DNA of 64,000 nt, from assembly GCA_002491605.1 (NCBI GenBank), contig DKWG01000066.1, positions 196-64,195 on the forward strand, read 5' to 3'. The stretch is from Ruminococcus sp. UBA7158 (GTDB lineage Bacteria; Bacillota; Clostridia; Oscillospirales; Ruminococcaceae). Positions within the stretch are counted from its first letter, which is position 1. Each line of letters opens with the position of its first letter. Of the stretch, positions 1-64,000 are shown piece by piece. Under the pieces are notes generated by a model. That model worked only from the letters and a program-made list of their open reading frames with translations. It was not told the DNA's origin and did not search any database. The position numbers and the translations under genes were made by a program.

Positions 1-24
1 GATTTTATTAATTTATACCGAAAG

Positions 25-1467
25 CTATTCAATCTCCGATGCGTATGCTTCCATTTCCGCATTCAGCTCGCTTAAAGAGAAGTCTAAAGCGTCTCTGTTT
101 TTCTCCTTCAGCTCTGCCCATGTGCTCGGATTTTTCCAGTTATTAAAGCTTATCATGTCGCCGTAATACTTGGAAACCTTATCAAGGCCGCTGTACTGAA
201 CGATTGTATTATGCGAATTTGCTACATCATACATATGGTTCCACATAGTCAGCATTTCCTCCGACCAGCCCAATACCTCCATCTTCTGTCGCTCATCTAT
301 TCTTATAACAGTGGGGTCGACAACCTTAAAGCGCTCGCAGGAGGCTAAAAGTGCTACGCCCTCGGGGTTATTTGCGTCCTTGATAAGACAGTATCCGACA
401 GGCATTGAATCTATGTAATACTCGCCGTCGCCATTCGGATCTCTGGGCAGCGGAACAACCATAACTTCGCCGTCATCCATAGAACCGAAGCGCATCTCTT
501 CCTCTTCCTTAGAAATAATCTCATCAAGAATATAGGAGGGACCCATTGCAAAAAGCGTCATTCCTTCTCTCATTCCGCCGCCTTCATTGCCGTAGTTTAA
601 TGCCCAGCCGTTGTTCCAATGAGGGAATCCCAAGTCGTTTTTATTGATGTCCATCAATACCTGAGCAGCACGTTCCAGCCTCGGGTCGTCGATATTTGAA
701 TAGAATGTTCCCGACTCAGGGTCGAGAAGTACAGGGAAGGTGCCGGTAGAGCTTAAGAAGGTTGAATCGGTATGCCATCCGTTAAAGGCATATCGTCCTT
801 CATCAGAATCGGAAAAGTCCATTGCCATGTCGAGCATAACATCCCATGTCCATTCGTTGTTGTAATAAAGCTCGGCAGGATCATCAAAACCGTATTCAGT
901 GAAAATCCTGCGGTTATAAAGCATGAGACTGTTGTTCTGAACATCGGTAAGGAAGAAGAATGCCTTATCGCCTACAGTAAAATAGGTATCCGAATAGTAC
1001 TTCATTCCTGCCCAAAGAGGGTCGTTATAGTCAATATAATCCCCTGCCGGTGCATAGAGTCGATTGATATACGGATATGGGAAGGATGTCTCCCATGCTT
1101 TTGTGAAGTCCGGAGGATTTGATGACAAAATCAGATTGGCAAGGTCGGAAGATTGGTCAGACCAAGTCGTTTCAATCCATTCTACTTCACAGTTATATTT
1201 ATTTTTGAAGGTCCAATAGCCTGTATGAAGAATCTCGTCTTCAGAATAATTGTGAAAGCTGTCAATGTAATGGTGATATTTGATGGTGGTTCCGGCAGCA
1301 GCAGTCGTCTCAACATCAGGCAGCATTATGCCTGCTGCGTTAAGGATAGCCTCTGAGTCCTCGGTTGACAGCGTAAGCTGAACGATTTGACGTTTTTTGC
1401 CGCCGCATCCGACCAGTGCAGTCAGAATTAGAACAGCCAAGATGATTGCGATGATTCTCTTCGACAT
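25..1467 (-). CDS. Extracellular solute-binding lipoprotein of a carbohydrate ABC transporter (family 1 SBP-like)
   Basis: 480-aa ORF with a lipoprotein signal MSKRIIAIILAVLILTALVGC (lipobox LVGC). Size and W/Y/D-rich composition are typical of sugar SBPs. It sits next to two secreted glycoside hydrolases. Confidence 0.7.
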   Translation of the reverse strand: MSKRIIAIILAVLILTALVGCGGKKRQIVQLTLSTEDSEAILNAAGIMLPDVETTAAAGTTIKYHHYIDSFHNYSEDEILHTGYWTFKNKYNCEVEWIETTWSDQSSDLANLILSSNPPDFTKAWETSFPYPYINRLYAPAGDYIDYNDPLWAGMKYYSDTYFTVGDKAFFFLTDVQNNSLMLYNRRIFTEYGFDDPAELYYNNEWTWDVMLDMAMDFSDSDEGRYAFNGWHTDSTFLSSTGTFPVLLDPESGTFYSNIDDPRLERAAQVLMDINKNDLGFPHWNNGWALNYGNEGGGMREGMTLFAMGPSYILDEIISKEEEEMRFGSMDDGEVMVVPLPRDPNGDGEYYIDSMPVGYCLIKDANNPEGVALLASCERFKVVDPTVIRIDERQKMEVLGWSEEMLTMWNHMYDVANSHNTIVQYSGLDKVSKYYGDMISFNNWKNPSTWAELKEKNRDALDFSLSELNAEMEAYASEIE

Positions 1468-1581
1468 AATTATCCTTCTTTCTCTTGAGTGAAATTGAGC
1501 TTTTGCAGCTCAAAGCACCGGTATTTGGATTTGTATAGAAAACGCTTGAGCTTATTCGCAAATTCATTTTCCTACTATCCA

Positions 1582-1610
1582 ATTATAATGTACATCAAAT
1601 TTAGTCACAA
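1582..1610 (-). promoter_or_regulatory. Putative sigma-A promoter for the SBP gene (TTGTGA-17-TATAAT on minus strand)
   Basis: Plus-strand ATTATA at 1582-1587 and TCACAA at 1605-1610 with a 17-nt spacer, about 110 nt upstream of the start codon. Confidence 0.45.
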
Positions 1611-1684
1611 TGCAATAACACAATCTGCGCATACAGTAACATATTCTGCAAGTATCTGCATTCGTAGTTTGAACTGTTCAATTC

Positions 1685-1883
1685 GCACGTTTTCTATATC
1701 ATAGCACGTCGCTTTTATGATATAAAAAATAACGAAAACAGCATAGATTCAAAGCTTGCGCTCCGAATCTATGCTTATACGTTTACTGTTATATTGATTT
1801 AACACGCTGCTTTTCTCGCCGCTGAAGCGGCAGCCGAAAACGATGCACAATTAAATCATCGCTCTTCGCCCTTATGATATAAT
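1685..1883 (+). repeat. Copy A of a dispersed intergenic module (AT-rich inverted repeat / TGnTATAA box, hairpin 1, long imperfect hairpin 2, second inverted repeat / TGATATAAT box)
   Basis: Positions 1806-1883 align almost base for base with 58115-58193. Hairpin 1 is 1740-1775 and hairpin 2 is 1806-1848. Inverted repeats are ATATCAT/ATGATAT (1696-1702 / 1717-1723) and ATCAT/ATGAT (1855-1859 / 1874-1878). Confidence 0.55.
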
Positions 1884-4139
1884 CATACAATCAAGATAAA
1901 GTGCACCCTGAAGCTCACCTGTCGCTTTAAGCTCAACGGTATTATCGCCCTTATTGAGCTTAACTTCAATTGTGTATTCCTGCCAATCGCTTGCCGATGA
2001 GGTCTTGCCAAGGCTCAGAGAGGAAACCTTTTTGCCGTTTACATAAAGATTCAGCTTTGAAATTGACGCATCCGGAGAAGAATATCTCAGGGTAAGAGTA
2101 TACTTACCGTCCTCCAAGACACTTACATGGTCTAATACTGCGGCGTCTTCCTTGCTGCCGAATATCATGTAGCCCTGACCCTTAAAGCCGTCAACACCGC
2201 TGCGGCAGCCGTTGGGAAGGTTCTTCTGTATGCTGATGCTGTCAAAGTTTTCTGCCTCATACTGATGAGGACCATGGTAAACGGGAGGTCTTTTCGGCTC
2301 AACAAGTGTCGCCGTTTTGTATTCAGTGAGACGTCCTGATTCTGTGCCCTTTGCCGATATCTCGATATCGATAGGTCCGTTGTGTTCAATCGTAGCTGTG
2401 AACACGCCGCCCTCCCAGCTTGTATTGACCTTGCTTTTTACCTGTGACACTCCCCTGTCGTTATAGGTAAGAGTCGGTTCTTCTGTACAGCCATAAACCT
2501 TTATAACGTCAGTCTTGAGCTTAAATGCGCTCAAAAGCTCGTTATCATAGTTGTTTAGGTATATCTTGAGCGAATCGGCATACTCGCTTATAATTCCGCC
2601 GGAATACTGCGACAATGTCAGCTCCACCTTATCAGCGGTATTATATTTGAACGGAATAACGCCCTCGGCAGACTGTCCGGACTTGTACGGATTGTACACA
2701 GTCCATGTGTTGTCGCTCCTTCGAGCGTAAATGTCGCCTGTGTATTCCTCGGGGAACAGCTCATTCAGCTCGGCGAGCTTATTCTCCTCCTTGCCCCAGC
2801 GCTTGTTATACTCACTTGAGTTAATCTGAATTTCAAAGCCCTTTGCGGTATCGTCTGCAAGAGCATATACGGTTGGTATAGTCGGATATCTTCCTGACTT
2901 CTTGAAGAAGTTTCTGTTGTCACGGAGCATACCGTCGTTATCCATCTTATACAGCCCGTTGAACAGGGTCTTCGGCGAGCAGTATTTAGCGTCATCGTCG
3001 CCCTTATCGACGTCCTGAATTATAACCGCTTTAGTGTTATTTATTACCTCTTCACGGGTGGGTATTCTTATCGTGCCGTCCAAAACCTTTCTGAAGATAT
3101 CTATCATAACATTTTGGAACTGATCATACATCTCCCACTTTCTCGAGCTGTAGCCCTGCTCGGTTCTCTCGGCAGACGTCTCTCTGAAGCATTCGGTCCA
3201 GATAAGCTCAGGACCGTCTATAACAGTATAGCCCTGCTGCATCAGTCTTTCAAGGTGGATAGCAACGCCGGTTGCCATTGTAAACTTTGTATTTGTCTGA
3301 CCGTCGGGTCCTGTCCAGCCGGAGCCGTCGTATCTAAGACCTGCCTGACCTGAATAGCCCGAAAGATATGCGCCTAAAACCTGACTTTCAACATCGTGCA
3401 AATAGCCTACCTGAGTGTGCTTTTCACACAGAATGTAGTTTTCGGTATAGTCAAGGCAAGCCTGCTCAAATTCCGGCACCTGCTTAAGCATTGCAATAGG
3501 ATTGAGCGCCTGACCCCACTGATTTCCGCACCAGCTGACAACCAGATATCCGCCGTAGTCATGAGTTAGCTTTAAAAGATTGGTAAAATGCTTATATCTT
3601 TCGATGTAGGTTGTCGGGAAGTCCTCCTGGTCGAAGCCCCAGAACTGTTCGCAGTAGTTAAAGCCCAAAAAGTTCGGATAATCCCTGAAGAATTCTTCAA
3701 AAATTGTGTCCTTCATATCTGAGGGTTCTACATAATCCGGGAAATGGCACTGTCCGCCGCTGGCAGGCTGAATCATTGCCCAAACGTTTTTCTCAGCACA
3801 GGTTCTGAGCCATGATTTTGCGCACTCATAACCGTCGTTGACAAGTCCCCATGTTTTTGTGTCGCTGTCCCAGCTTATTGAAAGAGAAATGTTGAATACA
3901 ACATACGGCAAAATGTCCTCGGGGATTAAATCTATTATCTTTTCGGGGTCGGCATTGTTCCACGAGTCAATATGAACAATCCACATCGGCTGCTCTGTGG
4001 AAATAGGACGTCTCAATTCGCCGTTCGGCTCACAGACACTGACCGTTCTTTCAACCGTCGGCGACTGACCGCAGGCACAGCACGTTATAAGCATTAATAC
4101 AGCCATCAATGCACAAACGGCCTTCTTAAAATTTTTCAT
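1872..4139 (-). CDS. Secreted (lipoprotein-anchored) glycoside hydrolase with C-terminal CBM6/CBM35-like module; catalytic family possibly GH98-like (unverified)
   Basis: 755-aa ORF with a signal peptide and lipobox (LITCCAC). The catalytic region is acidic/aromatic-rich (NYCEQFWGFD, WCGNQWGQ). The C-terminal ~130 aa (YEAENF...GQGYMIFG...LTLRYSS...LYVNGKK...W.EYTIEVKLNKGDNTVELK) matches the CBM6/35 pattern. The GH98 idea comes from domain sizes and memory only. Confidence 0.7.
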   Translation of the reverse strand: MKNFKKAVCALMAVLMLITCCACGQSPTVERTVSVCEPNGELRRPISTEQPMWIVHIDSWNNADPEKIIDLIPEDILPYVVFNISLSISWDSDTKTWGLVNDGYECAKSWLRTCAEKNVWAMIQPASGGQCHFPDYVEPSDMKDTIFEEFFRDYPNFLGFNYCEQFWGFDQEDFPTTYIERYKHFTNLLKLTHDYGGYLVVSWCGNQWGQALNPIAMLKQVPEFEQACLDYTENYILCEKHTQVGYLHDVESQVLGAYLSGYSGQAGLRYDGSGWTGPDGQTNTKFTMATGVAIHLERLMQQGYTVIDGPELIWTECFRETSAERTEQGYSSRKWEMYDQFQNVMIDIFRKVLDGTIRIPTREEVINNTKAVIIQDVDKGDDDAKYCSPKTLFNGLYKMDNDGMLRDNRNFFKKSGRYPTIPTVYALADDTAKGFEIQINSSEYNKRWGKEENKLAELNELFPEEYTGDIYARRSDNTWTVYNPYKSGQSAEGVIPFKYNTADKVELTLSQYSGGIISEYADSLKIYLNNYDNELLSAFKLKTDVIKVYGCTEEPTLTYNDRGVSQVKSKVNTSWEGGVFTATIEHNGPIDIEISAKGTESGRLTEYKTATLVEPKRPPVYHGPHQYEAENFDSISIQKNLPNGCRSGVDGFKGQGYMIFGSKEDAAVLDHVSVLEDGKYTLTLRYSSPDASISKLNLYVNGKKVSSLSLGKTSSASDWQEYTIEVKLNKGDNTVELKATGELQGALYLDCMIIS

Positions 4140-4159
4140 TAATTTCTCCTCAAAGCGTA

Positions 4160-6424
4160 TTATGAGATAACGAAGTTATCAATATAAAGCTCATCTGCAA
4201 GTGTTGAATCAGCTTTAAGCTCAATCTTGTTTTCACCCTTATTGAGCTTAATCTTTGCAGATACCGTTCCCCACTTGCTTGTTGAACCTGTCTTCTTCAG
4301 ACTCAGAGTTTTTACCTTCTGACCGTTGACGTACAAAGCAAGACCTGATATATCGGCTTTCGCCGCCGCATACCTGAGTGTAAAGGTGTACTCACCGGAT
4401 TTGAGCGCTGTGACAGTATCTCGAACCGACGCTCCGCTCTTCTTTCCGAATATCAGATATCCCTGACCTTGGAAATTGTCAACTCCTGTGCGACAGCCGT
4501 TTTCGACATACTTATTGCAGTTTTTAATATCAAAGTGCTCTGCTTCGTACTGATAAGGTCCTGCGTATATCGGAGGTCTTGCAGGGGCTGTTATTCCTGA
4601 CTTTTTGTACTTTGTAAGCCTGTCTGTGTTTTTGCCCTTGGCATTTGTCACGGTTATATCAACAGGACCGTTGTGCTGTACCTTTACAGTCAGCACACCG
4701 TCCTTCCACAAAGTCGTTACCTTGCTCTTTGCCTGGCTTACTCCCCTGTCCTTATATGTAACCTTTGGCTCTTCTGTACAGCCGTAAATCTTAATAAGGT
4801 CAGTCTTTAAATCTGTAGACTTGGAAAGCTTGTTGTCGTAGTTATTCAGATAGAATTTGAGTGAATCCGAATACTCGGTTACAACGCCGCCGGAGTACCT
4901 TGAAAGCGACATCTCGAAGTAATCTGCGGTATTGTATCTGAAATTAACTCTTGCAGTTGCAGCCTTGCCTGATTTGAACGGATTATATACAGTCCACGCA
5001 TTTTCGGAGCTGCGAACATACATATTTCCTGCGTATTCTTTTTCAAAAATTTTGTTAAACTCTGCAACCTTCTTCTCAACTCTGCCCCAACGGGAAGCGT
5101 ATTTTGTATAGTTGACCTGATATTCAAACGATTTTGCCGCATCGTCTGCGAGATTATAAACCGTCGGAATTGTGGGATAGCGTCCTGTCTTCTTGAAGAA
5201 GTTGTGGTTATCCCTCAGGTTGCCGTCGTCGTCCATTCTGTAAAGTCCTTCAAATAAGGTCACAGGAGAGCAATACTTTCCGTCGTCAGAGGCATATTTA
5301 TTGTCCTGAATAATAACTACCTTTGTTCTTTCAATAACCTCTTCACGGCTGGGAATTCTTATCGTCCCGTCAATAAGCTTTCTGAATATGTCTATAGAAA
5401 TATTCTGGAACTGATCGGTCATCTTCCAGCTTCTATAGGTATAGCCCTGACTGTCTGTTTTCTTCCAATTCTCGTTGAAGTCGTCGTTCCAGATGAGCTC
5501 AGGACCGTCTATAACGGTAAAGCCGCACTGCATAAGACGTTCAATATGAGGCGCTATGCCGGTTGCAAGGGTGTAGTTCTTGTCGTGATCTCCGTTTTCG
5601 TCAGTCCAGCCGGTTGAGTCGTACCTTAAGCCTGCCTGTCCTGCATATCCGGAAAGGTATGCTCCCAAGACCTGACTTTCAACGTCCTGCAAATATCCGA
5701 CCTGAGTGTGCTTTTCGCAAAGAATATAGTTTTCGGTGTAATCAAGGCATGCCTTCTCAAACTCAGGAACCTGCTTAAGCATTGCAATAGGATTGAGCGC
5801 CTGACCCCACTGGTTTCCGCACCAGCTGACAACCAAATATCCGCCGTACTTATGAGTCAGCTTTAAAAGGTTGGCAAAATGCTGATATCTTTGTTTATAG
5901 GTTGTCGGAAAATCCTTTTGGTCAAAGCCCCAGAACTGTTCGCAGTAGTTAAAGCCCAAAAAGTTGGGATAGTCCCTGAAAAACTCACCGAAAAGGGTGT
6001 TTTCAAGGTCTGTGTTCGGCTCATAGTAGTCAGGGAAGTGGCACTGTCCGCCGCTTGCAGGCTGAATTAACGCCCACACGTTCTTTTCGGCGCAGGTTCT
6101 CAGCCATGACTTAGCCAGCTCATAACCGTCGTTTACCATGCCCCATGTATGAGTGTCGTGGTCATAGTTAATAGACATGGAAATATTGAAAACAACATAC
6201 GGCAAAATGTCCTCGGGAATAAGGTCAATTATCTTTGCCGGGTCGGCATAGTTCCATGTGTCGATATGTACAATCCACATCGGCTGCTCAGGTGAAACAG
6301 GTCGTCTGAGTGTTGGCTCTTTAGCTTTCGCAGTTGACTTTGTTGCCGCAAAAGCAGAAGTCGGCAGTATGCATACAGTCATAACCGCAGCCAACAGCAA
6401 GCTTATAAATCTTTTCAGCTTCAT
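4160..6424 (-). CDS. Secreted glycoside hydrolase, tandem paralog of 1872-4139, with C-terminal CBM6/CBM35-like module
   Basis: 754-aa ORF with a cleavable signal peptide (PTSAFAATKS). Long blocks are identical to the neighbour (QPMWIVHID.W, IIDLIPEDILPYVVFNIS, SWLRTCAEKNVWA.IQPASGGQCHFPDY, GGYLVVSWCGNQWGQALNPIAMLKQVPEFE). Only 20 nt separate the two genes. Confidence 0.7.
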   Translation of the reverse strand: MKLKRFISLLLAAVMTVCILPTSAFAATKSTAKAKEPTLRRPVSPEQPMWIVHIDTWNYADPAKIIDLIPEDILPYVVFNISMSINYDHDTHTWGMVNDGYELAKSWLRTCAEKNVWALIQPASGGQCHFPDYYEPNTDLENTLFGEFFRDYPNFLGFNYCEQFWGFDQKDFPTTYKQRYQHFANLLKLTHKYGGYLVVSWCGNQWGQALNPIAMLKQVPEFEKACLDYTENYILCEKHTQVGYLQDVESQVLGAYLSGYAGQAGLRYDSTGWTDENGDHDKNYTLATGIAPHIERLMQCGFTVIDGPELIWNDDFNENWKKTDSQGYTYRSWKMTDQFQNISIDIFRKLIDGTIRIPSREEVIERTKVVIIQDNKYASDDGKYCSPVTLFEGLYRMDDDGNLRDNHNFFKKTGRYPTIPTVYNLADDAAKSFEYQVNYTKYASRWGRVEKKVAEFNKIFEKEYAGNMYVRSSENAWTVYNPFKSGKAATARVNFRYNTADYFEMSLSRYSGGVVTEYSDSLKFYLNNYDNKLSKSTDLKTDLIKIYGCTEEPKVTYKDRGVSQAKSKVTTLWKDGVLTVKVQHNGPVDITVTNAKGKNTDRLTKYKKSGITAPARPPIYAGPYQYEAEHFDIKNCNKYVENGCRTGVDNFQGQGYLIFGKKSGASVRDTVTALKSGEYTFTLRYAAAKADISGLALYVNGQKVKTLSLKKTGSTSKWGTVSAKIKLNKGENKIELKADSTLADELYIDNFVIS

Positions 6425-6592
6425 ATAATTCTCACTTTCACTTAAATATTTGTATAATTATTATAAAAAAACATGACAAGCAAGTCAAGATGTTTTAATA
6501 TTTTTACAAATACATTGAAATTTTTGACCATATCAAAGCTTATTTTGTCTATACAGATTACTGCCGTCAATATCGGTGCTTCAAAACCGCAC

Positions 6593-6637
6593 AAAAAATC
6601 CGCACGTTGCTGCCGATTACGGACAACATAGTGCGGA
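6593..6637 (-). terminator. Rho-independent terminator downstream of the HTH/DUF2975 pair
   Basis: Minus strand CTCCGCAC...GTGCGGA hairpin (6599-6605 / 6631-6637) followed by a T6 run. Confidence 0.6.
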
Positions 6638-6681
6638 GTGAAATTTGTATTATCTTAAACTGAGCTTATCGCAATCAGATA

Positions 6682-6888
6682 CTATGCCTGATACTCCAAG
6701 ACATCTTCTATCCTACACTCCAATGCTTCGCATATAGCTGCAAGAGTTGAAAATCTAACGGCTGTGACCTTGTTGTTTTTAATTTTTGAGAGGTTGACGT
6801 TTGATATCCCGACCTTCTCAGCCAGTTCATTTAATGATATCTTTCTCTCGACCATCATTTTGTCGAGCTTAAAAACTATTTTACCCAT
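6682..6888 (-). CDS. YozG-like Cro/C1 (XRE) family HTH transcriptional regulator
   Basis: MGKIVFKLDKMMVERKISLNELAEKVGISNVNLSKIKNNKVTAVRFSTLAAICEALECRIEDVLEY is the typical small YozG-type HTH that follows a DUF2975 membrane protein. I chose the ATG at 6888 over the TTG at 6909 (RBS AAGGAAAG upstream). Confidence 0.8.
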   Translation of the reverse strand: MGKIVFKLDKMMVERKISLNELAEKVGISNVNLSKIKNNKVTAVRFSTLAAICEALECRIEDVLEYQA

Positions 6889-6932
6889 ACATATTAGCTT
6901 TCCTTTCAAATAGTATCAGCAAACGCCTCACA

Positions 6933-7529
6933 TCAAACCAAACCATCGACATCGGACTGCAGCGATGCGCCGTAGGCAAATATCTGAGTCAGGCAAAGAC
7001 CGATAATGCCGACAATAAAGCCATCAAGGGATACTGCCGCCTCAACATTTTCCCATCCAAGTATAAGAATCGCTACGCATTGCATAATCAGACCGATGAT
7101 AGGCAGGCTAATTGAGAATATACCGATTTCCCTAATCATTCGAACATTGTCCTTGGCGAATGGCGATGATTTTACACCGTTTTTACCGATAATGCTCTTC
7201 AAAACTAAATAAATATTTCTGAACACCATTGCCATAAGTCCCAAGGATATAAATGCAGCAACTGAAAAAACAGCTATCGCTTTTACGTTTACATTACCGT
7301 CTTTATCAGCGCAATCCAGCTGAAAGCCATAGGCTTCAATCGTTGTTCCGCCGTTAGCATCAAAAAGCATACTTTCATCGATAAAGCCTAAAAAGCTCGA
7401 GCTTGCAAAAATGCACATTACCAGCACTACAATCATTGACACAACGCCGATCCAATGCACAACCTCTCCTATCTTAGAAATGACCATTCCGACCTTGAAT
7501 AACGCTTCCTGTCTCTTTGTCTGTTCCAT
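6933..7529 (-). CDS. DUF2975-like multi-pass membrane protein
   Basis: About 198 aa with 4-5 hydrophobic helices, immediately upstream of a YozG-type HTH (a recurrent gene pair). RBS GGGGGAA lies 6-7 nt before the ATG at 7529. Confidence 0.65.
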   Translation of the reverse strand: MEQTKRQEALFKVGMVISKIGEVVHWIGVVSMIVVLVMCIFASSSFLGFIDESMLFDANGGTTIEAYGFQLDCADKDGNVNVKAIAVFSVAAFISLGLMAMVFRNIYLVLKSIIGKNGVKSSPFAKDNVRMIREIGIFSISLPIIGLIMQCVAILILGWENVEAAVSLDGFIVGIIGLCLTQIFAYGASLQSDVDGLV

Positions 7530-7605
7530 AAATAATTCCCCCATTTAAATTTTATTGTTTTACTTTTTCCGCCGGCTGAAACGAGTTTTTTAAGATCTTG
7601 ACTGT

Positions 7606-7670
7606 ATTATAGCACGCCAATTATCGTTTGTCAATAACTGATTATCGATTAACGATAAAAAATTATCGTT
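7606..7670 (-). promoter_or_regulatory. Consensus sigma-A promoter (TTGACA-17-TATAAT) with an array of TTATCG/CGATAA operator-like half sites
   Basis: -10 at 7606-7611 and -35 at 7629-7634 (minus strand). AATTATCGTT occurs at 7619-7628 and 7661-7670, and the palindrome TTATCGATTAACGATAA at 7642-7658. Confidence 0.6.
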
Positions 7671-7711
7671 AAATATAAACCGGCACTTCACGTAAAGCTG
7701 TAAAGTGCCGG
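7671..7711 (-). terminator. Rho-independent terminator after trpB
   Basis: CCGGCACTT / AAGTGCCGG stem (7680-7688 / 7703-7711) followed on the minus strand by TTTATATTT. Confidence 0.6.
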
Positions 7712-7763
7712 TCGGACGGATATTAACTTTTGTGTACAGAACCAAATTGCGTCAGAGTATCAA

Positions 7764-9140
7764 TCAGGCTTCAACCTTCGGAAGCTTAGCGATGTTTGCT
7801 GCGATTTCCTCGTCGGCGGGGATGTAGTCGCTCATCTTACCGTCGTGGAACTTTTCGTATGCTACCATATCGAAGTAGCCAGTTCCCGTAAGTCCGAAGA
7901 GAATAGTCTTTTCTTCGCCTGTCTCACGGCACTTGATTGCTTCGTCTATGGCAACTCTTATAGCGTGGCTGGACTCCGGTGCGGGAAGAATACCTTCAAC
8001 TCTTGCAAACTGCTCTGCAGCTTCAAAAACGTCTGTCTGCTTAACGGATGTGGCTTCCATCAAGCCGTCGTCATAGAGCTGAGAAAGTGTTGAGCTCATG
8101 CCGTGGTATCTAAGACCTCCTGCGTGGTTAGCGGAGGGGATGAAGTTAGAGCCGAGGGTATACATCTTAGCCAAGGGACATACAGCGCCTGTATCGCAGA
8201 AGTCGTACGCATATGTTCCTCTTGTCAAGCTCGGGCAGGATGCCGGCTCTACAGCGATAAACTTATAATCAGCCTCGCCTCTGAGCTTTTCGCCCATGAA
8301 CGGAGCGATAAGTCCTCCGAGATTTGAACCGCCGCCTGCACAGCCGATGATGATATCAGGCTTTATGCCGTATTTGTCCATAGCTGCCTTTGCTTCAAGA
8401 CCTATAACCGACTGATGCAAGAGTACCTGATTCAAAACGCTTCCCAAAACATAACGGTAGCCTTCGCTTGTTACAGCCTTTTCAACTGCTTCAGAAATAG
8501 CGCAGCCAAGGCTTCCTGTTGTTCCGGGATGCTCAGCTAAAATCTTCTTTCCTACCTCTGTTTCCATTGAAGGAGAAGGTGTAACGGATGCGCCGTATAC
8601 TCTCATGACCTCTCTTCTGAAAGGCTTTTGCTCATATGAGCACTTAACCATATATACCTTGCAGTCAAGACCCAAGTATGCGCAAGCCATTGACAAAGCG
8701 GTTCCCCACTGTCCTGCTCCTGTTTCTGTGGTGACGCCCTTTAAGCCCTGCTTTTTAGCGTAGTAAGCCTGAGCGATAGCTGAGTTGAGCTTATGGCTTC
8801 CGCTGGTGTTGTTGCCCTCGAATTTGTAATAAATCTTAGCAGGTGTTCCCAATGCTTTTTCAAGGCAGTATGCTCTGACAAGCGGAGACGGACGGTACAT
8901 CTTATAGAAATCTCTTATTTCCTGTGGAATCTCAAAGAACTTGGTGGTATCATCAAGTTCCTGAGCCACAAGCTCCTCGCAGAATACGCCTGAAAGCTCC
9001 TCGGCGGTCATCGGCTTGAGTGTTCCGGGGTTCAGAAGCGGAGCCGGCTTGTTTATCATATCTGCTCTTAAATTGTACCATGCCTTGGGCATTTCACTTT
9101 CTTCAAGATAAATTTTGTAGGGGATTTTTTCGTTTGACAT
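7764..9140 (-). CDS. trpB: TrpB-like pyridoxal-phosphate enzyme (tryptophan synthase beta chain, TrpB2 type)
   Basis: 458 aa with an N-terminus IPYKIYLEESEMPKAWYNLRADM characteristic of long TrpB2 proteins. PLP-fold motifs GSHKLN and GCAGGGSN are present, and a Trp T-box leader precedes the gene. Confidence 0.9.
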   Translation of the reverse strand: MSNEKIPYKIYLEESEMPKAWYNLRADMINKPAPLLNPGTLKPMTAEELSGVFCEELVAQELDDTTKFFEIPQEIRDFYKMYRPSPLVRAYCLEKALGTPAKIYYKFEGNNTSGSHKLNSAIAQAYYAKKQGLKGVTTETGAGQWGTALSMACAYLGLDCKVYMVKCSYEQKPFRREVMRVYGASVTPSPSMETEVGKKILAEHPGTTGSLGCAISEAVEKAVTSEGYRYVLGSVLNQVLLHQSVIGLEAKAAMDKYGIKPDIIIGCAGGGSNLGGLIAPFMGEKLRGEADYKFIAVEPASCPSLTRGTYAYDFCDTGAVCPLAKMYTLGSNFIPSANHAGGLRYHGMSSTLSQLYDDGLMEATSVKQTDVFEAAEQFARVEGILPAPESSHAIRVAIDEAIKCRETGEEKTILFGLTGTGYFDMVAYEKFHDGKMSDYIPADEEIAANIAKLPKVEA

Positions 9141-9177
9141 AGTAGATGTCTCCTTTCATTATTCAGGGACGGTATAA

Positions 9178-9461
9178 ATAAAAAACCTGTCCCAAAGCTT
9201 TACTGCCGGGACAGGATAAAATTCCTGCGGTGCCACCCTGCTTGACGATAAATAATCGTCCACTTGATTCGTACATCACAATACGACAGCTTTTTTCACG
9301 GAGGGCTTACTCCGTCGCACATACTAAAAATAACTCTGCGAATTATTTCGTTCCGATTGCCCTTAGAAGTCCATTCAGCTGCACATTACACACCGCTTCT
9401 CACCAAACAGCGGCTCTCTGAAGTATAATTGATGAAGCTTACTCACTCTTCCTCAACGGTT
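9178..9461 (-). promoter_or_regulatory. T-box riboswitch leader, specifier UGG (Trp)
   Basis: Read on the minus strand: AGAGAG box (9414-9419), specifier-loop context GAA-UGG-A (UGG = complement of 9371-9373), T-box core AGGGTGGCACCGCAG (9226-9239). Terminator CCTGTCCC/GGGACAGG (9186-9215) plus a T run. Confidence 0.8.
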
Positions 9462-9467
9462 TAACAC

Positions 9468-9496
9468 AGTATAGCACCAAAGCTTTTATTTGTCAA
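9468..9496 (-). promoter_or_regulatory. Sigma-A promoter of the Trp T-box/trpB transcript (TTGACA-17-TATACT)
   Basis: Plus-strand AGTATA at 9468-9473 and TGTCAA at 9491-9496, with a 17-nt spacer. Confidence 0.6.
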
Positions 9497-9518
9497 GCAC
9501 TTTTTTAAAATTTTTTGG

Positions 9519-9557
9519 TAAAAAAATCTCCGTCAAATCATGAAGATTTCAGGAGAT
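9519..9557 (-). terminator. Rho-independent terminator after the bactofilin-like gene
   Basis: GATCTCC...GGAGAT stem with an inner AAATC/GATTT extension, followed by a T7 run on the minus strand. Confidence 0.5.
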
Positions 9558-9596
9558 CTTTTCTATACTTTAAGATGTGCAAACGCAATGAGAATA

Positions 9597-10316
9597 TTAA
9601 GCCTTAACCCTCTCGCCTACATATGCGGATTCATGAACCTCTAAGCTTTGCGAATACTCAGCTCTTTCGACACGGCATCCCTCGCCTATAACAATCCTTG
9701 CGCCCTTAACAGAATCGACCTTACAGCCGATTATATCAACATCATCGCATTCAATTGAACCGATTTCTAAATGCTTCGCATTTTTGCCGAACAGCAGGCT
9801 GCCCAACCTGTGAACGCCGAGACCGGGTTCAATCTTTAAATAGCCTCCGCCGATTTCCTTTATATCAAGCCTGTCGGCATATTTAATCTCTATTCTGTCG
9901 CCGCTCAAAAGTCCCTTGACCTTAACGCTTCCGCTCAGCTTAACAGTCTCGCCGGAGATTGATTGTGCAGCTACCGCGCCTGAACCGCTGATATTTACAG
10001 CGGAAATATCTCCCATGCACTCCAAGCTTCCGGACGCCGAAGCATTCTCGGTCTTTAAAGACTTCAGCTTTGTACTGCCTGAACACGAAAACGACTTACA
10101 AGTGACGTCTCCCTCAAACTTCGACGCTCCCGATATTTTGATTTCGTTTGCACATTCTACATTTCCGCACACGGTAGTAGCACCCGAGCAAGCTATGCTT
10201 TGACATTTTATATCGCCGTTGATATGTCCCGCACCGCTGATTTTTACATTCCTATATTCTCCTCCGCCAGAGCTTCCTGCTCCCGAAAAACTCAAATCTC
10301 TCAAATTATCACTCAT
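9597..10316 (-). CDS. Polymer-forming cytoskeletal (bactofilin-like, YhbE/YhbF-type) beta-helix protein
   Basis: 239 aa made of degenerate repeats such as ISGAG.INGDIKC, CSGATTVCGNVEC, ISGASKFEGDVTC, ISGSGAVAAQSISGETVKLSGSVKV. It overlaps by 8 nt with an upstream YhbD-like gene, the arrangement I recall for B. subtilis yhbD-yhbE-yhbF. Confidence 0.55.
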   Translation of the reverse strand: MSDNLRDLSFSGAGSSGGGEYRNVKISGAGHINGDIKCQSIACSGATTVCGNVECANEIKISGASKFEGDVTCKSFSCSGSTKLKSLKTENASASGSLECMGDISAVNISGSGAVAAQSISGETVKLSGSVKVKGLLSGDRIEIKYADRLDIKEIGGGYLKIEPGLGVHRLGSLLFGKNAKHLEIGSIECDDVDIIGCKVDSVKGARIVIGEGCRVERAEYSQSLEVHESAYVGERVKA

Positions 10317-10689
10317 TATAATCTTCCTCCTTAGGCAGCATTATCACTGTCTCTTTTCCGTTAAACATGACCTTGACGCTTATGACATCCGATAAGCTGA
10401 CTTCTTTGGTCCAATACTTAGTTTCGACTGTCAGCTTCGGTTCCGACTTATTCTTTTGAAGAAGCTCGGCGGCAATCTCTTCAAGCGGCATACTGTCCTT
10501 TTTTGCGATTATAGCTTCTACCCTTTCGCAGATTTGCACTTCATCGAAAAAAGTCTCCTGCCCTGTAAACGTCGACTTCTTTACAAGCCAGTCATCGGGA
10601 ATAAGCCCCATTCGCTTCCATCGGTAAAGCGTACCGTAGGAAATCTTGTACCTCTCAAGAAGCTCCTTTTTCGATATCAAATTCGACAA
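10309..10689 (-). CDS. YhbD-like (DUF4004, MerR-type HTH) putative regulator
   Basis: LSNLISKKELLERYKISYGTLYRWKRMGLIPDDW is a MerR-like HTH. I prefer the TTG start at 10689, which lies 7 nt after AGGAGG. The ORF-track ATG at 10725 would fall inside the promoter/operator. Confidence 0.6.
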   Translation of the reverse strand: MSNLISKKELLERYKISYGTLYRWKRMGLIPDDWLVKKSTFTGQETFFDEVQICERVEAIIAKKDSMPLEEIAAELLQKNKSEPKLTVETKYWTKEVSLSDVISVKVMFNGKETVIMLPKEEDYNE

Positions 10690-10718
10690 TCCAACACCTC
10701 CTGCCTGTATGCAGCGTT

Positions 10719-10771
10719 GTAACATTGTTACGTTGCAACATCAGTGTAACATAACATTGTTACGTTGTCAA
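10719..10771 (-). promoter_or_regulatory. Promoter (TTGACA-17-TACACT) with two copies of a CAACGTAACAATGTTA box containing the palindrome GTAACAATGTTAC
   Basis: -35 at 10766-10771 and -10 at 10743-10748 (minus strand). The repeat AACATTGTTACGTTG occurs at 10721-10735 and 10753-10767. One copy fills the spacer and one lies just downstream of the -10. Confidence 0.5.
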
Positions 10772-11144
10772 GCGGAAATTAATCATTTAATAAAAAAATT
10801 CTTCACGCCGGTCTCAATGGTTTTCAGCTTCTTTGCTCTTTTGCAATCGGTATTGCCGCTTACTTAACTGTTGGTTGAGTGGAAAAACAACACGTTGAGT
10901 GAAAAAACAACATTTGGTTGTGTGATTTTCGCTGTAATCAACCTTTAAGCCATTCATTTTTTCGAATAGACATGGTATACTTTAATCATCAGCTGAACAA
11001 GGGAACCGCCGATTATTACGTTTCGCCGTAATCAGCGTTTCCCTGAAGGAAACTTAGAGCAATGCTCATAATCGCATTTGAATACAAATCAAGTCTGATT
11101 CAATCTGTCGGACAGTACGAAAAGCATGAAAGGAAAGTTTAATC

Positions 11145-11636
11145 ATGGATAATACATTAGGAAAAAGAATAGCTGATTTAAGAAAAAGCAAGGAACTTAA
11201 GCAGGACGATTTAGCGCAGATGCTCAATGTCAGTCCTCAGGCTGTGAGCAAGTGGGAAAACGATCAAACCTGCCCCGACATAAGTCTTCTGCCCGAGCTG
11301 GCAAGGATACTGGGCGTCTCGGTTGACGAGCTTCTTTCAGGCAAATCGGAGCCGATAACTCAGCTTGTTCCGCTTGAAAATCGCAGGGACATAAACACCA
11401 TGACGCTGAAAATAGACGTAATATCAAGCAATGCAGACAAGGTGAGAATAAATCTGCCCATGCCTCTTATTAAAATGGCAGCAGAGATAGGCTTGGCAAT
11501 GCCGCAGATATCAGGAAATGACGCACTCAAAAGCGTCGATCTCAATAAGATTATGGATTTAGTAGCTCAGGGCGTTGTGGGCAACATTATAGACATAGAG
11601 TCGGAGGGTAACACTATAAAAATCTATGTTGAATAA
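11145..11636 (+). CDS. XRE-family HTH transcriptional regulator with a C-terminal beta-rich domain
   Basis: The N-terminus LGKRIADLRKSKELKQDDLAQMLNVSPQAVSKWENDQTCPDISLLPELARILGVSVDELL is a canonical Cro/C1 HTH. RBS GAAAGGAAAG lies upstream. Confidence 0.8.
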   Translation: MDNTLGKRIADLRKSKELKQDDLAQMLNVSPQAVSKWENDQTCPDISLLPELARILGVSVDELLSGKSEPITQLVPLENRRDINTMTLKIDVISSNADKVRINLPMPLIKMAAEIGLAMPQISGNDALKSVDLNKIMDLVAQGVVGNIIDIESEGNTIKIYVE

Positions 11637-11648
11637 TCGGAGAGGTCT

Positions 11649-11909
11649 ATGAGGATTACAGTTAAAACCAATGAGACGAATCTGAACATTCCGCTGCCCA
11701 ATGCGCTTGTTTTCAACCGCTTAGGGATTCGTTTTTTGCTTCTATACTTAAAGAATATTAACGTTGACATTGAAATACCGACTTCAGCTGTTATATCTTG
11801 TTACAGTGCCGCTAAGAAATCAATGAGGATATATAAAAAATACCACCCGAGCTGGACTCTGGTGGAGGTCAATACAAGTGACGGAGAAAACATTAAGATA
11901 AAAGTATAG
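11649..11909 (+). CDS. Small hypothetical protein, paralogous to the C-terminal domain of the preceding XRE regulator
   Basis: 86 aa, starting 12 nt after the XRE stop with RBS GGAGAGG. Shared pattern: MRITVKTNETNLNIPLPNALV vs LKIDVISSNADKVRINLPMPLI, and VEVNTSDGENIKIKV vs IDIESEGNTIKIYVE. Confidence 0.5.
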   Translation: MRITVKTNETNLNIPLPNALVFNRLGIRFLLLYLKNINVDIEIPTSAVISCYSAAKKSMRIYKKYHPSWTLVEVNTSDGENIKIKV

Positions 11910-11967
11910 CTTTACAGAGCCGACGAGAAGCATTGCGCCCCGTCGGCTCTGTGCTGTCAGTTCTATA

Positions 11968-13263
11968 TTATTTTGCCGTCAAGGCTTTATTTCCTCTGAT
12001 TTTAGCTTTTTCGAGCTTATACATTTCCTCTGCGGCAAGTCTTGTTTTGGCAACTATGTCACACGCAGTCTTCGGGAAGCAATAATAGGATTTATCCTTA
12101 TCGCCGATGCAAATCATATCCCCTATCTCATACCAGAAGTAATCGGAATAAAGGCTGTAGGAAGCTGTCGGCTTTTGGCGATAGCTGAGCCTGTCGTCAC
12201 ATCCGACAAGGGAAAAGCCTTCACGGCCATGAGTAAGCCTGCCGGAGCCCACTTTATAAACGCATTTTGTGTTCACCATCATCATTATGTCTACATCGAC
12301 ATCCAAGCTGTATTCGCCGGATATAATTTCATTTCTGACGCACTCACGCTCCCAGCTGTACCAATCGGGAATGTGGCAAAACTCCGTCTCGCCGCTCTTT
12401 GCCCTCATATAACCGTACTCTGTCAGCTCATATTCTTTTCCGCAGTTCATGCAGCAAACAGACGTTCCGTTCACCTGCATCTTCCCCTCCGTCAAGCAGT
12501 GCGGACACTTATATAAAACTCTGTTTAATCCTTCCGCTCTGAAAGGCTCGTCGATTTTAACGGCGTTCTCCTGCTGCCATTTAAAGCTGTCGACTGTAAA
12601 GGCATTGTCAAGTACAGCATTAATATCATCTGCCGACTTAGCATTTATTTCATCGGGCGACAAAAGATAGATAATATCTGCAGATACTTTGACCTTTCTA
12701 AGCTGTAAGCTATTATACAGAGGATCTCTTGAAAATGCGCCGTAGGTTTTTATCATAACTACAGGCACGCCGAGAAGCTTGATGCACTTGCCGAGGCTCG
12801 AAGGAAGCGGAGTTTTAGTCCCGTCAAAGGAATAGCTCGCCTCAGGGTACATCAAAATTGAGCTTTTGAGTGTCTTGAGTGCATATTTCATTTCAAAAAC
12901 AAGCCTTGAATCCGTGACGAATTTTTTGGTCGGTATACATCCCAGCTGACGCATAAGCCACCCTTTTCCGACAAAGCCGTCCTCAGTGCAAATGATGTTA
13001 AACGGCTTCGGGTACAAAACGGTGGACGCTATCTTTAAATCAATAAAGCTTGAATGGTTCATAAGTATAAGGCAGGGCTCGTACCTGCCCAAACGCTCCA
13101 TTCCTATATTTTGATATGTAAAGTCAGTCGCCTTTAAGTCCCCTGCCGACAAAAGCTTCAGGAGCGTACGAAATATTACCGACGGTCTTTTAGGCTTCAA
13201 GCGCTTTTCGGCAGGCAAAGAAATTACTTTTTCATAATCCGTTTCACGAACTTTTATCTTCAC
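11968..13263 (-). CDS. Lysophospholipid (1-acyl-sn-glycerol-3-phosphate-type) acyltransferase family protein with C-terminal zinc-ribbon region
   Basis: PlsC motifs NHSSFID (HX4D) and YPEASYSFDG are present. CPHC...CCMNC cysteine pairs lie in the C-terminal half. Confidence 0.7.
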   Translation of the reverse strand: MKIKVRETDYEKVISLPAEKRLKPKRPSVIFRTLLKLLSAGDLKATDFTYQNIGMERLGRYEPCLILMNHSSFIDLKIASTVLYPKPFNIICTEDGFVGKGWLMRQLGCIPTKKFVTDSRLVFEMKYALKTLKSSILMYPEASYSFDGTKTPLPSSLGKCIKLLGVPVVMIKTYGAFSRDPLYNSLQLRKVKVSADIIYLLSPDEINAKSADDINAVLDNAFTVDSFKWQQENAVKIDEPFRAEGLNRVLYKCPHCLTEGKMQVNGTSVCCMNCGKEYELTEYGYMRAKSGETEFCHIPDWYSWERECVRNEIISGEYSLDVDVDIMMMVNTKCVYKVGSGRLTHGREGFSLVGCDDRLSYRQKPTASYSLYSDYFWYEIGDMICIGDKDKSYYCFPKTACDIVAKTRLAAEEMYKLEKAKIRGNKALTAK

Positions 13264-13305
13264 TCAAATCATCTCAATCTATATAGATTTACATCTTTGC
13301 GGTAC

Positions 13306-14049
13306 TCACACAATCTCATAAAGCTTCATTCTGCCGCGTTTTCCTATTGGGTTTACAAGCTCTAAGTACGTCAGGATGTTAATAGCAGTGTAGGCAGTGT
13401 CTATCGGTATTTTAGCCAGCCTTGCGAACTCACTGGATGTAAAGGTCTTCGGCAGTCCGTCGGGAAGGAATGCGGAATAGTCTTTCGGCGAGCAAAGCGT
13501 TATCATATCATGAAGTGCTATAGGAATTCTATCGTATCTTGTTGCACGGCGCTTGCGTTTCGGACCGTAGCCGTCGAGATTTTTAATATCCTCAACATCT
13601 ATTAATGCCAGACAAATGCTAAAGTTGTCCCAATCCAAAAAGTACTTGATTTTATACAGCTCCCAAAGTGAATCATAAATTGTACCCACCTTTGCAGAGC
13701 GGCGCTTTGACGTTGTCTCGCCTGTTTCGGGGTCGAGCCAGATAAGCCATTTCCTGTGCGGAACGGGATAAACGACACGCACCTTGTGTCCCTCAAGCAG
13801 ATAATACTCCAGCTTTTCACGAAGCTTATTAAGCGAGCGTGTTTGTATTTCGGTAATGCTGTTATCGCTGTGCAGAATATCAGCTGTAAACCTGCCGACC
13901 TTTACTTCATGACAGCTTTTATCCGGCTCAAAAAAGTTTTTGAGCAGCGCATGAAGATACTTTTCCGAGAGCGTTCCCACGCCTGACTGAACCGACATAC
14001 TTTCAGGCGGCAATTTCAGCAGCTCGCTGAATCTTTCTGTATCAGTCAT
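13306..14049 (-). CDS. Hypothetical protein; possible PD-(D/E)xK-like nuclease fold plus C-terminal winged helix
   Basis: 247 aa. The FTADILHSDNSITEIQTRS pattern (D...EIQ) is reminiscent of CoiA/restriction-endonuclease-like cores. The C-terminus FTSSEFARLAKIPIDTAYTAINILTYLELV is HTH-like. This is a weak, motif-level call. Confidence 0.4.
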   Translation of the reverse strand: MTDTERFSELLKLPPESMSVQSGVGTLSEKYLHALLKNFFEPDKSCHEVKVGRFTADILHSDNSITEIQTRSLNKLREKLEYYLLEGHKVRVVYPVPHRKWLIWLDPETGETTSKRRSAKVGTIYDSLWELYKIKYFLDWDNFSICLALIDVEDIKNLDGYGPKRKRRATRYDRIPIALHDMITLCSPKDYSAFLPDGLPKTFTSSEFARLAKIPIDTAYTAINILTYLELVNPIGKRGRMKLYEIV

Positions 14050-14494
14050 AAGGATGGTTCAAAATATATTCGTCCATTATTTCAGCTGCTGTTTGAATAA
14101 GCTTGGCGCAGGGACGTGTTTTATAAAATTCCGCCGTTCGCACCGGAGAATCGGGTGTTGAAGCCCCGGTTAGTCCCAAATGCTCACGACATATAAGCGA
14201 GCCGGTTCTTTTTTTAAACTCTTCGGCAAGCTCCTGAACACGTCTGTAGTGCTCCGACTTAAGCTCCGGGTTTTTAACATCGGAATAACCGTAAAGGCAG
14301 CCCAAAACCATTAATATCCCACTGAAAGCTCCGCAGACCTCACGCAGTCTGCCCATTCCTCCTCCGAAGGACGACGACATTTTAAGCGACAGCTCGGGGT
14401 CTATTCCCGTAATATCCGAAAAAGCCGAGAAAACTGCCTGAGAGCAGTTGCAGCCCGACATGAAGTTGTCATATGCAGTTTGTGAATGGTTCAA
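14042..14494 (-). CDS. C_GCAxxG_C_C family putative redox-active protein
   Basis: The N-terminal signature SGCNCSQAVFSAF and further conserved Cys residues are present. It overlaps the downstream gene by 8 nt. Confidence 0.75.
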   Translation of the reverse strand: MNHSQTAYDNFMSGCNCSQAVFSAFSDITGIDPELSLKMSSSFGGGMGRLREVCGAFSGILMVLGCLYGYSDVKNPELKSEHYRRVQELAEEFKKRTGSLICREHLGLTGASTPDSPVRTAEFYKTRPCAKLIQTAAEIMDEYILNHPYD

Positions 14495-14544
14495 TTCGCA
14501 TTCTCCTAACTTTATCCCCAGCCCGATTAAGGCTGCATTAAAAC

Positions 14545-14590
14545 TAAAAAAGACGCCGTCAGACTGTAACCCTATACTTCATCAGACGGC
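14545..14590 (-). terminator. Rho-independent terminator after 14773-15285
   Basis: GCCGTC...GACGGC stem (14555-14560 / 14585-14590) followed by a T run on the minus strand. A runs on both sides suggest it may act in both directions. Confidence 0.5.
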
Positions 14591-14772
14591 AAAAAGTTTT
14601 TAACAGAAAAAATATATAATCACACGGATTAATCATGATCTCTAAACGCTTAACACTATCAAAATAAATAATAAGATAATAACCATCGAACTTCTACAAT
14701 AAAACAATGACGCACGATTTTCAAGCATAGTCTGCAAAAATGCAAAGGTTTTTTTCTGTCGGGAAATCAATT

Positions 14773-15285
14773 TTATAAATCGATATCAAATTCAACGGTT
14801 TGGTTGAGCTTATCAAGCTGCATCTGAATATCCATTATTTCCTCGGAAATCCTCTCGTAATCGGCTTTAACAAGCTCAAGGTCGTAGTTTATATAGGTAA
14901 ACTCGATGACATTATTCGGTCTTGCATAGTTATCACGGCTTCTCTGCTTCGGCTGACGCTTTCTCATGCAGTCCAACGTCAGCTTTCTTGAACTCAGCTG
15001 AGCCATTGCAACAAGTGCTTGGTCGATTGTCATAACAGCACCGCTTTTGAGCGTCATAACGGTCGATGCGTTATAAACATTTATTGCGTGCTTGATTTTA
15101 AGAATCTTTTCGTCAATTTCGGAAATTGTCTTTGAAACCTTTAAATAGTCATACTCGGGAATAACAGCTTCCTCGCCGTTTGCCGCAACGTATGTCGAGC
15201 AGGTGTTTTCAATTTCCAGCCAATACGCCTTGTCGTCGTTAAGCTGCCTTAAAAGCTTATTGGCATATGCAGACGTCACTTTCAT
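14773..15285 (-). CDS. Conserved hypothetical protein (coiled-coil-rich, Firmicutes-type)
   Basis: 170-aa ORF with RBS GGAGGAA upstream and no overlap with other long ORFs. I recognise no motif. Confidence 0.55.
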   Translation of the reverse strand: MKVTSAYANKLLRQLNDDKAYWLEIENTCSTYVAANGEEAVIPEYDYLKVSKTISEIDEKILKIKHAINVYNASTVMTLKSGAVMTIDQALVAMAQLSSRKLTLDCMRKRQPKQRSRDNYARPNNVIEFTYINYDLELVKADYERISEEIMDIQMQLDKLNQTVEFDIDL

Positions 15286-15301
15286 AATAATTCCTCCGAA
15301 A

Positions 15302-15544
15302 TCAAACTAAAGATTTAAGCGCCTGAGCCAGCTGGTCGGGGCAGGATGTCGGCTTAAAGCCGCAGCGTATGCCTTCGAGCTTTTCAATAGCTTCCTCGAC
15401 CTTCATTCCCTTAACAAGAGCTGATATTCCCTTGAGATTGCCGTTGCAGCCGCCTATGAAGGACACTTCCTTTATAATTCCGTCCTCCACGCTGATGTTA
15501 ATCTGTCTTGAGCAGGTGCCCTTTGTTGCATAAGTAAGCTCCAT
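15302..15544 (-). CDS. TSCPD-domain protein (TIGR03905-like, 4-Cys)
   Basis: GTCSRQI...FIGGCNGNLKGISALVKGM...GIRCG.KPTSCPDQLA matches the TSCPD pattern. I chose the ATG at 15544 (RBS AAAGGAA about 10 nt upstream) over the longer ORF start at 15583. Confidence 0.7.
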   Translation of the reverse strand: MELTYATKGTCSRQINISVEDGIIKEVSFIGGCNGNLKGISALVKGMKVEEAIEKLEGIRCGFKPTSCPDQLAQALKSLV

Positions 15545-15607
15545 ATTTACTACCGTTCCTTTCTTATATTTGCGCTTGAGCATAATTACTGCTCAAGGCT
15601 TTACTTC

Positions 15608-16576
15608 TTAATTAAAATATTTTTTCACAAACCATATATCCTTAATCTCAAAGGTCTTGCCGTTGAGATATGATAAGCTTTTGCAGTCGTCGCCCATGTT
15701 AAATGTGAGCTTATAGGCACACAGAGCCTGGGTTTTAACATTATAGCGGCGATTTATCTCGTTTACGCCGTATTTACCGTCGCCCAAAAGCGGACAGCCT
15801 ATAAACGCCATGTGCGCTCTTATCTGATGAGTTCGCCCGGTAATAAGGTCGATTTCGCACAATGTCAAATCACCGACAGTTTTCAGCACTCTGTACCCCG
15901 TCACAATCTTTTTTGACATAGGCACTTCATTTGAATATATTTTTACCGTGTTGCTTTTCTCGTCCTTTATGTGATATGCCTCAATGACAGCCGATTTGGG
16001 TTTTGGTTCTCCGAGTGTCACACAAAGGTACTTTTTTTGAATCGTTCGTTCCTTAACAGCAAGATTCAAAGTTCTCAAGCTCTCGGCGTTTTTTGCGCAT
16101 ATAACAATCCCCTGCGTGTTCCTGTCCAGACGATTGCAAAGGGACGGGGTGAAGCTGCTTTCGTTTTCCGGTATATACTCGCCCTTTCGGTAAAGGTACT
16201 TTTTAATCCTGTTGATAAGTGTATCGACGGAATTATCGTCGTCCTCATGAACAACCAAGCCGCACGGTTTATTTACAAGCAAAACGTTATCGTCCTCATA
16301 AACAACGTCAATATTGTCGCTTACGGAGAGAAAATCGTTTTCAGACGGTTCCGAAGCGAAAAATTCATCGTTTATATACAGCTCCAAGACGTCTCCGACA
16401 GTTAAACGGTCGGATATTTCGCAGCGTTTGCCGTTCAGCTTTATACGCTTTAGCCTGATGTATTTATATAAAAGTGCCTGCGGAAGTCTCGGAACAGCCT
16501 TTTTTATGAACTTGTCCACCCTTTGCCCGCTGTCGTTCGAATTTATTATAAACTGTTTCATATTCAAATCTACCAA
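15608..16576 (-). CDS. RluA-family 23S rRNA/tRNA pseudouridine synthase with N-terminal S4 domain
   Basis: Catalytic motif NRLDRNTQGIVICAK, plus HQIRAH and an S4-like N-terminus (RVDKFI...LRLKRIKLNG). The start is either the TTG at 16576 or the ATG at 16561. Confidence 0.88.
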   Translation of the reverse strand: MVDLNMKQFIINSNDSGQRVDKFIKKAVPRLPQALLYKYIRLKRIKLNGKRCEISDRLTVGDVLELYINDEFFASEPSENDFLSVSDNIDVVYEDDNVLLVNKPCGLVVHEDDDNSVDTLINRIKKYLYRKGEYIPENESSFTPSLCNRLDRNTQGIVICAKNAESLRTLNLAVKERTIQKKYLCVTLGEPKPKSAVIEAYHIKDEKSNTVKIYSNEVPMSKKIVTGYRVLKTVGDLTLCEIDLITGRTHQIRAHMAFIGCPLLGDGKYGVNEINRRYNVKTQALCAYKLTFNMGDDCKSLSYLNGKTFEIKDIWFVKKYFN

Positions 16577-16592
16577 TTATACAAGCCGAAAT

Positions 16593-17354
16593 TTAAGCTT
16601 TAGACATCTTCATAACAATGCTGTGCGGCAGAAGCTTAGCGACAAGTCTGTAAAACTTATAAAACAGCTTGTTGGTGTAAACACATCTGCCCTTTTCAAG
16701 TGCTTTTAAAGATTTTTCAGCGACCTCTGACGCATCGCAGTAAGGCAGAGTGTCAAAGGTCTTAGATGAACCCTTAGCTATATTTGCGACCTCTAAAAAC
16801 TCAGTTCTCATAGGTCCGGGGCAAACGCACATACACTTTATTCCCCTGCCCTTAAGCTCCTGATGCAGACCCTTTGTAAAGCTTAAAACGTATGCCTTTG
16901 TCGACGAATAAACGGTCAGTCTTGTATTAGGAGCAAAAGACGCTATCGAAGCGACGTTTAAAATCGCCGAGCCGGCTCGCATATGCTTTAAGCAAACCGC
17001 CGCAACGCCTGTCAGCCCCTTGCAGTTTAGGTCGACCATAGACGTCTGACTGCTGACGTCGGCGTCAATAACATCAGCCAGCTTGCCGAAGCCGGCGTTG
17101 TTGATCAAAAGCCTGACTGAAGCGTCTGAGCTTTTAAGTCTGTTTTCAAGCTCGATGTACGACTCGTCCTTTTCCAAATCCAAGGCGACCGGAACGCACT
17201 TTACTCCTGCAATTCCGTTTGCAAGCTCAGTGAGCCTGTCAAGCCGCCTTGCAACAAGCCAAATTTCATCTAAATCGGAATACTTAGTTGAAACCTGCTT
17301 CAGGTATTCAATTCCCAAGCCGGACGAAGCACCCGTTATTATTGCTACATTCAT
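16593..17354 (-). CDS. Short-chain dehydrogenase/reductase (SDR) family oxidoreductase
   Basis: TGASSGLG cofactor motif, NNAG, and the YSSTK catalytic Tyr-x3-Lys. Confidence 0.85.
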   Translation of the reverse strand: MNVAIITGASSGLGIEYLKQVSTKYSDLDEIWLVARRLDRLTELANGIAGVKCVPVALDLEKDESYIELENRLKSSDASVRLLINNAGFGKLADVIDADVSSQTSMVDLNCKGLTGVAAVCLKHMRAGSAILNVASIASFAPNTRLTVYSSTKAYVLSFTKGLHQELKGRGIKCMCVCPGPMRTEFLEVANIAKGSSKTFDTLPYCDASEVAEKSLKALEKGRCVYTNKLFYKFYRLVAKLLPHSIVMKMSKA

Positions 17355-17496
17355 TTTATTCTCCTCAAATTGCCGTCTGATTATAAATAAATCGGCAAAA
17401 CCAAGTTCAAAATCTGCCCGTGAAATACCTTATACTATATTATACAACCTTAAGAGTTTTGTCAACAAAATTAATCATTCTGTAACCTAATGCGTC

Positions 17497-17525
17497 TTGA
17501 AAACGCACTTGTGCCATGATATAAT
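17497..17525 (+). promoter_or_regulatory. Near-consensus sigma-A promoter with extended -10 (TTGAAA-17-TGaTATAAT)
   Basis: -35 at 17497-17502 and -10 at 17520-17525 with TG at 17517-17518. It lies about 215 nt upstream of the CotH-family gene. Confidence 0.6.
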
Positions 17526-17536
17526 AACAATAAGCA

Positions 17537-17609
17537 AGCTGTAAACAGCTATTATACTGATTTAAAGTATGCCGTTTTCTCATTGGCGGTTTTTAATGAG
17601 AATGTAGCA
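17537..17609 (+). repeat. Copy C of the dispersed hairpin module (hairpin 1 AGCTG-TAAA-CAGCT; linker ATTATACTGATTTAAAGTA; hairpin 2)
   Basis: Collinear with 58082-58158. Hairpin 1 differs by a compensatory pair (AGCCG/CGGCT vs AGCTG/CAGCT). The hairpin 2 core is TTCTCATT/AATGAGAA, flanked by TGCC...GCA as in the other copies. Confidence 0.5.
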
Positions 17610-17743
17610 AAAGCCAACAGCCGCCGTTTCCGACATTACATTATATTGCCATATACAAAAAAGCATTTTTATGCTTAATCGTTTAAAAGATATAAGACTC
17701 AAGACAAAAAAGATATTCTTTCAGTCTTTTTTGAAAGAAAGGA

Positions 17744-19498
17744 ATGTTAAAAGAATTGAAATACAGTTCAAGATTTATTGCTGTTTTGTGCGCCTTAGCA
17801 GTCTCATCTGCGTCGTTCACAGCCTGCGCAAAGGAGCAGCTGCCTCAGCCGTCTCAAAGCGGTACAGATACATCGGGTTCATCCGATCCGATTACGTCAA
17901 CCGGAGCCGAAATTGATGATAATGTTCCGCTGAACACTGTCAGCCATCGTGAGGATAAAACGCCCACTGTCGGCACAACAACAGACGAAATGCCGGACAC
18001 ACCGAGTATAACGGATGTAAGTTTCTCCGGCACGGTGACAAATCCACCCGTCACATCGCATGATATTCCGACCGTCACTCAGGCAACCAATGAAAACAAC
18101 GAAATAATTGACGACTACAAATCGGATATCGTTTTTGACACAGAGGACCCTGATGAGCTTTACTCGAAATTCGGTCTTTCAAGAAGCTCAAGGCAGAGCT
18201 ATTATAACTCAATATGCGCCGACTGCGACCTGCCCATCATACACGTTTCAACCGAAAACAAAAAGGAAGTCCTTTCCCGTGACAACTATATATCCTGCCT
18301 TGTAGAGATTATGAACTGCGAGGACGAGTATAAAATGGACGCAACCTCAGCCGGAATAAGAGTTCGAGGAAATGCCAGCGCATATTACGGCAATGAGGCT
18401 GATCTGAAAAAAAACGGCGCTCCGTATAGAATTAAGTTTACACAGAAGCAGTCTGTCTTGGGCTTAAATGATAACGCAAGGTGCAAATCCTGGGTGCTTT
18501 TAAAAACATATGAGACAGGCGTCAGAGATCATTTGGCATTCGAGCTGGCGAGAGCTATAAGCGAGGGTAAATACTATGCGTCGGACTCACGCTTTGTTCA
18601 GGTTTATGTCAACGAGGAATATAAGGGGCTGTACTTGCTGTGCGAGCAGAGTCAGGAAAATCCCAATCGTGTTGCAATAAACGAATGCGAAGAGGGCTAC
18701 ACCGGAACAGACATCGGCTACTTTGTCGAGCTTGACAACTATTCCTACACCGAGCCTTGGCGCTTCATGCTCAATTACAACAAGGAATCCATTACGGACG
18801 ACTCGGGAAAATCAAGAGTCCCTAAAAAGTATTACTACACCGTCAGAAATGACATTTACTCTGACGAGCAGCTAAAGTTCATTGAAAGATACTTTGAAGT
18901 GTGTTACGAAATACCCTTGAGGGCTATAAAATACGGTGAGTTCTACCGTTTGAACGACGATTTTACCCTGACATTGGCGCAGGACGAATTTGCATCCGCA
19001 TATGAATGCGTTTCACAGGTATTGGATCTTGAGTCGTTTGTCGATATGTATATCACCTACGAGATTGTCAACGACCAAGACGTCGGCGGCGGAAGCTTCT
19101 TCTTTGCTGTGGATTTCGGAAACGTATCGAAGTATAAAACACTGACCTGCGTATGTCCGTGGGACTTCAGCTGGGCGTACACCGATTACAGTGCCAAGTC
19201 AAACGGCGGCTTATACGCTGCCAACTTCAAGGACAGCTACTTTGTTGAGCACTGGGGCGACCGCTCCAATCCGTGGCTGATACTCCTGTACTCTGCCGAT
19301 TGGTTTAAGGATTTGGTTAAGGAAAAGTGGAACGAAAGATATCCTGCCATCCTTGAGACTATTGAAACGGTAAGAGGAACTGTAAATACCTACACAAGTG
19401 ATTTCAATAAAAACGGTTCAAGTAAAGCCTCTCGTGCCAAAACAACACTTGACTGGACCGAGGACAGAGTTAAGTATTTAAATTCGCTTTGGGGATAG
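17744..19498 (+). CDS. CotH-family (spore-coat-protein-H-like kinase fold) lipoprotein with Thr/Pro-rich linker
   Basis: Lipobox SFTAC, then a T/P/S-rich low-complexity N-terminal linker. The body has a CotH-like pattern (YRIKF..., EYKGLYLLCEQ, NPNRV). Confidence 0.7.
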   Translation: MLKELKYSSRFIAVLCALAVSSASFTACAKEQLPQPSQSGTDTSGSSDPITSTGAEIDDNVPLNTVSHREDKTPTVGTTTDEMPDTPSITDVSFSGTVTNPPVTSHDIPTVTQATNENNEIIDDYKSDIVFDTEDPDELYSKFGLSRSSRQSYYNSICADCDLPIIHVSTENKKEVLSRDNYISCLVEIMNCEDEYKMDATSAGIRVRGNASAYYGNEADLKKNGAPYRIKFTQKQSVLGLNDNARCKSWVLLKTYETGVRDHLAFELARAISEGKYYASDSRFVQVYVNEEYKGLYLLCEQSQENPNRVAINECEEGYTGTDIGYFVELDNYSYTEPWRFMLNYNKESITDDSGKSRVPKKYYYTVRNDIYSDEQLKFIERYFEVCYEIPLRAIKYGEFYRLNDDFTLTLAQDEFASAYECVSQVLDLESFVDMYITYEIVNDQDVGGGSFFFAVDFGNVSKYKTLTCVCPWDFSWAYTDYSAKSNGGLYAANFKDSYFVEHWGDRSNPWLILLYSADWFKDLVKEKWNERYPAILETIETVRGTVNTYTSDFNKNGSSKASRAKTTLDWTEDRVKYLNSLWG

Positions 19499-19679
19499 AT
19501 GTTTTTACCGCTCGACAGTGCGTCGGGCGGTAAAGCTTTATAAATACATATAATTAATGTGACTGCCTATCAGCGTTAAAGTGCTGACGCAAAAACTATC
19601 ATTATTAAATGTCGGCAACTGCACAAAAAATGAACGCCCTAAAACAGAGCGTTCATTTTTTGCTTATTCATTTTAAAGA

Positions 19680-20276
19680 TTATCTCTTCTTAGAAACAGC
19701 GATTGCAGCAGCAGCTACAGCCATAGGAAGAACTGCTAAAACGATACCTGTGTTAGCAGGAGCAGCAGGAGTTGTCTCTGCGGGAGTCTCAGCAGGTATT
19801 TCTGCAGGAGTCTCTGCCGGAGTTTCAGCAGGTGTCTCAGCAGGAGCAGCAACGTCAGCAACTACTTCGAGAACCTCAAAAGTGGTGTTTGCAAGAGGAG
19901 TTGCATAGTCAGGACCCTTTACCTGCAAAACAGAAGGCTCAGAAGAACCGCCGTAAGCGCCGCTGAGGTCACAGTACAAATCAAATGTAGCTTCGAAAGC
20001 ACCGTCAACAACTTCAACAACAGCAACGTCTGTTACACGGGCAACATCAGCAGAGTCTGTTAAATAGAATCTAACAGCAGTGTTATCACTTGTTCCCTTA
20101 ACATTTACAGTAACTGTAGCACCGTCAGAAACATCAACACCCTCAGGAATAGCTACCTGGAAGTTCTCGTTGAGTCCGGTACCAATCTCACCGGTAAGGT
20201 CAACATTAGCGAAAACGCTGACGCTGAGAGCCATAACCATAATCATTGCAACTGCGATTGATAAAATTTTCTTCAT
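19680..20276 (-). CDS. Secreted surface protein with (P)AET tandem repeats and a C-terminal sorting-signal-like tail
   Basis: Start MKKILSIAVAMIMVMALSVSVFA, with RBS AGGAGGAAAAAAC directly before the ATG at 20276. The C-terminus is ...PANTG-IVLAVLPMAVAAAAIAV-SKKR: a motif, a hydrophobic helix and a basic tail. Confidence 0.65.
   Translation of the reverse strand: MKKILSIAVAMIMVMALSVSVFANVDLTGEIGTGLNENFQVAIPEGVDVSDGATVTVNVKGTSDNTAVRFYLTDSADVARVTDVAVVEVVDGAFEATFDLYCDLSGAYGGSSEPSVLQVKGPDYATPLANTTFEVLEVVADVAAPAETPAETPAETPAEIPAETPAETTPAAPANTGIVLAVLPMAVAAAAIAVSKKR
19770..19841 (-). repeat. In-frame 12-nt tandem repeat encoding AETP x6
   Basis: Encodes AETPAETPAETPAEIPAETPAETT, visible as GCAGGAGTCTC-type periodicity on the plus strand. 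Confidence 0.8.
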
Positions 20277-20506
20277 GTTTTTTCCTCCTAATGTTATTTT
20301 GGTTATTAACCAAGAACATTTTAACATTAATAATACATCAAGTCAATAAATGTGTGAAGAATAATCAAAAATAGCCTTAACTTTTAAAGATTTGTCCAAT
20401 GGATTGCTGCTGTTTCGGGTTAGGCGTTTATTTGTCATTGAGAAAATGCCTTGCTTAACATTATATACAGATGATTTCCATGAACGAATTTTTTGATCGT
20501 TTCGGC

Positions 20507-20535
20507 TTGACAAATGCCGTCCTACAAGATATAAT
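20507..20535 (+). promoter_or_regulatory. Consensus sigma-A promoter for tRNA-Pro (TTGACA-17-TATAAT)
   Basis: Exact hexamers at 20507-20512 and 20530-20535, with a 17-nt spacer. Confidence 0.7.
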
Positions 20536-20552
20536 TATAGCGTTGTGAATTT

Positions 20553-20629
20553 CGAGGTGTAACTCAGTTTGGTAGAGTGCTTGGTTTGGGACCAAGATGC
20601 CGCAGGTTCGAGTCCTGTCACCTCGACCA
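20553..20629 (+). tRNA. tRNA-Pro (anticodon UGG), CCA encoded
   Basis: Manual cloverleaf: acceptor CGAGGTG/CACCTCG, D arm ACTC/GAGT, anticodon arm CTTGG-TTTGGGA-CCAAG, T arm GCAGG-TTCGAGT-CCTGT, discriminator A, then CCA. Total 77 nt. Confidence 0.9.
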
Positions 20630-20636
20630 ATAAAAA

Positions 20637-20663
20637 TGGACCCCTTGTGGGTCTATTTTTATT
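20637..20663 (+). terminator. Terminator after tRNA-Pro
   Basis: GGACCC-CTTGT-GGGTC hairpin followed by TATTTTTATT. Confidence 0.6.
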
Positions 20664-20782
20664 GTCGGAAGCGATAGGCGAGCAGAAGCTGCCGAAGCTT
20701 GCGACAAAAGGCAGAAATCCATCCTCAGACATAAACGAGCAAAAATAGCCGAACATTCCTATACGAAAAAAGCAAGCTTCCG

Positions 20783-20835
20783 ACTTGGCGCGTCCGACCG
20801 CCAAGTATTGGTCGATGTCCTGTCACCTCGACCAA
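20783..20835 (+). pseudogene. tRNA-like fragment carrying a 19-nt exact repeat of the tRNA-Pro 3' end
   Basis: GTCCTGTCACCTCGACCAA at 20817-20835 is identical to 20612-20630. It is preceded by an anticodon-arm-like hairpin TTGGCG-CGTCCGA-CGCCAA and followed by its own terminator (about 20841-20866). Confidence 0.6.
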
Positions 20836-21229
20836 AAGAAAAAGCCGCCAAGGCTTTTTTCTTTTGTGCTCTTATCGAAACTTGTCAAGATTAATGGACA
20901 GATAAAAGAGCGAAAATATTCCTACACTCATCCAAGTAAAGAACCCAAAAGCGTATCACACAATTTCTCAAGTTTTTATTACCGCATATATCATTTTCAA
21001 AACATTAATTTTTGAGCCGTTTTTATTAAGACGTCTCATTTTGTATGGATTTTTTATCTCCCCCGTGATATAATCTCAATTGAAAAACGGGAAGTCCGAT
21101 GATGCTGATTTTCGCTTTGCTTACAGACAAAGCCTATAGGTTAACTCTAAAGCAGTATAAACCGTGTGCGCCTGTCAAGCATAAAACAATACTTTTTTTA
21201 GCTTCATTACAAAGGGAGTGGTCGCAACA

Positions 21230-21901
21230 ATGTACAAAATATATCTTGTCGAGGATGACGGCGGCATATCGTCTGAGATTAAGCGTCAGGCGCAGACTTG
21301 GGGCTATCAGGTGAAAGTTGCCGAGGATTTTAAAAACATCACTGCTGAGTTCACGGCGTTTGAGCCTCACATTGTACTCATGGATATATCTCTTCCGTTC
21401 TACAACGGATACTATTGGTGTCAGGAGATAAGAAAGCTTTCTAAAACGCCCATTATATTCGTCTCGTCCGCATCCGATAATATGAACATAGTTATGGCAA
21501 TGAACATGGGCAGAGACGATTTTATCGCAAAGCCGTTTGACATGAGCGTTTTAATGGCTAAGGTCGCCGCACTTTTACGGCGGACATATGACTTCGGCTC
21601 TGATATGATGATTATTGAGCATAAGGGAGCGTTTTTAAACGTCAGTGACAACACACTTACTTATAACGGTGAAAAGATACCGCTGTCTAAAAACGAATAC
21701 CGAATCCTTTTGACCCTTATGGAGAACAAATGCCATGTTGTAAGCCGTGAAAGGCTTATGCAAAGGCTTTGGGAAACAGACCAGTTTGTCGATGAAAATA
21801 CACTGACGGTCAACATAAACCGATTGAGAAAAAAGCTTGACTCAGCCGGCTTGACCGGGTTTATTCAAACCAAGTTCGGAGTTGGGTATATTGTTGAATA
21901 G
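21230..21901 (+). CDS. OmpR-family response regulator (BceR-like)
   Basis: Receiver motifs (YLVEDD, MDISLP) and a winged-helix output domain (TLTVNINRLRKKL...GVGY). RBS AGGGAG lies 11 nt before the ATG at 21230. Confidence 0.9.
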   Translation: MYKIYLVEDDGGISSEIKRQAQTWGYQVKVAEDFKNITAEFTAFEPHIVLMDISLPFYNGYYWCQEIRKLSKTPIIFVSSASDNMNIVMAMNMGRDDFIAKPFDMSVLMAKVAALLRRTYDFGSDMMIIEHKGAFLNVSDNTLTYNGEKIPLSKNEYRILLTLMENKCHVVSRERLMQRLWETDQFVDENTLTVNINRLRKKLDSAGLTGFIQTKFGVGYIVE

Positions 21902-21913
21902 GAGGAACGCCTT

Positions 21914-22903
21914 GTGAGCTTTTTAATGATATATTTGCGGCATAGACTCAGAATTATTCTGTTCTTTTTGGCTTGCTCAGCGGTGTTTGTTTTTTCATTT
22001 TGGCTGTATCGACTGCCGTTGGCGGCTGTTATATACCCGATAATTTTGTGTGCGGCAGTGATTGCGGCGGCATTTATGTATGATTATGCGAAGTCGCTGA
22101 AAAAATACCGCAGGCTCATGGAGACATCAAAGCTTAAAGCGTCCCTGATGCCTTTAATGCCGTGTGCGTCAAGTCTTGATGACATCGGCTATCAGGCTGT
22201 CATAGCGTCATTGAAAGATGAGATAAGCGAGCTTGTCTCCGACAGCGACCTAAGGTATAAAAGCATGATAGAATACTATACAGTCTGGGCGCATCAGATA
22301 AAAACCCCCATTGCTTCTATGAAGCTGAGCCTCGTGGCTTCGGACAGCGCAGTTTCCCATAAGCTGAGCTGTGAGCTTTTGCGTATTGAGCAATATGTAG
22401 ATATGGTCATGACATTTTTGCGGCTTGACAGTGAATCAACCGATTACGTTTTTAAAACGCAGGACGTTGATGAGATTATAAGGCACTCCGTCAGACGGTT
22501 TGCACACGAGTTTATTCTCAAAAGGATTGCTTTGGAATATGAACCCACCATGCTTACGGTTGTAACCGACGGCAAGTGGCTCGGCTTTGTTATAGAGCAG
22601 CTTTTATCCAATGCACTGAAGTATACTCAAGCAGGAAGCGTCAAAATATATTTAAAGGACGGAAGAAGGCTCTGCATTGCCGACACCGGAGCAGGAATCA
22701 ACCAAAGCGACCTGCCGAGAATCTTTGAGATGAGCTATACCGGCGGCAACGGTCGAAGCATTCAAGGTTCAAGCGGATTGGGGCTGTACCTGTGCAAAAG
22801 AATTATTGACAATTTGGGATTTTCAATAAGCGTACAGTCGGAGCTTGGCAAAGGAAGCGTATTTATTATTGATTTGAGCCAGGACGAGCTTAATGTTGAG
22901 TAA
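21914..22903 (+). CDS. Intramembrane-sensing histidine kinase (BceS-like)
   Basis: Two N-terminal TM helices with almost no extracellular loop. H box WAHQIKTPI, N box LLSNALKYT, G boxes DTGAGI and GLGLYL. GTG start 7 nt after AGGAGG. Confidence 0.85.
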   Translation: MSFLMIYLRHRLRIILFFLACSAVFVFSFWLYRLPLAAVIYPIILCAAVIAAAFMYDYAKSLKKYRRLMETSKLKASLMPLMPCASSLDDIGYQAVIASLKDEISELVSDSDLRYKSMIEYYTVWAHQIKTPIASMKLSLVASDSAVSHKLSCELLRIEQYVDMVMTFLRLDSESTDYVFKTQDVDEIIRHSVRRFAHEFILKRIALEYEPTMLTVVTDGKWLGFVIEQLLSNALKYTQAGSVKIYLKDGRRLCIADTGAGINQSDLPRIFEMSYTGGNGRSIQGSSGLGLYLCKRIIDNLGFSISVQSELGKGSVFIIDLSQDELNVE

Positions 22904-22951
22904 AAGATATGCGCTGCTTTTGTGTATCTAATGAACTTGAACATTACAAAA

Positions 22952-23018
22952 ACGTAAGAATTAATGCTTAAAATGTAAGCCGAATCTATGGCGAAGCATT
23001 TTAAGCATTTGATATAAT
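22952..23018 (+). promoter_or_regulatory. Candidate response-regulator binding region and extended -10 promoter for the ABC transporter genes
   Basis: Direct repeats AAAACGTAAG / AAAATGTAAG 21 nt apart (22952-22958, 22973-22979). Perfect 10-bp inverted repeat GCTTAAAATG / CATTTTAAGC (22966-22975 / 22997-23006). TGATATAAT at 23010-23018. Confidence 0.45.
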
Positions 23019-23054
23019 CAGCTCATGAAATCTATTTAAGAAAGGCAGATTGAT

Positions 23055-23822
23055 ATGAGTATTTTAGAAGTATCCGGCATTCGCCGTGTTTATACGACGC
23101 ATTTGGGTGCGAACAAGGTTGAGGCGCTTAAAAACGTCAGCTTCACAGTTGAAAAGGGAGAGTACGTCGCCATAATGGGCGAGTCCGGTTCGGGCAAGAC
23201 TACCCTGCTGAACATTTTAGCGGCTCTCGACAAGCCGACAAGCGGTAGGGTTATACTCGATTCAATGGACATATCAAAAATCTCGGAATCAAAAATCGCC
23301 GAGTTCAGAAGAGACAATCTCGGTTTTGTTTTTCAGGATTTTAACCTTTTAGACACCTTTACCTTGGAGGACAACATCCTTCTTCCGCTCGTCCTCGCCG
23401 GAAAGACGTATAAGGATATGCACCAAAGGCTTTTAGACGTCACCAAAAAGCTCGGCATTTCTGAGCTTTTAAAGAAATATCCCTACGAGGTGTCCGGAGG
23501 ACAAAAGCAGCGTGCCGCTGTTGCAAGAGCGCTGATAATTGACCCGAAGATTATCCTTGCCGACGAGCCTACAGGCGCTCTTGATTCAAGGTCCTCCGAC
23601 GAGCTGCTGAGACTGTTCACAAAGATAAACAATTCCGGTCAGACTGTGCTGATGGTAACTCACTCCGTTAAAGCCGCAAGCTCGGCAAACCGTGTTTTGT
23701 TCATTAAGGACGGCGAGGTTTATCATCAGCTGTACCGTGGAATCGACACAGACAGCGAGATGTATCAAAAGATTTCCGATACCCTCACCATGCTTTCAAA
23801 CACTCAGTCTTTAGCTGACTAA
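23055..23822 (+). CDS. ABC transporter ATP-binding protein (BceA/MacB-type)
   Basis: Walker [10 protein letters not shown], signature SGGQKQR, Walker B ILADEPT. Confidence 0.9.
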
Positions 23823-23834
23823 GGAGGACGAAGC

Positions 23835-25898
23835 ATGAAATTCAGTTTATATCCAAAGCTCGCCTTCGACGGCATAAGAAAAAACAAAAGACTGTATATA
23901 CCATACATTCTTACCTGCGTCGGAATGATTATGATGTATTACATCATAGCGTTTATGTGCAATAACGAAGCCTTTGAAAGCCTTCCTATGAGCAAGCGAA
24001 CAATTGAGATGACGATGACGCTCGGCGGATGGGTTATTGCAATATTTGCCCTTATATTTTTGTTCTATACAAACTCATTCCTGATAAGAAGGCGAAAAAA
24101 GGAATTCGGCTTATATAACATTTTGGGAATGAAAAAAGCAAATCTCGGAATTATTATGCTCTGGGAAACAATAATAATTGCTGCTATATCTCTTGTCATG
24201 GGTCTTAGCTTGGGAATACTCTTTTCAAAGCTTGCCGAGCTGGGGCTTTTGAAGATTTTGCAGGCGGACGTCGGATTCAGTCTTTCAATCTCTTTTCAGT
24301 CAATTCTGATAACAGTCGCACTCTTTTCGGTTATATTCCTGCTTTTATACTTAAACTCTATGCGCCAGATAACCTTTTCAAGTGCCATATCCCTTATGCG
24401 CTCTGAAAATTCAGGCGAAAAGGCTCCCAAAGCCAATTACATTTTAGGCATACTCGGCGTACTCATTTTAGGCGGAGCATATTATATCGCTGTCACGGTT
24501 CAAAACCCGCTTGTGGCAATGCTTTTATTCTTTGTCGCAGTTATTATGGTTATTATTGCGACGTATATGTTGATGATCTCCGGCTCGGTTATGCTTTGCA
24601 GGCTGCTTCAAAAGAACAAGCGCTACTATTACAAGTCGAATCACTTTGTATCAGTTTCATCAATGGTATTCAGAATGAAGAGAAACGGCGCAGGCTTGGC
24701 GTCAATATGTATTCTGTCAACCATGGTTTTGGTTATGATATCATCAACAACCTGCCTGTATGCCGGAATTGACAATACTCTTAAGGTAAGATACCCCGGT
24801 GAAATATGCTTCAGCATGAATCTTCGCAACATAGAAAACTTATCCGACGAGACAATCCCAGACATCAAGAGCGCAGTTCAGGAGATTTCAAAGGCGTCCG
24901 GCAGCGAGCTCGTTAACGAACGCGAGTATCGCTTGGCAAATACAGCAGGATATTTTAACCCCGACACCGGAGATTTGTCGTTTGACAACTATATCGATTA
25001 CTCAGGTCTGTCTAAAAATGCGTGCTCGGTTGTAATCGTGCCTGTTGACGACTACAATGCGTTTACCGGCAGCAATGCTTCGCTTTCGGACGGCGAGGTT
25101 TTAGTGGCAACCACAAGAACTGCCTGCAACAGCGACACTGTCTGTCTTGCAAAAAGGCTGACTTATAAGGTCAAGGACAGAGTGGACAACTGCTTTAATA
25201 TAGGTGATGTCGCAACAATGTCCGTTCCTGTTGTAACTATAATTGTTCCGAGCCTTGAGGATGTGCTTACTGATTTAGATTCGTGCATAGGCTCTGTTGA
25301 ATCAAATATTTTTAGTAAATTTTGGAATTACTCCTTCGACACGGGACTTGACAGCGCAGGTCAGGAAAAGGTTTGCGAAGGGCTAAGGCTTTTCTGCTCA
25401 CAAAAGGCATATGATCTCTCTCAAGGCAAGGCTGAGGATTTTAATTATCGATATATGTCCGCTGTTTCAAGAGCGGAAAGTAAAAGCGATTTTGTCGATA
25501 TCTACGGCGGACTGTTCTTCTTGGGAATACTTCTGAGCGCAGTATTTATTATGGCGGCTGTTCTGATTATTTATTACAAGCAAATCTCAGAGGGCTATGA
25601 GGACCAGGCGAGGTTTGATATAATGCAAAAGGTCGGAATGACTAAGCGTGAGATCAAAAAGAGCATAAATTCGCAGCTGCTTACTGTTTTCTTCCTGCCT
25701 CTTTTGTTTGCAGGCTGTCACTTGGCTTTTGCCTTCCCTATCGTTCAGAAAATGCTTGCAGTTATGAGCTTTAACAGCGTTTCACTGTTCTTGGTTGTCA
25801 ACCTTATCTGCTTTGCAATTTTTGCACTTTTGTATCTTATCGTATACAAGCTGACGTCCAATGCTTACTACAAAATAGTAAGCGGTGCAAAGGAGTGA
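23835..25898 (+). CDS. FtsX-domain ABC transporter permease with large extracellular domain (BceB-like)
   Basis: 687 aa, about 10 TM helices, with a ~220-aa hydrophilic loop between helices 7 and 8. It follows the ATPase by 12 nt. Confidence 0.85.
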   Translation: MKFSLYPKLAFDGIRKNKRLYIPYILTCVGMIMMYYIIAFMCNNEAFESLPMSKRTIEMTMTLGGWVIAIFALIFLFYTNSFLIRRRKKEFGLYNILGMKKANLGIIMLWETIIIAAISLVMGLSLGILFSKLAELGLLKILQADVGFSLSISFQSILITVALFSVIFLLLYLNSMRQITFSSAISLMRSENSGEKAPKANYILGILGVLILGGAYYIAVTVQNPLVAMLLFFVAVIMVIIATYMLMISGSVMLCRLLQKNKRYYYKSNHFVSVSSMVFRMKRNGAGLASICILSTMVLVMISSTTCLYAGIDNTLKVRYPGEICFSMNLRNIENLSDETIPDIKSAVQEISKASGSELVNEREYRLANTAGYFNPDTGDLSFDNYIDYSGLSKNACSVVIVPVDDYNAFTGSNASLSDGEVLVATTRTACNSDTVCLAKRLTYKVKDRVDNCFNIGDVATMSVPVVTIIVPSLEDVLTDLDSCIGSVESNIFSKFWNYSFDTGLDSAGQEKVCEGLRLFCSQKAYDLSQGKAEDFNYRYMSAVSRAESKSDFVDIYGGLFFLGILLSAVFIMAAVLIIYYKQISEGYEDQARFDIMQKVGMTKREIKKSINSQLLTVFFLPLLFAGCHLAFAFPIVQKMLAVMSFNSVSLFLVVNLICFAIFALLYLIVYKLTSNAYYKIVSGAKE

Positions 25899-25905
25899 TG
25901 CTGCG

Positions 25906-26442
25906 GTGTTTAGATTGCTAATATCAAAAATATTATTAATAATGATGACGTGCGCAGTAATTGCCGTTTCTATAAGCGCTTGCTCCGCTCATAAAGCCGT
26001 TGGCTTTTTCCATGACATATTCAGTTCGATAAATGAGACGGACATTGTCGAAGGTGCAAAGGACTTTTGGAGCGAGCTTGTGGAGTCCCTCGGCAATTAC
26101 AGTATAACCGATGACGACAAGCTGATAGGCACACGAACGGTTGACGCCGACGGTTATTTCAGCGGCGAGTACTATGCTCAGTGCTACAGACAAACGACAA
26201 AGGAATCTGTGTTCGGCGGCACGTCTGTTCATTCAAGAGACGTCACCGTAAAGGCAGACATAAAAGCCGTCAGCGGAGATGTGACTGTAAGAGTGAGAAA
26301 AAACGACGATATATTCGAGTTTAAAACCGACTCAAACGGCAAGCTCACTCAATCGTTTAACTTTGAGAGCGGCGGCAACTACGTTATGCTTGTTTACGAT
26401 GATTTCAGCGGAACGGTTAACTTAAGCGTAACTGAAAAATGA
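25906..26442 (+). CDS. Hypothetical lipoprotein downstream of the Bce-like permease
   Basis: Signal plus lipobox (AVSISAC). I prefer the GTG at 25906, 11 nt after AAGGAG, over the overlapping GTG at 25885. The mature part is beta-rich. Confidence 0.5.
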   Translation: MFRLLISKILLIMMTCAVIAVSISACSAHKAVGFFHDIFSSINETDIVEGAKDFWSELVESLGNYSITDDDKLIGTRTVDADGYFSGEYYAQCYRQTTKESVFGGTSVHSRDVTVKADIKAVSGDVTVRVRKNDDIFEFKTDSNGKLTQSFNFESGGNYVMLVYDDFSGTVNLSVTEK

Positions 26443-26624
26443 CAACGGTGACGGATATGAAAAATGCAATTGGTTCTGCGCTTAAAAAGGCGATTATCTG
26501 GCTGGGACTGGCGGCAATAGGTATTATAGCAATACCGATAGTTATGCTCTTGGGTCTGATACATTTGATATGGTCGTCTGTCGATGCTGTTATAGGACGG
26601 CTGTTTAATAAAACTGATTCATAA
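26439..26624 (+). CDS. Small (61 aa) membrane protein, translationally coupled (ATGA overlap)
   Basis: Its start codon overlaps the previous stop. It has one long hydrophobic segment, IIWLGLAAIGIIAIPIVMLLGLIHLIW. Confidence 0.45.
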   Translation: MTTVTDMKNAIGSALKKAIIWLGLAAIGIIAIPIVMLLGLIHLIWSSVDAVIGRLFNKTDS

Positions 26625-26745
26625 TCCGCTTGTTCGCAGAAGATAATAATACCGTCTTAGCTGTCAGCCCGGCAGACGACCGCAACAGTCATCAAAGCTG
26701 TGAAGCTTGATGAAATTACTATAGCTTATATCTCACAAAGCGTGC

Positions 26746-26789
26746 AAAAAGCCGCCGCAAAATCCATATCAATGTGATTTTGCGGCGGC
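26746..26789 (-). terminator. Rho-independent terminator after tyrS (likely bidirectional)
   Basis: 14-bp stem GCCGCCGCAAAATC / GATTTTGCGGCGGC, followed by a T5 run on the minus strand. Confidence 0.7.
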
Positions 26790-26841
26790 TTAATTGTCTG
26801 TCATAATAAAGACTGCAATTTCATTTTACGCCGGAATAACA

Positions 26842-28041
26842 CTATCCCTTGACAACCTTTACTACCTGCTTCTTGCCCTTTTTGATGATAGCGGCATCGG
26901 TTAAATCTACAACGGTATTGGCGTCAGTCACCTTTTGGTCGTTTAAGGTGACGCCACCCTGCTGGATAAGACGTCTTGCCTCGCCCTTGCTGGGTGCGAG
27001 CTTAGCGGCAATCATAGCGTCCAAAATTCCAACGCTGTCGGCTGATATTTCAACAGTCGGCATATTTTCGTTTGTTCCGGAGCCGCCGAATACTGCCTTT
27101 GCTACCGAAAGTGCCTTTTGAGCTTCCTCCTCGCCGTGGACAAGCTTTGTCAGCTCGTATGCCAAAATCTCCTTTGCCTTGTTGAGCTGTGAGCCTTCCC
27201 ATGAATCCATCTTGTCGATTTCCTCAAGAGGCAGGAAGGTAAGCATTCTTATACACTTCATAACATCGCTGTCCGCAACGTTGCGCCAGTACTGGAAGAA
27301 GTCATAAGGACTTGTCTTGTTGGGGTCAAGCCATACGGCGTTGCCTGCTGTTTTGCCCATCTTGTTGCCCTGAGAGTCGGTAAGAAGGGTTATTGTCATG
27401 CAGTGAGCGTCTTTTCCGAGTTTGCGCCTTATCAGCTCAGTTCCGCCGAGCATATTAGACCACTGGTCGTTTCCGCCGAACTGCATATTGCAGCCGTATT
27501 TCTGGAACATATAGTAGAAGTCATAGGACTGCATAATCATGTAGTTAAATTCAAGGAATGACAGTCCCTTTTCCATTCTCTGCTTATAGCACTCGGCACG
27601 AAGCATATTGTTGACCGAGAAGCAGGCTCCGACCTCTCTTAAAAGCTCGACATAGTTGAGGTTTAACAGCCAGTCGGCATTGTTGACCATCATAGCCTTG
27701 CCCTCGCCAAACTCAATAAAGCGCTCCATCTGACGACGGAAGCACTCGGCATTGTGGTCGATATCCTCTTTAGTCAGCATCTTTCTCATATCGGTTCTGC
27801 CGGACGGGTCGCCTATCATAGTAGTTCCACCACCGATTAAAGCTATAGGCTTATTTCCTGCCATCTGAAGCCTCTTCATAAGGGTCAGCGCCATGAAGTG
27901 ACCTGCCGTTAAGCTGTCTGCTGTGCAGTCAAAGCCGATATAGAATGTCGCCTTGCCGTTGTTGATCATTTCCTTTATTTCGTTTTCATCCGTGACCTGA
28001 GCTATAAGCCCTCTCGCCACTAATTCTTCATAAATGCCCAT
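26842..28041 (-). CDS. tyrS: Tyrosine--tRNA ligase
   Basis: MGIYEELVARGLIAQVTDE N-terminus, HIGH-type LTAGH, KMSKS-type KMGKT, and a C-terminal S4 domain. RBS GGAGGA lies 7 nt before the ATG at 28041. Confidence 0.92.
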   Translation of the reverse strand: MGIYEELVARGLIAQVTDENEIKEMINNGKATFYIGFDCTADSLTAGHFMALTLMKRLQMAGNKPIALIGGGTTMIGDPSGRTDMRKMLTKEDIDHNAECFRRQMERFIEFGEGKAMMVNNADWLLNLNYVELLREVGACFSVNNMLRAECYKQRMEKGLSFLEFNYMIMQSYDFYYMFQKYGCNMQFGGNDQWSNMLGGTELIRRKLGKDAHCMTITLLTDSQGNKMGKTAGNAVWLDPNKTSPYDFFQYWRNVADSDVMKCIRMLTFLPLEEIDKMDSWEGSQLNKAKEILAYELTKLVHGEEEAQKALSVAKAVFGGSGTNENMPTVEISADSVGILDAMIAAKLAPSKGEARRLIQQGGVTLNDQKVTDANTVVDLTDAAIIKKGKKQVVKVVKG

Positions 28042-28055
28042 GATTTTATCCTCCA

Positions 28056-28952
28056 TTATAAATTATAATCAAAAAAACTAAGCTGTGGGCTTTCATACCC
28101 TCTTTTGTATGCCTTGATGATTGAGCGCATTTCATACAGTATTCCATAGAGATCGCACTCGGCGGTGAAAACGTTCCAAAGCCTTCTTGCATTCGGAGAC
28201 GTACACCGATACCGCTCGCCGTAATACCTTTTGTATTTTTGGGACATCCCGGGGAACAGCTCATCAAGCTTATTATAAAAATGCTCACGCTGATTCATCC
28301 GAAGTGTCACCCCAAACGCCGGATATATACACTTTACTCCGCACTCATGCGCCATGCGTACTATTGAAAGAATGTTATCGGCGCTGTCCTCGATAAAGGG
28401 TAAAACAGGCATAAGGGTTATACCGGTGAAAAGCCCTGCTTCGGACATCCTTGCCAAAGCCTCAAACCTCTCGGACGACACAGAAACATTCGGCTCAATC
28501 AGCCTTGAAAGCTTGTCGTCAGCGGTAGTAACGGTCATCTTGCAAAGTACCGGTGAATGCTCTTGTATCTGCCTATACAGGTCGATATCCCGGGTTATGA
28601 GCGAGGACTTCGTTATCGTTGTCACACCAAAGCCGTATGCGTCAATGAGCATAAGCGACTTTTCAGTGAGCCGCTCCGTTTTTTCAAATGGATTATAAGG
28701 GTCACACATCGCTCCGGTTCCTATAACACCCGTCCTGACTTTGCGCCTAAGCTCATTAGCCAGTATCTCCATAGCGTTTTCCTTGGCACGAACTTTATCA
28801 AAGTTTTCGACATGATAACACTCACTTCTGCTGTCGCAATAGATGCAGCCATGGCAGCAGCCGCGATACAGGTTCATGTTGTAGTCGTTTCCGAACCATT
28901 CGTCCGACTTGTTCTTTTGAAGAATTGTCTTTGCGGCAACGTATTGCACCAT
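28056..28952 (-). CDS. Radical SAM protein of the SPL / 'DNA repair photolyase' (COG1533-like) family
   Basis: CX3CX2C cluster motif in YRGCCHGCIYCDS near the N-terminus. It is about 300 aa long, typical of that family. Its stop lies 14 nt before the tyrS start. Confidence 0.75.
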   Translation of the reverse strand: MVQYVAAKTILQKNKSDEWFGNDYNMNLYRGCCHGCIYCDSRSECYHVENFDKVRAKENAMEILANELRRKVRTGVIGTGAMCDPYNPFEKTERLTEKSLMLIDAYGFGVTTITKSSLITRDIDLYRQIQEHSPVLCKMTVTTADDKLSRLIEPNVSVSSERFEALARMSEAGLFTGITLMPVLPFIEDSADNILSIVRMAHECGVKCIYPAFGVTLRMNQREHFYNKLDELFPGMSQKYKRYYGERYRCTSPNARRLWNVFTAECDLYGILYEMRSIIKAYKRGYESPQLSFFDYNL

Positions 28953-28960
28953 ATCACCCC

Positions 28961-29241
28961 AAAATAAAAACGCCCTCGATGAGTATAAAACTCAAAGAGG
29001 GCGATTAAATCTAAACCGCTGTACCACCTCAATTTGCCAAGTGCATATTAAACGCAAGCTTGACCTCAAGGGCGCTGTAACGTGCGCAAAACGCATACTC
29101 CTACTTTACCGCTTCACATAAAGCGCTGTTCAGAATACAAACTCCAAGATGTATTCACACGCCGCATAACGCTTTCTCACACCGACCGAAAGCTCTCTTG
29201 AGTTAAAATCATGCGTGCTACTTCTTCTTTTCACAGTCATT
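28961..29241 (-). promoter_or_regulatory. T-box riboswitch leader, specifier UAC (Tyr)
   Basis: Read on the minus strand: AGAGAG (29193-29198), GAA-UAC-A specifier context (UAC = complement of 29151-29153), T-box core AATTGAGGTGGTACAGCGG (29016-29034). Terminator CGCCCTC/GAGGGCG (28971-29003) plus TTTTTATTTT. Confidence 0.8.
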
Positions 29242-29247
29242 GTCGAC

Positions 29248-29276
29248 ATATTAACACGATTAATTGATTTTGTCAA
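29248..29276 (-). promoter_or_regulatory. Sigma-A promoter of the Tyr T-box operon (TTGACA-17-TAATAT)
   Basis: Plus-strand ATATTA at 29248-29253 and TGTCAA at 29271-29276. Confidence 0.6.
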
Positions 29277-29327
29277 GAGACAAAGCACAAATTTTGTCTT
29301 TCATGCGCAGACGGTTTTTATTAAATG

Positions 29328-29356
29328 TTGCAATTTGTAAAATAATGTGTTATAAT
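29328..29356 (+). promoter_or_regulatory. Sigma-A promoter with extended -10 (TTGCAA-17-TGtTATAAT) driving the small-peptide transcript
   Basis: -35 at 29328-29333, TG at 29348-29349, -10 at 29351-29356. Confidence 0.6.
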
Positions 29357-29494
29357 CTTGCTGCAAGGCGGCAATGAAGGTCAGTTTTGTTGCCAGTCGG
29401 ACTTCGCAATAGCAAACGATTGCTTACAGAGCATTGACGGATAGAATCCGACTTTCAAAGGTTGTTCACTTCCTATTGCGGGAGGTGAGTGCAT

Positions 29495-29599
29495 ATGAGT
29501 AATGTATATGTTACATTAAGCGATATGCTTAATTACACTATTGTACTTATATCACTTGTTACTCTGGTAATAGCTATTATCAGCAATAACAAGAAATAA
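29495..29599 (+). CDS. 34-aa hydrophobic peptide, candidate type I toxin (BsrG / 'holin-like toxin'-like pattern)
   Basis: Encodes MSNVYVTLSDMLNYTIVLISLVTLVIAIISNNKK. SD GGAGGTG lies 7 nt upstream. The peptide has a single TM helix and a KK tail. It is absent from the ORF track only because of the 60-aa cutoff. Confidence 0.55.
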   Translation: MSNVYVTLSDMLNYTIVLISLVTLVIAIISNNKK

Positions 29600-29690
29600 C
29601 CGCCCACCATAGCGGTGAACGGCGTTTCCTACAACTCAAAATTGTTTTACAGGAACGACCGCCACTAGCGATGGCAAGCCGCCTTGTTCT
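29585..29690 (-). ncRNA. Predicted ~100-nt antisense RNA (candidate type I antitoxin) overlapping the 3' UTR and last codons of the peptide gene
   Basis: It is bounded by the minus-strand promoter at 29697-29724 and a minus-strand hairpin CGCCGTTCACC...GGTGGGCGG (29600-29624) followed by TTATTTCTTGTTATT. Confidence 0.4.
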
Positions 29691-29696
29691 TTAATT

Positions 29697-29724
29697 ATTA
29701 TAACACGAAATATCAATCTGTCAA
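29697..29724 (-). promoter_or_regulatory. Sigma-A promoter with extended -10 (TTGACA-16-TGtTATAAT) pointing antisense into the peptide gene 3' region
   Basis: Plus-strand ATTATAACA at 29697-29705 and TGTCAA at 29719-29724. Confidence 0.6.
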
Positions 29725-29756
29725 CCGTTCCGAAAGAATTTTTCGGAGCGGTTTTT
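29725..29756 (+). terminator. Rho-independent terminator of the peptide transcript
   Basis: 11-bp stem CCGTTCCGAAA / TTTCGGAGCGG followed by TTTTT. Confidence 0.7.
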
Positions 29757-29799
29757 CGCAGGCAAAGAGCAAGCCCTTCACAGACGTTTCATCATAAAC

Positions 29800-30570
29800 C
29801 TAAACCTTCGACTTAATCCGTGACAGCGCATTTTTTTCAAGCCTTGAAACCTGAGCCTGCGATATTCCTATTTCATCTGCAACTTCAACCTGAGTTTTCC
29901 CCTGATAAAACCTCAGATACAAAATGTTTTTTTCTCTGTCCGAAAGCATTTTTATTGCATCTCGCAGTAAAAGCTCGTCTATCCAGCCCTCGTCAGATTC
30001 AGAGTCGCCTAACTGGTCGAGCATATAAAGTGCGTCTCCGGTATTGGAGTAAACCGGCTCGTAAATAGAAACAGGCTCGCTTATTGATTCAAGCGCAAAA
30101 ACAACCTCTGACTGCGGCACTCCTATTTCCTTGGAAATATCCTTTGCTGTAGGCTCATTATTTTGCTCGTTCATCAGCTTTTCTCTTGCCTGCATGGCTT
30201 TATAGGCTAAGTCCCTCATCGAACGCGAAACTCTTATCGGCGCATCGTCACGCAAAAAGCGCCGCAGCTCCCCCATTATCATCGGGACAGCATAAGTCGA
30301 AAACCTGACGTCCAGCGATACGTCAAAGTTATCTATAGCCTTAATCAAACCTACAACTCCGACCTGGAATAAGTCATCCGGCGGCGTTCCTCTGGACATA
30401 AATTTTTGGATAACGCTTAAAACTAACCTTAAGTTCCCCTGAATCAGCTCCTCTCTTGCTGCTTTGTCCCCTGCTTTTACCCTTTTTAAAAGCTCCATCT
30501 TCTTATCTTCACTTAAAACCTTGAGCTTTGAGGTATTAACTCCGCTTATTTCAACCTTATTATACTGCAT
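29800..30570 (-). CDS. sigG: Sporulation sigma factor SigG
   Basis: VEISGVNTSKLKVLSEDKKMELL...GDKAAREELIQGNLRLVLSVIQKF is the typical SigG N-terminus, and the gene follows sigE. Confidence 0.9.
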   Translation of the reverse strand: MQYNKVEISGVNTSKLKVLSEDKKMELLKRVKAGDKAAREELIQGNLRLVLSVIQKFMSRGTPPDDLFQVGVVGLIKAIDNFDVSLDVRFSTYAVPMIMGELRRFLRDDAPIRVSRSMRDLAYKAMQAREKLMNEQNNEPTAKDISKEIGVPQSEVVFALESISEPVSIYEPVYSNTGDALYMLDQLGDSESDEGWIDELLLRDAIKMLSDREKNILYLRFYQGKTQVEVADEIGISQAQVSRLEKNALSRIKSKV

Positions 30571-30798
30571 GGCACTCTCCGAAATAATGAAAATTTCTTC
30601 TAAACAATCGCATATTATCAGTCAATACCATGACGTCCGGCTCGGCGGCTTTATTGTCGAGCCTTTAAAAATCAGTATGTGCAAAATTTAGAAATGCGAT
30701 GTATTCATTATTACCTGTTAGAAAACCATGTATTCAGTATTTCCACTTGTATAATATGGAATTTACCCCTCTCGGATTCGTTTCGAGAGGGGTATCCT

Positions 30799-31506
30799 TT
30801 AATATATAGCTTCCAGCTCTTTTTTTAGCTCCTTTAGAATTCTTTTTTCAAGCCTTGATATATAAGACTGTGATATTCCGACGACGTCAGCCACCTCCTT
30901 TTGCGTCATCTCCTTGCCTCCGGTAAGACCGAAGCGCATTTGCATTATCATTTTCTCTCTGCCCTTAAGGGCTTCAACCGCCTTTATTAGAAGCTGCTTT
31001 TCGGTTTCGCCTTCTATTCGCTGGCTGACCTCGTCTGCGTCGGTACCTATAACGTCAGACAAAAGAAGCTCGTTGCCGTCCCAGTCGATATTGAGTGGCT
31101 CGTCTATTGAAACCTCGTTTCTTTGCTGAGTAGTTTTTCTCAGATACATGAGTATCTCGTTTTCAATACATCTTGACGCATATGTTGCAAGCTTTATATT
31201 TTTGGTCGGGTTGAATGTGTTTACAGCCTTGATAAGTCCTATTGTTCCTATAGATATGAGGTCCTCTACCCCTATGCCTGTCGACTCAAACTTTTTTGAT
31301 ATGTACACAACAAGCCTTAGATTGTGAGTTATTAGCTTTTCCCTTGCACGCTTGGGGTCTATTTGAAGCATATCAAAAACCCTTTGCTCTTCGTCCGGCT
31401 TCAAAGGCGGCGGCAGAGAGTCGGGACCGTTTATATAATCAAGCGACGCATTTCGGCCCAGCGCCGCTTTTATTTTGTCAACTAAAAGCAAGAATAAATT
31501 TTTCAC
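30799..31506 (-). CDS. sigE: Sporulation sigma factor SigE (pro-sigma-E)
   Basis: It has a pro-sequence, then [11 protein letters not shown]...[65 protein letters not shown]. Confidence 0.92.
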
Positions 31507-31519
31507 AATGTCACCTTTT

Positions 31520-32323
31520 TCACATTAAGATTTTTGGATTAAACACCGCACGCTTTTTGCCGCCCTCGACAAAGGCGACAAGCGCAGAAACATCCTTTCT
31601 CTGTCCGGCATCGTTTTCTATGTATATGCTGTCAGGCGAAAAGGCATATAGTATTCCTTCTCCGTTTACAGTTGAATATGGAACAACTCTCATCCCGTAT
31701 GATGACGGCGGCGGATGCTCAAACCCTTGGCAAATCACGACACTCTTTCCGCTGAATAAATCGGTAACTGCGTTTCCCGTGTCGGAAATACCCTCGAGGA
31801 TATAGCTTTTGTCCCTGACCGTAAAGCCGACAGTGTAGCTTCTTGCTTCGTCGGATTCTCTTGAGAAGAAGTGCGACAATATCAGCATGATGATATATAC
31901 CAGCCCGGTCAAGAAAATGAGAGTGCTGAGCGATATGTCAAAATAAAAGGAATAGTTATTGATGTAGATAATATCTGTACTCATTGTCATCTGTATTAAA
32001 TACACCGCTCCGCCCAAAGCCATTGTCGACATAGTCAGGCACAGCGTTGAAAAAAGATACCTTTTTAAGCTCATTCCCTTTTTATAAAATGCCGCAAATG
32101 CTATCAGCGGACAGGATATAAGCTTGAGCATTGCCGCCGCAAGCTTTAAAAACGGCGTGCCGCTCGGCATAACTATTATTAACGATGTAAGTCCACTCAG
32201 AAAAGCTCCTGCCGCCCTTCTTTTTCCGCTTGCACCCAAATGGGCAAGCCTTGCGCAAAGACTTATTATCAACCAGCCTATATATGTATTTACTATTACA
32301 AGCGTATCGAGATAAACGCTCAT
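31520..32323 (-). CDS. spoIIGA: Sigma-E processing aspartic peptidase SpoIIGA
   Basis: Five N-terminal TM helices plus a C-terminal protease domain with GISDTGN, directly upstream of sigE. I prefer the ATG at 32323 (MSVYLDTL..., RBS GGGTGA) because the longer ORF start would lie upstream of the inferred promoter. Confidence 0.85.
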
Positions 32324-32341
32324 ATCCATCACCCGAATACA

Positions 32342-32375
32342 AGCATACGGCATATGTATCAAGATATCTGTCGAA
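32342..32375 (-). promoter_or_regulatory. spoIIG-type promoter candidate with Spo0A box
   Basis: On the minus strand, TTCGACA (0A-box consensus; plus-strand TGTCGAA at 32369-32375) overlaps a -35-like TCGACA. A 21-nt spacer follows, then TATGCT (32342-32347). Confidence 0.4.
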
Positions 32376-32472
32376 AACGATGGTGCTTAAATAAATCGGC
32401 GACCTGTAAATAGAAAAGCAAAAACGGCTTCCGAATACCGAAAGCCGTCCGCAATGTATAGATTTATAAATA

Positions 32473-33897
32473 TCAGTTCTTCAAATAAACGCTGAAGCCC
32501 TTATAAGCCATATAAACATCGAGCTTCGCTGTTACTTCAAACGGAGCGTGCATACAAAGAACCGGGACTCCGACGTCGACAACGTCTATTCCCAAGTTTG
32601 CAACATACGCCGCAACCGTTCCGCCGCCGCCCAGGTCAACTCTTCCCAGCTCGCTTGTCTGCCAGATAACGCCGTTTGAATCGAAAATACTTCTGACATA
32701 TGCAACAAACTCAGCATTTGCGTCTGAGCAGCCGCCCTTTCCTCTTGAGCCTGTATACTTGCACATGGCTACGCCGTAGTTGCAGTAGGATGAATTCATA
32801 GACTCGCAAACCTCAGGGAATGTCGGGTCAAAGGCAACCGAAACGTCTGCTGAAAGGCAGGTGGAATGAGATAAAACAGTCGGGCAGTTTGTTCCTGCTC
32901 CTTCTGCTATTGAATAAATGAAGTGCTTTAAGTACTCGCTTGAAAGACCGGTGTTGCCGACGCTTCCTATCTCCTCTTTATCAGTAAGAACGGTTACACA
33001 GGTTGAAACGGGGTTTTCACACTCAAGGGCTGCCATAAGAGCAGTATATGCACACACTCTGTCGTCCTGACCGTATGCGCCTACTAAGCCCCTGTCAAGT
33101 CCGACGTCCTTAGCTTTAAATGCCGGAACTACCTCAAGCTCAGCCGACATGAAGTCGTCCTCAACAATTCCGTACTTATCGAACAAAATTGATAAAATCG
33201 AAAGCTTAACCTTTTCGGACACCTCGTCGTCATTAAACGGTCTTGAGCCGATTAAAACGTTAAGCTCCTCGCCCTTTATAACATCCGGGAGTGCACGCTT
33301 TGACTGCTCCTGAGCCAAGTGCGGCAGCAAATCTGTCACAACAAAAACAGGGTCGCTGTCGTCCTCGCCGATGCAGACGTCAACCTTTTCGCCGTTTGCC
33401 TTGATAATTACACCGTGGAGTGCCAGAGGGATGGTTGCCCACTGATATTTTTTGATTCCGCCGTAATAGTGAGTCTTTAAAAGAGCCAAATCACTTGACT
33501 CATAAAGAGGATGCTGCTTTAGGTCAAGTCTGGGTGAGTCAATGTGCGCAGCATTTATCTTAACGCCGTTTTCCATCGGCTCTGTGCCGAAAACGCAGAG
33601 AATTAAGCTCTTGCCGCGATTATTGTAATAAACCCTATCGCCGCTCTGATACTTTTTCTTGGGGTCATACTCCGAATAGCCGCAGTCCTTTGCCATATTG
33701 ACAGCTGTTGAAACTGCTTCTCTTTCAGTTTTGGCATTGTCCAAAAACCTCTTATAGCCCTCGCAGAAGCTGTCGATCTTTTCTACCTCTGAATGGTCAA
33801 GCTTTAAAATACCGTTCTTTCTCTGAGAGAAAAGCTTTTCCTGAAGTACCTTTCCTGCTGATTTTTCTTTGTTCGCCATAATAACCAATCCTTTCAT
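32473..33897 (-). CDS. M18-family aminopeptidase
   Basis: 474 aa with M18-like metal-binding blocks (AAHIDSPRLDLK, DKEEIGS, HAPFE). An alternative start is the ATG at 33879 (MANKEK). Confidence 0.8.
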   Translation of the reverse strand: MKGLVIMANKEKSAGKVLQEKLFSQRKNGILKLDHSEVEKIDSFCEGYKRFLDNAKTEREAVSTAVNMAKDCGYSEYDPKKKYQSGDRVYYNNRGKSLILCVFGTEPMENGVKINAAHIDSPRLDLKQHPLYESSDLALLKTHYYGGIKKYQWATIPLALHGVIIKANGEKVDVCIGEDDSDPVFVVTDLLPHLAQEQSKRALPDVIKGEELNVLIGSRPFNDDEVSEKVKLSILSILFDKYGIVEDDFMSAELEVVPAFKAKDVGLDRGLVGAYGQDDRVCAYTALMAALECENPVSTCVTVLTDKEEIGSVGNTGLSSEYLKHFIYSIAEGAGTNCPTVLSHSTCLSADVSVAFDPTFPEVCESMNSSYCNYGVAMCKYTGSRGKGGCSDANAEFVAYVRSIFDSNGVIWQTSELGRVDLGGGGTVAAYVANLGIDVVDVGVPVLCMHAPFEVTAKLDVYMAYKGFSVYLKN

Positions 33898-34439
33898 TTT
33901 AGTTCTGAATATACTTTATATGCCTTCATTATTTTTTTGACATAAAATCTTGTGTTAGAGCCCTTAAAGTCTGCAATCTCAAAGGAAGATTTATCTACTT
34001 CCCCACTGCTCAGCCACCCGTCGACCTCGCCCATTCCCGAGTGATAAGCTGCGGCGGCAAGCTCATAGCTTTCATATTTATTATATAAATACGACAGCAT
34101 ATAGCAGCCGAATTTAATGCTGTACTCAGGAGTAAACATATCGTCATACTCAAGATCGGTCTCATGGAGCTTTGTGCTCACCCAGTCAAAGGAATCCTCA
34201 ATAATCTGCATGAGTCCTATTGCTCCGGCGTCGGAAACGGCGTTTGGATTGAAGTTCGACTCAGTTCTTATCACCGCATATACAAAAGCCTCGTCAATAC
34301 CGAACTCCTCGCTGTATTTTGCAACCTCATCGGAATACATGACTTTATAGGTGTTGTGGGGAACATATTCAAACAAATACAAATACGCCCCGACTGCAAG
34401 CACACAAATAAGCAAGAAGGCAAGCAGCTTTTTAAACAT
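33894..34439 (-). CDS. Lytic transglycosylase (SLT domain) protein, membrane-anchored
   Basis: N-terminal TM helix. SLT motif IRTESNFNPNAVSDAGAIGLMQI with the catalytic Glu. Confidence 0.8.
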   Translation of the reverse strand: MFKKLLAFLLICVLAVGAYLYLFEYVPHNTYKVMYSDEVAKYSEEFGIDEAFVYAVIRTESNFNPNAVSDAGAIGLMQIIEDSFDWVSTKLHETDLEYDDMFTPEYSIKFGCYMLSYLYNKYESYELAAAAYHSGMGEVDGWLSSGEVDKSSFEIADFKGSNTRFYVKKIMKAYKVYSELK

Positions 34440-34444
34440 TTATA

Positions 34445-35074
34445 TTAACTTATCCTTTCTGCTTCAGCGATCTTTCCTGCAATATCGCACGCTTTAATTT
34501 GCAGCTCACGCAAATCCGAATCGTTTACAATTACATAATCGGATTTTTCTCTGAAGAAAGCTTCGGAATTCTGTGAACTGAGCCGTGACCTTACAAGCTC
34601 GACCGGTATACCGTCTCTTTCGAGAATCCTTTTTATTTTAACGTCCATCGGTGCGATGACACTTACAATTTTTTGACAAATGCTGTCGAGACCGCTTTCA
34701 AAAAGTGTCGGTGCGTCTAATACGACCACTTTTTTGCCCGAAAGCTTATACATCCTGATGCCGGCAAAGATCTCGTGCGTTATGTACGGAAAAATCAAAT
34801 CAGTATAGCTTTTAAGCGCCTGCTTATTGTTGAAAACTATACCTGCAAGCTTTTGCCTGTCAAGCCCTTGCTCAGTTACACAGTCGGGAAAGCTTTTTTT
34901 CACCTCATTCAAAAAGCTTTCCTTTTTTGCTACGCTTCTTGAAACGCTGTCTGCATCGATAACGCTTAAGCCGTAATCCTTAAAGATTTTGCTGACAGTT
35001 GACTTTCCCGCGCCGCTCTGACCTGTAAGTCCGACAATTGTTATACCGTCAAAAAGTCCCATAGCGTCACTCAT
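34445..35074 (-). CDS. coaE: Dephospho-CoA kinase
   Basis: P-loop GLTGQSGAGKST, about 200 aa, in a conserved context. Confidence 0.88.
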   Translation of the reverse strand: MSDAMGLFDGITIVGLTGQSGAGKSTVSKIFKDYGLSVIDADSVSRSVAKKESFLNEVKKSFPDCVTEQGLDRQKLAGIVFNNKQALKSYTDLIFPYITHEIFAGIRMYKLSGKKVVVLDAPTLFESGLDSICQKIVSVIAPMDVKIKRILERDGIPVELVRSRLSSQNSEAFFREKSDYVIVNDSDLRELQIKACDIAGKIAEAERIS

Positions 35075-36096
35075 CCTTTGCCGCCGTCAAGCCTGACAAC
35101 ACTAAAGCCTGCCGAGCGAAGTATTCTGTTGTAAACAGCCAAGCCGACTCCTGATTTCTGCGGACATCTTGCATACACTCTCTTTGCGCCCATTTCATCG
35201 AACTGCCTGAGCCGTTCAAACAAAAAGTGAGCCTGTTCCTCAGAGCTTATGCCGTATACCAAGTGCGGCACGCCGTCTATGGCTTCGCTCTCATCAAAGA
35301 GCAGAGAAAAAACTCCGCTTTCATAATGCGAGCTGACATAGCTTTTATATTCATCCAATCCGGAATCAATCAAAATAACCTCTGCCTTGGGCGAATAGTG
35401 CTTATATTTCATACCGGGCGAACGCACTATATCGCTCGGCGACACCTTTTTTTCAATTCCGTCGTCCAAGTACACCTTATCCGTGAGGCTTAAAAGCTCT
35501 TCATAGGAAACCTTGCCCGGGCGAAGTATTCTTATTGCCTCGCCCTCAAAGGATATAACCGTTGATTCCACGCCGACGTCGGACTCTCCGCCGTCGACAA
35601 TGGCGGAAATTCTTTCGTTCATATCTTCATATACTCGCTTAGCCGTTGTCGGGCTGGGACTGCCCGAGAGATTTGCCGAGGGGGCAGCCAGCGGAAATCC
35701 GCATTTGCTTATAATTCTTCTTGCCGTTTCATTTGACGGAAATCTTATTCCGACAGTATCAAGCCCACCGCTGGTAACTAAAGGTATTGTGTCCTTCTTG
35801 GGCAAAATCATAGTCAGCGGTCCGGGCCAAAAGCGCTCTGCGCATTTTTTGGCTGTTTGCGGCATTGATACGGCTATGTCAGATATCATAGAAAGCTCAG
35901 AGATGTGGACAATCAACGGATTGTCGCACGGGCGGTTTTTGGCGGCAAAAATCTTTTTGACCGCCTCGCTGTCAAAAGCGTTGGCAGCAAGACCGTAGAC
36001 AGTCTCTGTCGGTATTGCAACAACCTCACCCGATTTTAATAACGAAGCAGCTATATCAAGCTCGCTCTCAGACGTGCCGAGAAGCAGTGTATCCAT
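35071..36096 (-). CDS. tsaC: L-threonylcarbamoyladenylate synthase (Sua5/YwlC/TsaC type, with Sua5 C-terminal domain)
   Basis: Contains GEVVAIPTETVYGLAANA, KNRP..NPLIVH and SANLSG motifs. I chose the ATG at 36096 (MDTLLL...) because the ORF-track start at 36198 would overlap the prfA 3' end. Confidence 0.85.
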   Translation of the reverse strand: MDTLLLGTSESELDIAASLLKSGEVVAIPTETVYGLAANAFDSEAVKKIFAAKNRPCDNPLIVHISELSMISDIAVSMPQTAKKCAERFWPGPLTMILPKKDTIPLVTSGGLDTVGIRFPSNETARRIISKCGFPLAAPSANLSGSPSPTTAKRVYEDMNERISAIVDGGESDVGVESTVISFEGEAIRILRPGKVSYEELLSLTDKVYLDDGIEKKVSPSDIVRSPGMKYKHYSPKAEVILIDSGLDEYKSYVSSHYESGVFSLLFDESEAIDGVPHLVYGISSEEQAHFLFERLRQFDEMGAKRVYARCPQKSGVGLAVYNRILRSAGFSVVRLDGGKG

Positions 36097-36145
36097 TGTT
36101 ATCACTATGCCTTTCTCACAAAACTTGTTGTCTGAAAACTTTTTA

Positions 36146-37222
36146 TCAGACTGTTCCCTCCTGCTTGGCAAGCTTTGCCGCCTGGTCGGCAGTGGCAAGG
36201 GCGTCTATAACCTCGTCGAGCGAACCGTTTAGTATGCTGTCGAGCTTGTAAAGAGTCAAGCCTATTCTGTGGTCGCTAACTCTGCCCTCGGGGAAATTAT
36301 AGGTTCTTATCCTCTCCGAACGGTCGCCTGTTCCTATCTGCGAACGGCGTTCGCCTGCTATGGCCTTATCCTGCTCCGCCTGTTTAAGCTCCAGAAGCCT
36401 CGAGCACAAAACCTTCATCGCTCTGTCCTTATTCTTCTGCTGACTTCTTTCGTCCTGACACTCTACTACCATACCTGTCGGGAGATGAGTGATTCTGACT
36501 GCGGACTCGGTTTTATTGATATGCTGTCCGCCTGCTCCGGATGCTCTGAAAACATCGATTTTAAGCTCCTTTTCATCGATGTTAAGCTCAACGCTTTCAG
36601 CCTCCGGCAAAACGGCAACTGTAGCCGTTGAAGTTTGTATCCTGCCCTGAGACTCGGTTTCGGGAACTCTTTGAACACGATGAACGCCGCTTTCATACTT
36701 AAATCTTGAATATGCGCCCTCCCCCTCAACCGAGAAGGACACTTCCTTTACTCCGCCGAGCTCGGTTCTGTTGGCGTTCAAAATTTCAATCTTCCAGCGT
36801 TTCGACTCGGAATACATTGTGTACATTCTGAACAGCGAATTTGCAAACAGCGCAGCTTCCTCGCCGCCGGCACCCGCTCTTATCTCTATAATGACGTTTC
36901 TTGAATCATTGGGATCCTTAGGCAAGAGCATTATTTTGAGCTGCTCTGTGCAGTCTGCAATAATCTTTTTTGAATCGAGATATTCCTCCTGAGCCATTTC
37001 CTTGAGGTCGGGGTCGGTCTCGCCTCTCATAAGTTCCTCGGCGTCTGCCATTGACTTCTGAGCAGATAAGTACTTTTTATACATCTCAATCAGCGGTGAC
37101 AGCTGATTGTATTCCTTCATCAGCTCACGGTAGAGCGTATTGTTATTAACGGTATCGGGCTGCATCAAGCGCTCGCTTATTTCATTATATCTATCTAAAA
37201 GCGCAGCCAATTTTTCAAACAT
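36146..37222 (-). CDS. prfA: Peptide chain release factor 1
   Basis: GGQ motif ([11 protein letters not shown]) and the RF1-type tripeptide region [16 protein letters not shown] (PxT). Confidence 0.95.
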
Positions 37223-37279
37223 ATATTATCAAACCTTTCATTTTAAGCTTATTGTTCTGCCGAAATACGTCGGATAACG

Positions 37280-37477
37280 CTACTCCGGAGGAACCCTCTC
37301 GGCTGTGTCTATGCTTTTGACGTTTTTTTCAGCCTTTGAGCGTGCAATCATAAACTCATGACCGCAGCCCTCGCATCTGAGCTTAAAATCCATTCCTGAG
37401 CGCAAAACACGCATTTTATTAGAACCGCACGGGTGGTTCTTCTTCATTGTAAGCACATCGCCTTTGCAAATGTCCAT
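37280..37477 (-). CDS. DUF951-family small protein
   Basis: GDVLTMKKNHPCGSNKMRVLRSGMDFKLRCEGCGHEFMIARSK matches the DUF951 4-Cys pattern. Confidence 0.75.
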   Translation of the reverse strand: MDICKGDVLTMKKNHPCGSNKMRVLRSGMDFKLRCEGCGHEFMIARSKAEKNVKSIDTAERVPPE

Positions 37478-37821
37478 TTATTTCTGCGCTCCCTTCTTTT
37501 TATTAACACACCGAACGGTGCAATGAGTCTCGATGATTATGAAAGCTTCTTTCAATTATTAAAAGCCGCTTATGTATGCAAATAGAAATTCGATATCATT
37601 TTGCCGAGTTTTCGGTTACACTTTTCATCCTTGAAAAAACAGCGCATTTATTATAGCACACCGAATCACATTTATCAACAGCATAAATAAGCTTTTGGTC
37701 TATTCAAAAGCAATTTAATAAATTCGCAATACTAATAAGAAAAAATAATCAATCATACAACCCAAACTTTTTACATATTATTAATCAGCGACATATCGAA
37801 TACCGAAAGGAAGGGTTATAA

Positions 37822-38736
37822 ATGATAAAATATCTGCCTGAAGGCTCACTTATAAATACGCAGGAAAACGATAGGTATTTATCAGACGCAAACGGAATGC
37901 GCACTGCTTTTGAGAACGGAATAATACTTGAAGCAAAGGTTGATATGTGCACATCGACGCATGATCTGATAATTAATCTGCCGACAATTAAAGGAATTAT
38001 GCCGAGGGATGAGTGCGCCGTCGGAATAAAGGAGGGCACAACTAAGGATATTGCGATTATTTCAAGGGTCGGCAAGGCTGTATGCTTTGTTATATCGAGA
38101 TATGAAAACATCGACGGCGTTGAAACAGCCATTCTGTCAAGGCGAGCGGCGCAGACTAAATGTATTGACGAATATTTGACAAAGCTGAGCTGCGGCGAGG
38201 TTATAGACGCCACCGTCACTCATATAGAGCAGTTTGGTTGCTTTGTAGACATCGGATGCGGCATTCCCTCTATGATACCTATCGACGAAATATCTGTCTC
38301 GAGAATTTCCTCGCCATCAGACAGGTTCGCTGTGGGTCAGCCGATAAAAGCGGCTTTTAAGGGCTACGACGGCGAAAAGTTTTACATAACTCACAAGGAG
38401 CTTTTAGGAACATGGATGGAAAACGCAGAACGCTTTTCTCAGGGCGAGACCGTACGAGGTATTATAAGGAGCGTTGAGAGCTACGGCGTTTTTGTCGAGC
38501 TGACTCCGAATCTTGCAGGACTCGCAGAACCCAAAGAAGGCGTTCGTCCGTCCCAGACGGCAAGCGTTTATATTAAATCCATAAATCCCGAGAAAATGAA
38601 AATCAAGCTGATAATTGTCGATTGCTACGACGCACCTATACGGCTTGAAAACAGCTATTACATAACCGAGGGCAAAATCGACAGATGGAGATACTCGCCG
38701 GACAACTGCACGAAAATAATCGAAACTGTATTCTGA
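37822..38736 (+). CDS. S1 RNA-binding domain protein (multiple S1 repeats)
   Basis: Repeated S1 signatures: GEVIDATVTHIEQFGCFVDIG.GIPSMIPIDEIS and GETVRGIIRSVESYGVFVELTPNLAGL. Confidence 0.8.
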   Translation: MIKYLPEGSLINTQENDRYLSDANGMRTAFENGIILEAKVDMCTSTHDLIINLPTIKGIMPRDECAVGIKEGTTKDIAIISRVGKAVCFVISRYENIDGVETAILSRRAAQTKCIDEYLTKLSCGEVIDATVTHIEQFGCFVDIGCGIPSMIPIDEISVSRISSPSDRFAVGQPIKAAFKGYDGEKFYITHKELLGTWMENAERFSQGETVRGIIRSVESYGVFVELTPNLAGLAEPKEGVRPSQTASVYIKSINPEKMKIKLIIVDCYDAPIRLENSYYITEGKIDRWRYSPDNCTKIIETVF

Positions 38737-38777
38737 CAAGTCATGCGGAATAGTTTAAAATATCACGCAGGCGCATA

Positions 38778-40046
38778 TCACTTTTCGCCCTTGATAAGCC
38801 GCCAATACTCCTTTGCCGCCTGTTCGGCTTTGTTTTCACCGTATTTATAGTATTTTTTGTTCTTAAGGTTTTGCGGCAAATAATCCTGCTCTACCCAAGA
38901 ATTCGGGAAAGCATGGGGATATTTATACCCTATCGCCTTGCCCATTTTATTCGCTCCGCCGTAGTGTCCGTCCTGTAAGTGCGCCGGAATATCTCCGCAG
39001 TCGCCCTTTTTGATATCTTCAAGTGCTGCATCTATTGCACATATACCGCTGTTGGACTTAGGCGCAGTGGCAAGCAGTATAACGGCGTCCGCAAGGGGGA
39101 TTCTGGCTTCTGGAAGACCTAACTGCATTGCGCTGTCGACACAGGCTTTAACTATTGTTATCGCCTGAGGGTAAGCAAGACCTATATCCTCAGACGCTAT
39201 GACAAGCAATCGCCTTGAAAGCGATATTATGTCCCCTGCCTCCATTAGCCTTGCGGCGTAGTGCAGAGCGGCGTTTTCGTCTGAGCCTCTTATAGACTTT
39301 TGAAGTGCGGAAAGAATGTTATAATGCTCGTCTCCCGAGCGGTCATAGCGCATATTGCTTCGCTGAGTCAACAGCTTAACGTTATCAAGGCTGACGACAA
39401 GCGTTCCGTCCGAGCTTTCAGCCGACAAAATGCAAAGCTCAACCGTATTAATCGACTTTCTGACATCTCCTCCGCAGCCGTGTGCTATATGGTCAATAAC
39501 TCCGCTTTCAAGCCTTAGCTTATAGCCCAAGTCATCGGCGCAGATCTGAAAAGCACGCTTTATGGCAGGGTAAATCTCATCGGGAGAAACGGGAAGAAAC
39601 TCGAAAACCGTTGAGCGGCTGATTATTGCGTTGTAAACATAGAAATACGGGTTTTCGGTTGTTGAAGAAATGAGCGTTATTTTGCCGTTTTCAATATACT
39701 CTAAAAGTGATTGCTGCTGCTTTTTGTTCAGATACTGTATCTCGTCAAGATACAGTAAAATGCCGTTGTAGCCCAAAAGCGTATCGGTTTCGGCTATGAT
39801 ATCCTTTATGTCCTGAACAGATGCCGAGGTGCCGTTGAGCTTATACATTCGCATATTCGTGTTTTCGGCTATTATTCTTGCTACTGTTGTCTTTCCTATT
39901 CCCGACGAGCCGTAGAAAATCATATTGGGAATCTTACCGCTCTCAATAATTCTGCGCAGCGGCTTGTTCTTGCCCAAAAGGTGAGACTGCCCTACAACGT
40001 CATCCAAGGTCTTTGGTCTTATCTTGTCAGCCAACGGTGTCGCCAA
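38778..40046 (-). CDS. rarA: Replication-associated recombination protein A (MgsA/RarA AAA+ ATPase)
   Basis: LADKIRPKTLDDVVGQSHLLG, Walker A GSSGIGKTT, DEIQYLNKKQQ, and a conserved C-terminal MgsA domain. Confidence 0.9.
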   Translation of the reverse strand: MATPLADKIRPKTLDDVVGQSHLLGKNKPLRRIIESGKIPNMIFYGSSGIGKTTVARIIAENTNMRMYKLNGTSASVQDIKDIIAETDTLLGYNGILLYLDEIQYLNKKQQQSLLEYIENGKITLISSTTENPYFYVYNAIISRSTVFEFLPVSPDEIYPAIKRAFQICADDLGYKLRLESGVIDHIAHGCGGDVRKSINTVELCILSAESSDGTLVVSLDNVKLLTQRSNMRYDRSGDEHYNILSALQKSIRGSDENAALHYAARLMEAGDIISLSRRLLVIASEDIGLAYPQAITIVKACVDSAMQLGLPEARIPLADAVILLATAPKSNSGICAIDAALEDIKKGDCGDIPAHLQDGHYGGANKMGKAIGYKYPHAFPNSWVEQDYLPQNLKNKKYYKYGENKAEQAAKEYWRLIKGEK

Positions 40047-40272
40047 TTCATCACTTCCTCAGAGTTAATACTATATATTATATAAAAAATTCACCGACTG
40101 TTATACATTATAATTATACAACGTCTACCGGAATAAATCAAGCTCCGCAGATCAAGCCGTATTGGCTTTTTCTGCGGAGCTTTTTAATCTTTACTCTCAA
40201 CTATTATAATTATCTATGAGTGTCGTTTTGTGACAGGAGAAGCGGCCCGAAAATGATGATTCGAGTCTTCGT

Positions 40273-41850
40273 TCAGTTGATTACTCCCCACATACAAAGC
40301 GGAGTTTTTTCCTTCGGCAAATATAGCCTGCCGCTGTCTATAAGTTCTTCAAATACATATGCCGCTGTATTCAAGCGATACGATATTTTTGCTATGGGCA
40401 AGCACTTGTCCTTCAGGGTGCCGGGTGCACCATCTTCAAGTATTTCAGCCGCCTTGTCCGAAAAGCTTATCATACATTTTGCAGATTCCTCAATCATCGG
40501 TTCAAGTATATCAAGAAGCCTTGTAAACACCTCGTTTGTGAACACCGGGAAATTTGCTCTCAGCTTGCCGCTGTCGCTGAGAATAAATCCTTGCTCGATG
40601 AGCCAAGGCAGAGTTTCGTTTTTCCTGTCTGCCTGCCTTTCAAGCACAGCATCGCAAACAGCTTCCGCCCTTTCTTTAAATCTTGAATGGTCATAAAGTT
40701 GACACGATATGATAGCCCTATAGTTTTCCGCCGAAAACCATGCAGTACCGGATTTGTTGGGCGTATGTATGGTAACCCCGGCAAAATGATTGTAGGCTTC
40801 ATTATCTGCGTCACCGACTCCCCAGACCCAGCCGTTTCCGCCGAGAGCAAGAGGCTTAGGAGTTCCGTATGCAGATGAGTATTCAGCTCTGTGAAATCCG
40901 TTTACAAGTGCTGTATTAAGTATTGCGAACAAAAGCCTGTTGTCGTCATAGTCATTGCCCTTGAAGTCAAGCTCTCTGATTTTGGGTAAAAGCTCCTTGG
41001 CTGTGTCGAATATTCTCTGAGCCGACTGCTTACATACCCTTGGCATTTCCTCTTCAATTTTTTCGGCACACTTATCGGTTATTATGACAACATTTGTCTG
41101 ATATTTCTTGCCGACGCGCCTTAAGACGCCTGCGGCTTCGAGTATTTTGATTTCATCCTCAAGATAAGGCATTGCAACGCCCAGCTCGACGGACAGCTCC
41201 TCTGCTCTGAGCGGCTCATCATATGCGGCAAGCAATATATTACCCGGAAGCTTGCGGTCGAACAGATGATAATATCTGTTATAATCACCCCAAAAGTCAA
41301 GCCTGAATGCGTCGGGCTTGTAGCTTCTTTTTCCCAACTCTCTTGTCATACCTATTCCTTCTTTCAATTGTTTTCGAATTCTGAACAGATGGTACTTAAC
41401 CATATCAACGCTTATCCCTTGTTCCTCGGAGATTTCAGAGCAGCTTTTATTGTCAACATAATAAGCTAAGCATATGTCCCTATGAGTCTTTGCCAAAAGC
41501 GAAAGCTCTCTGCGCAAAATGTATATACCGTCCTGTGCATCCTCACGGTCTATATACTCATATTCGGGTGAGGCTGTTATTTCAGATGGGACAATTTTAA
41601 CAGCAAGCTCTGTTTTTCTCTTTAGTTCCTCACGTCGGATAAACTTTCTGAATGTGTTTTCGGCTATCTTCCATGAAAATCCCCAAAAGGCTTTTTCGTC
41701 TCTTAAATTCTCAATTGAATCAAGAATCTCAACGATAATTTCATGAGCAAGGTCTGTTGCCTTGTCCTTATCATAGAGCTTATCATAAGCGTAGCCGTAA
41801 AACACCGCAAGATTATCCTGAATTAATTTATTAACGTTGACGTCGACCAT
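40273..41850 (-). CDS. ECF-like sigma-70 family sigma factor fused to a ~350-aa C-terminal extension (winged-helix-like segment plus unknown domain)
   Basis: Residues 1-170 carry sigma region 2 (DLAHEIIVEIL) and region 4 (ICLAYYVDNKSCSEISEEQGISVDMVKYHLFRIRKQL). The extension includes LRAEELSVELGVAMPYLEDEIKILEAAGVLRRVG. I see no TM helix and no adjacent anti-sigma gene. Confidence 0.65.
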   Translation of the reverse strand: MVDVNVNKLIQDNLAVFYGYAYDKLYDKDKATDLAHEIIVEILDSIENLRDEKAFWGFSWKIAENTFRKFIRREELKRKTELAVKIVPSEITASPEYEYIDREDAQDGIYILRRELSLLAKTHRDICLAYYVDNKSCSEISEEQGISVDMVKYHLFRIRKQLKEGIGMTRELGKRSYKPDAFRLDFWGDYNRYYHLFDRKLPGNILLAAYDEPLRAEELSVELGVAMPYLEDEIKILEAAGVLRRVGKKYQTNVVIITDKCAEKIEEEMPRVCKQSAQRIFDTAKELLPKIRELDFKGNDYDDNRLLFAILNTALVNGFHRAEYSSAYGTPKPLALGGNGWVWGVGDADNEAYNHFAGVTIHTPNKSGTAWFSAENYRAIISCQLYDHSRFKERAEAVCDAVLERQADRKNETLPWLIEQGFILSDSGKLRANFPVFTNEVFTRLLDILEPMIEESAKCMISFSDKAAEILEDGAPGTLKDKCLPIAKISYRLNTAAYVFEELIDSGRLYLPKEKTPLCMWGVIN

Positions 41851-42123
41851 ACTGCCGCCTTTCTCGTTGCGCTAATTGATTCTAATTTGTATATGCCCCG
41901 AACAAGAATCAACGCTTGGGTGTGTTGAAAGCTTTCACATATATAGTATCGAAAAAAGAAATCGGTTAGTGTTTTTTAAAAATGATTTTTTAATCGGACG
42001 GTCTGCCAATGACGCATTTATCCTAAAAATCTATGTCGAGCAAAAAACAGCGGCGCTGCGCACACCGATTAATCATGTGAGAACACATCAAAATCAGTAT
42101 GCAGCTGCGCCGCCGCACTTTAT

Positions 42124-43386
42124 TTACATAGCTTTCTTTTTATCTGCCGGTTTTCTTACAAGCTCCGGCGCAGCATCCTGCGTCAAGCATTCAGGAGTTA
42201 CTACAACCTTGACGATACTGCCGTCAGACGGAGCTTCATACATCGGCTTCATTAAAATGCCCTCAACAATGGAGCGAAGTCCTCTTGCGCCCGTTTTCTG
42301 AGCAATCGCCTTTTTGGCTATCTCAGATTTCGCCTCAGCTGTTATCTCAAGCTCAATGCCGTCGTAGTCAAAGAGCTTTTTATACTGCTTTTCAAGCGAA
42401 TTTTTAGGCTCGGTCAGTATAGAAATCAGAGCCTTTTCGTCCAGCGGAGACAAAACGGTTATAACCGGAAGCCTGCCTATAAGCTCGGGGATAATTCCGA
42501 ACTTAACAATATCCTGAGGTATAACCTTCTTCAAGACCTCTTCGCCCTCGTCCGACTTTTTATTCAACGCTCCGCCGAAGCCGAGCTTTGACGTATCCGT
42601 TCTGCGGCGGATAACATCCTCCAAGCCGTCGAAAGCTCCTCCGCATATAAAGAGGATGTTTTTAGTGTCAATCTGGATAAATTCCTGATTAGGATGCTTT
42701 CTTCCGCCCTGCGGAGGAACGTTTGAAACCGTTCCCTCGACTATCTTCAAAAGAGCCTGCTGAACGCCCTCGCCGCTGACGTCTCTTGTTATCGAAACGT
42801 TTTCCGACTTTCTTGCAATCTTATCTATCTCATCGATATATATAATGCCGTGCTCGGCGGCTTCAACGTCGTAATCAGCTGCCTGAATAAGTCTAAGCAG
42901 GACGTTTTCAACGTCGTCTCCAACGTAGCCGGCCTCTGTCAGAGTTGTGGCGTCTGCAATTGCAAACGGCACGTTTAGGGTTTTTGCCAGTGTCTGAGCC
43001 AAAAGCGTTTTTCCTACGCCTGTAGGTCCTAAGAGCAGGACGTTTGACTTTTGAATCTCGACGTCGTCGGATTTTTGGTTTGAAACAATGCGCTTGTAGT
43101 GGTTATAAACAGCCACGGAAAGCGCAAGCTTTGCCTCATCCTGACCGATAACGTATTCGTCCAGAGCTTTTTTTATATCAATCGGCTTAGTCAATGTTAT
43201 TTCAGAGCCATCGACCTTACCTCTGTTTTTGTCGCTAATTAAATCCTTTTCGTCCAGAATGTCGTAACAAAACAGCACGCATTCATCGCAAATATGAACA
43301 TCACCGGCAGAAAAAAGACTCTTTGTGCGGTTTTCGGGCTTTCCGCAGAAATTACATCTTTTTATGCCGCTATCATTTCCTGCCAC
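42124..43386 (-). CDS. clpX: ATP-dependent Clp protease ATP-binding subunit ClpX
   Basis: N-terminal zinc finger CNFCGK...CDEC, Walker [17 protein letters not shown], and the ClpX-specific GF region. Confidence 0.95.
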
Positions 43387-43594
43387 CTCGGCGTTCCTCC
43401 TCGCTGTTAAAACCTGCCAAGCCCATTAATATATACAGGCTTGGCAGGAGTGATACTACTAATTTTCTAATCCGCTTAAGACATTATAAATAAGCAGAGT
43501 CGACATCAAAACCACGGGTCTTGATAAAATAGCATTAACGGCTTTCTATCATCATTCCGAAAAAATCAATCGGACGATGAGAGAACAGTATAAA

Positions 43595-44182
43595 TTACTG
43601 TCTTACCATTACCTTATCGATAATACCGTATTCAACCGCTTCTTGGGCTGTCATATAATGATCTCTTTCGGTATCTCTTTCGATTTCCTCAATGGTTCTT
43701 CCTGTATTCTCAGCCAAAATTCTGTTCATCTTTTCACGGGTTCTTACCATGTGGTCGGAGTGAATCTTAATATCTGTGCACTGACCGGAAAGTCCGCCGC
43801 CGATAAGCGGCTGATGAATCAAAACCTCGCTGTTCGGCAAAGCATATCTTTTACCCTTTGTTCCGCCCGAGAGCAGCACAGACGCCATTGATGCCGCCAT
43901 ACCGACGCAAATTGTCGAAACGTCGCATTTGACATACTGCATTGTGTCGTATATAGCCATGCCCGCAGTTATCGAGCCACCGGGACTGTTGATATAAAGA
44001 TAAATATCCTTTTCAGAGTCCTGACCCTCTAAAAACAGCAGCTGTGCAACAACGATGCTGGCAGTAGCGTCGTTAACTTCGTCTGACAAAACTATGATTC
44101 TGTCGTTTAAAAGACGTGAGAATATATCGTAGAATCTCTCGCCGTGTCCTGTTTGCTCTATAACGTTTGGTACAAGCGCCAT
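43595..44182 (-). CDS. clpP: ATP-dependent Clp protease proteolytic subunit ClpP
   Basis: [27 protein letters not shown], with catalytic Ser in GMAASMAS and His in IHQP. Confidence 0.95.
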
Positions 44183-44224
44183 GATGTTCCTCCTTGAAAA
44201 TATGCTTCCAATAAGCTATTGGAT

Positions 44225-45502
44225 TTACTCGATAACAGCAGACTCCTTAACAAGATCAACTGCCTTTGAAACCTCGCAGTCAACCTTGATATCCTCTGCT
44301 CTGATGTACTGCTTAACAGTGTCAACAGGCATATTGTAATGCTCTGCGATGTTCTTAAACTCTGCTTCGACGTCCTCGTCAGTTGCCTTGATTTCCTCAA
44401 GCTCGGCAATCTTTTCAAGTGCGAGTCTGAGCTTAACCTGCTTTTCAGCCTGCTCTCTGTAGGTTGTCTTGAGTGAGTCCATGGTCATATTGGTGAACTG
44501 CAGGTACATATCAAGCTGAATGCCCTGCTGAGCAAGACGGTTTGAAAGGTCCTCAATCATGTCGTTAACCTTGTTTTCATACATAACCTCGGGGATCTCA
44601 CCCTCAAGGCGCTCAATAACGCCGTCTAAGATTGCAGTCTCAACGTCGGCGTCAGCACGCTTTTCAGCAGCTTCTTCAAGATTCTTTCTGACGTCTGCTC
44701 TGAGCTCTTCAACAGTGTTGAAATCAGATGTATCCTTGACAAAGTCGTCGTCAAGCTCGGGAAGCTCGGTCTTCTTGATTTCATGAAGCTTAATCTTGAA
44801 TACAACAGGTGCGCCTGCAAGCTCCTCAGCCTGATAGTTTTCGGGGAATGTAACGTTGATATCAAATTCTTCGCCGATGCTGTGACCTACTATCTGATCC
44901 TCAAAGCCCGGGATGAACTGACCGCTGCCCAGCTCGAGGTTGAAGCCCTCGGCCTTGCCGCCGTCGAATGCAACGCCGTCCTTAAAGCCTTCAAAGTCGA
45001 TGATAACATTGTCGCCGTTTTCAGCTGCTCTGTCGTCAACATTGATGGTTCTTGCGCCCTTTTCGAGCATATGACCTATCTCATGCTCAATTTCTTCTTC
45101 GGTAACAGCATTGACAGTCTTTGTAACCTTTATACCTTTATAATCCTTAACATCAACTACAGGCTTTGTTGTGCAGGTAACCTTAAACTTAACGCCTGCT
45201 TCCTTGGAAACTTCGGTAACCTCAGCGTCGGGAGCGCAGACTAAGATAAGCTCAGCTTCCTTAACAGCCTCTTCAACAGCCGGACCGTAAACGTCGTTTA
45301 CAGCATCTTCAAAGAATACGCCCTCGCCGTATTCCTTTTCTATAAGCTTTCTCGGAGCCTTTCCGGGACGGAAGCCGGGTATAGTGATGCTTGACTTCTG
45401 CTTGAGATATACCTTTTGAACGGCGTCCTCAAAAGCCTCAGCCGACACCTCTATCTCCAATTCATACTTATTTGTTTCAACTTGATTCTTTGATTTTAAC
45501 AT
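44225..45502 (-). CDS. tig: Trigger factor
   Basis: Ribosome-binding motif GFRPGKAP and a central FKBP-type PPIase segment, in the context tig-clpP-clpX. Confidence 0.95.
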   Translation of the reverse strand: MLKSKNQVETNKYELEIEVSAEAFEDAVQKVYLKQKSSITIPGFRPGKAPRKLIEKEYGEGVFFEDAVNDVYGPAVEEAVKEAELILVCAPDAEVTEVSKEAGVKFKVTCTTKPVVDVKDYKGIKVTKTVNAVTEEEIEHEIGHMLEKGARTINVDDRAAENGDNVIIDFEGFKDGVAFDGGKAEGFNLELGSGQFIPGFEDQIVGHSIGEEFDINVTFPENYQAEELAGAPVVFKIKLHEIKKTELPELDDDFVKDTSDFNTVEELRADVRKNLEEAAEKRADADVETAILDGVIERLEGEIPEVMYENKVNDMIEDLSNRLAQQGIQLDMYLQFTNMTMDSLKTTYREQAEKQVKLRLALEKIAELEEIKATDEDVEAEFKNIAEHYNMPVDTVKQYIRAEDIKVDCEVSKAVDLVKESAVIE

Positions 45503-45585
45503 GATACGTCCTCCTGATTTATATTAACGTAAAATAACATATGAATTCAGTATAACACACATGAAATTCATTTTCTATAGAAAAA

Positions 45586-46296
45586 CTATAATTTGGCATT
45601 ATGCACAATTTCCAAAACGTTCAACGGCTCAAAATGTAGATAATCACTTGATACAAGTCTAAAATCAATGCCGTACTTGATCCCGTTGACAGCTAAAGCG
45701 CAGGAATAACCGTGCAAATGACCGTAAAAGCAGTGCTTAACTGAGTATTTTAACATAACGTTAAGTATTTCGTCGTTTGTCGCACCTGCATATACAGGCG
45801 GATAATGCAGAAAAACTATCGGCTCAAGCCCCTTTGACAAAGCGTCCTGAATTGAACGCTCAAGCCGCATGGCTTCTCTTGCAATGACCTTGGCGTCTGC
45901 CGGCTCGCTGCCGTCATTTATCCAGCCTCTTGTTCCGCATATGCCGAAGCTTCCATACGCTGCGCAGTTGTTATTTATAAAGCTGACAGAATCGATTCCG
46001 TTTGAATGCAGAAATCTTTCAGCCTTTGTAACCGTCGACCACCAATAATCGTGGTTGCCCTTCAGAATTATCTTTTTACCGTTTAGATTGTGGATAAATC
46101 TGAAATCCCCAAGTGCCGCTTCAAGACCCATAGCCCAGGATATGTCTCCGGGAATTACAACTGTGTCAGAAGGCAAAATTTTATTTTGCCAATTGTTTTC
46201 AAGGCGAGACACATAATCCTTCCAGCCGCCGAAAATATCCATCGGTTTGTTTGCCGAAAAAGATAAATGTAAGTCGCCTATAGCATATAAAGACAT
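45586..46296 (-). CDS. Metallophosphoesterase family protein
   Basis: Motifs GDLHL, GDISW, GNHDYWW and GHLH. Confidence 0.8.
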   Translation of the reverse strand: MSLYAIGDLHLSFSANKPMDIFGGWKDYVSRLENNWQNKILPSDTVVIPGDISWAMGLEAALGDFRFIHNLNGKKIILKGNHDYWWSTVTKAERFLHSNGIDSVSFINNNCAAYGSFGICGTRGWINDGSEPADAKVIAREAMRLERSIQDALSKGLEPIVFLHYPPVYAGATNDEILNVMLKYSVKHCFYGHLHGYSCALAVNGIKYGIDFRLVSSDYLHFEPLNVLEIVHNAKL

Positions 46297-46517
46297 TAAT
46301 TACACACCTTTCAGCAAATAAGCTAAATGAATATTTTGAAGCTCGCAATGAAATAATAAGCTTGCAAGAAAAGTAATCGCTGATTAATACACTTGCGGAA
46401 TCTTCGATTCCTTGGACTCATCAGTGACGGATTTTCGTCACCTTGAAGTGAACTTCCCCGTTTTAATCAGAGATTTCCCAAGTCTTGAAAAACCGAACCG
46501 AAAGGACTCTTATAATT

Positions 46518-46688
46518 ATGGAAAACGATAAGATTTACGGCATTAAGTGCGACATCGGTGAATGTGTTTATAACCGTGACTCAAAGGAGTGCGTTGCAGG
46601 CAAGATAGACGTTTGCAGCTGCGGATGCTCTCATCCGAACTGCTCGGCTCAAACTGAATGCAAGACCTTTAAGCCGAGAAGCTGCTAA
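46518..46688 (+). CDS. DUF1540-domain small Cys-rich protein
   Basis: IKCDIGECVYNRDSKECVAGKIDVCSCGCSHPNCSAQTECKTF fits the DUF1540 pattern. I prefer the ATG at 46518 over the TTG at 46485. Confidence 0.65.
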   Translation: MENDKIYGIKCDIGECVYNRDSKECVAGKIDVCSCGCSHPNCSAQTECKTFKPRSC

Positions 46689-46737
46689 GCTTTACAGTCG
46701 GGACTGAACCAAATTCATCGGGTCAGTCCCGATTTTT

Positions 46738-48234
46738 TTACTTAATGTTTAAGAACCCGAAAACAGCCTCAGCCATCTGCGACTTATCTACCGCTCCCTT
46801 AAAACGTATTTCCTTGTTCTTAAGAGAAGACAAAGCATTCGGGACGGGCATTGAGCTTGCCTCGTTGAGTGCATCGGTAAGTGAGAACTCATCGGTGCTC
46901 TCGGGGAGCTTATCCAGTGCTTCCAAAACAGATGCCGAGAATTTATAAGGACTTGCAGTAGACGCTATAACAGTCTTTAATCCGTCGTTGGTCTTAGCGG
47001 CGTAGTCGTCGCAAACCTTAACCGCAACGGCTGTGTGAGTATCCATAGTGTACGAATACTTGTCGTAGGTTTCTTTTATAGCTGCCTTTGTTTCATCGTC
47101 AGAGCAGAAGCCTGCTGCGAAGTCGCAAAGAAGCTGCTCTTTAATACCGTCACTGACCTCAAATCTTCCCGTTTGAGCCAACTCGGCATAAAGCTTTCTG
47201 ATGTACTCATCGTCACCGTCTGAGAGGATATATAAAAGCCTTTCAAGGTTAGAAGAAATGAGTATATCCATTGAAGGCGATATGGTGGTGTAAAACCTTC
47301 TGTTGCGGTCGTAAATACCTGTGTTGATGAAATCCGTCAAAACATTGTTTGAGTTGGATGCACATATAAGCTTATTTATCGGAACGCCCATGCGCTTAGC
47401 GTAGTACGCAGCAAGAATGTTGCCGAAGTTGCCTGTAGGTACACAGATATTTATCTTTTCCCCGAGAGTAATCTCGCCGTCCTGAACAAGCTGAGCATAT
47501 GCCGATACATAGTAAACAATCTGCGGAGCAAGTCTTCCCCAGTTTATGGAGTTTGCACTGGAGAACATCATGCCGTTTTCATCGAGCTTCTTGGCAATTT
47601 CGGGGTCGGTGAATATCTTCTTAACACCTGTCTGAGCATCGTCAAAGTTTCCCTTTATAGCGCAGACGGAGACGTTTTCACCCTCCTGAGTGGTCATCTG
47701 GAGCTTTTGCATTGCACTAACGCCGTCTACAGGATAGAATACTAAAATCTCAGTACCGGGGACGTCCTTAAAGCCCTCCAAAGCCGCCTTACCGGTGTCA
47801 CCCGATGTTGCAACCAAAATAACAACCTTTTTGTCAATACCGAGCTTTTTAACCGATGTGGTGAGGAAATACGGAAGTATCTGAAGCGCCATATCCTTAA
47901 ACGCACACGTCGGACCGTGCCAAAGCTCGAGCATATATCTGCCGTTGAACAAATGAGCAAGCTCCATAATGCTTTCAGAATCGAAATTCCTTGCATTATA
48001 TGCTCCGTCAACACAGTATCTTATTTCCGCCTCGCTGAAATCGGTGAAGAACTTAGAAAATACAAAAACAGCCCTTTCGCCGTAGCTCATCTCACCCAAA
48101 TTCTTAATATCTTCAAGCGAAACAGACGGTATGCTCTCGGGAATAAAAAGTCCGCCGTCCTTTGAAATTCCCTGCGCTACAGCGTATGCTGCGCTCACCT
48201 TGAGACTCTTGTCTCTTGTACTCTGATATAACAT
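46738..48234 (-). CDS. thrC: Threonine synthase (long form)
   Basis: YQSTRD N-terminus, PLP Lys in PTCAFKDMA, and a GDTG block. RBS AGGAGA lies 9 nt before the ATG at 48234. Confidence 0.9.
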   Translation of the reverse strand: MLYQSTRDKSLKVSAAYAVAQGISKDGGLFIPESIPSVSLEDIKNLGEMSYGERAVFVFSKFFTDFSEAEIRYCVDGAYNARNFDSESIMELAHLFNGRYMLELWHGPTCAFKDMALQILPYFLTTSVKKLGIDKKVVILVATSGDTGKAALEGFKDVPGTEILVFYPVDGVSAMQKLQMTTQEGENVSVCAIKGNFDDAQTGVKKIFTDPEIAKKLDENGMMFSSANSINWGRLAPQIVYYVSAYAQLVQDGEITLGEKINICVPTGNFGNILAAYYAKRMGVPINKLICASNSNNVLTDFINTGIYDRNRRFYTTISPSMDILISSNLERLLYILSDGDDEYIRKLYAELAQTGRFEVSDGIKEQLLCDFAAGFCSDDETKAAIKETYDKYSYTMDTHTAVAVKVCDDYAAKTNDGLKTVIASTASPYKFSASVLEALDKLPESTDEFSLTDALNEASSMPVPNALSSLKNKEIRFKGAVDKSQMAEAVFGFLNIK

Positions 48235-48280
48235 ATAAAACATTCTCCTAAATAATTATTTCCGATTACTTTGCCTGCGC

Positions 48281-48637
48281 TTACGCTGTAAACGCACGCT
48301 GTATGTATTTAAAGCCTGTAACGGTTTTAAGATCAACCTCTACCTCTGCAATATCAAAAATGCAGCTACAGTCAATATTATTCCTGGCTATATATTCCTT
48401 TGCCGCATTAATCAAATGAGATTGCTTTTTCTTTGTGACGGCAGACTGAGCAGAGGTCAAAGAATTCGGCTTTCTTGATTTAACCTCAACAAAGTGAATT
48501 ACTCTTCCCTTTTTTGCTATGATATCTATCTCTCCGCCCCTGACGGTATAATTTCTCTCGAGAATCTCGCATCCGTTTCTCACTAAGAACGGAACAGTAT
48601 AATCTTCGCCGATATTTCCGATTTCTCTTGCAGTCAT
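48281..48637 (-). CDS. YraN-family (UPF0102) endonuclease-like protein
   Basis: GEDYTVPFLVRNGCEILERNYTVRGGEIDIIAKKG..IHFVEVKSR matches the YraN pattern. It is adjacent to rnhB, as in many Firmicutes. Confidence 0.8.
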   Translation of the reverse strand: MTAREIGNIGEDYTVPFLVRNGCEILERNYTVRGGEIDIIAKKGRVIHFVEVKSRKPNSLTSAQSAVTKKKQSHLINAAKEYIARNNIDCSCIFDIAEVEVDLKTVTGFKYIQRAFTA

Positions 48638-48638
48638 A

Positions 48639-49238
48639 CTATTTATCCCTCAAATTCTTCAAAAAGCTCGGTCTGTGAACATCACTTATACCGTATTTTT
48701 TCAGCATTTCATAATGAAGCTTAGTTCCGTAGCCCTTGTGTTTTTTAAACTGATACTCAGGGTATTTTTCGTCAAGCTCTGACATATACCTGTCCCTTGC
48801 AACCTTGGCTAAAATTGAGGCGGCTGCTATTGACATAGAAGTCGCATCGCCCTTTACAACGGTTTTGACCTCGCAGTCGAGCTTTGGTGCTTTGTTTCCG
48901 TCGACCAAGGCTAAATCGGGCGTTAAACCCAAGCCTTCAACGGCTCTTTTCATTGCAAGCATAGCGGCATTCAGAATGTTTATATTCTCTATTTCTTCAA
49001 CCGACGCCGTCGCTATGCAAAAAGCCTTAGCCTTCTTTATTATCTCCTCAAACAAAAGCTCACGTTTTTTCTCGGAAAGCTTTTTAGAGTCGTTTACGCC
49101 TTCTATAACCACGTCCGCATCAAAAACCACAGCGGCAGCGTAGACATCTCCTGCAAGCGGTCCTCTGCCGGCTTCGTCAACACCGCAGATTATAGGATAT
49201 TCGTTTCTTACTTCACTGTCAAACTCGAATAGTGTCAT
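48639..49238 (-). CDS. rnhB: Ribonuclease HII
   Basis: GVDEAGRGPLAGDV, the DSKKLS motif, and SIAAASILAK. Confidence 0.92.
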   Translation of the reverse strand: MTLFEFDSEVRNEYPIICGVDEAGRGPLAGDVYAAAVVFDADVVIEGVNDSKKLSEKKRELLFEEIIKKAKAFCIATASVEEIENINILNAAMLAMKRAVEGLGLTPDLALVDGNKAPKLDCEVKTVVKGDATSMSIAAASILAKVARDRYMSELDEKYPEYQFKKHKGYGTKLHYEMLKKYGISDVHRPSFLKNLRDK

Positions 49239-49262
49239 ACTGTTTTATTCCTGCTTTTCTTT

Positions 49263-50132
49263 TTAACGCGGTGCTTCAAGAGAGATTCTTCCCAGCTTTC
49301 CGGAGCGAAACTCATCCAAAAGGATTATCGCCGCACGCTCGGTATTTATCTCTCCGCCTGAAAGCAAAAAGCCTCTTTTTCTTCCTATAGCCTCTAAAAC
49401 CTCAAAGTCGGTCATTTCCTGAGTTACATCAACCGAGTATCTGCTTAAAATCGGCTTGACGTCAACTGATCTGAGCTTGTTAATAAAAGCACACGCCAGC
49501 GATTCCATGTCCATAATGTCGTCCTTGACAGCACCTGTAAATGCAAGTGACAGACCGACGCTTTTATCCTCAAACTTAGGCCACAGCACGCCGGGCATAT
49601 CCAAAAGCTCAACGTCCTTGCCCAATGATACCCACTGCTTTCCCCTTGTAACTCCGGGTCTGTCCTCGACCTTGGCTCGTTTAGAGCCTGCAAGACGATT
49701 TATAAGTGAGGACTTTCCAACGTTCGGTATTCCCACTATCATAAGCCTTACAGGTCGTCCGATCATTCCCCTTGCATTCCACTTGGCTATATCGTCCTTT
49801 AAAACTTCCTTAACAAGAGGTATTATTTTGTTGACGTTTTTTCCGCTTTTGCAGTCTGTCGCTACAGCGCATACGCCCTTTTTCTTATAGTATTCAATCC
49901 AGCGTGAGGTTATAGCATCGTCAGCGGCATCGCATTTATTTAAAATAACTATTCGCGGTTTTTTACCGACCATAGCATCCATTTCGGGATTCCTCGAAGA
50001 AAAAGGTATTCTCGAATCCGTCACCTCGACAACGGCGTCTACAAGCTTGATGCTTTCGCTCATCAGTCTCCTTGTTTTCGCCATGTGCCCGGGGAACCAT
50101 TGAATTGTTATGTCGTTGTTTATTTTTATCAA
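49263..50132 (-). CDS. ylqF: Ribosome biogenesis GTPase A (YlqF/RbgA)
   Basis: Circularly permuted GTPase: IQWFPGHMAK, NKCD (G4) precedes GIPNVGKSS (G1), then DRPGVT. Confidence 0.9.
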   Translation of the reverse strand: MIKINNDITIQWFPGHMAKTRRLMSESIKLVDAVVEVTDSRIPFSSRNPEMDAMVGKKPRIVILNKCDAADDAITSRWIEYYKKKGVCAVATDCKSGKNVNKIIPLVKEVLKDDIAKWNARGMIGRPVRLMIVGIPNVGKSSLINRLAGSKRAKVEDRPGVTRGKQWVSLGKDVELLDMPGVLWPKFEDKSVGLSLAFTGAVKDDIMDMESLACAFINKLRSVDVKPILSRYSVDVTQEMTDFEVLEAIGRKRGFLLSGGEINTERAAIILLDEFRSGKLGRISLEAPR

Positions 50133-50139
50133 TCCCTTA

Positions 50140-50673
50140 CTAGAAAAATCTAATCTTATTGAAAGGATACAATCTCAAAATTGCCTTTCCCAAAATGTCT
50201 TCCCTGTCGATAAGTCCGACAGCTGCGCTTCTTGAATCACGAGAGTCCTGACGGTTATCTCCCATACAGAAATACTTACCCTCTTCTACTACAATCGGGT
50301 AGTTAAAGCCGCCCTCGTCGTTTATAGTTGCGTTTCTTATATACGGCTCGTCTAACAAAACGCCGTCTACATATACGTTTCCGGTTTCAAAATCAATGTC
50401 GACTTCCTGTCCGCCGACGGCGATGACTCTTTTTACTATGACCTTATTAAGTCCCTTACAATTTGCTGAAATTATGTCGCCCTGCTTCGGAGTGTACATA
50501 AAGTTGCGAAGAAGCAAAAAGTTACCGTCCTGAAGTGTATCGAGCATGGATGAGCCGTTAACCCTTGCCGTTCTGCATACAAAAGTAAACATAAAAATTA
50601 TAACGACAACAGTGATAATAATAGACTTAAGCCAATCGAGCAGCTCGTCAACAAAATTCTTTTTATTCTTCAT
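50140..50673 (-). CDS. lepB: Signal peptidase I
   Basis: GSSMLDTL (catalytic Ser), the KRVIAVGG box (Lys), and GDNRQDSRDSR. I prefer the ATG at 50673 (MKNKKNF, AAGGAG upstream) over the ORF start at 50724. Confidence 0.85.
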   Translation of the reverse strand: MKNKKNFVDELLDWLKSIIITVVVIIFMFTFVCRTARVNGSSMLDTLQDGNFLLLRNFMYTPKQGDIISANCKGLNKVIVKRVIAVGGQEVDIDFETGNVYVDGVLLDEPYIRNATINDEGGFNYPIVVEEGKYFCMGDNRQDSRDSRSAAVGLIDREDILGKAILRLYPFNKIRFF

Positions 50674-50829
50674 AATAATAAATATCTCCTTAATGTGCTG
50701 ACGCATTAAAATATCATGTATCACTTTATTTTACCAAAAACCTTTTAGAATTGCAATAGGTTTATAACAATAAACCAACTTTTCAGAAAAAAAGAGAAGC
50801 CAAAAATGACTTCTCTTTTAAAACTCAAA

Positions 50830-51174
50830 TTATCGAATAGCGTCCTTGGTCTTTGCAGCCTTACCGACTCTGTCTCTCAAGTAGTACAGCTTAGCTCTTC
50901 TAACCTTAGCAAGTCTTACTATCTCAACCTTCTCAACAACGGGAGAATGGAGAGGGAAAACTCTTTCAACTCCGCAGCCGTGAGCAACTCTGCGCACGGT
51001 GAAGGTCTCGCTTACACCGCCGTGCTTCTTAGCAATTACGGTGCCTTCAAAGATCTGGATTCTTGACTTGTCGCCCTCCTGGATTCTAACGTGTACCTTA
51101 ACGGTATCACCGATAGAAAACTGAGGAACTTCGTTCTTTAAGCTTGAGTTTGCAATGATTTTTAAAGCGTCCAC
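50830..51174 (-). CDS. rplS: 50S ribosomal protein L19
   Basis: [44 protein letters not shown] is canonical L19. It uses a GTG start after GGAGGAG. Confidence 0.95.
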
Positions 51175-51179
51175 TTTAA

Positions 51180-51330
51180 AACTCCTCCTATTTCTTTCAG
51201 ATATTCATACACTTCTATCGGCGCTTTGCCGCATTGCGAAGTCAGAGGACTACCCGCTTTAATGTCCGGTTCTTTTTGAACGGGCATTAAACCCCAATGC
51301 GCCCACAGACGCAGCGGAACTTAAAATGCT
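51180..51330 (-). promoter_or_regulatory. Structured 5' leader of rplS (possible L19 autoregulatory leader)
   Basis: A long near-perfect hairpin TTTAATGTCCGGTTC-TTTTT-GAACGGGCATTAAA (51258-51291) and further pairing sit directly upstream of the RBS. The link to the known Firmicutes L19 leader is conjecture. Confidence 0.3.
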
Positions 51331-51370
51331 CAATTATTATATCACAATAAGTATACGGATGCAATAGAGT

Positions 51371-52060
51371 TTATGAAAAAATATCTCCTGATTCAGTTAA
51401 AATCTTTGTGCGATTTATACATATTTTATCGAACTCAAATCCGCAAAACGTCTCAAACGCCGTCGACACCGAAACTATGTTCAACGAATGCTTAATTCCG
51501 GCAGGAAGTCTGAGGCTTATATAAGCGTGCCCATCCGAATCACGGCTTTCTAAAACGTTTATATCGGGTTTAATATCAATAGTGACTACGGTCTTTTTCA
51601 TATTGACCTTGCAGCGCTTTTCAATGAGAATTTCATCCTGCGCCATAAAGCTGTTGAACAGCGACAGCACATCGTCCGCCGATCTGTCGCCGTAAAACTC
51701 CAAGGTATATTCGCAGGCGCCGATTTCGGTGTGCTTTGTTTTCGGCTCATACAGTGTGACAATTTCCAGTCCCTCGGGAAGTGCCTTATTTAATCTGACC
51801 TTTATATCCTCATAATCGGGCTCTCCTGCGCTCATGTCGACTCCGAAATCCATCAGCTCGCAGTCGCTCGACACTCCTAAGGAAAGCGGAAGTGAAAACA
51901 TCAAATAGACATGAGGATTATATCCCTTTGTAAACCAAACCGGAAGCTTTGCTCGCTTAAAGGTTCGCTGCATAACACGCATCAAATCAAGGTGCGATAT
52001 ATAAATAGCTCTTCCGGTCTTTTTAAAGACCGCCCTTATGTCATAATAATCCTTTACCAC
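51371..52060 (-). CDS. TIGR03936-family (DUF2344) radical-SAM-associated protein
   Basis: IRAVFKKTGRAIYISHLDLMRVMQRTFKRAKLPVWFTKGYNPH is the family N-terminus. I chose the GTG at 52060, 8 nt after GGAGG, giving a 20-nt overlap with the upstream gene rather than 74 nt. Confidence 0.8.
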   Translation of the reverse strand: MVKDYYDIRAVFKKTGRAIYISHLDLMRVMQRTFKRAKLPVWFTKGYNPHVYLMFSLPLSLGVSSDCELMDFGVDMSAGEPDYEDIKVRLNKALPEGLEIVTLYEPKTKHTEIGACEYTLEFYGDRSADDVLSLFNSFMAQDEILIEKRCKVNMKKTVVTIDIKPDINVLESRDSDGHAYISLRLPAGIKHSLNIVSVSTAFETFCGFEFDKICINRTKILTESGDIFS

Positions 52061-53891
52061 AGTATGTACCTCCGCACTCCTTTTTAACTCCGCAGCCCGA
52101 GCATTTTTGAGCACAGTTGGGCGTTGTTATCGCCTCGTGTGCCTTTTTGTTCTCGGATATTAAAAATCTCTTTGAAATGTAGTAATCAAGATGATCCCAG
52201 GGCATAACCTCGTCATACTCACGCTTACGGCAGGCGTAAAACTCCATGTCCAATCCGCATTCCTTAAAAGCTTCAACCCAGTTGTCGAAGTTGAAGTGCT
52301 CAGTCCAGCCGTCAAAGGTGCAGCCCTTTTTCCACGCTTTATATATCGCTTCGGACGTCCTGCGGTCTCCTCTTGCTAAAACTGCTTCGAGTAGGCTGAC
52401 TCTGTAGTCGTGATAGGAAAGCTTTATATGCTTTGATTTAAAGCTTTGCGTCAACAAATCGTGACGGTGCTTAACAGTTTCGCTTGTTATCTGCGGTTCA
52501 AATTCAAACGGCGTAAAAGGCTTCGGAACAAATGTCGCAACCGAAACTGATATACTCAAGAATTTGCCCTTTGTTCCCCTGTTTATTTCATAGAACAAAT
52601 CGGATATCTTTCTCACAAGGGCTACTATTCCCAGTATGTCTTCATCGGTTTCCGTTGGATGACCCATCATAAAGTAAAGCTTAACGGTTGAATATCCGCC
52701 GATAAACGCCAGCTTGCAGGTTGAAAGTATTTCCTCCTCGGATATATTTTTGTTGATAACGTCACGCAGACGCTGAGTACCTGCTTCTGCTGCAAAGGTA
52801 AGTCCTGATTTTCTCACCCTGTTTATCTTTTCAAGTATTTCCTCGCTGAAATTGTCAACTCTCAAGGACGGCAGTGAAAGGCTTACCTTTTCCGACTCGG
52901 TATAGTCAACAAGCTTGCTCAAAAGCTCCTCTATTTCGGGATGGTCGCTTGTCGACAGTGATGAAAGTGATACCTCCTCATAGCCTGTCTGCTCGCAAAG
53001 AGCCTTAGTCTGTCTGGCTATGGTGTCGACGCTTTTTTCTCTGAACGGGCGGTAGATATACCCTGCCTGACAGAACCTGCAGCCCCTTATACAGCCTCTT
53101 AACACCTCGACAACCGCTCTGTCGTGAACAATATCCGTAAACGGAACGACAAAGCTGTCAGGATAATAAACCTTGTCAAAGTCCTTGATTATCCTCTTTT
53201 TTATCGGCATGGGTGCGCCGCTGTGAGGTATCACCGACTTGACTGTGCCGTCAGGATTATATGCAACATCATAAAACTTAGGCACATATATGCCCTCTAT
53301 TTCAGAAGCTTCAGCTAAAAACTCCGACTTTGATTTTCCGAGCTTTTTCATCTCGGCGTATAAGTCCATAAGCTCAAGGTTGACCTCTTCGCCCTCGCCC
53401 AAAATGAACAGGTCAAAAAACTCTGCAAGCGGCTCGGGGTTGCACACGCACGGTCCCCCGGCAACAACTATAGGGTCAGTTTCAGAGCGTTCGCTTGCTC
53501 TGACGTTCAGTCCTGCAAGGTCGAGCATATTCAAAACGTTTGTATAGCTCAGCTCATACTGCATTGTAAAGCCTATAAAGTCAAACTCCTTTATCGGGTC
53601 TAAGCTCTCGAGGGCGTAAAGCGGAATATCGTTTTCACGCATCAGCTTTTCAAAGTCCTTATCGGGAGCAAAAACTCTTTCGCACCAGAAGTTTTCACGC
53701 TGATTTTTAAGACCGTACAAAATCTTCATGCCGAGATGGCTCATTCCCACTTCATATGTATCGGGGAAGCAAAAAGCAAATCTGACGTCAATTTTTGACT
53801 TGTCCTTGACAACGCTTCCGACCTCCCCGCCTATATATCTTGACGGCTTGTTTGAGCGAAGCGCAAGCTTTTCTATCTTTGTTTTTAACAT
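52041..53891 (-). CDS. TIGR03960-family B12-binding-domain radical SAM protein
   Basis: 616 aa with the radical SAM cluster motif GCIRGCRFCQAG. It is always paired with the TIGR03936 partner. Confidence 0.85.
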   Translation of the reverse strand: MLKTKIEKLALRSNKPSRYIGGEVGSVVKDKSKIDVRFAFCFPDTYEVGMSHLGMKILYGLKNQRENFWCERVFAPDKDFEKLMRENDIPLYALESLDPIKEFDFIGFTMQYELSYTNVLNMLDLAGLNVRASERSETDPIVVAGGPCVCNPEPLAEFFDLFILGEGEEVNLELMDLYAEMKKLGKSKSEFLAEASEIEGIYVPKFYDVAYNPDGTVKSVIPHSGAPMPIKKRIIKDFDKVYYPDSFVVPFTDIVHDRAVVEVLRGCIRGCRFCQAGYIYRPFREKSVDTIARQTKALCEQTGYEEVSLSSLSTSDHPEIEELLSKLVDYTESEKVSLSLPSLRVDNFSEEILEKINRVRKSGLTFAAEAGTQRLRDVINKNISEEEILSTCKLAFIGGYSTVKLYFMMGHPTETDEDILGIVALVRKISDLFYEINRGTKGKFLSISVSVATFVPKPFTPFEFEPQITSETVKHRHDLLTQSFKSKHIKLSYHDYRVSLLEAVLARGDRRTSEAIYKAWKKGCTFDGWTEHFNFDNWVEAFKECGLDMEFYACRKREYDEVMPWDHLDYYISKRFLISENKKAHEAITTPNCAQKCSGCGVKKECGGTYCGKGLL

Positions 53892-54046
53892 CCTTATATT
53901 ATCCCTTTCCGATTGAAAGTAATCGCTTTATTTTTACAACGCACTTTATATTAATTCAATTTATAATTACTGTTATGTGCAGGCTTCAGGTCATAAAATG
54001 CACAAATGCTTTAAGTATTATATCAGATAATATTCGAAAGCGCAAC

Positions 54047-54610
54047 TCATTCCAGCAAATCGGATAAAATGATAAAGGAAAGCACAATGACCTTAGAAGC
54101 GCAAATGCTCGTGCCGGACCAAACAGCCGCAATTACTGTAAATGCGATAAATGATATCGACGTTATTCTTGAGATGACGCTCAGAGCCCTGACGCCGCTC
54201 GGAAAAACCGCAGACAGTATCTTTCCGCCGTCGAAATAATCAATCGGCAAAAGATTAAAAGCTGCAATAGCGGCATTAACTGCGCATGAAAGCGTATCAT
54301 TAATTAAACCGAACACTACAGACATTGCGATATTCACGGCACAGCCTGCAAAGTATACAACAAGCCTTTGAGATATCGGCAGCATATCCACTCCGTCGGC
54401 GCAAATTCTTATTCCTCCGCCGTAAAAGGATATTTCACTTATTTGAACGCCGAAAATGCGCATAGCAGCCAAATGCGACAGCTCATGAAGAATACAAAAC
54501 CAAAGGCACAGTATCGTTATGCGGTCGTAATACATTGCGTTTACGGCTATTAAAAACAAAAAGCTAAAGCAAAGGCTAATTTTAAGCTTAGAAATACAAA
54601 CAGTCAGCAT
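54047..54610 (-). CDS. M50-family (site-2 protease-like) membrane metallopeptidase
   Basis: HELSHLAAM (HExxH) in a TM helix, plus the second motif NLLPIDYFDGGKIL. It has about 6 TM helices. Confidence 0.7.
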   Translation of the reverse strand: MLTVCISKLKISLCFSFLFLIAVNAMYYDRITILCLWFCILHELSHLAAMRIFGVQISEISFYGGGIRICADGVDMLPISQRLVVYFAGCAVNIAMSVVFGLINDTLSCAVNAAIAAFNLLPIDYFDGGKILSAVFPSGVRALSVISRITSISFIAFTVIAAVWSGTSICASKVIVLSFIILSDLLE

Positions 54611-54751
54611 ACTTTATTTTATTAGCGCTTGGGACAAAGTATTACCGCAAAAAAATCGGCAAACCGTCTTTTCAATTATCTGTTTTAATGGTATAATAAG
54701 CTATAATGATGATTATTCAAATATAAACTAATATTTCACGGAGGTAACGAG

Positions 54752-55660
54752 ATGAAAACTGCCGCCAAGCCGTCGAAGAAAATAAGCGGACTTATATCCG
54801 AGCTTAAAAAGCTGAAATGGCAAAACTTTATCCTTTTGACCATAGCCGGTCTGATTAACTCAATAGGCGTAACGGTGTTCTTAGCGCCCGTAAAGCTATA
54901 TGACAGCGGCATTTCAGGCACTTCCATGCTGTTGTCGCAGATAACGCCTGAGTGGCTTTCGCTTTCGTTCTTCCTTCTCATACTGAACATACCGCTGTTC
55001 TTGTTCGGATTAAAGCGTCAGGGAGTTGTTTTTACCGCATATGCTGTATACGCCGTCGCCGTTTATTCCTTTTTCGCATGGATGATAACAAACGTTTTGC
55101 CTATTGATTTAAGCTCGTCGCCGTTTGCCGGAACAGATTTGCTGCTGTGCGCTTTGTTCGGAGGATTTATTTCCGGCGTCGGAAGCGGACTTACAATTCG
55201 CTTCGGCGGCGCTATCGACGGCATAGAGGTTATGGCTGTCATATTCGCAAAAAAGCTCGGGCTGACCGTCGGCACGTTTGTAATGAGCTATAACGTTGTT
55301 TTATACATTATCTGCGGCTTGGTTCTGAAAAGCTGGATTCTCCCCCTTTACTCCATTATTACATACGGTGCGGCGCTCAAAACTGTCGACTTTATAGTCG
55401 AGGGCTTAGACCGTTCAAAGGCGGCGACGATAATCACCGGCAAACCAAACGAGGTGTGCCGTGCCCTGTCTTTAGAATTTGAATGCGGTATAACCACCAT
55501 GCAGGCTCACGGATTTTATTCCAACAGCGAAAAGACCATGGTTTATATCGTTGTAAACCGTTTTCAGGTCGGAAAAATGAAGCAAATCGTGCATGACAAC
55601 GACCCAAGAGCATACATATCGATTTCGGAGGTAGCAGACGTCTACAAATCTAATATTTAG
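54752..55660 (+). CDS. YitT-family membrane protein (DUF2179 C-terminal domain)
   Basis: Five or six TM helices with GISG and GG.DG motifs. The C-terminal soluble domain ends ...DPRAYISISEVADVYK. Confidence 0.8.
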   Translation: MKTAAKPSKKISGLISELKKLKWQNFILLTIAGLINSIGVTVFLAPVKLYDSGISGTSMLLSQITPEWLSLSFFLLILNIPLFLFGLKRQGVVFTAYAVYAVAVYSFFAWMITNVLPIDLSSSPFAGTDLLLCALFGGFISGVGSGLTIRFGGAIDGIEVMAVIFAKKLGLTVGTFVMSYNVVLYIICGLVLKSWILPLYSIITYGAALKTVDFIVEGLDRSKAATIITGKPNEVCRALSLEFECGITTMQAHGFYSNSEKTMVYIVVNRFQVGKMKQIVHDNDPRAYISISEVADVYKSNI

Positions 55661-55746
55661 CTTTCATATCGACAAAAGTGCCGCTCAGGAATCAACCACC
55701 GAGCGGCGCTTTATGCACATATTAAATTACAAAGCCTTTATCGGTA

Positions 55747-57147
55747 TTACTCCAAGCCGAAGTATTTAGCTGCGTTGTTATAAGAAATACCGCTTACGAT
55801 CTCGCCTAACATCTTCTCGTCTGCCGGATATTCGCCGTTTTCAACCCAATCGCCTATGAGATTGCACAATATTCTTCTGAAATACTCATGGCGTGTGTAG
55901 GACAAGAAGCTTCTTGAATCGGTGAGCATTCCGACAAAATTGCCCAGTATCGAAAGGTTGGCTAATGACCTAAGCTGAGCCTCCATGCCTGATTTTGTAT
56001 CCTGGAACCACCATGCCGAGCCGTGCTGGATTTTGCCCATTGCCTGAGTTCCCTGGAAGCTTCCGATAACGGTGTCTATCATGGCGTTGTCGTTGGGGTT
56101 CAGCGAATAAACAATTGTTTTGGGCAGCCTGTTATCCACATCGAGAGCGTTCAAAAATGCCGCAAGCTCGTTTGAGCATTCAATTTCCGATATGCAGTCA
56201 AAACCCGTGTCCGGACCGAGCTGATTATAAAGACGGGTATTTGTATTTCTCTGGGCACCGTAGTGAAGCTGCATGACGACTCCGAGCCTTGAATACTCCC
56301 TGCCCATATGAACTAAAATTGCCGTTTTATACTTCTTAGCTTCCTCTAAGGTCACGCTTTCGCCGCTCATCGCCTTTTTAAAGATCTCGTTTACCTCGGC
56401 GTCGCTCGCAGGCGAATATACCATATAGTCAAGACCGTGGTCGGACGCCTTACAGCCCAGCTCGCAGAAGAATTCAAGGCGTTTTGTGAGTGCAGACTTA
56501 ACATCGTCCGCTGATTCTATATTCATTTTTGCGGTCTCAGCCAGAAGATTTATATATTCTGCAAAGCCGCTTTTATCTATATTAACGGCTTTATCGGGTC
56601 TGAACGACGGCAGAACCTTAGTTTCAAAGGACTTATCGTCCCTGAGCTTTATATGCCACTCCAAGCTGTCGGCAGGGTCGTCGGTTGTGCCTATCATCTT
56701 GACATTTGATTTTTTAATTATTTCACGTGCGCTCATGCTGCTTGACTTGAGCTTTTCGTTGCACAGCTCGTATACATGGCTCGCAGTGTCGGCATTCAGG
56801 ATTCCGTCATAGTCAAAATATCTTTTCAGCTCGAGATGAGTCCAGTGGAACATCGGATTGCCTATAGCCTTCGGGAGTGCCTGTGCAAAGCGCAGGAATT
56901 TAGTGTAATCGTCTGCCGAGCCGGTTATTTCCTCCTCCGGCACACCGTTTGAGCGAATCAAACGCCACTTATAATGGTCGCCGCCCAGCCATATTTCGGT
57001 TATGCTCGAAAAGCGCTTGTCCTCATATATTTCTTTGGGGCTTATGTGACAGTGGTAGTCAATAATCGGCATACCCTCGGCGTATTTTTTATAAAGCATT
57101 TTTGCAGTCTGCGTTTTCAGCAGAAAATCATCGTTGATAAAAGACAT
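55747..57147 (-). CDS. uxaC: Glucuronate isomerase
   Basis: MSFINDDFLL...AKMLYKKYAEGMPIIDYHCH, and WWF.D in the C-terminal part. RBS AAGGAG lies before the ATG at 57147. Confidence 0.9.
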   Translation of the reverse strand: MSFINDDFLLKTQTAKMLYKKYAEGMPIIDYHCHISPKEIYEDKRFSSITEIWLGGDHYKWRLIRSNGVPEEEITGSADDYTKFLRFAQALPKAIGNPMFHWTHLELKRYFDYDGILNADTASHVYELCNEKLKSSSMSAREIIKKSNVKMIGTTDDPADSLEWHIKLRDDKSFETKVLPSFRPDKAVNIDKSGFAEYINLLAETAKMNIESADDVKSALTKRLEFFCELGCKASDHGLDYMVYSPASDAEVNEIFKKAMSGESVTLEEAKKYKTAILVHMGREYSRLGVVMQLHYGAQRNTNTRLYNQLGPDTGFDCISEIECSNELAAFLNALDVDNRLPKTIVYSLNPNDNAMIDTVIGSFQGTQAMGKIQHGSAWWFQDTKSGMEAQLRSLANLSILGNFVGMLTDSRSFLSYTRHEYFRRILCNLIGDWVENGEYPADEKMLGEIVSGISYNNAAKYFGLE

Positions 57148-57290
57148 ATATTGTCGCTCCTTATATGTGATGTTAATATGATTATACACTCAAAGCTTTG
57201 AACTTTCAATAGACGATTCTATTTTTTGATAGACAAAATTCCTGCAATAGTATATAATGCTTATAGAAAAATCAGTAATAAAATATTTAT

Positions 57291-58016
57291 ATGAAAAGAG
57301 GACGGTTCAGTCAGACTGAACTAAAAGCTATCATGGAAAACAATCACGACGGTCACCGCCAACGGCTCAGATCGGAATTCTTAACCAACGGTCTCAACTC
57401 GCTGCCGCCTCAAAGAGTGTTGGAAATGCTCTTATTTTACTCAATACCGAGATCTGATACCTATCCTATCGCCTGCAGGCTCATCGAGCGCTTCGGCAGC
57501 ATTCAAAATGTGTTTTCAGCCGACTGTGATGAGCTGAAGCAGGTAAAGGGCATAAGCGACAGCTCCGCTGTGCTTATAAAGTTTGCCGCATCGCTTATGA
57601 ATTACAAGTACCACGATCCCATAATAGGCGAAGAAATAAAAAACATCAACGACCTGCTCCGTGTATTTAAAAAGCTCTTTACTTCAATTGAACAGGAGCA
57701 GGTAAGGCTTCTTTGCATTGACGAAAATCTGCGAATTGCCGATAACATTCATTTAGCCAACGGCGGCGCATCATCTGTGAGCTTTGACCCAAACGATGTT
57801 TTGCAGTGCGTAAAAAAGTCGAAATGCAGATTCTGCGCTATCGGTCACAATCATCCGAACGCTTCATGCGAACCGTCTAAGGAGGACGTCGAAGCGACAA
57901 ACCGCCTTAAAAGAATGCTTGAACAAAACGGCTGCACTCTGCTTGAGCATATCATAATCGGCAACGACGGCGAAAGCTCAGTCATGCGAGGAGACGTCAG
58001 ATATCTGTTTGTGTGA
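57291..58016 (+). CDS. radC: RadC-family JAB/MPN domain protein
   Basis: GHRQRLRSEF N-terminus, an HhH region, and the JAMM motif AIGHNHPNASCEPSKEDVEAT. Confidence 0.85.
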   Translation: MKRGRFSQTELKAIMENNHDGHRQRLRSEFLTNGLNSLPPQRVLEMLLFYSIPRSDTYPIACRLIERFGSIQNVFSADCDELKQVKGISDSSAVLIKFAASLMNYKYHDPIIGEEIKNINDLLRVFKKLFTSIEQEQVRLLCIDENLRIADNIHLANGGASSVSFDPNDVLQCVKKSKCRFCAIGHNHPNASCEPSKEDVEATNRLKRMLEQNGCTLLEHIIIGNDGESSVMRGDVRYLFV

Positions 58017-58074
58017 TTATTCATAATTTTTTCTTAAAAATCAGTGCATTTTTTGTTGTGTTTTCGGAGAAATA

Positions 58075-58193
58075 TGTTATAATAGCCGTAAACGGCTATT
58101 ATAATTATTTAAATGTGCCATTTTCTCGCCGCTAAAGCGGCAACCGAAAATGATGCACAATTATATCATAACGCTTTGCTTTCATGATATAAT
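58075..58193 (+). repeat. Copy B1 of the dispersed module (TGtTATAAT box, hairpin 1 ATAGCCG-TAAA-CGGCTAT, hairpin 2 at 58115-58158, inverted repeat TTATATCAT-14-ATGATATAA)
   Basis: It aligns with 1806-1883 and 17520-17609. Hairpin 2 is GTGC-CATTTTC-TC-GCCGC-TAAA-GCGGC-AACC-GAAAATG-AT-GCAC. Confidence 0.55.
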
Positions 58194-58350
58194 GACTTGG
58201 AGCTTATAGCTCCGAGTCTGAAAGTACCGCCGTCATGGCGAAGCGTTAGCGTCGTTTTAGAATGCAAACGCATTTTTTCGGCTTGTGCGATTGTTATGAA
58301 TTAAGCGTGCCGTTTTCCGACTGCTGATTCGGCAACGAGAATTTTTCACG
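58184..58350 (+). repeat. Copy B2 of the dispersed module (TGATATAAT box, hairpin 1 GGAGCT-TATA-GCTCC, internal small hairpins, hairpin 2 at 58306-58350)
   Basis: The order of elements is the same. Hairpin 2 is CGTG-CC-GTTTTC-CGA...TCGG-CAAC-GAGAAT-TTTT-CACG, with an outer stem that differs from B1 in a compensatory way. Confidence 0.45.
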
Positions 58351-58498
58351 GTCTCATATAAGGTAAAGCTTAGATTTCATTTATATTTATATCAATACTC
58401 AATAATCATTTTTGTGCAGCGTTACGCACAAGGCTTTCCCTGCCGTTTGTATGGCGTGAAAACATAAACCGCCGAAAGCTTAGCTTTGCTAAGGAGGA

Positions 58499-59371
58499 AT
58501 GATTAAAAACATGGATTTTCGATATGAAGACTGGAGCGAGGGCACTGCTACATACGGCATTGTCGCCTTCTACAGTGTTGATGTGCATACAATCACTCAC
58601 ATTCAAAGCCAGGTCGAGCTGATACTTGTTGAAAAGGGCAGCTTAAGGGCAAAGGTAAGCGGTCATGAGTTCACCGTTGACGAAGGAAACGGTCTGCTGA
58701 TATGTCCCCATGTGCTGCATCAGTACTCACCCGTAAGCGAGGGAACCGTTGTCAGCACATTTATATTCAGCACAGAGTTTTTGAGCGACTTCAAGGCGTT
58801 TTTTGAGAGCGGAAACGTGCCGTTTGTAAAATACAAAAAAGATAAATGTCCTGAATTTGCACGAAATCAAACAAAATACCTTATAGATTTCTCCCATAAC
58901 TACAGCTTCGGAAAAACTGTTATGAAGGGACTGCTTACCGCTTTTCTTTCCGGAATTATGCCGGCATACTCGGGCGGTGAATTTGAAGAGCACAGAGAAA
59001 AGGCGTCGAATTTTGAAATATGCCGACAGCTGCTATTGTATATAGACAACAACATATCTCAGGATTTGTCCCTCGAGAAAATATCCAAGGCATTAAATAT
59101 CGTGCCTTCCTATGTCTCAACTGTTTTTTCAAGGAATTTTAATACTTCACTTAATTCGTACATTGCCAGAAAGCGTGTTTCATGCGCCAAGCTGCTTTTA
59201 ATCAATTCGCAGAAAACTATAACTGAAATCGCCTTTGAATCCGGCTTTTCCAGTATCCGCAGCTTCAACCGCAGATTTAAGGACCGTGAGGGCTTAACGC
59301 CCAGCGAATACAGAGAATCGTTTATGCAATTGCCTAAAGACAATGCAGGCGAAGAGAATACGGCGCAATAG
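58499..59371 (+). CDS. AraC-family transcriptional regulator (cupin N-terminal domain)
   Basis: C-terminal dual HTH: LSLEKISKALNIVPSYVSTVFSRNF...ITEIAFESGFSSIRSFNRRFKDREGLTPSEYR. Confidence 0.85.
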   Translation: MIKNMDFRYEDWSEGTATYGIVAFYSVDVHTITHIQSQVELILVEKGSLRAKVSGHEFTVDEGNGLLICPHVLHQYSPVSEGTVVSTFIFSTEFLSDFKAFFESGNVPFVKYKKDKCPEFARNQTKYLIDFSHNYSFGKTVMKGLLTAFLSGIMPAYSGGEFEEHREKASNFEICRQLLLYIDNNISQDLSLEKISKALNIVPSYVSTVFSRNFNTSLNSYIARKRVSCAKLLLINSQKTITEIAFESGFSSIRSFNRRFKDREGLTPSEYRESFMQLPKDNAGEENTAQ

Positions 59372-59458
59372 CTTATTATTTCATCTGTCGCGAGATAATA
59401 CAAAAGTAAAACATCGAAGTCAAAATGCCTCGATGTTTTACTTTTGTCCTAATAATAA

Positions 59459-60007
59459 TCAAACGGTAAGCCTTTTTTCCATATAGCTTTGACCGCTCAT
59501 GTCCTTCCATACAGCCGTGCCGTCCTCGATGATAATATAACCGTGCAGACTTTCCTCCTTCGGAATAGACACTGAACCGGGATTTATAAACGTTATCCCC
59601 TTTTCGGTTGAGAACATCGGCACATGGGTGTGTCCGCTCGCCATTATATCTCCGGGGTGCATCGGCAAGGGATTTTGCTTTGAATAAATATGTCCGTGCG
59701 TGCAGTATATCGTCCTGCCGTCAAAGAACAAAGCTGCCGTATCACTTTGAACGGGAAAATCAAGAACCATCGAATCCACCTCTGAGTCGCAGTTTCCTCT
59801 GACGCAGATTATGCTTTCCGAAATTGAATTAAGCATTTCGGCGACAGCCTTCGGATTGTATTCCTTCGGTAAAGCATTTCTCGGACCGTGATATAAAATA
59901 TCGCCCAGCAGAACAAGCTTTTGCGGCTTTTCAATTTCAAATCTTTTAATAAGCTCAGAGCAGTAAAACGCCGAGCCATGAATATCAGACGCAAGCATTA
60001 GCTTCAT
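59459..60007 (-). CDS. yfcE: YfcE-family (MJ0936-type) metallophosphoesterase/phosphodiesterase
   Basis: Motifs ASDIHGS, LLGDILYHGPRN, RGNCD and GHTH. Confidence 0.85.
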   Translation of the reverse strand: MKLMLASDIHGSAFYCSELIKRFEIEKPQKLVLLGDILYHGPRNALPKEYNPKAVAEMLNSISESIICVRGNCDSEVDSMVLDFPVQSDTAALFFDGRTIYCTHGHIYSKQNPLPMHPGDIMASGHTHVPMFSTEKGITFINPGSVSIPKEESLHGYIIIEDGTAVWKDMSGQSYMEKRLTV

Positions 60008-60178
60008 AGTAAGCCTCTCCTATTAGTAAATTTAACGAATTTAAAAGCCGAAAACTATTAAAGTTGTACATACAACAAATCCTCAGCGGCTTTACATTCC
60101 GTATTTAAAGTATTATAATCAAATTATTGACATAAGTCAACGTCACGCATAACGCGGCGCTTGATTGGAGGGACTTTT

Positions 60179-61525
60179 TTGAATAAGGATTTGACATCAG
60201 GCAGCCCGGACAAGGTGCTGTTTAAATTTTGTCTTCCGCTTTTCGCAAGCGTCATCTTTCAGCAGCTTTATAACATTGCGGACAGCTTTGTCGCAGGCAA
60301 ATTCATTGGCAACGACGCCTTAGCGGCAGTCGGAAACGGATATGAAATAACGCTTATCTACATAGCTGTAGCATTCGGCTGCAATATAGGCTGCTCGGTA
60401 ACATCGGCTAAGCTTTTCGGTGCTAAAAGATATTCCGACCTGAAAACGTCTGTTTATTCCGCTTTGATTGCAAGCGGCGCTGTGTGCGCTGTGATGATGA
60501 TAATCGGAACTGCTTTTTCAACCGGATTGCTTTCGCTCATAAGAACGCCTGCCGAGCTTATGTACGACTCACGGCTGTACTTAAACATCTATACCCTCGG
60601 GCTTCCGTTTGTCTTCTTTTACAATATCTCGACCGGCATATTTTCAGCATTCGGTGATTCCAAAACTCCGTTTTACTTTTTGATGTGCTCTTCGGTTTCG
60701 AATATCTTAGTCGACATACTGTTTGTTGCGGTATTTGATATGGGCGTAGCAGGCGTTGCCTGGGCAACGTTTATATGCCAGGGAATAAGCGCAGTTTTGG
60801 CGGTAACGGTCGTTTTCAAAAGGCTGTCGTCTATCAAAACAGACTCTAAGGTCAAAATATTTTCGGCAAGGCTTCTCGGCGAATTTGCGGCGGTTGCCGT
60901 ACCGAGCGCTTTGCAGCAGAGCTTTGTATCTGTGGGCAATATCATAATTCAGTCCGCTATAAACGGCTTCGGCAAGGAAGCTATGGCAGGCTACTCCGCC
61001 GCTATAAAGCTTAACAACGTCGTAATAACCTCAATTACCACCTTAAGTAACGGCATTTCAAGCTTCACTGCGCAAAACATGGGTGCTAAAAAGCACGAAA
61101 GAATACCGCTCGGCTTTAAGTCAGGCGTAAAGCTGGTTTTACTGATATGCCTGCCGATAACGATACTGTATTTTGCAGCAGCCGACAAGCTGGTCTACAT
61201 CTTTTTGGACAGCCCGACAGGAGCGGCGGTCGACATCGGAGTTATGTTTTTGCATATAGTGTCGCCGTTTTACTTCCTCATAGCTACAAAAATAACGGCA
61301 GACGGAATACTGAGGGGTATGGGGCTGATGAGTCGGTTTATGGCTGCAACGTTTATCGACCTTGTGATAAGAGTAATTTTAGCGCTTGTCTTTTCAAAAA
61401 CAGCCTTAGGTATAACCGGAATATGGTGCGCATGGCCTATAGGATGGGTCATAGCAGCCGTTATATCCCTGTACTTTTATAAGCACGACTGTGTCGGAAA
61501 AATTAAAAAAGGATTATATCAATAG
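60179..61525 (+). CDS. MATE-family efflux transporter
   Basis: Twelve predicted TM helices with the N-terminal pattern LFKFCLPLFASVIFQQLYNIADSFVAG. TTG start 8 nt after GGAGGG. Confidence 0.85.
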   Translation: MNKDLTSGSPDKVLFKFCLPLFASVIFQQLYNIADSFVAGKFIGNDALAAVGNGYEITLIYIAVAFGCNIGCSVTSAKLFGAKRYSDLKTSVYSALIASGAVCAVMMIIGTAFSTGLLSLIRTPAELMYDSRLYLNIYTLGLPFVFFYNISTGIFSAFGDSKTPFYFLMCSSVSNILVDILFVAVFDMGVAGVAWATFICQGISAVLAVTVVFKRLSSIKTDSKVKIFSARLLGEFAAVAVPSALQQSFVSVGNIIIQSAINGFGKEAMAGYSAAIKLNNVVITSITTLSNGISSFTAQNMGAKKHERIPLGFKSGVKLVLLICLPITILYFAAADKLVYIFLDSPTGAAVDIGVMFLHIVSPFYFLIATKITADGILRGMGLMSRFMAATFIDLVIRVILALVFSKTALGITGIWCAWPIGWVIAAVISLYFYKHDCVGKIKKGLYQ

Positions 61526-61564
61526 CAGCTGCTATATATTCAGCAAGCCTGACGGTCATTTTCG

Positions 61565-62410
61565 TCAGGCTTGCTTTTTATACTGAGTGGGGGTAATACC
61601 GTAATACTTTTTGAAGGTGCTTGCAAAATGCTCGCCGGATGAATAACCAAGCTCCTGAGATATTTCAAGTATGCTTTTTTTACCCTCACGCAAAAGAGTA
61701 CCTGCGGCAAACATCCTCGCCTGCGTCTTCTTCTGCTGAAAGCTTGAATTGTAATGCCTGCAAAGCAGTCTTTCGGTCTGACGGCAGCTTAGCTTAAGCT
61801 TTTCAGACAAGGACTTCAAGGTCACATCCTTATAGTTATATAAAAACTCTTCCTCGATAATCAAATAAGTCAGGTCTATTTGCTCCTTAGCTCCGCTCAC
61901 AACGCCTTCCTTTTCATCCTCAGCCTGATATATTCTTATCATATACAAAATCAGCTGCTGCATCAAAGAGCTTATAAAAAGCTTACTGCCGAGCCCGGGC
62001 GATTCAAGCTCAGAAAATGTCTTTTTCATCAGTTCGTGAACATCCTTTGAGTCCTGACCGAACCAAAAGACCTTGTCGGCAAAAATACCTGCAAGACTTC
62101 CCCGCTCCGTCTTCGGCGGCTGCTCGATTTTAAGGTAGACGCAATATTCCGTCATGGGGTTTTCGGGTTCTGAAATCTGTTCATGCTCTACATTGGGTCC
62201 TGTCATAAAAAGAGTTCCCGGAGTTATATCGTAGCTCACGCCGTTTGATATCAGCGTGCCGTTTCCGAAGGAGATATAGTGAAGCTCATAGCTGTTTTTA
62301 CTGTGCGAGTGCATCGGAATCGGATTAATCAGCTTTTCAAGGCAAAGGCTCAGAATTTTAAACTCTGTGCTCTCAATGTCAAAGGTTATATTAAGGCTTC
62401 TGTATTTCAT
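61565..62410 (-). CDS. AraC-family transcriptional regulator (cupin N-terminal domain)
   Basis: C-terminal HTH SILEISQELGYSSGEHFASTFKKYYGITPTQYKK. It is divergent from the dehydrogenase genes. Confidence 0.85.
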   Translation of the reverse strand: MKYRSLNITFDIESTEFKILSLCLEKLINPIPMHSHSKNSYELHYISFGNGTLISNGVSYDITPGTLFMTGPNVEHEQISEPENPMTEYCVYLKIEQPPKTERGSLAGIFADKVFWFGQDSKDVHELMKKTFSELESPGLGSKLFISSLMQQLILYMIRIYQAEDEKEGVVSGAKEQIDLTYLIIEEEFLYNYKDVTLKSLSEKLKLSCRQTERLLCRHYNSSFQQKKTQARMFAAGTLLREGKKSILEISQELGYSSGEHFASTFKKYYGITPTQYKKQA

Positions 62411-62625
62411 CTACGCTCACTCTCCGCAGTACCTCTCGACAAAACGGCCGAGTGGTGATAAAACTTTCTTTCGTTAAAATTATGATACCACTCAGAGGCG
62501 CAATGTCAAGATATAATCTTCAAAAAAGCGACATCAACATCAAAAAACAGTCAGCTTTTAGTATTGTATATATAAGCTGATTGGTATAAAATATGATTAT
62601 ACTACTTTTATAAAGGAGCATTCAT

Positions 62626-63828
62626 ATGATAGTTAAGGGTACATATTTTCAAAACGATGAAATAAATCCTCTTGTATACGGAGACGTTGAGATAGAAAAC
62701 GTCAAAAGAAGGCGTCTTCGCGGTGAGGAGGAAAAAGAAGGCGTTCTGTGCGAGCCTGTTTTAATCGGCTTCTGCGGAACGGACAACGAGCTTATGAACA
62801 TGGGCTCAAAGGGTCTTTTAACCCCTAAGTTCCCCGAGGGCAAAACAAGGCTTATAAACGGTCACGAGGGAATCGTTTGGGTTCCGAGCGAAAATCGATT
62901 TGCCATTGTGTTAATCAGAGGCGGCGACAGCTATGACCCCACCCGTTACACCGAGGACGAAACCTATTTTGAATACGGCTGCGACAAGGCGGACGGTCTT
63001 TTTGCCGACAAGCAGTATTTCAACCCCGATATGCTTTTAAAGATTCCCGACGGATACGTCAAGGACGGAAAGCTCGACTTGGAGTTCGCAAAGAAAATGG
63101 TCTTCCCCGACCCGTACGGCTGTATGCTCTTCCAGCTTGAGCGCATGGAGGACTTAGGCTCTGCGCACAATTTCAGAGTTGTTATGGCAAGAGAAAAGTG
63201 CGATGAAGCAGCTGCCAGAAAAATCGCCATGGACGAGGTCTTTGACCGCACCGTTATATTCGGCTTGGGAACAACGGGAATGTTCATGGGCGACTTAATT
63301 AAAAAGCATCACCCCAACGCCAACATTTTATTTGTCGCAAGAAGCGATGAAAGCTCTCCCAAGGTTAAGTTCGCTTTAAGAGAAACAGGTGCAAAATACT
63401 TAAAGAGCAACTTCGATACCGAGCGTGAGCTTGCAGACGCTATAGTTAAGGAGCTTGGCGGCAGGGCTACAATGTTCATAGGAGTAAGCGGCTCAAATGT
63501 TGAGCACAGAATCGCCTTCGAGCATAAGGCATTGGGCTGCAACGGCGTTTACAACAGCTTCTCACTTGGTCCTAAGGTGGAGTACGACACCATGCCTTTC
63601 GGCTTTGAAAACCATCTTATCTTTGGCTCAATTAACTTCAGACAATGCCATATGGAAAAAGCAATAGAGCTTTTAGCACAGTCACGTTATAATGAAATTG
63701 TTGAACTTATAGACCGTGACGAGTTTGCCTCTGACCCGATAGGAGCTTACAAGAACAAGATTTATTCAAAGGCTGCACCGATGAAGACGGCTGTTATCTG
63801 GAATAAAAAATATTTAAATATTGATTAA
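62626..63828 (+). CDS. Medium-chain dehydrogenase/reductase superfamily protein (glucose-dehydrogenase-like, zinc-type)
   Basis: The CGTD...GHEG catalytic-zinc pattern lies near the N-terminus, and GLGTTG is a Rossmann motif. At 400 aa it has inserts relative to classical ADHs. Confidence 0.65.
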   Translation: MIVKGTYFQNDEINPLVYGDVEIENVKRRRLRGEEEKEGVLCEPVLIGFCGTDNELMNMGSKGLLTPKFPEGKTRLINGHEGIVWVPSENRFAIVLIRGGDSYDPTRYTEDETYFEYGCDKADGLFADKQYFNPDMLLKIPDGYVKDGKLDLEFAKKMVFPDPYGCMLFQLERMEDLGSAHNFRVVMAREKCDEAAARKIAMDEVFDRTVIFGLGTTGMFMGDLIKKHHPNANILFVARSDESSPKVKFALRETGAKYLKSNFDTERELADAIVKELGGRATMFIGVSGSNVEHRIAFEHKALGCNGVYNSFSLGPKVEYDTMPFGFENHLIFGSINFRQCHMEKAIELLAQSRYNEIVELIDRDEFASDPIGAYKNKIYSKAAPMKTAVIWNKKYLNID

Positions 63829-63850
63829 TTCGAAAAGGAGAACTGATATC

Positions 63851-64000
63851 ATGAAAACAGTACTTATTAATAAACCCTTTGAGATCGCAGTAGTCGATAC
63901 TCCCAAGCCGGAAGCTAAGGAGGGCGAAGCTCTTCTTAAGATCATGTACGGCGGCATATGCGGAGCAGACGTTGCCAGCTACACCGGCAATCAGCCCTTT
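63851..64000 (+). CDS. Zinc-binding alcohol/polyol dehydrogenase (MDR family), 5' fragment truncated by window end
   Basis: RBS AAAGGAGA precedes MKTVLINKPFEIAVVDTPKPEAKEGEALLKIMYGGICGADVASYTGNQPF, which has the GICG.D pattern. Confidence 0.7.
   Translation, partial: MKTVLINKPFEIAVVDTPKPEAKEGEALLKIMYGGICGADVASYTGNQPF

Follow-up and report, generated by a model that had tools for sequence, protein, structure and literature searches.

In the bsrG/SR4 system of the Bacillus subtilis SPbeta prophage, the antisense RNA SR4 overlaps bsrG over only about 123 nt. The hok/Sok system offers an example of a full-length toxin mRNA that is kept closed by pairing between its 5′ and 3′ ends. Probing of the bsrG mRNA identified a helix, P1, between 5′ nucleotides 1 to 35 and 3′ nucleotides 232 to 262, with the Shine-Dalgarno (SD) sequence in a stem and the terminator after P1 (PMC3834814). 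In Staphylococcus aureus, SprF1 acts on sprG1 via overlapping 3′ ends (PMC8309996). An antisense RNA of about 110 nt covers the 3′ UTR of EF3263, which is related to TxpA (PMC2887945), and RNase III-dependent silencing is the expected mechanism for systems of the txpA/RatA kind (PMC6563280). In the literature we read, TxpA-like sequences in Clostridia are named only for Clostridium bolteae (PMC6563280), and none of the papers listed by our searches mentions Ruminococcus.

We analyzed a 433-nt cassette that adjoins sigG in a gut Ruminococcus, at positions 29324 to 29756 of a 64-kb window (the whole stretch of DNA under study, 64,000 nt). [quoted passage not shown] An earlier note, made from the DNA letters, had read the locus as type I-like, with the 3′-overlapping layout of bsrG/SR4 and txpA/RatA; the peptide matches, the predicted RNA plan and the conservation of its elements support that reading. 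On this evidence the cassette adds an undescribed member to a familiar kind of system and represents no new class of mechanism. Its elements, predicted unless stated otherwise, are as follows.

29324 to 29756, plus strand: whole module (cassette), its limits set by homology to copies found in other contexts
29328 to 29356, plus strand: toxin-mRNA promoter, TTGCAA-17-TGtTATAAT, 10/12 consensus positions with an extended -10 (promoter scan)
29364 to 29372, plus strand: clamp 5′ arm, CAAGGCGGC, pairing with 29678-29686
29384 to 29435, plus strand: accessory leader hairpin, an insertion of about 51 nt containing CGCAATAG (29405-29412), which is complementary to the loop of the SD hairpin
29460 to 29467, plus strand: second long-range helix, 5′ arm, GGUUGUUC (consensus fold)
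29467 to 29487, plus strand: SD-sequestering hairpin, CACUUCC-UAUUGCG-GGAGGUG, with the SD GGAGGTG at 29481-29487 (folds)
29495 to 29599, plus strand: toxin ORF, 34 aa and stop, MSNVYVTLSDMLNYTIVLISLVTLVIAIISNNKK (ORF listing, family matches)
29589 to 29623, minus strand: intrinsic terminator of the antisense RNA, stem 29623-29599 and U-rich tail to about 29589 (terminator scan)
29590 to 29690, minus strand: antisense RNA (antitoxin), about 100 nt, three hairpins (folds)
29653 to 29660, plus strand: second long-range helix, 3′ arm, GAACGACC (consensus fold)
29678 to 29686, plus strand: clamp 3′ arm, GCCGCCTTG (RNA: GCCGCCUUG), invariant in all copies (folds)
29724 to 29697, minus strand: antisense promoter, TTGACA-16-TGtTATAAT, 12/12 with an extended -10
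29723 to 29756, plus strand: intrinsic terminator of the toxin mRNA, 13-pair stem and U5, its 5′ base overlapping the antisense -35 (folds)

All the elements listed in the earlier note are present in the sequence, with a single correction. Both promoters that it had placed, at 29328-29356 and, near consensus, at 29724-29697 on the minus strand, were recovered by our scans, the latter as a perfect match. The strong plus-strand terminator and the minus-strand hairpin with a U tract were found with slightly different limits (29725-29756 and 29624-29585, respectively, in the note), and the 7-bp SD hairpin was borne out by its pair probabilities (below). The pairing proposed between CTATTGCG (29473-29480) and CGCAATAG is possible, the two being exact complements, as are the GCAAT (29406-29410) and ATTGC (29419-29423) segments of the local hairpin said to compete with it. 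The correction concerns the 5′-3′ clamp, which is present with high pair probability, but whose 5′ arm lies one base to the left of 29365-29373. The locus had also been described as invisible in the ORF track because of a 60-aa cutoff; public contigs elsewhere do call a 34-aa gene, anonymous and with neither a name nor a Pfam match.

The cassette shares with bsrG/SR4 a short single-helix peptide of the pattern (V/T)Y-x-(S/T)-L-x-x-M-(I/L)-N-(F/Y) with a C-terminal KK(K), a convergent antisense RNA over the toxin 3′ end, and an mRNA closed by a 5′-3′ helix with the SD in a stem and the terminator downstream of the helix, an arrangement that was probed for bsrG (PMC3834814) and is predicted from folds here. 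In contrast, the pairwise similarity of the two peptides is only 31% (E = 0.012), the predicted antisense RNA of about 100 nt is entirely complementary to the mRNA whereas SR4 measures 183 nt, and the sites are intergenic and chromosomal in a gut anaerobe of the Clostridia rather than in a prophage. The clamp also differs: it is a perfect 9-10-bp helix accompanied by a second, 8-bp helix, whereas P1 of bsrG is an interrupted 35-nt helix, and about 37 unpaired nucleotides, which hold the antisense promoter, separate it from the mRNA terminator, where bsrG has a single nucleotide (PMC3834814). The sprG1/SprF1 system (PepG1; PDB 7NS1) provides the best protein match and the top NCBIfam match, with SNKK where our peptide has SNNKK; however, sprG1 has two start codons and encodes nested peptides of 44 and 31 aa, unlike the single ATG with an SD found here. 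Both txpA/RatA of the B. subtilis skin element and EF3263 of Enterococcus faecalis are alike in family kind (PF16935) and layout, our peptide lying below the PF16935 cutoff, and the antisense RNA of EF3263 falls in the size class of the RNA predicted here (PMC2887945). TxpA, unlike our peptide, has 59 aa and a long hydrophilic tail. The hok/Sok system has in common the fold-back by 5′-3′ pairing, but its toxin belongs to an unrelated Gram-negative family and Sok targets the 5′ leader (mok) instead of the 3′ UTR.

The product of the putative toxin ORF has the properties of a type I toxin, being shorter than 60 aa and hydrophobic, with one predicted transmembrane helix and a charged C terminus. 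Its best 19-residue Kyte-Doolittle window, residues 11 to 29, scores 2.47, and its tail is NNKK. The SD lies 7 nt before the ATG at 29495; a GTG at 29489 was rejected as a start codon because it is only 1 nt from the SD. Residues 11 to 34 matched Pfam PF16935 (Hol_Tox) with 17.5 bits (E = 0.0038), below the gathering threshold of 23.3, whereas BsrG, TxpA, PepG1 and BsrE score 31 to 48 bits, all above the cutoff. The match to NCBIfam NF041589 (PepG1) reached 23.7 bits (E = 2.7e-5) and not the equivalog cutoff of 70; by this measure the peptide is a distant relative of PepG1, not an equivalog. BLASTP gave 41% identity to PepG1 over 34 residues (E = 1e-7), hhalign a probability of 87.5% against four known toxins (E = 3.6e-6), and the sole PDB match was 7NS1, the NMR chain of SprG1-31 (E = 0.03). 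None of 10 shuffled peptides, five of which kept the NNKK tail, matched Hol_Tox or PepG1. Since the shuffles did not match, and given the hhalign and BLASTP results, the similarity to PF16935 appears specific rather than merely compositional. The BsrG-like peptide pattern proposed in the earlier note was thus upheld by the Hol_Tox, PepG1, 7NS1 and hhalign matches, and the search of type I toxin families that it had suggested yielded database matches in the TxpA/BsrG/SprG group only, with family scores all below the curated cutoffs. A phmmer search of 1.84 billion representatives returned no relative of the peptide beyond one 97% identical variant, indicating that its subfamily is very small as sampled.

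Such subthreshold family scores would also be expected if the gene encoded a small membrane protein under antisense control that is not a toxin, e.g., a regulatory or accessory peptide whose level is tuned by the antisense RNA. Some members of families of this kind proved nontoxic in tests, one example being YhzE-2, which was predicted to be a type I toxin and has an antisense RNA, but for which Fozo et al. found no toxicity in its own host (PMC2887945), and BsrG itself does not permeabilise membranes (PMC8309996). We nevertheless consider this explanation unlikely. The closest relatives of the peptide, PepG1/SprG1, BsrG and TxpA, are all proven toxins, and silencing of translation at several levels, as predicted here, is typical of toxin mRNAs. 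Furthermore, a multicopy, patchy distribution at hot spots, one of which has taken up a type II toxin-antitoxin pair at the same site, is the behavior of a selfish module.

The predicted RNAs also argue for a type I toxin-antitoxin module. From a transcription start site (TSS) near 29363, the toxin mRNA would have a leader of about 132 nt. Among the copies of the cassette at other loci (designated by L numbers), L099, L100B and L105 have the same -10 hexamer, 17-nt spacing and extended -10 as the window, while their spacer sequences vary; the -35 reads TTGCAA in the first two and TTGCAC in L105. A simple terminator scanner missed the mRNA terminator solely through its counting of T runs. The mRNA from 29362 to 29760 has a minimum free energy (MFE) of -130.3 kcal/mol versus -92.8 ± 5.7 for shuffled sequences (z = -6.56), and the antisense promoter belongs to the only three perfect TTGACA-N16-18-TATAAT sites in the 64-kb window, where shuffles predict 0.04. 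The rarity of that promoter and the stability of the mRNA fold show that the signals of the locus exceed chance. The AUG region is predicted to pair with the interior of the ORF. Much of the ORF is itself base-paired in the predicted fold.

In five of the six natural variants, all clamp pairs form with a probability of 0.96 to 1.0; in L091, a C-to-U change makes the outermost pair G·U (0.72). The complement of the 3′ arm corresponds to about nucleotides 5 to 13 of the antisense RNA. The second long-range helix shows U-A/U·G swaps in L092 and L099 with its pairing kept. For the SD hairpin, in which the SD pairs with CACTTCC (29467-29473), pair probabilities were 0.94 to 0.99 in five of six variants, and in L099 the outermost pair dropped to 0.38 with the other six at 0.89 to 0.94. 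In consensus folds the two long-range helices persisted, as did the three antisense hairpins, with compensatory or wobble substitutions, this covariation being drawn from only four to six distinct sequences. As the clamp and the SD hairpin are invariant, they are supported by conservation and thermodynamics and not by covariation.

The leader insertion at 29384-29435 occurs in the sigG-site copies only and is absent from L099 and L100B, and the MFE fold does not use it against the SD hairpin. Because the alternative CGCAATAG/CTATTGCG pairing falls within this insertion, we do not count it among the core features. In the sigG copies, the 8-nt perfect complement CGCAAUAG to the loop of the SD hairpin could be an anti-sequestering switch that licenses translation under some condition.

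L099 and L100A preserve the minus-strand promoter in its hexamers, its TG and its 16-nt spacing, despite different spacer sequences. The antisense terminator reaches into the ORF, covering its last codons and the stop codon. Of the 11 terminator pairs, four are G·U on the minus strand and would be C·A mismatches on the plus strand, so the terminator is expected to work on the minus strand only. Pairing was maintained in L092 despite changes at three positions, and L100A has a shorter, intact stem. The predicted antisense RNA is complementary along its whole length to the toxin 3′ UTR, spanning the 3′ partners of both long-range helices. An RNAalifold consensus of five variants contained 36 pairs, four of them with compensatory changes, and the region folded better as the minus strand (-39.6 kcal/mol, z = -3.4) than as the plus strand (-25.0 kcal/mol, z = -2.0). 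A 26-aa minus-strand ORF (29636-29716) was rejected as a candidate, as its start lies upstream of the predicted antisense TSS. No Rfam family matched either RNA in 29324-29756 at E ≤ 10, other than a chance match to VrrA (E = 8.9). The locus thus carries the signals of an antisense gene overlapping a toxin mRNA, as type I systems do, and these are conserved in diverged copies; the layout characteristic of PF16935 systems, i.e., a convergent antisense RNA over the toxin 3′ end, a 5′-3′ helix and a sequestered SD, was found in silico.

The extent of the cassette was defined by its copies. By BLASTN and nhmmer, homology to L099, L100 and L102 begins at 29324 and ends at 29756, and the flanks are unrelated. 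The L099 copy lies in a VTC/DUF4956 neighborhood unrelated to the sigG site, and we set the borders of the module where homology to it stops. Copies in a different genomic context show about 76% identity, with the ends of homology at the promoter and the terminator. At least three copies occur within one metagenome. Contigs of metagenomes end at the ORF borders. One paralogue has a different toxin C terminus (…LLNLLAVVIFGVINITKKK) and a 78% identical 3′ UTR. Calculated as a percentage of the longer sequence, with the leader and the 3′ UTR also varying in length through insertions, identity between the window and L099 was 100% for the SD block (29460-29494, 35/35), 97% for the ORF, 83-84% for the promoter regions, 54% for the 3′ UTR and 45% for the leader. 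Across copies, the promoter hexamers and spacing, the clamp, the second long-range helix, the SD hairpin and the ORF are kept, and the leader and 3′ UTR have diverged. The ORF of L099 is identical at 102 of 105 nt, with V4I and two synonymous changes, and that of L095 has one further synonymous change. As judged from these alignments, the cassette is a discrete, multicopy, mobile module.

A repeated intergenic element with an RNA- or terminator-based function, such as an insulating terminator cassette or an sRNA gene, in which the ORF is incidental, would account for the terminator repeats that bound the module and the solo terminators at empty sites, for assemblies breaking there as on a repeat, and for the extensive pairing within the ORF. 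We regard this as very improbable. Among the long stretches of the cassette, the ORF is the best conserved (97% versus 45-54% in the UTRs), the few substitutions in it are synonymous (three) or conservative (V4I), and it is preceded by a strong SD at ideal spacing. In addition, the C terminus of the paralogue has remained hydrophobic with a KKK tail despite its divergence, and the similarity to known toxins is specific, with none in shuffles.

For the toxin-antitoxin module, the arrangement of its sites is informative about gain and loss. A terminator hairpin of about 36 nt borders it on both sides in L099, L102 and L100; occupied sites have the order terminator-module-terminator, and the empty sites L113 and L115 contain a single terminator copy. 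A 54-nt insert in the terminator loop is common to L095 and L099, and in a relative the same position is occupied by a type II Phd/Fic pair. Because empty sites keep one terminator and loci exchange segments, this layout and the shared loop insert suggest gain and loss by recombination at terminator hairpins, which would be hot spots also taking type II toxin-antitoxin pairs. More tentatively, and with considerable doubt, the module could be a mobile unit complete in itself, bounded at its ends by direct repeats, each about 36 nt of its own terminator hairpin.

In the comparison across related genomes that the earlier note had suggested, diverged copies elsewhere keep both promoters, both terminators, the clamp and the SD hairpin. 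Related species lack the module at the syntenic site: in 80 of their loci around the radical-SAM gene, neither the peptide nor either UTR had a homologue. Only three of the 80 have sigG upstream of that gene; two of these have short gaps of 308 and 406 nt, and the third a 928-nt gap with a T-box and an extra 189-aa gene, which is not a toxin-antitoxin module. By this comparison, the element at the sigG site is a species-level insertion. Since the syntenic sites are devoid of the module, conservation across related genomes cannot serve as evidence.

The neighbors of the cassette are sigG, sigE, spoIIGA and the T-box-rSAM-tyrS operon, with no phage genes; a tblastn search found no match in plasmids and one nonsignificant match in phages (E = 2), and viral contigs, scanned for four exact patterns (the SD block; the clamp and antisense -10; the antisense -35 and terminator; the paralogue ORF tail), gave no match. 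That the ORF is a remnant phage holin gene, as a match to PHROG 3488 “holin” (E = 1.9e-4) and the Pfam family name “holin-like toxin” might imply, is therefore hardly credible for a 433-nt unit that stands alone, carries its own promoters and terminators and has no lysis cassette around it.

We propose the following scheme for the type I module. A sigma-A-type promoter would produce a toxin mRNA of about 395 nt whose 5′ end, CAAGGCGGC, pairs with GCCGCCUUG in the 3′ UTR. The second helix, GGUUGUUC/GAACGACC, would close the mRNA beside the ribosome-binding site, with the SD held in a 7-9-bp hairpin and the AUG region paired to the ORF interior. The convergent perfect-consensus promoter, flanked by the 3′ clamp arm and the mRNA terminator, would yield the three-hairpin antisense RNA of about 100 nt, ending at its own terminator over the toxin stop codon. 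By analogy with bsrG/SR4, txpA/RatA and sprG1/SprF1, the folded full-length mRNA would be poorly translated, and the antisense RNA would pair with the toxin 3′ UTR. As the 5′ end of the antisense RNA has the sequence of the mRNA 5′ end, this pairing would displace both long-range helices and form a long RNase III duplex, leading, as in the same known systems, to mRNA decay and possibly to a tighter block of the SD. Again as in those systems, loss of the unstable antisense RNA would allow the 34-residue peptide to be made. The peptide would insert as a single membrane helix whose NNKK tail lies at the lipid head groups, and would stop growth or kill the cell, by analogy with its counterparts in the three systems. 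The cassette itself would move or be lost through recombination at the terminator repeats.

This locus would extend the TxpA/BsrG/SprG group to abundant gut Oscillospiraceae. With its 433 nt, it represents a compact and sharply delimited model, whose natural variants separate core from accessory RNA elements. The near-identical ORF copies explain the breaks in short-read assemblies at cassette sites, and a profile of the cassette may be used to annotate such loci in gut metagenome-assembled genomes.

The cassette (29324-29756) is flanked by sigG, sigE and spoIIGA on one side and by a T-box leader, a radical-SAM gene and tyrS on the other. The elements listed in an earlier note are all in the sequence, and all but one are at the coordinates it gave: the clamp arm at the 5′ end (CAAGGCGGC) was placed one base away from its true site, 29364-29372.

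29328-29356, plus strand: toxin-mRNA promoter, TTGCAA-17-TATAAT with a TG extended -10 (promoter scan)
29495-29599, plus strand: toxin ORF, from the ATG at 29495 to the stop codon at 29599; product MSNVYVTLSDMLNYTIVLISLVTLVIAIISNNKK
29724-29697, minus strand: antisense promoter, TTGACA-16-TATAAT with a TG extended -10 (promoter scan)
29623-29599, minus strand: stem of the antisense terminator, with a U-rich tail (same scan)
29276-29248, minus strand: T-box promoter, TTGACA-17-TAATAT
28994-29243, minus strand: T-box leader (Rfam, 125 bits)
28056-28952, minus strand: radical-SAM gene, downstream of the T-box leader
26842-28056, minus strand: tyrS, directly after the radical-SAM gene

The SD, GGAGGTG, lies 7 nt 5′ of the ATG. 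Perfect TTGACA-N16-18-TATAAT sequences occur three times in the 64-kb window versus 0.04 expected from shuffles; the other two perfect-consensus sigma-A promoters are at 7606-7634 (minus) and 20507-20535 (plus), the latter directly 5′ of tRNA-Pro(UGG) (20553-20629). Ruminococcus MAGs and R. albus are the nearest genomes, their radical-SAM proteins being up to 81% identical. The 34-aa ORF, thought to be unannotated, is called on public contigs as an anonymous gene with neither a name nor a Pfam hit, and is thus uncharacterised rather than strictly unannotated. The radical-SAM gene is also directly 5′ of tyrS in two related loci with gene tables (L001 and L089), and a T-box-like sequence precedes it in several others; the enzyme is thus encoded within a Tyr T-box operon. 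A second T-box leader is found at 9204-9465 (minus, 101.8 bits).

Folding of the predicted mRNA (29362-29760) gave -130.3 kcal/mol, compared with -92.8 ± 5.7 in shuffles (z = -6.56). The minimum-energy structure ends in a terminator of 13 pairs followed by U5, and it includes the clamp between the 5′ end and the 3′ UTR (29678-29686) and the SD hairpin (29467-29487). Computed in six natural variants, the predicted pair probabilities were 0.96 to 1.0 throughout the clamp in five variants and 0.94 to 0.99 throughout the SD hairpin in five. The exceptions are variant L091, where a C-to-U change makes the outermost clamp pair G.U (0.72), and human-gut contig L099, where the outermost SD-hairpin pair is at 0.38 and the remaining six at 0.89 to 0.94. 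GGUUGUUC (29460-29467) and GAACGACC (29653-29660) pair as a further long-range helix, in which U-A/U.G swaps maintain the pairing. The alternative pairing of CGCAATAG with CTATTGCG proposed earlier is real in the window copy but accessory, because the leader insertion of about 51 nt that carries it (~29384-29435) has no counterpart in L099 or in L100B, one of two module copies on contig L100.

For the antisense region, folding gave -39.6 kcal/mol (z = -3.4) on the minus strand and only -25.0 (z = -2.0) on the plus strand. The three-hairpin plan of the antisense RNA is conserved, with compensatory changes at 4 of 36 consensus pairs. Of the 11 terminator pairs, four read G.U in minus-strand RNA; in plus-strand RNA these would turn into C.A mismatches. 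In variant L092 three terminator positions are changed, all still paired. Sequence and comparison of copies show two convergent candidate transcription units, a predicted mRNA that would be closed and SD-sequestered, and a predicted antisense RNA that would cover the stop codon and the 3′ partners of both long-range helices.

Conservation between the window and L099, expressed as a percentage of the longer sequence, is uneven: 35/35 in the SD block (29460-29494), 102/105 nt in the ORF (one V-to-I, two synonymous changes), 83-84% in the two promoter/terminator regions, 54% in the 3′ UTR and 45% in the leader, the last two also differing in length through insertions. Across copies spacer sequences vary, but in both promoters the -10 hexamer, TG and exact spacing are preserved; the -35 is likewise kept, save for TTGCAC in one further copy (L105).

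The module is a discrete, mobile, multi-copy cassette. Neither the peptide nor either UTR had a homologue in 80 loci from related species; copies were found in another context. Relatives that keep the sigG-T-box adjacency have gaps of 308 or 406 nt, versus 851 nt here, and the module is an insertion. The V4I peptide variant is encoded on L099 downstream of VTC and DUF4956 genes, and DNA homology with the window spans 29324-29756 and no further, with the promoter and the terminator as exact borders. In metagenome ULUB01 the module is present in three or more copies; contigs L100 and L102 from it terminate one base before the ATG, and Logan contigs with the same sigG terminate at 29599, the stop codon. 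In many samples, short-read contigs (L003-L008, L100, L102, L105-L109) break at the ORF borders (29599, 29494) or inside the clamp or terminator. This systematic assembly break is caused by the repeated module, whose near-identical ORF breaks the assembly graph. Pattern scans of viral contigs detected no copies, and none was found on plasmids or phages.

L100 begins within a different toxin ORF (...LLNLLAVVIFGVINITKKK*) whose 3′ UTR is 78% identical to that of the window. It also carries a decayed remnant of a 3′ UTR, 5′ of the promoter of the following module. Between two cassettes (L100 324-1202, minus; also L103-L112) lies a gene whose 292-aa product is rich in cysteine, has an N terminus resembling a signal peptide and contains no Pfam domain; because of its flanking repeats the gene is found only on contigs below 1.5 kb. 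One and the same ~36-nt terminator hairpin stands on both sides of the module in L099, L102 and L100, and exactly one copy is present at the empty sites L113 and L115. The spot 3′ of DUF4956 holds the type I cassette in L099 and L102, a solo terminator in L113 and L115, and, in an 86% relative (L118), a type II Phd/YefM-Fic pair (3787-4403, immediately downstream); it resembles an addiction-module hot spot. In L114 (3680-4370, MAG GCA_002490945.1), N runs on either side of a terminator copy 3′ of DUF4956 probably mark scaffold gaps left where assembly of the repeated cassette failed. In both L095 (sigG site, 3117-3170) and L099 (DUF4956 site, ~3117-3170), but not in the window copy, the antisense-terminator hairpin is lengthened at its loop by a palindromic insert of 54 nt (AAAATGATTTGC...GCAAATCATTTT). 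The sharing of this insert by two loci points to exchange or gene conversion between copies, or suggests a tiny hairpin insertion element. Recombination between terminator repeats is a possible model, as is an anti-sequestering switch in the sigG copy.

The peptide scored below curated cut-offs against Pfam Hol_Tox (PF16935; 17.5 bits, E = 0.0038, cut-off 23.3) and NCBIfam PepG1 (23.7 bits, E = 2.7e-5, cut-off 70). It matched PHROG 3488 'holin' (E = 1.9e-4), and its sole PDB match was 7NS1_A, the 31-residue SprG1 peptide (E = 0.03). The BsrG, TxpA, PepG1 and BsrE sequences used for comparison were validated by their scores of 31-48 bits on PF16935, and residues 14-44 of the PepG1 sequence used match the 7NS1 chain. 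BLASTP gave 41% identity to PepG1 (E = 1e-7) and 31% to BsrG (E = 0.012), and hhalign against BsrG, TxpA, SprG1-31 and BsrE gave 87.5% probability. None of 10 shuffled peptides hit Hol_Tox or PepG1; the NNKK tail had been left intact in five of them. Because the scores are sub-threshold yet such matches are absent from shuffles, the peptide is, as far as sequence comparison goes, distantly related to the TxpA/BsrG/SprG group and not a member by curated thresholds; the likeness to BsrG claimed earlier holds to that extent.

Signals, folds, conservation among copies and peptide relatives support in silico the type I toxin-antitoxin module first proposed, with a probability of roughly 0.78. Weighed on the same evidence, a small membrane protein under antisense regulation that is not toxic is unlikely, an element repeated for its RNA only is improbable, and a holin remnant is scarcely credible. 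The putative type I locus is a new member of a type of system already known (bsrG/SR4, txpA/RatA, sprG1/SprF1). In probed bsrG mRNA, nt 1-35 pair with nt 232-262, a stem contains the SD, and the terminator comes immediately after the helix (PMC3834814). The predicted module mRNA has a similar plan, but about 37 unpaired nt with the antisense promoter separate its clamp from its terminator, and two short perfect long-range helices replace the one long interrupted helix. Unlike bsrG/SR4, the module would encode a shorter, fully complementary antitoxin and is a terminator-bounded, non-prophage cassette of a Clostridia gut bacterium. In the literature consulted, TxpA-like sequences in Clostridia are named only for C. 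bolteae (PMC6563280), and among the papers listed by our search Ruminococcus is mentioned in none.

By analogy with bsrG/SR4 (PMC3834814), sprG1/SprF1 (PMC8309996) and txpA/RatA (PMC6563280, PMC2887945), the antisense RNA would pair with the 3′ UTR, open the clamp and form an RNase III substrate, which would lower the mRNA level and possibly reduce translation. Were the antisense RNA lost, the peptide would be made and would damage the membrane or cell envelope.

Follow-up and report, generated by a model that had tools for sequence, protein, structure and literature searches.

A dispersed intergenic module of covarying hairpins and −10-like boxes in Oscillospiraceae, found in two copies in a radC-AraC spacer

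The spacer between radC and an AraC-type gene contains two copies, B1 and B2, of a real and previously undescribed intergenic module, the function of which is putative. The module belongs to a genuine dispersed family with covarying stems in Oscillospiraceae, which is found in the human-gut genome that supplied the 64,000-nucleotide stretch of DNA analysed here (the window) and in related genera. A full module consists of three hairpin-forming palindromes, H1, H2, and H3. H1 has an extended −10 box of the sigma-A type (TGnTATAAT) as its 5′ arm and is followed by the linker ATTTAA and by H2, a 44-nt hairpin containing an AU bulge and an internal loop, UC/AACC. A second extended −10 box makes up the 3′ arm of H3 and lies ~30–60 nt upstream of the downstream gene. 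H2 is the sequence-conserved core, in which the internal loop, the bulge, and the preceding linker are invariant and the apex loop is variable (UNAA or UAC; copy L033 has an insertion of 44 nt). H1 and H3 vary in sequence, and the loop of H3 (ACGCTT..GC) is conserved, indicating that H3 did not arise where two independent insertions happened to meet. We tentatively favour, at a probability of roughly 40%, the reading that the module is a duplicative promoter/hairpin cassette of Oscillospiraceae giving RNAs with the H2 hairpin at or near their 5′ ends, and not a gene-specific regulator.

All parts that a preliminary description had listed for B1 and B2 are present within 1–2 nt of the positions it gave. 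In B1, the extended −10 box TGTTATAAT (box1, 58075–58083, plus strand) forms the 5′ arm of H1, and a possible −35 element, TTGTGT, is located 17 nt upstream. H1 itself (58077–58104) is a perfect 12-bp palindrome, TTATAATAGCCG-TAAA-CGGCTATTATAA, with a terminator-like look on both strands, although the minus strand alone fits a simple terminator pattern. The start of H1 at the −10 box, previously regarded as a peculiarity of B1, turned out to be a conserved feature of the family. Box2 (TATAAT, 58100–58105) and the conserved AT-rich linker TATTTAAAT, which together span 58100–58114 on the plus strand, lead to the base of H2 (58115–58158, plus strand; GTGC CA TTTTC TC GCCGC TAAA GCGGC AACC GAAAA TG AT GCAC), which scores 77.7 bits with covariance model R1. 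H3 is the palindrome ATTATATCAT-N14-ATGATATAAT (58160–58193), containing box3, TGATATAAT, at 58185–58193 on the plus strand and a mirror box at 58160–58168 on the minus strand. B2 opens with the hairpin GACTTGGAGCT-TAT-AGCTCCGAGTC (58194–58218), whose loop is TAT and not TATA as first reported; in the L011/L035 allele of this hairpin, pairing is kept by way of three G-T wobbles and the change of one C-G pair to T-A. A terminator-like hairpin, GCGTT...AAACGC followed by ATTTTTT (58243–58278, plus strand), separates B1 from the B2 core; a strict terminator scan made no call for it. The B2 core (58292–58350, plus strand) comprises the −10-like TGTTAT at 58292–58297, the linker GAATTAAG, and a diverged H2 at 58306–58350 with the outer stem CGTG/CACG and the apex CGA/TCG. 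A 299-nt stretch of the spacer folds far better than its shuffles on both strands (z = −7.4 on the plus strand and −6.7 on the minus strand).

Six copies in total, A, B1, B2, C, D, and E, were found in the window by repeat search and nhmmer, with E-values between copies of 1e-13 to 1e-37. The four copies reported earlier were all recovered, the two outside the spacer at 1786–1883 (previously 1685–1883) and 17497–17610 (previously 17497–17609), and D and E had been missed. Copy A (1786–1883, plus strand; H2 at 1806–1848, H3 at 1850–1883, and box3 TGATATAAT at 1875–1883) scores 57 bits with the covariance model and sits between the stop codon of a minus-strand GH98 gene and the terminator of that gene (1775–1740). 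An additional H3-like unit is present near this copy at 1695–1725. Copy C (17517–17609, plus strand), upstream of a CotH gene, has box1 TGATATAAT at 17517–17525 with TTGAAA 17 nt upstream, the H1 core AGCTG-TAAA-CAGCT at 17537–17550, TATACT at 17553–17558, and an H2 with a different apex at 17570–17609. Copy D (40201–40265, plus strand) consists of TATAAT at 40205–40210 and a diverged H2, which together span 40205–40262, and lies between two minus-strand genes. Copy E (37603–37678, minus strand) is found upstream of DUF951-prfA-sua5-coaE; its canonical promoter, TTGATA-17-TGCTATAAT, is followed by a diverged H2 (37643–37603) that begins ~6 nt past the −10 box. Five of the six copies share one orientation on a single replichore.

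The module is neither tied to radC and the AraC-type gene nor limited to this genome. About 14 more full modules were found in metagenome contigs with a GC content of 0.43–0.61, and one copy in Vescimonas fastidiosa has compensated stems (UUUCC/GGAAA and GCCCC/GGGGC). This copy is located at 725,450–725,520 of NZ_AP023416.1, from the cultured strain MM35. Matches in the plasmid collection are confined to chromosome-like replicons of Vescimonas and Pusillibacter. A scan of species-representative genomes with the pattern TTATANTNATTTAAN{3,5}TGCN{1,3}TTTCTC returned only nine chance matches in unrelated taxa, and a literature search on the core sequence gave nothing relevant. The suggested comparison against Rfam revealed no family match for the module: at gathering thresholds, Rfam 15 identified only two T-box leaders and one tRNA in the whole window, all of them elsewhere, and at E ≤ 10 the region 57950–58550 gave scattered matches, each with E ≥ 1.7 and far below the family thresholds.

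The compensatory stem changes proposed from the window copies are real and obtained statistical support once copies from other organisms were added. In H2, 94.4% of the cells are paired and double changes occur in 8 of the 16 pairs, a result that none of 500 shuffles equalled, and slid controls are only 36–54% paired. H1 and H3 are both near-perfect palindromes, and in H3 nine compensated changes stand against two one-sided ones, some of the compensated changes falling inside the −10 hexamer. G-U pairs are nearly absent, making up 3 of 250 cells in H2 and none of 80 in H3, and strand-specific folding energies give a mixed signal; because of these two properties, DNA palindromes fit better than RNA helices. 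Neither the folding energies nor the counts of G-U versus A-C gave a consistent signal for assigning the strand. The earlier alternative of a novel structured RNA or a REP/MITE-like element is partly borne out, as to a covarying, dispersed, repeat-like family outside Rfam, and both the RNA and the DNA reading of its hairpins are kept.

Whether the TGnTATAAT boxes act as promoters or as hairpin arms had been posed as an alternative. They are in fact both, as they match the promoter signature of the organism, TGNTATAAT, which has 20 sites in the window compared with 2.6 expected, and also form arms of the palindromes; that they fire, we infer. Exact TGnTATAAT matches in the copies lie at 58075, 58185, 58160 (minus strand), 1875, 17517, and 37658 (minus strand). 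The 14 other TGNTATAAT sites, outside the modules, mostly have a TTGACA-like −35 element, and none has a complementary arm nearby. Box1 is preceded at 16–18 nt by a −35 element (TTGATA, TTGAAA, TCGACA, or TTGTGC/T) in ~7 of 10 copies; none was found for box3, which is situated ~30–60 nt upstream of a ribosome-binding site and start codon in L025, L030, L032, and L040. In 13 of 20 copies, a TAnnnT hexamer has its end 5–11 nt before the base of H2, as against 12% of random window positions; the other 7 copies have a weak box2 or none. The sole plausible promoter of L024b is upstream of H2, which places H2 within the 5′ UTR. A strict promoter scan of 57900–58600 called no promoter. Public contigs that cover the region before DUF951 derive from DNA and begin far ahead of the promoter, so that they do not report transcript ends.

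The genes beside the module, in several genera, encode CotH, DUF951-prfA, an XRE regulator, phosphofructokinase, an acyltransferase, a lipoprotein, and a MATE transporter, and this lack of functional relatedness indicates that the module is not a riboswitch. Many copies lead straight into a co-oriented gene 30–60 nt on. Relative to genes, the module is found in both orientations, and approximately 5 of 15 copies (A, D, L029, Vescimonas, and Pusillibacter) face the 3′ end of a convergent gene, where a role as a 5′ leader would make no sense. The cassette that we favour could operate as follows. Rightward transcription would come from box1, which usually has its own −35 element outside the repeated part, from the −10-like box2, which lies at the 3′ end of H1, or from both, and the resulting RNA would start with H2 or within ~25 nt of it. 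In that position H2 might be recognised by a host factor as a 5′ hairpin, or might stabilise the RNA at its 5′ end. Where the downstream gene is co-oriented, box3 of H3 could be its proximal promoter, and H1 and H3 may additionally serve as terminator-like insulators in both directions, though most H3 copies have no U-tract, which argues against H3 being a classical terminator.

The main rival, which we regard as possible at rather less than even odds, is that the module is a REP/MITE-like selfish DNA, whose hairpins matter in single-stranded or cruciform DNA and whose promoter activity is a side effect. H2 would be the recognition hairpin of a transposase acting in trans, for instance of the HUH/Y1 type (RAYT, IS200/IS605-type), with the ATGnTATAAT ends serving as terminal inverted repeats of the element. 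This reading is consistent with palindromes that are nearly perfect in Watson-Crick pairing and almost free of G-T pairs, and also with the repeat behaviour, most of which equally supports the duplicative nature of the favoured cassette. An exactly repeated unit of ~95 nt is bounded by inverted ATGnTATAAT sequences, with identity between B1 and L025 spanning 58075–58168; the terminal repeats are ATG(T)TATAAT of box1 and the reverse complement of the H3 5′ arm, ATG(A)TATAAT, and the same is seen in L025, L030, and L034. Short-read contigs end or start inside B1, within H2, and another break falls inside the copy adjacent to ClpC. Variable stems are common to the copies within one organism, making the subfamilies genome-specific, and modules also occur in tandem arrays. 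The presence of copies in either orientation to genes and the co-orientation of five of the six window copies on one replichore likewise suit such an element, and copy number depends strongly on lineage, being 6 per 64 kb here and 1 per 240 kb in Vescimonas. A sister lineage yielded no module copies in 27 kb: the DUF951 promoter and ribosome-binding site are the same there, but the ~140 nt starting at H2 of copy E are missing, and at the ClpC-side copy synteny ends directly after ClpC, which precludes comparison at that site.

Several observations speak against the selfish-DNA reading. No transposase adjoins any observed copy, and the TA flanking the module merely extends the palindrome, with no clear target-site duplication. 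Among ~10–20 strains, the copies at loci A, B, D, and E are always present, so recent mobility is not demonstrated by presence/absence polymorphism. In addition, the H3 loop is conserved, the lone Vescimonas copy keeps the H2 sequence, the −35 element of box1 is usually well spaced, and box3 is at promoter distance from genes.

Known dispersed elements offer partial parallels. Correia elements (CREE/NEMIS) of Neisseria are dispersed sequences of ~100–150 bp with inverted repeats at their ends and hundreds of copies; they start TA-rich and carry or create −10 boxes at their ends, promoter activity being a side effect. Compared by description, the module resembles them as a short intergenic element with inverted-repeat ends, terminal −10 boxes, putative transcript hairpins, and unrelated neighbour genes in either orientation. 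However, the host phyla differ, so a sequence relation is not expected, and the module has three palindromes with a conserved bulged central hairpin, whereas a Correia element has one long inverted-repeat pair. Furthermore, the module shows no demonstrated TA duplication or empty site, its copy number ranges from single digits to tens and not hundreds, and its core is conserved across genera. By description, it also resembles pneumococcal BOX and enterobacterial REP/BIME elements, which are modular mosaics of intergenic hairpin units that can be tandemly repeated, with covarying stems that keep the structure and genome-specific variants. The REP hallmark, a GTAG tetranucleotide with a cognate RAYT, is not found for the module: the conserved 5′ flank of the imperfect palindrome H2 is instead (G)ATTTAA, and no RAYT gene was seen in ~0.6 Mb of loci examined; BOX and REP units, in turn, are not built around consensus extended −10 boxes, and the module is spread across the whole family Oscillospiraceae, usually at low copy number. 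The putative mobile promoters, a concept of promoter reuse that rests purely on sequence similarity (PMC3575422), are similar in that a near-identical promoter-bearing sequence occurs upstream of unrelated genes within and between taxa, but the promoter boxes of the module sit in covarying palindromes linked to a conserved hairpin, which makes for a specific architecture.

It is improbable that the copies constitute a stand-alone "sibling" sRNA family, in which each RNA would have its own promoter, consist of H2 and a downstream hairpin, and act in trans. The Vescimonas H2 precedes a long hairpin with a U-tract, which appears by eye to be a good terminator on both strands and would give an RNA of ~130 nt; the hairpin and T6 run at 58243–58278 after B1, a small hairpin and T-run after H2 in L027, the invariance of the unpaired H2 nucleotides, and tandem copies as in LhrC-type sRNAs point the same way. 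Nevertheless, most copies have no U-tract terminator past H2 or H3, many reach a co-oriented gene within 30–60 nt, no seed-like loop sequence is conserved given that the apex loop varies, and the scarcity of G-U pairs speaks against an RNA helix.

Still less probable is a new class of chromosomal "hairpin promoter" or structured element, in which the −10 boxes would be deliberately paired and dependent on extrusion, and H2 would be a dedicated site, akin to the RSB motif of single-strand origins, at which RNA polymerase or another protein binds. The pairing would be kept by compensatory change even within the −10 hexamer, and promoter availability might be set by hairpin or cruciform extrusion, triggered by supercoiling, replication fork passage, or single-stranded DNA.

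The RSB motif is known, together with CS-6, from ssoA-type origins of rolling-circle plasmids, which are recognised by RNA polymerase (PMC4598088, PMC5703833), and the module resembles these origins as a multi-hairpin element of ~150 nt in Firmicutes. It is very unlikely, though, that it is itself an sso-like single-strand initiation signal, or ssDNA promoter, in which H1 and H3 would rebuild double-stranded −10 boxes and RNA polymerase would bind H2 at an RSB-like site. On the minus strand, H2 does contain CGAGAAAAT, a 9-nt run that recurs unchanged in the core of the ssoA RSB motif TTATGCCGAGAAAATTT (PMC4598088), this being one run of 9 of the 17 RSB bases; the H3 loop has AAGCGT(T/C) on its minus strand, which resembles the CS-6 motif TAGCGT, and the minus strand is the lagging-strand template according to GC skew. 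Against this, the RSB-like and CS-6-like motifs stand in the opposite order to those of ssoA, covariance model R1 did not match pT181 palA (the best score, 13 bits, was elsewhere in the plasmid), pUB110 offers no exact RSB for comparison, and the multiple copies are chromosomal, located among housekeeping genes and not on plasmids, ICEs, or phages; identity as an ssoA origin was rejected accordingly. The reading as a riboswitch or leader acting in cis on the AraC-type gene alone, or as a chance likeness among ordinary terminators and promoters, is effectively refuted, for although B2 lies in the putative 5′ UTR of that gene and H1 fits a simple terminator pattern on the minus strand, the module stands beside unrelated genes in several genera, the nhmmer E-values between copies are far too small, covariation is far above controls, and the 14 other TGNTATAAT promoters of the window have no complementary arm nearby.

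Other identities were also discarded. A phage or plasmid origin found no match in viral contigs or phage records, plasmid matches being only the chromosome-like replicons, and a gene-specific leader is at odds with the unrelated neighbours and with the one third or so of copies that face a convergent gene. The spacing of modules (110–190 nt or many kilobases) does not suit a CRISPR array, and the AAC/GTT core of integron attC sites (RYYYAAC/GTTRRRY) is not present. Sequence reading led to rejection of a leader peptide from the ATG in H2, of dif/Xer sites, an invertible promoter, and ANTAR/RAT targets, and of CodY, LexA, and CIRCE operators.

Oscillospiraceae are abundant in the human gut and genetically little studied. 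The module accounts for recurrent short-read assembly breaks in the species of the window, and the compensatory change that keeps a −10 box paired with its complement is unusual and makes a role of DNA or RNA hairpins at bacterial promoters directly testable. It could also mark promoters and transcript ends in uncultured genomes and supply regulatory parts for engineering Oscillospiraceae. Should the module supply promoters together with insulating hairpins and a shared 5′ hairpin, it would offer this family one route to rewiring transcription.

The 482-bp spacer between radC (57291-58016, plus strand) and an AraC-type regulator gene (58499-59371, plus strand) contains all of the parts that the preliminary description had placed there. 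In B1, the upstream promoter-like box (box1, 58075-58083, TGTTATAAT) is overlapped by the hairpin H1 (58077-58104, TTATAATAGCCG-TAAA-CGGCTATTATAA) and accompanied by a second TATAAT (box2, 58100-58105), the linker TATTTAAAT, the long hairpin H2 (58115-58158), and the palindrome H3 (58160-58193, ATTATATCAT-N14-ATGATATAAT). In B2, one hairpin (58194-58218) is followed by a second that resembles a terminator and has a T-run (58243-58278), and then by a diverged core with its H2 at 58306-58350. A 299-nt stretch of the spacer folds far better than shuffled sequences on both strands (z = -7.4 and -6.7). A repeat search and an nhmmer profile recovered the further copies already reported in the window, at 1786-1883 (copy A) and 17497-17610 (copy C), together with two that had been missed, D (40201-40265, plus strand) and E (37603-37678, minus strand). 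In the older copies, B2, C, D, and E, the main elements retained are a hexamer resembling a -10 box, TGCCGTTTTC as 5′ half, and GA(A/G)AAT as 3′ half.

The full module is ordered as box1 (TGnTATAAT), H1, ATTATA(AT), (G)ATTTAAnnn, H2, H3, and box3, preceded by a -35 element outside the repeated part, beyond the sequence common to the copies. The 5′ arm of H1 is box1 itself and its 3′ arm is ATTATA(AT), with an inner stem of variable sequence. From the outside, H2 consists of an outer stem of 3-5 bp, a further 2 bp, UUUUC/GAAAA, an internal loop UC/AACC, and GCCGC/GCGGC, with an apex loop UNAA and a two-nucleotide AU bulge on the 3′ side. H3 pairs ATTATAnCAT with ATGnTATAAT, which includes box3, and its loop often carries ACGCTT..GC; H1 and H3 alike form nearly perfect palindromes of 10-18 bp. 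Where modules directly adjoin (B1-B2 in the window, and metagenome loci L024a-b and L034a-b), a single box is shared, closing H3 as its 3′ arm and opening the following H1 as its 5′ arm. At metagenome locus L033 (~790-835), a 44-nt G+C-rich hairpin (GGCCCAGGCCGACTTCTCTTGGCCTTTGGCC...) is inserted in the 3′ internal loop of H2, and could itself be a separate small element inside the module.

The structure of the module is under selection, as the preliminary description had proposed from compensatory stem changes. Under R1, a covariance model of the linker and H2, all canonical copies reach 56-78 bits, against 46 bits for the copy of Vescimonas and 35 bits for L033 with its insertion. In the H2 alignment, 94.4% of cells are paired and both sides have changed in 8 of 16 pairs; because the search pattern fixed the apex helix, the informative pairs are the six outer ones together with the Vescimonas changes (UUUCC/GGAAA and GCCCC/GGGGC). 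None of 500 shuffles reached the observed values, and pairing falls to 36-54% when the partners are slid by 1-3 columns. At ten positions of H3, box3 included, eight distinct versions give 78 Watson-Crick pairs out of 80 and no G-T pair, with nine compensated double changes versus two one-sided ones. Compensated changes lie even within the -10 hexamer (TGTAAT/ATTACA, TATTAT/ATAATA, and TATAAC/GTTATA), and the version TAAAAT, paired with TTTTA, is Watson-Crick in 9/10 of its pairs. In a strain allele (L011/L035), 58183-58340 is replaced with about 30 mostly transitional substitutions, and the B2 hairpins still fold. This patch has sharp boundaries and 100% identical flanks; together with similar ones at ~47400 and ~53000, it suggests mosaicism through recombination between strains.

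It had been left open whether the boxes are promoters or hairpin arms. They pair as arms and also match the promoter consensus, TGNTATAAT occurring at 20 window sites versus 2.6 expected (about eight-fold enrichment), so that they look like real promoters. Most window sites, and likewise most of the 14 outside modules, precede a gene and have a TTGACA-like -35, spaced by 17 nt; the motif can therefore serve to mark promoters in this organism. A nearby complement of the -10 box was found at none of these 14 sites (<= 7/9), so the hairpin-embedded -10 box is specific to the module. Box1 usually has a reasonable -35 spaced by 16-18 nt: TTGATA (L025), TTGAAA (C and L024a), TCGACA (L041), TTGTGC (L031), and TTGTGT (B1). 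No -35 was found for box3; in L025, L030, L032, and L040, an RBS and start codon follow it at ~30-60 nt. The promoter of copy E is textbook (TTGATA-17-TGCTATAAT), with H2 beginning ~6 nt past the -10 box. Of 20 copies, 13 have a TAnnnT hexamer whose end is 5-11 nt 5′ of the H2 base, compared to 12% of random window positions.

Copies are also present beyond the window. The species behind the window belongs to the Oscillospiraceae of the human gut, and several MAGs and many sequencing runs contain it. When metagenomes were scanned with the H2 apex (TTTTCTCGCCGCTNAAGCGGC), 18 loci were obtained, about 14 of them with the whole module and with source-organism GC from 0.43 to 0.61; L025, L030, and L034 have the GC of the window (0.445), and L030 was assigned to the window species via L077. 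By blastn, cultured Vescimonas fastidiosa MM35 has one copy and Pusillibacter faecalis a partial one. The records concerned, NZ_AP023416.1 (861 kb) and NZ_AP023421.1 (504 kb), respectively, are labelled plasmids and bear core housekeeping genes, among them gyrA/B, topA, secA, and those of ribosomal proteins and tRNA ligases; they resemble chromids or parts of a chromosome. A non-coding stretch of ~960 nt adjoining the Vescimonas copy (L052 19160-19790 = NZ_AP023416.1 ~725,720-726,350) is full of G+C-rich hairpin repeats with CCCCTACGG(A) ends, a different REP-like family, to which the Vescimonas H2 apex (GCCCCTACGGGGC) is similar. Searches of viral contigs and phage genomes gave no match.

The module behaves as a duplicative element rather than a regulon site. 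Its neighbour genes are functionally unrelated (AraC, CotH, DUF951-prfA, XRE regulator, lipoprotein, phosphofructokinase, acyltransferase, membrane protein, MATE, and GH98). The next gene runs in the same direction as the copy in about ten cases and converges on it in about five. Copy D is flanked by two minus-strand genes, and copy A lies between the stop codon and the terminator of a minus-strand GH98 gene. Two paralogous genes for GH98 glycoside hydrolases (755 and 754 aa) with CBM6/CBM35 modules lie in tandem at 1872-6424 (minus strand) and are 70-86% identical in DNA blocks at an offset of 2291 nt. Contigs bearing radC end at 58101-58144 and those bearing AraC start at 58115-58144, which indicates an exact multi-copy repeat at ~58078-58173; a contig also breaks inside the ClpC-adjoining H2. 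Variable stems are common to the copies of one organism: GTGC/GCAC in the window species, GTC.CC/GG.GAC in both L024 copies, and the CGC type in L040 and L041. Density is 6 per 64 kb in the window, 1 per 22 kb in another region of the species, and 1 per 240 kb in the Vescimonas replicon. A sister lineage (GCA_965333835.1; genes ~72% identical at the nucleotide level) has no module in 27 kb; its DUF951-prfA site conserves the promoter (TTGATA-17-TGATATAAT) and RBS (GGAGCGCA) and is without ~140 nt starting at the H2 of copy E. No empty sites or recent movement were seen among strains, all six window copies being present in each one examined. In the same sister lineage, the sigma-like gene between clpX and mgsA is replaced by non-coding DNA (L075 5789-6351) that has TGTACAA in tandem at each end, in inverted orientation, and contains two long, nearly identical repeats.

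The reading that we favor, with low to moderate confidence, is that of a promoter/hairpin cassette that duplicates. Transcription from box1 and/or box2 would yield RNAs with the conserved hairpin H2 at the 5′ end or close to it, box3 would be the promoter of the downstream gene, and H1 and H3 could insulate as terminator-like palindromes. An RNA is favored by the short fixed distance from the upstream -10 element to H2 even in old copies, by L024b, where H2 is necessarily in the 5′ UTR, by the excess of co-oriented genes, and by the invariant unpaired nucleotides. Its strongest competitor is an element of the REP/MITE kind with hairpins acting in DNA. Action in DNA is favored by the near lack of G-U pairs (3/250 H2 cells and 0/80 in H3), A-C mismatches about as frequent as G-U pairs in aligned stems read by eye, the mixed strand preference of folding energies, the perfect palindromes, the inverted ATGnTATAAT ends, and the convergent copies. 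A stand-alone sRNA family is less likely, as is a signal resembling single-strand origins. The minus strand, which is the lagging-strand template because the window plus strand is C-rich (5/6 window copies lie on plus), carries CGAGAAAAT in H2, the core of the ssoA RSB site (PMC4598088), and AAGCGT(T/C), near CS-6, in the H3 loop; however, the order of these motifs is reversed and R1 does not recognize pT181 palA, and the ssoA lead was dropped. A gene-specific riboswitch and chance resemblance of promoters or terminators are excluded.

In the window, Rfam matches only two T-box leaders (9204-9465 and 28994-29243, both minus strand; 102 and 125 bits) and one tRNA gene (20553-20626, plus strand). 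Elsewhere, 12-nt periodic repeats (GCAGGAGTCTCAGCAGG-like) at 19756-19856, with overlapping ORFs on both strands, probably encode a low-complexity repeat protein segment. No Rfam family matched the module even at E <= 10, in line with the earlier failure to place it in a known RNA family. The finding is real, and no catalogued family accounts for it. In kind, the module belongs with the mobile promoters and dispersed palindromic repeats of other phyla, as a new variant marked by consensus extended -10 boxes that stay paired through compensatory change and by a bulged core hairpin conserved across genera.
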